Below are positions 1-5,635 of a stretch of 5,635 nucleotides of DNA, piece after piece; position 1 is the first letter of the stretch; each line of letters starts with the position of its first letter. The stretch is from a virus. The translations under genes and the position numbers were made by a program. Under the pieces are notes generated by a model. The model was not told the origin of the DNA and did not search any database. It worked only from the letters and a program-made list of their open reading frames with translations. Location of the stretch: positions 1-5,635 of IMG/VR virus record IMGVR_UViG_3300045988_000272. One strand, 5' to 3'.

Positions 1-744
1 CACGTACCAACACAGGACACGGAAACAGGCGAAATCTATAAAGGCGGCATAAACATCTGGAAAGGCGTCTCAGAGCGTCCAAGAACAGCGCAAACTCTAA
101 GCGTAGAGGATACCCAACTATTTATAAAGAGGCTAAGAAAGGCCGTCAAAGAGCCTCTGAGATACTTTTTAGCGGGAGAGTACGGAGACAACACAGCGAG
201 ACCACACTATCACATGATACTATATGGATGGCATCCGGACGACTTAAAACCAATCCACAAACTATCAAGACACGGGCATTATACAAGCGATAAGCTAATA
301 AAAATCTGGGGACAAGGTGCAGTTGACATAGCGCAAGCAACACCAGAAACATATAATTATGTTGCAGGGTATGTAACCAAAAAACTGTATGGCAACGACA
401 AAGAGCGTTACCAAAAAATGGGTTTAATACCACCATTTTGCACCATGAGCCGGAAACCGGGACTTGGAGATAAGTGGTTTGAGGACAACCAAGAACGACT
501 CTGGCAGCAGGGGTACATACAGCTTACCAACGGCAAGAGAGCAGCCATACCAGAATACTACTGGAGAAAGCTGGAAGCTGAAAACCCTGAAAAAGCATGG
601 AGAATCAAGAAGTACCGACAGGAAAAAGCCATAGCGTCCTTAATCGAAAGAAACGCGGAAACCGATAAACCATACGCAGAGCAGCTAAAGGACAAAGAAA
701 CATCTATGTCCAAAAAGATGAGCAAAGCCAAAGGCATATTTTGA
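1..744 (+). CDS. Replication initiation protein (Microviridae VP4 / phiX174 gpA-like HUH rolling-circle endonuclease), 3' portion. It continues from 5261-5635 across the circular junction, and nt 1-99 duplicate 5537-5635.
   Basis: The frame is open from nt 1 to the TGA at 742-744 and is in phase with the ORF starting at 5261 after subtracting the 5536-nt unit. It encodes RCR motif II PHYHMILYGW (nt ~196-225) and motif III YVAGYVTKK with two catalytic Tyr (nt ~358-384). The ORF-track start at 214 is only the first Met in this frame. Confidence 0.9.
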   Translation, partial: HVPTQDTETGEIYKGGINIWKGVSERPRTAQTLSVEDTQLFIKRLRKAVKEPLRYFLAGEYGDNTARPHYHMILYGWHPDDLKPIHKLSRHGHYTSDKLIKIWGQGAVDIAQATPETYNYVAGYVTKKLYGNDKERYQKMGLIPPFCTMSRKPGLGDKWFEDNQERLWQQGYIQLTNGKRAAIPEYYWRKLEAENPEKAWRIKKYRQEKAIASLIERNAETDKPYAEQLKDKETSMSKKMSKAKGIF

Positions 745-756
745 CACGTGGTGTCA
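742..756 (+). other. Short hairpin TGACAC-gtg-GTGTCA overlapping the Rep stop codon; contains a CACGTG palindrome.
   Basis: 6-bp inverted repeat at 742-747 / 751-756 with a 3-nt loop. Confidence 0.4.
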
Positions 757-758
757 CT

Positions 759-806
759 CCGCCAAGTAACTATCAAGTAAGACTACTTGGCGGAATGTTT
801 TGTTTT
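759..806 (+). terminator. Rho-independent terminator downstream of Rep, at the end of the VP1-VP2-VP4 transcription unit.
   Basis: Perfect 10-bp stem CCGCCAAGTA (759-768) / TACTTGGCGG (784-793) with a 15-nt loop, followed by the T-rich run aaTGTTTTGTTTT (794-806). Confidence 0.6.
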
Positions 807-812
807 ATATTG

Positions 813-853
813 ACATGCACGTGCGCACACGTAATCGCGCGCACACGCGCATG
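813..853. repeat. Two GC-rich perfectly alternating purine/pyrimidine tracts (813-833 and 836-853) that share the 9-mer GCGCACACG (823-831, 839-847) and are bracketed by CATGC (814-818) ... GCATG (849-853).
   Basis: Direct reading shows 21-nt and 18-nt strict Pu/Py alternation of (CG/CA) type, which has Z-DNA or cruciform potential in the double-stranded replicative form. Confidence 0.6.
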
Positions 854-899
854 ATATTATTATTATTTTATTATTAATTTGTTGTAGTCGTAGTAGTAG
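854..899. repeat. 100% A+T microsatellite (TAT/ATT)n at 854-880 followed by a TAG-trinucleotide run (885-899); candidate DNA-unwinding element.
   Basis: The sequence reads tattattattattttattattaattt, then gtTAGtcgTAGTAGTAGg. Confidence 0.6.
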
Positions 900-977
900 G
901 GAGTGTTGAAATGTTGAATACTATGAATTTTTATCCTTGGAACGATATTTTTTGGCTAATTTTAATGTTGATACTTT

Positions 978-986
978 TGTGGATAA
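978..986 (-). promoter_or_regulatory. Perfect DnaA box (TTATCCACA on the minus strand; TGTGGATAA on the plus strand).
   Basis: 9/9 match to the bacterial DnaA-box consensus TTATNCACA. A second, 8/9 copy (TGTGGAAAA, 1042-1050) sits at the equivalent position of the second repeat unit. Confidence 0.5.
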
Positions 987-1015
987 CTTGTTAAAATGTT
1001 GAAAATGTAGCAATA

Positions 1016-1035
1016 TGCACAAAAACCTTTGTGCA
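1016..1035. other. Perfect hairpin TGCACAAA-aacc-TTTGTGCA lying between the two iteron/DnaA-box repeat units.
   Basis: 8-bp inverted repeat (1016-1023 / 1028-1035) with a 4-nt loop. Confidence 0.55.
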
Positions 1036-1120
1036 ACATTTTGTGGAAAACCTGTTGAAAGTGTTGAAAGTGTTGAAAAAGCAAATAAAGGCCGTCCGGC
1101 GAGCGAAACCGAAAAGTTGC

Positions 1121-1160
1121 GTCATGCTCTTCGCACGGCGCACCGCGCCTACCGCATGAC
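1121..1160. other. GC-rich nested hairpin: outer stem GTCATGC (1121-1127) / GCATGAC (1154-1160), inner stem GGCGC (1137-1141) / GCGCC (1145-1149) with loop ACC. Candidate single-strand initiation (complementary-strand origin) structure.
   Basis: Inverted repeats read directly. This is the only strongly GC-rich island in an otherwise AT-rich noncoding region. Confidence 0.45.
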
Positions 1161-1216
1161 CTAAAATAAAAAGTTTCAGAAAAACTCTTGACAAATCGAA
1201 AGAACTGTGGAACAAT
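1161..1216 (+). promoter_or_regulatory. Sigma70-type promoter for the small-ORF cluster. It has an A-rich UP-like tract (1161-1187), a -35 TTGACA (1188-1193), a 17-nt spacer and an extended -10 TGgAACAAT (1208-1216).
   Basis: The -35 is a perfect consensus, the spacing is optimal and a TG motif precedes a 4/6 -10. The predicted TSS at ~1223 sits just upstream of the SD AAAGGGGG (1226-1235) and the ATG at 1242. Confidence 0.5.
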
Positions 1217-1241
1217 ACAGATAAAGAAAGGGGGTATAGAG

Positions 1242-1421
1242 ATGAATACCATCAATCGTCTGAGTGTCAAAGCCTTAAGGGAGCTAGAAGAAATCGGCTC
1301 CTACGATACCGCAAAATACAGATACGTTATTAACCGGAGCAATGGAAGATGCTACCGCATCAATAAAGAGCTGCTAGGGACAACGGAAACACTCGACCCG
1401 GAAAATTGGGTGGAGCAATAA
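1242..1421 (+). CDS. Hypothetical small protein (59 aa, hydrophilic, no TM segment).
   Basis: ATG at 1242 lies 6 nt after the SD AAAGGGGG and is the first ATG after the predicted promoter. The ORF-track start at 1188 is a TTG inside the -35 box. The ORF is followed by a candidate terminator. Confidence 0.45.
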   Translation: MNTINRLSVKALRELEEIGSYDTAKYRYVINRSNGRCYRINKELLGTTETLDPENWVEQ

Positions 1422-1433
1422 CAAGGTTAAACA

Positions 1434-1452
1434 GCACAAAAGTGCTTTTTTA
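1434..1452 (+). terminator. Weak candidate intrinsic terminator or attenuator (AGCAC-aaaa-GTGCT followed by T6).
   Basis: A 5-bp stem and 4-nt loop followed by TTTTTT, 13 nt after the stop codon of the 1242-1421 ORF. Confidence 0.3.
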
Positions 1453-1494
1453 CAAAACCATTTATACAAAATAATTTTTTAGGAGGTGTTTACT

Positions 1495-1599
1495 CTGACT
1501 CTCAAGGAAATTAACGCGCTGTTTAACAACATACGCAAGATCTTAGCCATGCTGGATAAGATTTACCACGCAGTAGAGGGCAACAAGCCCGAGGAGTAA
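1495..1599 (+). CDS. Possible non-canonically initiated (CTG) small ORF, 34 codons (LTLKEINALFNNIRKILAMLDKIYHAVEGNKPEE), amphipathic helical peptide.
   Basis: A very strong SD AGGAGGTG (1481-1488) has no ATG/GTG/TTG within range. The only open frame downstream begins at CTG 1495 (8-nt spacing) and ends at TAA 1597-1599, 4 nt before the GTG start of the next gene. Confidence 0.25.
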   Translation: MTLKEINALFNNIRKILAMLDKIYHAVEGNKPEE

Positions 1600-1603
1600 C
1601 CAA

Positions 1604-1825
1604 GTGAAAACATGGAACGTACGAGACCAGACCGATACGAACCTCATGCAGGAACTGACGCGAACCTACAAGGAAATCGACGGCGCGTACAAACTGCTAC
1701 GACAGGCCGCAAAGTACGACGACGCAAAATTTTACCTTGACATGGCATTTCGCAAAAAGGCAAAAGCAACGGAAATTGAGGTGGAAATCCTCAGGAGAGA
1801 AATCAACAATGAGAAAGAGGAGTAA
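1604..1825 (+). CDS. Hypothetical small helical protein (73 aa, mixed charge, no TM).
   Basis: GTG start at 1604 with SD GAGGAG at 1591-1596 (7-nt spacing). The 3' end overlaps the SD and start of the basic-protein gene in another frame. Confidence 0.5.
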   Translation: MKTWNVRDQTDTNLMQELTRTYKEIDGAYKLLRQAAKYDDAKFYLDMAFRKKAKATEIEVEILRREINNEKEE

Positions 1826-1928
1826 AGTCCGCAAATCCAAAGACGCAAAGATCTACAACAAAACCGCACGAAAGACCAAAGCAATCAACCTTGGTAGCGG
1901 CGCAATGCGAGGAGGTATCCGGCTGTGA
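1809..1928 (+). CDS. Small highly basic DNA-binding/packaging protein (39 aa; analogue of phiX174 J / gokushovirus ORF8).
   Basis: ATG at 1809 is preceded by AGGAGAG (1793-1799). The product MRKRSKVRKSKDAKIYNKTARKTKAINLGSGAMRGGIRL is about 40% Lys/Arg. Its size and composition match the microvirus DNA-condensing proteins. The TTG at 1737 given by the ORF track is unlikely to be the start. Confidence 0.5.
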   Translation: MRKRSKVRKSKDAKIYNKTARKTKAINLGSGAMRGGIRL

Positions 1929-2167
1929 ACACCAATGTATATGGCATTTTCGACAACTGCGTAATGGGCTATATCACGATCTTTACCGAAAGAGATGACA
2001 AAGTCGCCGAGCGCAATTTTAAAATTGCGCTGACCGACGAACACAACATCATGAGCAAGACGCCAAGCGACTACAGACTGGTACGGCTTGCGAGGTTCGA
2101 CGAAAAAACTGGCCTTTTTGAAGAAGCAAAGGAGAACATTTACGATGGCATTTCGCTCAGTAAGTAA
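1925..2167 (+). CDS. Hypothetical protein (80 aa), possibly the VP5-like (phiX174 C-like) small non-structural protein by position.
   Basis: GTG start at 1925 with a perfect AGGAGG SD (1909-1914, 10-nt spacing). The start overlaps the upstream stop as GTGA. The functional assignment is positional only. Confidence 0.4.
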   Translation: MNTNVYGIFDNCVMGYITIFTERDDKVAERNFKIALTDEHNIMSKTPSDYRLVRLARFDEKTGLFEEAKENIYDGISLSK

Positions 2168-2633
2168 TTTCCGCGAAACCGCAACGGCAAAACCAACCGA
2201 AGCTGGGGAAAGCGTAAGGCGCACATACCTTTGGGAACGCAACGAAAAAGGCGAAAAGATCCTGAAGCTCGACCAGATAATCGACCAACAGGCCGAAATT
2301 GACAGCTACCTTGAAGAAACCAAGCTGGAAAACATCATCCGGCGAGCAAGCATCGACCCGGACATCGCAGCACGAATCGCGCCAGACCTCGGCGGCGGCA
2401 TCCAAGACTTTACCGAGGCACCGCAGACACTGGCAGAACTCCAAAGCATCATGCTGAGAGCGGAACAGATCTGGGAAGAAGTACCCAAGGAAATTAAACT
2501 CAAGTTCGACAACGACGTCGATAAGTTCATCTCGAGTTACGGGACAATCGAATGGGCGAAAAATCTAGGCATTCTGGAAGAAAAGCCGAAAGCCGAGCCT
2601 AACACAGAAGAAAAACCGGAGGCCAAAGAGTGA
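2145..2633 (+). CDS. Putative internal scaffolding protein (VP3-like), 162 aa, acidic C-terminus.
   Basis: ATG at 2145 with SD AAGGAG (2129-2134, 10-nt spacing). It lies immediately upstream of VP1 and is translationally coupled to it (GTGA at 2630-2633). Its size and position fit gokushovirus VP3, but I cannot verify sequence-level homology. The TTG at 2088 in the ORF track is unlikely to be the start. Confidence 0.4.
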   Translation: MAFRSVSNFRETATAKPTEAGESVRRTYLWERNEKGEKILKLDQIIDQQAEIDSYLEETKLENIIRRASIDPDIAARIAPDLGGGIQDFTEAPQTLAELQSIMLRAEQIWEEVPKEIKLKFDNDVDKFISSYGTIEWAKNLGILEEKPKAEPNTEEKPEAKE

Positions 2634-4336
2634 ACAGAAACAAAGACGCAGGATTTAACCAAGTCCCACGCTTGGACATCACGCGAAGTCGCTTCAAGCG
2701 GCGGCAGGACGTAAAGCTAACCATGAACGCAGGACAGCTAATCCCATTTTATGTGGATGAAGTGTTACCGGGCGATACTTTTAGCGTCGACCAAGCGGCG
2801 ATTATCCGAATGACAACGCCTATTTTCCCGGTCATGGATAACTGCTACATGGACGTTTACTACTTTAACGTCCCGTGCCGTATCCTGTGGGAACACTTCA
2901 AACGGTTTATGGGCGAAAACGACACTGGTCCATGGGTACAAAAGCAGGAGTACACAATTCCGCAAGTTAAAATAGTCGGCACAGCAGAAAAACCCGCACC
3001 TTATGAAGGCAGCATCCTAGACTACATGGGCATCCCGACCAAGATAAGCAAGGGCGAAAGCACGGCGTTCACGGTCAACGCGCTGCCAATGCGGGCGTAT
3101 GCTATGATTTGGCAGGAATGGTTCAGAGACCAAAACGTGGACAATCCGGCTATTAACAGCACGGCGGACGCAACTGTAAACTATAAGGACGACGAGAGTA
3201 AGGGCATGGACGCGGCAAAGCCAGACTTAGAGTACATTCTCCAAAACGCATACACCGGCGGCAGACCACTGCCGGTAAACAAATTTCACGACTACTTTAC
3301 AAGCGCACTCCCAAGTCCGCAGAAAGCAGGAGAACCCGTAACCATCCCGCTGACTGGCAACGCACCTGTAAAAGCATACTCAGACAACGGAAATACACTG
3401 GACAGTGAAGAAATATACTTCAGATCATGGAATGCGGCAGGAGAAACAAAATATGCAACCGGCCGCAACGGCTTCAAAACCTCAGAAGGGTACAGACTGC
3501 GCGGAGCAGACTCAGAAGCAACACTAGGAGAAGTAGTAGGAAAAAACCATAACCTATATGCAGACATATCGGAAGTACAAGCAACCACTATCAACCAGCT
3601 GCGTCAAGCCTTCCAGGTGCAAAAGTACTACGAAGAACTTGCGCGCGGCGGCAGCAGATACCGTGAAATGATTTATTCGCTGTTTCATACCAAAATCAGC
3701 GATAAAACGGTACAAATCCCGGAATATCTGGGCGGTACGCGCATCACCATAAACATGAGCCAAGTCATCCAAACCAGCGGCACAACCGACGAAAGTCCGC
3801 AGGGCAACACAGCAGCAGTGAGCGTTACGCCGTACAACGGCAGTATGTTTACCAAGAGTTTCGAGGAACACGGCTTTGTTATCGGTGTATGCTGCATCCG
3901 GCATGACCATACTTACCAGCAGGGACTCGAACGGATGTGGAGTCGTAAAACCAATCTGGATTTCTATTACCCTGTCTTTGCAAATCTGGGAGAACAAGCC
4001 ATTCTTAAAAAGGAGCTGTATCTGACTGGTACAAGCACCGACGAACAGGCATTTGGCTACCAAGAGGCGTGGGCAGAATACCGCATGAAACCTAACAGAA
4101 TCAGCGGCAAATTCCGGAGCAACGCAACGGGCACTCTGGATAGATGGCACTATGGAGACAACTATAAGGAAACGCCAAGCTTAAGTCAAGCATGGATGAA
4201 AGAAGGAGACTCTGAAATCCAGCGAACTCTCGCAGTGGACAACGAACCTCAATTTATCATGGACACGATCATTGACAACACCAGCGTCAGACCGATGCCC
4301 ATGTACAGCATTCCGGGGCTCGTAGATCATCACTAA
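2630..4336 (+). CDS. Major capsid protein VP1 (Microviridae F-like capsid, gokushovirus type), 568 aa.
   Basis: The N-terminus FNQVPRLDITRSRFKRRQDVKLTMNAGQLIPFYVDEVLPGDTF and the internal TINQLRQAFQVQKYYEELARGGSRYREMI are hallmark conserved blocks of gokushovirus-type VP1. GTG start at 2630 with SD GGAGG (2618-2622). Confidence 0.92.
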   Translation: MNRNKDAGFNQVPRLDITRSRFKRRQDVKLTMNAGQLIPFYVDEVLPGDTFSVDQAAIIRMTTPIFPVMDNCYMDVYYFNVPCRILWEHFKRFMGENDTGPWVQKQEYTIPQVKIVGTAEKPAPYEGSILDYMGIPTKISKGESTAFTVNALPMRAYAMIWQEWFRDQNVDNPAINSTADATVNYKDDESKGMDAAKPDLEYILQNAYTGGRPLPVNKFHDYFTSALPSPQKAGEPVTIPLTGNAPVKAYSDNGNTLDSEEIYFRSWNAAGETKYATGRNGFKTSEGYRLRGADSEATLGEVVGKNHNLYADISEVQATTINQLRQAFQVQKYYEELARGGSRYREMIYSLFHTKISDKTVQIPEYLGGTRITINMSQVIQTSGTTDESPQGNTAAVSVTPYNGSMFTKSFEEHGFVIGVCCIRHDHTYQQGLERMWSRKTNLDFYYPVFANLGEQAILKKELYLTGTSTDEQAFGYQEAWAEYRMKPNRISGKFRSNATGTLDRWHYGDNYKETPSLSQAWMKEGDSEIQRTLAVDNEPQFIMDTIIDNTSVRPMPMYSIPGLVDHH

Positions 4337-4352
4337 AAACGAAAGGGGGAAA

Positions 4353-4381
4353 GCCCGGGGCAATACCCCGGGCATATTTTT
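4353..4381 (+). terminator. Very stable all-GC hairpin (GCCCGGGG-caata-CCCCGGGC) plus T5, immediately abutting the VP2 ATG. Candidate partial terminator or attenuator between VP1 and VP2.
   Basis: 8-bp all-GC stem (4353-4360 / 4366-4373), 5-nt loop, then ataTTTTT (4374-4381). VP2 starts at 4382 with no SD. Confidence 0.55.
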
Positions 4382-5260
4382 ATGGGTTTTTTAACAACAT
4401 TCGGCTTAGGGCTCCTCAAAGCAGCAGTGCCAAGCTTAATAGGAGCAGCGGCAAATAAACTGTTTGGCACAAGCTCAAGCTACGGACAGCAAGGACAAGC
4501 AAACAGTCAAAGCAGCGGCTCAAGCTGGTCGCAAGGCACAAGCGACAGCGCAAGTTTCAGCAACAGCGGATCAAACGACGCCATAAACCAAAGCATTGCG
4601 GCACTAGCGAATCAGCTAAGCCAAGGCAGTATGGCCGGACAACAAAAATACAATCGCAACTCTATGCTCATGCAAATGGGATACAACACCTTGGGAGCAA
4701 TCCAACAAGGCGTATACAATCACATCGAGCAGCAAACAGCCATGAGCTATAACAGCGCCGAGGCCGCAAAAAACAGAGCATGGCAAGAGCAAATGAGTAA
4801 CACAGCATACCAAAGAGCCGTCGAAGATATGCGAAAAGCAGGGATTAACCCTATCTTAGCATACACGCAAGGCGGCGCAAGCACTCCAAGCGGAGCGCAA
4901 GGAACAATAGGCAGCGCAAGTATGGGCATGGCATCCAGCAGCGCACTGGGAGCAACAGCATTACCGGGCATCAAGCAGGATGGAAGTTGGAGCAGTCATA
5001 GCGAAGCATGGAGCCACGCAGAAAACGCAGCACAGAGCATCCAACAAGCTATCATGTCAAGCAGCTCAAGCCCAGTAAGACTCAAAGGAGACATGGAGGC
5101 CATAGCCGAAACAGCAGCGGAAAACGCAGCCAAGCTGAAAGAAAAATTCGCGGCGTTACCCGTAGCAGACAAAGCAAAGAGAGATCTTGCAGGACAATTA
5201 GAAAATGCAAGAAGATACTTACCCACAGGCTACATGAGTATAAATCCGAGAGGTAAATAA
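4382..5260 (+). CDS. Minor capsid / DNA pilot protein VP2 (292 aa).
   Basis: It sits downstream of VP1. It contains the conserved microvirus VP2 block [22 protein letters not shown], a hydrophobic N-terminus and Gly/Ser/Gln/Ala-rich low-complexity segments typical of pilot proteins. Confidence 0.75.
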
Positions 5261-5635
5261 ATGGGATGCAATAAACCGTTAATCCGGTTTTATGTACCTC
5301 ACGACAGAGAGGCGAGTGGGCGAGTGTACTCACTCGCCTCTTTCAACGAGATACACAAGACCAAAATGACGTACGAAAATTTAATGTACCGCAAAGATGT
5401 AATGTTGATACCATGCGGGCAATGTACCGGGTGCAGACTGCGCAAACGGAAAGATTGGAGCACACGAATGGAGCTAGAAGCATATGGTCATGACAAAGAA
5501 AGCATCTGGTTTATAACACTGACTTATGACGATGACCACGTACCAACACAGGACACGGAAACAGGCGAAATCTATAAAGGCGGCATAAACATCTGGAAAG
5601 GCGTCTCAGAGCGTCCAAGAACAGCGCAAACTCTA
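5261..5635 (+). CDS. Replication initiation protein (VP4 / Rep), 5' portion. Joined with 1-744 it gives a 339-aa protein.
   Basis: ATG at 5261 directly follows the VP2 stop (TAAATG), with a GAGAGG SD at 5248-5253. The N-terminus has the microvirus Rep Cys cluster PCGQCTGCRLRKRKDW and RCR motif I WFITLTYDD at ~5509-5535. An alternative in-frame start at ATG 5366 (MTYENL...) cannot be excluded. Confidence 0.88.
   Translation, partial: MGCNKPLIRFYVPHDREASGRVYSLASFNEIHKTKMTYENLMYRKDVMLIPCGQCTGCRLRKRKDWSTRMELEAYGHDKESIWFITLTYDDDHVPTQDTETGEIYKGGINIWKGVSERPRTAQTL
5308..5341. other. Strong hairpin inside the 5' part of rep: 11-bp perfect inverted repeat AGAGGCGAGTG / CACTCGCCTCT. A tandem copy of GGCGAGTG in the loop allows an alternative 8-bp stem with a TACT loop.
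   Basis: Left arm 5308-5318 and right arm 5331-5341. GGCGAGTG is duplicated at 5311-5318 and 5319-5326. Confidence 0.6.
5537..5635. repeat. Terminal redundancy: 99-nt exact direct repeat of nt 1-99 (signature of a circular genome or circular assembly; unit length 5536 nt).
   Basis: Nt 1-99 and 5537-5635 are identical base for base, and the Rep reading frame is preserved across the junction. Confidence 0.95.

Follow-up and report, generated by a model that had tools for sequence, protein, structure and literature searches.

The window, by which we mean the whole stretch of 5,635 nt that was analysed (positions 1 to 5,635 of IMG/VR record IMGVR_UViG_3300045988_000272), contains a circular gokushovirus genome of 5,536 nt, the ends of the window overlapping by 99 nt. 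All of the genes are on the plus strand. VP1 (2630-4336) and VP2 (4382-5260) are followed by VP4 (Rep), which begins at 5261 and extends across the circle junction to 744, and small ORFs, VP5 and VP3 occupy positions 1243-2633. The sole long non-coding stretch, 745-1242, holds the box array and the module described here. Independent gene calls on four identical human-gut contigs also left a gap of ~498 nt without genes. The capsid protein is identical on four contigs of ~5.6 kb, at least one of which is labelled human gut metagenome, and among the four contigs with that protein it was never found within a larger contig.

The non-coding stretch overlaps an ORF at 1015-1164, which was considered as protein-coding and rejected. 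It has no PHROG match or other family match, and in relatives the frames are split 45/43 across the triple box. As no frame is conserved across the triple box, the non-coding location given in the first-pass annotation was borne out. An Rfam scan of the window returned a sub-threshold miRNA match only, and no known RNA family was found.

The repeat array

The array had initially been described as iteron-like repeats at 902-1079, with three perfect tandem 9-mers within two units of ~33 nt. The repeats are real. Five exact copies of TGTTGAAA begin at positions 904, 997, 1053, 1062 and 1071, all on the plus strand and with no other exact copy anywhere in the window, compared to 0.28 copies expected; none of 200 shuffled sequences reached five. 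Four additional copies with one mismatch (912, 966, 989 and 1042) are also on the plus strand, and the exact and one-mismatch copies all fall within 904-1078. The degenerate box TGTKGAWA yielded nine matches in the window, eight of them in 904-1078, where 0.73 were expected. Tandem Repeats Finder reported a repeat at 1053-1078 with a period of 9, 2.9 copies and a 100% match, in agreement with the three tandem 9-mers. The two longer units also exist, but they are shorter than had been proposed, at 22 nt each (975-996 and 1039-1060; 86% identity), with further boxes after each. The array does lie within the interval first assigned to it, but the functional unit starts further left, at ~851, with an AT-rich tract and TAG trinucleotides.

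Each copy of the genome carries ten boxes, a pair at 904-920 and eight boxes in the same direction at 966-1079. The pair, identified by motif search, consists of two abutting putative DnaA boxes, TGTTGAAA and TGTTGAATA, on the plus strand and pointed at the run of trinucleotides (trios) described below. The middle cluster (966-1005, plus strand) contains TGTTGATA at 966, TGTGGATAA at 978, TGTTAAAA at 989 and TGTTGAAAA at 997. Column conservation in this cluster was ~99% in 94 modules from relatives that had not been selected on those boxes. The box at 978 is the reverse complement of a perfect canonical box, TTATCCACA; the strict canonical box was also considered as a conserved element and rejected, as TTATCCACA is confined to the closest relatives. 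The distal cluster (1042-1079, plus strand) begins with TGTGGAAAA at 1042 and continues with TGTTGAAAG, TGTTGAAAG and TGTTGAAAA, which together form a perfect 9-nt tandem at 1053-1079. Between these two clusters lies a dyad or hairpin, TGCACAAA-N4-TTTGTGCA (1016-1035), to which no strand was assigned. Its stem is kept in relatives, with variable loops, in 24 modules, a different dyad occupies this place in other subclades, and only the right arm is well conserved over all 94 modules.

The module left of the array and the neighbouring hairpin

Immediately to the left of the first box are an AT-rich tract, the trios and a short spacer. The AT-rich tract (851-884, plus strand), in which 29 of the 30 nt at 851-880 are A or T, is a candidate DNA unwinding element. 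It ends in a phage-specific 9-mer, AATTTGTTG (876-884), the counterpart of which is AACTTGTTG in most relatives. The trio run that follows, TAG TCG TAG TAG TAG (885-899, plus strand), reads GAT GAT GAT GCT GAT in the 3' to 5' direction. The three trios nearest the boxes (891-899) are the uninterrupted trios in the window, as the TCG breaks the run, and an extra TAG is present at 885-887. A G-rich spacer of 4 nt, GGAG (900-903, plus strand), separates the trios from the first box.

The same arrangement was apparent in 128 modules that were parsed, 124 of which followed the grammar TTG TTG TAG NNG TAG TAG TAG. The 30 nt upstream of the trinucleotide run had a mean A+T content of 71%, compared to 54% genome-wide, and the AT-rich tract is short in relatives (~13-30 nt). 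The spacer was 4 nt long in ~89% of the 128 modules although its sequence varied (GGAG, GCAA, AGTA, GGGC and AGAC). The first box was TGTTGAAA in 69 modules, TGTGGAAA in 30 and AGTGGAAA in 14, and among relatives it swaps between TGTTGAAA and a canonical-type box (TTTTCCACA, TGTGGAAAA). Over all parsed modules, 1039 boxes were in the forward direction and 20 in reverse. The fixed length of a spacer with variable sequence, together with boxes that point one way, indicates that the module is subject to a constraint on register and polarity.

These elements are those of the bacterial basal unwinding system, which was defined in B. subtilis and is predicted for most bacteria (PMC8287927). That system consists of a box pair, a short GC-rich gap averaging 4 bp, and then trios with the consensus 3'-GAT-5', of which at least three NAN units are required; DnaA-ATP oligomerises on the trios, opening the duplex (PMC8287927). 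The parts of the phage module, as well as their order, polarity and spacing, are all as in the bacterial system. Boxes with up to two mismatches to the species consensus, commonly present as a tandem pair, are found here as the pair at 904-920: the box at 904-911 (TGTTGAAA) is an exact match to the core that dominates Oscillospirales origins, and the box at 912-920 (TGTTGAATA) departs from the host 9-mer TGTTGAAAA at one position. The better box is separated from the first trio by the 4-nt GGAG, well within a limit of 16 bp, and the distal box of the pair is 12 nt away. At least three NAN trios are present on the strand and side set by the polarity of the boxes, which is that of the bacterial loci L143, L183, L206 and L253 discussed below, and the AT-rich tract lies beyond the trios. 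The phage module differs in being carried by a 5.5-kb ssDNA phage with its own rolling-circle initiator and no adjoining dnaA or dnaN, and in having AACTTGTTG at the edge of the trios and a Rep-type hairpin nearby. It is located between VP4 and the small phage ORFs of a microvirus, and it is not a chromosomal oriC.

That hairpin is a neighbour of the array and lies outside it, directly 3' of the VP4 stop codon (755-797, minus strand). It is an inverted repeat with arms at 755-768 and 784-797. Read on the minus strand, the loop (769-783) is GTCTTACTTGATAGT and includes a phiX-like nick motif, TACTTGAT. The viral-strand origin annotated in the phiX174 record is AACTTG|ATA, and the hairpin in the window has TACTTG|AT. 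Judged by this resemblance, the hairpin is a candidate VP4 (Rep) nick site, and a better candidate than the box array. On the plus strand the hairpin also looks like a VP4 terminator. We also considered AACTTGTTG at 876-884 as a Rep nick site, as it shares AACTTG with phiX, but this is less likely given the hairpin with TACTTGAT.

Of 139 genomes, 115 had a stem of at least 9 bp around CTTGAT on the minus strand, opposite to the genes, and none had one on the plus strand. As a control, 12 of 15 shuffled 6-mers gave no such stems, and the remaining three overlap with this loop motif. Different subclades have unrelated stems but keep the loop; in the clade with an inverted module the equivalent loop is CTT[AC]CTTGTCTAT, on the same strand. 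Among the outgroups, Chlamydia phage Chp2 and three more carry C[CT]ACTTGAT on the gene strand, within the loop of a hairpin. A nick motif opposite the gene strand suggests that the clade studied here may package the antisense strand. The median distance from the centre of the hairpin to the trio run was 107 nt, and the AT-rich tract and trios lie between the hairpin and the boxes. In 108 of 110 genomes the AT-rich end of the module faces the hairpin at a distance of 50-290 nt, with the hairpin on either side.

Conservation in relatives and in presumed host chromosome origins

The module was present in every complete genome sampled of this gokushovirus clade, over 140 in all, the most divergent of which had a capsid identity of ~41%. 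In an alignment of 94 distinct modules, positions 873-884, the trio run at 885-899 and every box were at least 90% conserved, and the adjacent sequence at 1080-1210 was without such conservation. Fifty-nine GenBank phage records match the non-coding region. Ten divergent GenBank gokushoviruses match the window solely in the non-coding block, mostly at ~964-1079 and with 77-87% identity, indicating that this block is better conserved than the genes. Three to eight exact copies were counted in each of 13 relatives; these were confined to a single strand in every genome, and their number and spacing differed between genomes.

A scan of viral contigs with a triple-box pattern gave at least 120 matches, and ~80 of the matches listed were gokushoviruses with 41-87% capsid identity to the window. 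As most of the viral sample came from this pattern, the bias introduced by pattern selection was addressed with a second sample of 67 new genomes that were picked by capsid protein and not by motif. The module was present in 61 of these genomes, and the six without it were contigs lacking the circular overlap. The first-pass annotation had proposed related genomes as a check on conservation of the motif, and in these genomes the motif is kept rather than scrambled. The module was absent from eight outgroup gokushoviruses (capsid identity 32-49%), including Chp2, and BLAST of 850-1085 against the PLSDB plasmids gave no match. When viral contigs were scanned with a canonical-box grammar, TAGTAGTAG-N1-8-TGTGGATAA, none of the 42 matches was a microvirus module; the one gokushovirus match was a single box.

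Two positions were observed for the module, either after VP4 or between VP2 and VP4. It was also found in both orientations relative to the genes, being inverted in one clade and a few other genomes. As its arrangement is independent of the gene strand, the module is expected to function on the double-stranded replicative form.

The motif is also present in bacterial chromosomes. A triple-motif scan of one genome per bacterial species gave at least 120 matches. Among the matches listed, 58 of 120 were from Clostridia, 45 of those 58 were named Oscillospiraceae, Ruminococcus, Ruminococcaceae or Acutalibacteraceae, and a dnaA homologue was located within 8 kb in 13 loci. The layout in L183 and L206, where the genes were confirmed by Pfam, is rnpA-[boxes]-dnaA-[boxes]-dnaN with the motif throughout both spacers, which corresponds to the bipartite origins of Firmicutes. 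Within 1.3 kb of dnaA, seven loci from Ruminococcus, Oscillospiraceae and Acutalibacteraceae contained TTTCAACA in 18-33 copies, and the canonical TTATCCACA was almost missing there. Compared to the E. coli and B. subtilis proteins, the DnaA proteins encoded there have A, V or N rather than P at position 423, S rather than T at 435 and Y rather than H at 439. These positions are among those that contact DNA (P423, T435 and H439 in E. coli), and a proposal in the literature is that box specificity differs owing to variation at 435 and 438-439 (PMC5043019).

For 716 boxes from phage modules and 192 from host origins, base frequencies inside the box and at its flanks were near-identical. At box position 4, T and G accounted for 86% and 14% of the phage boxes and for 88% and 12% of the host boxes. 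Moreover, the dnaA-dnaN spacers of L143, L183, L206 and L253 end in AT-rich-(TAG)4-5-GGGN-box-box with the polarity seen in the phage, and the phage and host sequences give a gap-free alignment that extends over trios and boxes. The short spacers between trios and boxes in the hosts are GGGG, GGGC or GGTA, and the box pair is as in the phage, at an equal distance from the trios. The 9-mer AACTTGTTG is absent from host oriC, although an AT-rich tract sits at the same place there. The further boxes of the phage all point one way, whereas host boxes are found in both orientations. Oscillospiraceae and Ruminococcus genomes also contain the triple-box unit TGTTGAAAacnnTGTTGAAAnTGTTGAAAa at numerous loci that are not near dnaA. 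Hosts were assigned from metagenome-assembled genomes and one isolate locus, L168 of Ruminococcus albus, in which the boxes are near parB and the examined stretch does not reach dnaA.

From these comparisons we conclude that TGTTGAAAA (reverse complement TTTTCAACA) is the predicted DnaA box of Oscillospirales, the presumed host order. Arrays that flank dnaA, changes in the residues with which DnaA contacts DNA, and the match in base frequencies all point to the phage array being a DnaA-box cluster. The TGTTGAAA repeats are thus very probably binding sites for host DnaA.

Proposed function and alternative explanations

The most likely explanation for the boxes and their flanking elements is that they closely reproduce the unwinding core found in chromosome origins of the Ruminococcus type. 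On balance, sequence comparison favours the array as the DnaA-box part of an unwinding module of the chromosomal-origin type, in which DnaA would open the AT-rich tract for replication. We infer DnaA binding, unwinding and downstream use of the open region as follows. Host DnaA-ATP would bind the boxes on the double-stranded replicative form and oligomerise head-to-tail onto the trio strand, and the resulting filament would melt the AT-rich tract. The open region could then load the host helicase and replisome, giving theta-type amplification or maintenance of the replicative form. Alternatively, it could expose the Rep hairpin at 755-797 for nicking.

Some observations run against a DnaA-dependent origin. 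A microvirus encodes its own rolling-circle initiator and has no obvious need for such an origin, the AT-rich tract extends over few nucleotides, no more than three trios in the window follow one another without interruption, and a cluster of boxes alone would suffice for titration of DnaA. In this main alternative, the array would only titrate host DnaA on the multicopy replicative form, with no replication starting there, and the effect would be to block or retime chromosome initiation in the host or to deregulate DnaA-controlled genes. Ten boxes per genome copy would suit this role, as would the presence of the triple-box unit at many host loci away from dnaA, and in B. subtilis, initiation is negatively regulated by clusters of boxes that lie outside oriC (PMC3245932). 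Titration does not need strand polarity and is compatible with the two orientations of the module. However, it leaves unexplained why the trios are near-invariant, why a spacer of variable sequence is fixed at 4 nt, why the AT-rich tract is placed as in the hosts and why the AT-rich end faces the Rep hairpin in nearly all genomes, and we regard titration as the sole function of the array as unlikely. Another possibility is a DnaA-dependent complementary-strand origin on the packaged single strand, at which DnaA, bound to a box in a hairpin or directly to the trios, would assemble a primosome to convert ssDNA to the replicative form. Trios are single-strand binding motifs. Helicase loading and priming that depend on DnaA take place on an M13 strand in which a single DnaA box lies in a hairpin (PMC6127211), and in microviruses the first strand requires a priming site for the host machinery (PMC9865509). 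This explanation is nevertheless distinctly improbable. A whole box was in a hairpin stem in none of the 94 modules, and the fold energy of 850-1085 was no better than that of shuffled sequences (z = +0.22). Single-strand structure was rejected as the function on these grounds, and a single strand without a special fold fits a function at the level of the duplex. Furthermore, as the module is found both ways relative to the genes and the nick hairpin, one clade would package the wrong strand.

The remaining explanations assign the repeats to proteins other than an initiating host DnaA, or to transcription. The first-pass annotation had proposed an origin or control array at which Rep or a host initiator loads. 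Taken as Rep-binding iterons, as in plasmids and CRESS-DNA viruses, the repeats would serve the phage initiator VP4 to find its origin. Direct repeats that lie ~107 nt from a nick-type hairpin and beside the rep gene are in keeping with Rep iterons. However, VP4 proteins of 33-98% identity all go with an unchanged motif, showing no co-variation between motif and Rep, and dnaA is flanked by arrays of this motif in bacterial chromosomes that lack VP4. In addition, a canonical-type DnaA box can take the place of the first box, and the array is missing from outgroup gokushoviruses whose Rep is homologous. What stands of the proposal is that these are origin-type, protein-binding repeats in direct orientation, with host DnaA as the candidate; we give almost no credence to Rep iterons of the plasmid or CRESS-DNA type. 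An operator array would be bound by another host factor, e.g. Spo0A, or by DnaA acting as a repressor or activator of a downstream promoter. The 0A box of Spo0A is TGTCGAA, from which TGTTGAA differs by one mismatch, and promoter-like sites are found at 1188-1216 and, inside the array, at 968-997. Such promoter-like matches occur at chance frequency (two found, 1.6 expected), though, and between the last box and the -35 hexamer at 1188, which lies downstream, there are 109 nt. As the array is also located elsewhere relative to the genes in the inverted clade, and as the trio-spacer-box grammar and the arrays flanking dnaA point to DnaA and unwinding rather than transcription, we consider an operator highly improbable.

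An unwinding module that employs host DnaA would have partial parallels in other replicons. DnaA boxes are found beside the origin in pSC101, RK2 oriV, F and P1 oriR, which resemble the phage in that a mobile element recruits host DnaA via boxes. There, the element encodes a Rep that binds iterons and is assisted by a small number of boxes, and we know of no trio run described for any of these origins. In contrast, the boxes in the phage are the sole repeat family, and they follow the full chromosomal unwinding grammar. Dense boxes outside oriC are also a feature of the DnaA-titrating clusters, datA of E. coli and six clusters of B. subtilis (PMC3245932), but those have no trio run and AT-rich tract in origin register. 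The A site of the ABC primosome is another case in which an ssDNA replicon uses DnaA; where PMC6127211 cites Masai and Arai, this site is a DnaA box in a single-strand hairpin. However, at the A site the box must lie in the stem of a hairpin of the packaged strand, an arrangement found in none of the 94 phage modules, and the A site is an engineered or plasmid-derived element rather than a natural feature of a microvirus. The TACTTG|AT of the neighbouring hairpin resembles the AACTTG|ATA of the phiX174 viral-strand origin. Compared to the phiX174, CRESS and geminivirus origins, the phage repeats match host DnaA boxes and not virus-specific Rep iterons, and the phage nick motif is on the strand opposite the genes.

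A clade with a working host origin core beside a rolling-circle hairpin might have a second, DnaA-licensed mode of replication, a suggestion that we offer tentatively. This mode could be theta replication of the plasmid kind, or persistence, linked to the cell cycle of the host; alternatively, DnaA-assisted melting could license nicking by Rep. No paper linking DnaA boxes to Microviridae or gokushoviruses was found in our literature search, which covered non-subscription sources, and a search on the motif strings returned primer sequences only, with no relevant match. If the reading is true, the module would be, as far as we found, the first natural viral mimic of the box-and-trio unwinding core of oriC.

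Gokushoviruses are among the commonest gut phages, yet most are without a cultured host and the control of their replication is unstudied. The clade described here is found in human and animal gut. If the module works as read, it would provide a concrete cis element together with a named host protein, DnaA. The box variant would also identify the uncultured hosts as Oscillospirales, giving a sequence-based host prediction (Ruminococcus, Oscillospiraceae, Acutalibacteraceae) for a large uncultured clade. The more than 140 genomes would represent natural variants of box, spacer and trios, with box swaps and with changes in spacer sequence at fixed length, and the module would be paired with a DnaA lineage in which both the DNA-contact residues and the box, TTTTCAACA, have changed. 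For the phages themselves, the module may allow episomal persistence of a lytic-type ssDNA phage, or replication that is coupled to the growth state of the host.

Elements among and beyond the DnaA-type boxes

The middle (966-1005) and distal (1042-1079) clusters of DnaA-type boxes in the window are separated by a dyad, TGCACAAA-N4-TTTGTGCA, at positions 1016-1035. This dyad was present in 24 modules, in which the 4-nt loop was variable and the stem was retained; at the same position, other subclades carry a different dyad, TTCGTCA-N3-TGACGAA or AAGTTTT-N4-AAAACTT. An element at 928-940, TTTTTATCCTTGG, resembles a partial canonical box (TTATCC...) in reverse orientation and is moderately conserved among close relatives. 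Beyond the boxes, positions 1081-1160 form a GC-rich block containing an imperfect inverted repeat (arms 1121-1138 and 1143-1160). Three otherwise unalignable genomes (MG945157, MG945135 and KT264798) match this block at 82-87% identity, and its conservation over the full set of 94 modules is poor.

Bacterial origins, their DnaA proteins and box arrays at other loci

The boxes of Oscillospirales origins are almost all TTTTCAACA in place of TTATCCACA, as found in the dnaA flanks of chromosomal loci L143, L152, L175, L183, L206, L252 and L253. The DnaA proteins at these loci have A, V or N at position 423, S435 and Y439, the equivalents of DNA-contact residues of E. coli DnaA. At L162, L164, L218, L241 and L249, dnaN is adjoined by a second DnaA-like protein (~42% identical) with T or I at 439 and a one-residue deletion preceding the RDH motif; just 5-6 Oscillospirales-type boxes lie near it.

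An isolated triple-box unit, TGTTGAAAacnnTGTTGAAAnTGTTGAAAa, with 12- and 9-nt spacing, was observed at many host-genome loci distant from dnaA (L158, L167, L181, L184, L190, L192, L195, L211 and, in Ruminococcus albus, L168), in some cases within long ORFs (L167 and L211). Box arrays of TGTTGAAA, as in Oscillospirales, were also observed in Mesoaciditoga, a member of the distant phylum Thermotogota, at L159, L194 and L221; those of L159 make a (TAG)3-GTAC-box-box core. The full canonical module was seen on five IMG/VR contigs of 28-160 kb that are labelled viral (L322, L333, L351, L332 and L359). It takes the form AT-rich-(TAG)3-5-GGGN-TGTGGATAA with another box after it; in four of the five contigs this next box, too, is TGTGGATAA, and the boxes number up to eight. 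These contigs may contain host origins within sequence classified as viral, or they may be large elements with an oriC-type origin.

The hairpin behind VP4 and the DNA leading to the trios

Where the AT-rich tract meets the trios, positions 876-884 carry a 9-mer, AATTTGTTG, which reads AACTTGTTG in most relatives. It is at least 90% conserved among phage modules, is absent from host origin cores, and has AACTTG in common with the phiX nick site. The hairpin is separated from the AT-rich tract by a GC-rich stretch in which purines and pyrimidines alternate (806-850; TGCACGTGCGCACACG...CGCGCGCACACGCGCATG); positions 820-831 and 836-847 within it form a direct repeat. Several subclades, not all, have comparable CGCGCACGCGCG tracts, and the stretch may readily adopt a Z-DNA or cruciform structure.

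In Chp2, an outgroup phage, phased A-tract repeats lie directly upstream of an ACTTGAT hairpin in the intergenic region (2810-2880). These are two copies of TGTGCAAAAAA followed by TGCCCAAAAAAA and GGGCCAAAAA, and two of the repeats fit a relaxed DnaA-box pattern, TGTGNAWAA.

A stem-loop at 755-797 lies 3' of the VP4 stop codon. On the strand opposite the genes, the sequence of its loop (769-783) is TACTTGAT, which matches AACTTG|ATA, the nick context of phiX174. A nick-type hairpin was found in 115 of the 139 clade genomes, every time on the strand opposite the genes and with unrelated stems; the gene strand carries the nick-type motif in Chp2 and three other outgroups. Because the hairpin at 755-797 also resembles a VP4 terminator, it may have some role other than marking the packaged strand. 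As a mark of that strand, its orientation suggests that the clade may package the antisense strand.

Follow-up and report, generated by a model that had tools for sequence, protein, structure and literature searches.

A repeat array in a gut gokushovirus genome with the layout of a bacterial chromosome-origin unwinding module

Organization of the repeat region

The window analyzed here, that is, the whole stretch of DNA under study, is the complete 5,536-nt genome of a gut gokushovirus (Microviridae). When all of its ORFs were scanned against Pfam and PHROG, only the HUH initiator VP4, the capsid and scaffold proteins, and ORF5 were recognized. Positions 854-1079 hold, in order, an A/T tract, a run of TAG triplets, a 4-nt spacer, a pair of DnaA-box-like sites, a variable spacer, and two box clusters of the same orientation. 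Beyond the A/T tract, the region is bordered by a GC-rich flank (816-850) carrying two hairpin-capable short repeats (CGTGCGCACACG and CGCGCGCACACG; direct repeat D5). In relatives, the 40-70 nt upstream of the TAG run are also GC-rich (AT fraction 0.35 vs. a genome mean of 0.54) and variable in sequence; this flank may limit unwinding, or may be a site for VP4.

The A/T tract (854-880) consists of 27 nt of pure A/T and is a candidate DNA unwinding element. It contains the least stable 25-bp duplex of the genome, at -20.1 kcal/mol compared with a mean of -33.3 (sd 3.1). Among 141 relatives, the tract directly upstream of the TAG run varied in length from 6 to 33 nt (median 13), and in 97% of them it was among the genome's least stable 1%. 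The initial annotation had placed an AT-rich tract next to its DnaA boxes; the region is indeed AT-rich (overall GC content of 850-1050, 25-28%), but the pure A/T sequence lies ~100 nt upstream of the first of those boxes rather than adjacent to it.

Next to the A/T tract, the plus strand carries the DnaA-trio-like run TTG TAG TCG TAG TAG TAG (882-899), of which TAG TCG TAG TAG TAG occupies 885-899; the trio consensus is 5'-TAG-3', written in the literature as 3'-GAT-5' (PMC8287927). The spacer that follows (GGAG, 900-903) was always 4 nt long in relatives but variable in sequence (GGAG, AGGT, GCAC, GCAA, AGAC, and others). The trio-proximal box pair (904-920) lies on the minus strand; its plus-strand sequences are TGTTGAAAT and TGTTGAATA, the second starting 8 nt after the first, and both boxes have 1 mismatch to TTWTCNACA, 2 to TTWTNCACA, and 3 to TTATCCACA. 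Positions 921-965 form a spacer of fixed length and variable sequence, in which the commonest base reached at least 90% in 12 of 45 columns and 46-65% in 25 of 45. Two distal clusters on the minus strand complete the element, given here as read on the plus strand: cluster 1 (966-1005), with TGTTGATAC at 966, TGTGGATAA at 978, TGTTAAAAT at 989, and TGTTGAAAA at 997; and cluster 2 (1042-1079), with TGTGGAAAA at 1042, TGTTGAAAG at both 1053 and 1062, and TGTTGAAAA at 1071. Between them, an inverted pair of box-like 9-mers, ATATGCACA and TGTGCAACA (1013-1038), can also form an 8-bp hairpin (1016-1035); in ~40% of relatives, a 1-nt deletion at 1018 abolishes this hairpin, and no compensatory changes were seen. 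An outlying box-like 9-mer, TGTGGAACA (1206-1214, minus strand), overlaps the extended -10 of a promoter-like site with TTGACA at 1188.

The initial annotation had noted a perfect DnaA box and an 8/9 copy, each at the same position of a duplicated unit, and both were confirmed. The first, TTATCCACA with 0 mismatches, occupies 978-986 on the minus strand (the plus strand reads TGTGGATAA), and the second, TTTTCCACA, occupies 1042-1050 on that same strand; the two occupy equivalent positions in a 22-nt direct repeat, whose copies (975-996 and 1039-1060) are 86% identical. A perfect 9-mer is expected ~0.04 times per genome (2 x 5536 / 4^9). The shuffled-sequence comparison that had been proposed as a check was also carried out, and box matches exceeded chance: there were 4 matches with at most 1 mismatch to TTATCCACA in the window vs. 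1.07 expected, and only 3 of 200 shuffles reached 4. At the same tolerance, TTWTNCACA was matched 19 times (9.85 expected; 1 of 200 shuffles), with 7 of the matches within 978-1079, and TTWTCNACA 21 times (8.76 expected; 0 of 200 shuffles), with 10 of them in 904-1079 in one orientation. The motif TGTKGAA occurred 8 times, only on the plus strand and always inside 904-1212, compared with an expectation of 1.49 (0 of 200 shuffles). The DnaA boxes and the iterons, described earlier as separate elements, belong to a single repeat family, TGTKGAWA, of which the flagged 9-mer is one variant. In all, about a dozen DnaA-box-like repeats were counted, with ~12 spread over 180 nt.

Other readings of the region were also considered. 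A protein-coding function was rejected on ORF and indel evidence. A 27-aa ORF (911-994) spans the first flagged box, and 42 of 52 genomes in the clade of the window kept it intact, but its ATG was missing in 89 of 141; the ORF from ATG 1015 was found in two different frames across relatives, with lengths of 10-120 aa; and a 1-nt indel at 1018 was present in 40% of genomes. A structured RNA or single-stranded DNA was rejected as well, with ordinary fold z-scores and no covariation, and the sole match in an Rfam search was a chance snoRNA (E = 0.34). A XerCD/dif site was likewise discarded, as 847-871 showed ~60% identity by eye to E. coli dif, which was unconvincing.

Resemblance to bacterial chromosome origins

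The resemblance of this region to a bacterial origin was noticed only after the sequence had been viewed. In B. subtilis, the unwinding scaffold is TAGTAGAAGTAATAGTAG-GGCC-TGTGGATTTGTGGATAA (PMC6669920, PMC8287927, PMC7561715). When the scaffold, written as 5'-TAGTAGAAGTAATAGTAG GGCC TGTGGATTTGTGGATAAGT, was compared without gaps with positions 882-922, 28 of 41 positions were identical. Among 11,072 placements covering both strands, this one ranked first; the next best reached 22, and the mean was 10.4 (sd 2.7). A strict pattern, (TAG)≥3 followed by 3-5 nt and NGTKRAWA, was found in 0 of 5,000 genome shuffles. By contrast, a permissive Pelliciari-style rule found a match in 17% of shuffled genomes and a spurious one in the window at 3537. 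Given that the permissive rule is unspecific, the case is built on the strict pattern together with conservation and the gap-free B. subtilis scaffold match.

Order, strand, and layout are the same in the phage as in the elements of the bacterial basal unwinding system, or BUS (B. subtilis incC boxes #6/#7, C. difficile oriC2, and H. pylori oriC2). The spacer between trios and box is GGAG in the phage, GGCC in B. subtilis, and GGG in H. pylori; the 8-nt offset of the phage pair is also that of B. subtilis boxes #7/#6 (TGTGGATTTGTGGATAA), and the last trio lies 12 nt from the outer box in both. Extra distal box clusters are common to the phage and the bacterial BUS origins, and B. subtilis incC also requires distal boxes, which are functional at flexible distances. 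At least three consecutive NAN trios with 5'-TAG-3' nearest the box, as expected of a BUS, are present as TAG TAG TAG at 891-899; the strand order 5'-trios-spacer-TGTGGATAA-3' and the short G/C-rich spacer are those of oligo oHM558; the AT-rich unwinding region expected beyond the trios is found at 854-880; and the further box clusters that a whole oriC holds within a few hundred bp are represented by the ten TTWTCNACA sites (≤1 mismatch) of 904-1079. The published BUS search accepted a box with ≤2 mismatches 0-16 bp from the trios and a second box with ≤4 (PMC8287927). With 3 mismatches to TTATCCACA, the phage proximal boxes would come inside the first limit only under a species-specific consensus; to the clostridial-type TTWTCNACA they have 1 each.

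The phage module also departs from the bacterial ones. It is located in the 5.5-kb genome of an ssDNA phage that encodes an HUH Rep, rather than between dnaA and dnaN; its boxes are mostly TGTTGAAA, rather than TGTGGATAA; the outer box of its pair is not the stronger one; and the A/T tract of its relatives can be short, at 12-13 nt. The main objection to a DnaA reading is that TGTTGAAA departs from the E. coli consensus at the sixth position and counts as a weak box by E. coli standards. Repeat spacing in the phage, at 8-9 nt, is tighter than the 11 nt typical of arrayed boxes. Regarding the sixth position, the oriC of Thermoanaerobacter tengcongensis (Clostridia) has 12 clustered boxes with the consensus TTATCNACA, and binding there needs neighboring boxes (PMC1888806). 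This consensus fits the phage repeats, in that its sixth position is free and the phage toggles between G and T; however, the T. tengcongensis oriC is chromosomal, lies upstream of dnaA, and was published without trio analysis (PMC1888806). The predicted trio-proximal boxes of C. glutamicum, E. faecalis, and C. jejuni are also of the TGTTGA type. As a positive control, a dozen independent dsDNA viral contigs with (TAG)3-N3-5-TGTGGATAA were inspected; their overall layout was the same, box clusters downstream included, and in these control origins the G variant outnumbered the T variant 31 to 2.

Conservation among relatives

The initial annotation had made its case depend on conservation of the 9-mer among related microviruses, and the outcome was divided. 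The exact 9-mer was not generally conserved: TGTGGATAA was present in 44 of 141 relatives, invariably at position 978, and elsewhere TGTTGAAAA was found there. Boxes matching the consensus recurred at three fixed positions, however, and the array proved to be the most conserved DNA of the genome. Perfect TGTGNAWAA was found in 45 of 141 relatives at the proximal box and in 55 of 141 at position 978 (including the 44 with TGTGGATAA), and TGTGGAAAA was found at position 1042 in 83 of 141. Perfect boxes in relatives lay at the three fixed offsets; the module held no perfect TGTGNAWAA in 19 of 141 genomes, and at least one perfect TTWTNCACA was retained in 135 of 153.

The TAG run was examined in 121 relatives chosen by a pattern 130 nt away, and its per-column conservation was 91-95%. 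Its family pattern was TTG TAG NNG TAG TAG TAG, with a variable triplet that invariably ended in G, and the uninterrupted in-frame series of NAN triplets was 3 or 5 long in relatives. In 108 of 114 genomes, 130 or 131 nt separated the TAG run from the downstream core. When contigs were chosen by Rep similarity alone, 69 of 80 contained the strict pattern on the plus strand; when a slightly relaxed form was also accepted (one or two non-TAG triplets allowed), the pattern was present in 153 of 166 non-redundant genomes. In these 153 genomes, box-like sites had a density of 21.0 per kb over the 260 nt that follow the TAG run and of 2.17 per kb elsewhere, a difference of ~10x, and 89% of the sites after the run pointed in the same direction.

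Moreover, the trio block and the box clusters were the most widely conserved nucleotides among 109 genomes with VP4 <62% identical. A 116-nt core was 78-98% identical where the proteins were only 42-55% (VP1) or 35-60% (VP4) identical, and 1029-1079 could be matched locally at 85% identity or more in 74% of distant genomes. The other conserved nucleotide blocks of the genome corresponded to coding motifs. Two genomes, L052 and L066, kept the box clusters and were missing the trio block. When Chp2 and phiMH2K were scanned, no BUS-like site was found, and a scan of SpV4 gave only weak minus-strand matches.

Discussion

The phage may rely on the host initiator DnaA, as the origin-like layout of boxes, TAG run, and A/T tract suggests. 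As the best explanation of the region, and one that we hold with moderate confidence, 854-1079 would be a copy of the bacterial chromosome-origin unwinding module, at which host DnaA would bind the replicative form and open the A/T tract. Architecture, conservation, non-coding nature, and the low stability of the A/T duplex are observed features of the region, from which we infer DnaA binding, unwinding, and the events after unwinding. Host DnaA would bind, via its domain IV, to the box-like repeats of the double-stranded replicative form, namely the proximal pair (904-920) together with the auxiliary clusters at 966-1005 and 1042-1079, which contain both flagged boxes; these clusters would raise the local DnaA concentration, as do the distal boxes of B. 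subtilis incC. ATP-DnaA would then oligomerize from the proximal boxes along the plus-strand TAG triplets (882-899), and the adjoining 27-nt A/T tract (854-880) would thereby be opened. The opened DNA could serve for host helicase loading and theta-type copying of the replicative form, or could expose single-stranded DNA for the HUH nuclease VP4. Recruitment of host DnaA to the replicative form, one of the roles originally put forward for the boxes, is thus the one favored by the box, trio, and A/T-tract layout and its conservation.

The likeness to a theta-plasmid oriV, also raised originally, holds in part. Origins such as RK2 oriV and P1 oriR combine DnaA boxes and an AT-rich region with iterons for their own Rep (TrfA and RepA, respectively). 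Like these theta-plasmid and prophage-plasmid origins, the small phage replicon combines boxes and repeats with AT-rich DNA, and its region looks like a DnaA-dependent origin, even more than the initial annotation could tell. However, it lacks a gene for a plasmid-type iteron-binding Rep (Pfam and PHROG scans of all ORFs found no initiator of the RepA/TrfA type), and its repeats and boxes are one motif. A plasmid similarity search returned chance-level matches only (E about 0.7). Phages of the phiX174 type are not known to need DnaA. A bolder version of the DnaA model, in which this family multiplies its replicative form in theta mode from an oriC mimic, with DnaA as the initiator, and reserves VP4 rolling circle for progeny single strands, seems to us possible but doubtful.

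Alternatively, the region could be the phage's own rolling-circle origin, with VP4 binding the TGTTGAAA iterons and nicking the plus strand in or near the A/T tract or TAG block, and with the likeness to DnaA sites being coincidental or secondary. VP4 is the sole encoded initiator (HUH motif RPHYH; two-tyrosine motif YVAGYVTKK), and no other candidate origin stands out in the genome. Because phiX174-like origins stay constant though their A proteins diverge, conservation of the region across divergent VP4 proteins is compatible with such an origin, which could also coexist with the DnaA model. The plus-strand origin of phiX174 is a 30-nt, DnaA-independent sequence inside gene A, and the complementary strand of phiX174 is started at a PriA hairpin. 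The phage showed neither feature, and it shares with this microvirus replication element only the octamer TGATATTA at 852-859, identical to that around the phiX174 nick site. Even TGATATT was present in only 8 of 141 relatives, and no conserved nick-site hairpin was found. A further nick candidate, the pMV158-type sequence TACTACGAC, occurs within the TAG block when its minus strand is read; we discounted it, as this is the wrong strand and the match requires the TCG triplet, which is variable. Given that ~12 repeats over 180 nt far exceed a phiX174-type origin of 30 nt, that the repeats were unchanged across VP4 proteins down to 35% identity, and that neither the exact BUS layout nor the perfect DnaA boxes at fixed positions would be explained, we consider a VP4 origin unlikely.

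Less probable still is that the boxes bind DnaA without starting replication, whether by titrating it from the host origin, by tying transcription to the DnaA level, or by tethering the replicative form to membrane-bound DnaA. The ~10 same-orientation boxes per genome and the overlap of the 1206-1214 site with a promoter -10 are in keeping with such roles. There is also a precedent in T5-like phages, in which conserved DnaA-box pairs, including TTATCAACA variants, lie in the injection-stop region and a non-replicative role has been proposed (bioRxiv 10.1101/866236). As in our phage, those boxes are conserved and precisely arranged in a non-coding region; however, the T5-like phages are dsDNA phages, and neither trios nor an unwinding element was described there. 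For titration or tethering, a TAG run kept at one spacing and on one strand would be unnecessary, as would the genome's least stable duplex beside it, yet both are as conserved as the boxes.

It is also very improbable that the region acts on the incoming viral strand as a single-strand origin at which the complementary strand is started, either as a DnaA-box hairpin (A-site/ABC primosome) or as an RNA-polymerase-type sso. The TAG trios do lie on the packaged plus strand, the strand that DnaA binds as ssDNA, and short inverted repeats are present (I4, I5, I6, and the 8-bp hairpin). An A-site consists of a DnaA box within an ssDNA hairpin; the phage likewise has DnaA boxes on a single-stranded replicon, but without a conserved stem that would make a box double-stranded. 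The candidate stem (975-985/1014-1024) was paired at 70% overall, with an invariant G-G or G-A mismatch. Substitutions in it broke pairs, and no helix in the region showed a compensatory change. Plus-strand folding energy was also ordinary (z of -0.67 and -0.44, the latter bearing on this stem), and the A-site proposal of the initial annotation was not supported on these grounds. Moreover, DnaA loading on trios requires duplex boxes in published assays (PMC8287927). As nearly all boxes point in the same direction, pairing between them is impossible.

Finally, we give scarcely any credence to the repeats being sites of another regulator, such as Spo0A of a spore-forming host or a small phage protein. 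The Spo0A 0A box, TGTCGAA, overlaps DnaA boxes at oriC and differs from TGTKGAA at one position, strong Shine-Dalgarno sites ahead of most genes are compatible with a Firmicutes-like host, and several small ORFs have no assigned function; yet the C of the 0A box was never found in the repeats, the trio run and its spacing would be left unexplained, and the small ORFs, in which PHROG and Pfam scans found no DNA-binding family, were variable or absent in genomes that retained the element.

In the literature searched, we found no paper linking Microviridae or Gokushovirinae with DnaA boxes, in agreement with the earlier suggestion that DnaA-dependent initiation has not previously been described for Microviridae, and none that defined a cis-acting replication element for Gokushovirinae. 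An eLife paper on gokushovirus prophages did not mention an origin or DnaA element. Replication of Microviridae has been modeled on phiX174, in which DnaA is not used. An origin-type DnaA module as the most conserved DNA of an abundant gut phage family would imply a different start of microvirus replication, and would tie phage replication to the DnaA-ATP status of the host. If the theta-type reading were true, it would link a microvirus to the initiator and the cell cycle of its host, a coupling that could be the basis of persistence in a carrier state. The hypothesis is directly testable by existing DnaA binding and strand-separation assays. The module also offers a sequence handle for pairing phage boxes with candidate host origins and, potentially, for building small replicons for gut bacteria. 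That the same layout occurs on a dozen dsDNA viral contigs hints at wider borrowing of the chromosomal unwinding module by phages.

With regard to the host, a search of E. coli genomes gave no match to the start of VP4. The strong Shine-Dalgarno sites would argue against a Bacteroidota host. A search of genome contigs returned a single match, a complete microvirus contig that had been binned into a Prevotella MAG.

Genome organization

The window holds one complete gokushovirus genome, circular and 5,536 nt long, with positions 1-99 duplicated at 5537-5635. Its genes lie throughout on the plus strand and comprise VP4/Rep (5261 through 744, spanning the junction), several small ORFs, VP5 (1925-2167; PF20577), the VP3 scaffold protein, VP1 (2630-4336; Phage_F, E = 5e-144) and VP2. 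VP4 is a phiX174-type HUH initiator (phrog_942) bearing the motifs RPHYH and YVAGYVTKK. Terminator-like hairpins followed by T runs were found directly after VP4 (755-797; CCGCCAAGTA...TACTTGGCGG), and one such hairpin and T run directly after VP1 (4350-4378; GCCCGGGG...CCCCGGGC). The closest records were gut gokushoviruses from human, monkey and pig faeces. Strong Shine-Dalgarno motifs precede most genes, a feature of the sequence which suggests that the host uses Shine-Dalgarno sites. A single relative carrying the DnaA-box element, the complete gokushovirus L126 (CALBJK010000280.1, 5,840 nt), was a contig in an uncultured Prevotella MAG; given the phage's strong Shine-Dalgarno sites, this match is likely a binning artefact, and assignment to a Prevotella host is doubtful.

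DnaA boxes and a single repeat family

The initial annotation had reported a perfect DnaA box and a second, 8/9 copy at the same position of a duplicated unit. Both were recovered, as TTATCCACA at 978-986 (minus strand) and TTTTCCACA at 1042-1050, sharing their register within a 22-nt direct repeat. By our arithmetic, a perfect 9-mer is expected by chance at ~0.04 per genome; when one mismatch or fewer was allowed, four sites were found in the window versus 1.07 expected, a number reached in 3 of 200 shuffles. The heptamer TGTKGAA occurred in eight copies, on the plus strand only and within 904-1212 only (1.49 expected; 0/200 shuffles). The iterons that had been listed apart from the boxes therefore belong with them to one repeat family. 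Moreover, TTWTCNACA (at most one mismatch) was found at 21 sites in the window versus 8.76 expected (0/200 shuffles); ten sites, all in the same orientation and including both boxes next to the TAG run described below, lay within 904-1079. Further downstream, a promoter-like site (1188-1216; TTGACA, 17 nt, AACAAT, with a TG extension) precedes a 59-aa ORF (1242-1421), and its -10 region is overlapped by the DnaA-box-like sequence TGTGGAACA (1206-1214).

Resemblance to bacterial unwinding modules

The boxes are part of a module placed in a 497-nt non-coding stretch (745-1241) downstream of VP4. Its layout is that of the bacterial basal unwinding system (BUS), which consists of an AT tract, DnaA-trios (5'-TAG-3'), a spacer and DnaA boxes (PMC6669920, PMC8287927, PMC7561715). 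Read on the plus strand, an A/T tract (854-880) is followed by the trio-like run TTG TAG TCG TAG TAG TAG (882-899), a GGAG spacer (900-903) and a proximal box pair, TGTTGAAAT and TGTTGAATA (904-920); two distal box clusters lie in a 116-nt core (964-1079). When the published B. subtilis scaffold (5'-TAGTAGAAGTAATAGTAG-GGCC-TGTGGATTTGTGGATAAGT-3') was placed ungapped on 882-922, 28 of 41 positions were identical. Of 11,072 placements over the two strands this scored highest, the runner-up reaching 22 (mean 10.4, sd 2.7). Scaffold and phage also agreed in strand, in triplet frame, in the 4-nt length of the spacer and in the 8-nt offset of the boxes. The origins of C. difficile (reverse complement of 5'-CACCTACTACTATTACTACTATGA-3') and H. 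pylori (TAGTAACAGTAGTAG-GGG-boxes) have the same layout. The strict module pattern was obtained in 0 of 5,000 shuffles of the window genome. B. subtilis incC requires boxes close to the trios as well as distal ones, the latter tolerating a flexible distance, probably via looping; the phage array likewise combines trio-proximal and distal boxes.

Duplex stability was calculated from nearest-neighbour energies. The genome reaches its lowest 25-bp duplex stability in the tract at 854-880, at -20.1 kcal/mol against a mean of -33.3 (sd 3.1). In 97% of 141 relatives, the tract directly upstream of the trios ranked among the least stable 1% of the genome, and in 69 it was the global stability minimum. 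On its far side, GC-rich DNA forms a boundary. This GC-rich block (816-859) contains the tandem mini-hairpins ACGTG-CGCA-CACGT and GCGCG-CACA-CGCGC and ends in CATGATATTA. Its octamer TGATATTA, found in only 8 of the 141 relatives, is identical to the sequence around the phiX174 nick site.

Conservation across gokushoviruses

In megablast searches against phage records, 964-1079 was the sole matching stretch in many otherwise unalignable gokushoviruses; a more sensitive search returned 46 records, and a 28-nt core pattern matched more than 119 microvirus-sized contigs in IMG/VR. The core showed 78-98% DNA identity, while VP1 and VP4 showed 42-55% and 35-60% protein identity, respectively. In one relative (L044) the core was 98.3% identical to that of the window, with VP1 at 50.5% and VP4 at 44.2% protein identity and the 59-aa ORF 93% identical; there, as in L008 and L096, the non-coding module and adjacent small ORFs appear mobile between lineages. 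Among 109 genomes with VP4 less than 62% identical, local matches (20 nt or longer, with identity of 85% or higher) were most frequent at 872-925, where they reached 77% of genomes, and at 964-1162, where they reached 74%; both stretches outranked all coding blocks.

To the 127 loci selected earlier by DNA pattern was added a sample of 80 contigs picked solely by Rep similarity. A plus-strand (TAG)>=3, 3-5 nt, NGTKRAWA arrangement was present in 69 of these 80 (on the minus strand in one), and a 26-nt core pattern in only 39. In the 127 loci the trio block read TTG TAG NNG TAG TAG TAG, the variable triplet ending in G without exception, and the spacer after it was constant in length (4 nt) and variable in sequence. 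The TAG run and the downstream core were 130 or 131 nt apart in 108 of 114 genomes, while most columns of the intervening 921-965 were merely 46-65% conserved.

Conservation of the exact box TGTGGATAA, for which the initial annotation had suggested scanning relatives, was not found: column 981 was evenly split between G and T (60 sequences each), column 984 was T in 51 and A in 69, and the site read TGTTGAAAA in about half of the family. The array itself was retained. Among 153 non-redundant genomes, the density of TTWTNCACA sites (at most one mismatch) was 21.0 per kb over the 260 nt that follow the first TAG and 2.17 per kb elsewhere, with 89% of these sites in one orientation, and at least one perfect consensus box was kept in 135. 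Perfect TGTGNAWAA boxes were found at offset +4, beside the trios, in 45 of 141 genomes, at +78 (window 978) in 55 (44 of them TGTGGATAA), and at +141 or +142 (window 1042) in 83; 19 genomes had none. The two boxes first flagged thus occupy two of the array's three 'strong' positions. Two relatives (L052 and L066) keep the distal clusters and are missing the TAG run and proximal pair, the VP4 terminator hairpin almost directly abutting the spacer. The module was absent from Chp2 and phiMH2K. One 10,917-nt contig (L071) contains two microvirus gene sets (two VP1 and two VP4, 30-56% identical to the window's) and is a chimeric assembly or heterodimer, not a prophage.

Coding capacity of the conserved region

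Protein coding was rejected as the cause of this conservation, since the ORF at 911-994 and the ORF from 1015 both vary across relatives. The former, which overlaps the perfect box at 978, encodes a hydrophobic 27-aa peptide (MLNTMNFYPWNDIFWLILMLILLWITC) and is preceded at a distance of 7 nt by a GGGAG ribosome-binding site. The ORF was intact in 42 of 52 window-clade genomes and truncated or of different length in 10; its ATG was missing in 89 of 141 genomes and absent from other clades. It may specify a membrane or lysis peptide peculiar to this clade, or may have arisen by chance in T-rich sequence. The ATG at 1015 (ORF 1015-1164) was conserved in 114 of 124 relatives and opens two frames, MHK..CATFCGKPVESVE.. 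in 71 genomes and MTKIIVQHFVENLLKVLK.. in 41, of 10-120 aa; the second class, which is some 69 aa long and has a basic tail that is conserved, is annotated in MG945233 as a hypothetical protein. Elsewhere, about 27 nt (1607-1633; AAAACATGGAACGTAnGAGACCAGACCGA) at the start of a small ORF (1604-1825) were DNA-conserved in about 60% of distant genomes, far exceeding the remainder of that ORF. Within this block, ATG 1612 opens an overlapping ORF in a different frame, and the block could reflect dual coding or a further cis element.

Candidate mechanism and alternatives

On these comparisons we lean, with modest confidence, towards a role for DnaA in opening the replicative form. DnaA would bind the boxes on the replicative form, an ATP-dependent oligomer would extend onto the plus-strand TAG triplets, and this oligomer would open the AT tract. 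After opening, the helicase could be loaded and the replicative form copied in theta mode, or ssDNA could be exposed for nicking by VP4. The strongest rival, which we judge rather unlikely, is that VP4 itself recognises the repeats; this would be compatible with a composite origin. Lesser alternatives are that the DnaA boxes serve a purpose other than replication, as has been suggested for the injection-stop region of T5 (bioRxiv 10.1101/866236), and the action of another regulator, such as Spo0A, at the repeats. A single-strand origin, as the initial annotation had envisaged, is disfavoured: plus-strand folding was ordinary (z -0.67 and -0.44), and no compensatory change was found in four candidate helices, among them the A-site-like stem supposed to make the box at 978 double-stranded. 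An Rfam search gave no credible match.

A DnaA unwinding module is in itself of a known kind; what appears to be new is its presence as the best-conserved DNA in a family of rolling-circle ssDNA phages. A literature search combining Microviridae and 'DnaA box' found no paper. Judged by title, the single paper on Gokushovirinae and DnaA deals with how ssDNA-virus Rep proteins originated from plasmids, and the listed ones on DnaA-trios and bacteriophages were reviews or unrelated studies; a paper on gokushovirus prophages does not mention any origin element.

Box consensus and similar layouts on phage-like dsDNA contigs

The chief weakness of the DnaA reading lies in the box sequence. Most repeats read TGTTGAAA, the sixth position departing from the E. 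coli consensus TTWTNCACA. Each of the two boxes beside the trios differs from TTATCCACA at three positions, one beyond the limit of a published BUS search (PMC8287927). Also against this reading are the 19 genomes lacking any perfect box, the two relatives missing the trio block, and the absence of the module from Chp2 and phiMH2K. In its favour, besides the excess of TTWTCNACA sites in the window, the origin of Thermoanaerobacter tengcongensis (Clostridia), which has been studied experimentally, has the consensus TTATCNACA (PMC1888806), and the sixth position is thus free there; boxes predicted next to the trios in C. glutamicum, E. faecalis and C. jejuni likewise belong to the TGTTGA type.

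As a control, IMG/VR was scanned for (TAG)3-N3-5-TGTGGATAA, yielding 28 matches at 20 distinct loci. Further downstream TGTGGAWAA clusters were present in 12 of the 20 (7.05 per kb vs 0.027 per kb), and the clustered loci lay in phage-like dsDNA contigs sharing this general layout. A further point against the DnaA reading is that, unlike the window repeats, these loci favoured the G variant (31, vs 2 for T). Nine dsDNA viral contigs (L187, L195, L200, L203-L206, L210 and L211; 9-160 kb, with phage-like neighbour ORFs) have an AT-rich tract, (TAG)n, a G-rich spacer, TGTGGATAA and downstream TGTGGAWAA clusters, and are apparent cases of chromosomal-type DnaA unwinding modules on phages. In L195, TGTGGATAAGTTGATAAG is almost identical to the proximal box pair TGTGGAAAAGTTGAAAAG of a second gokushovirus clade.
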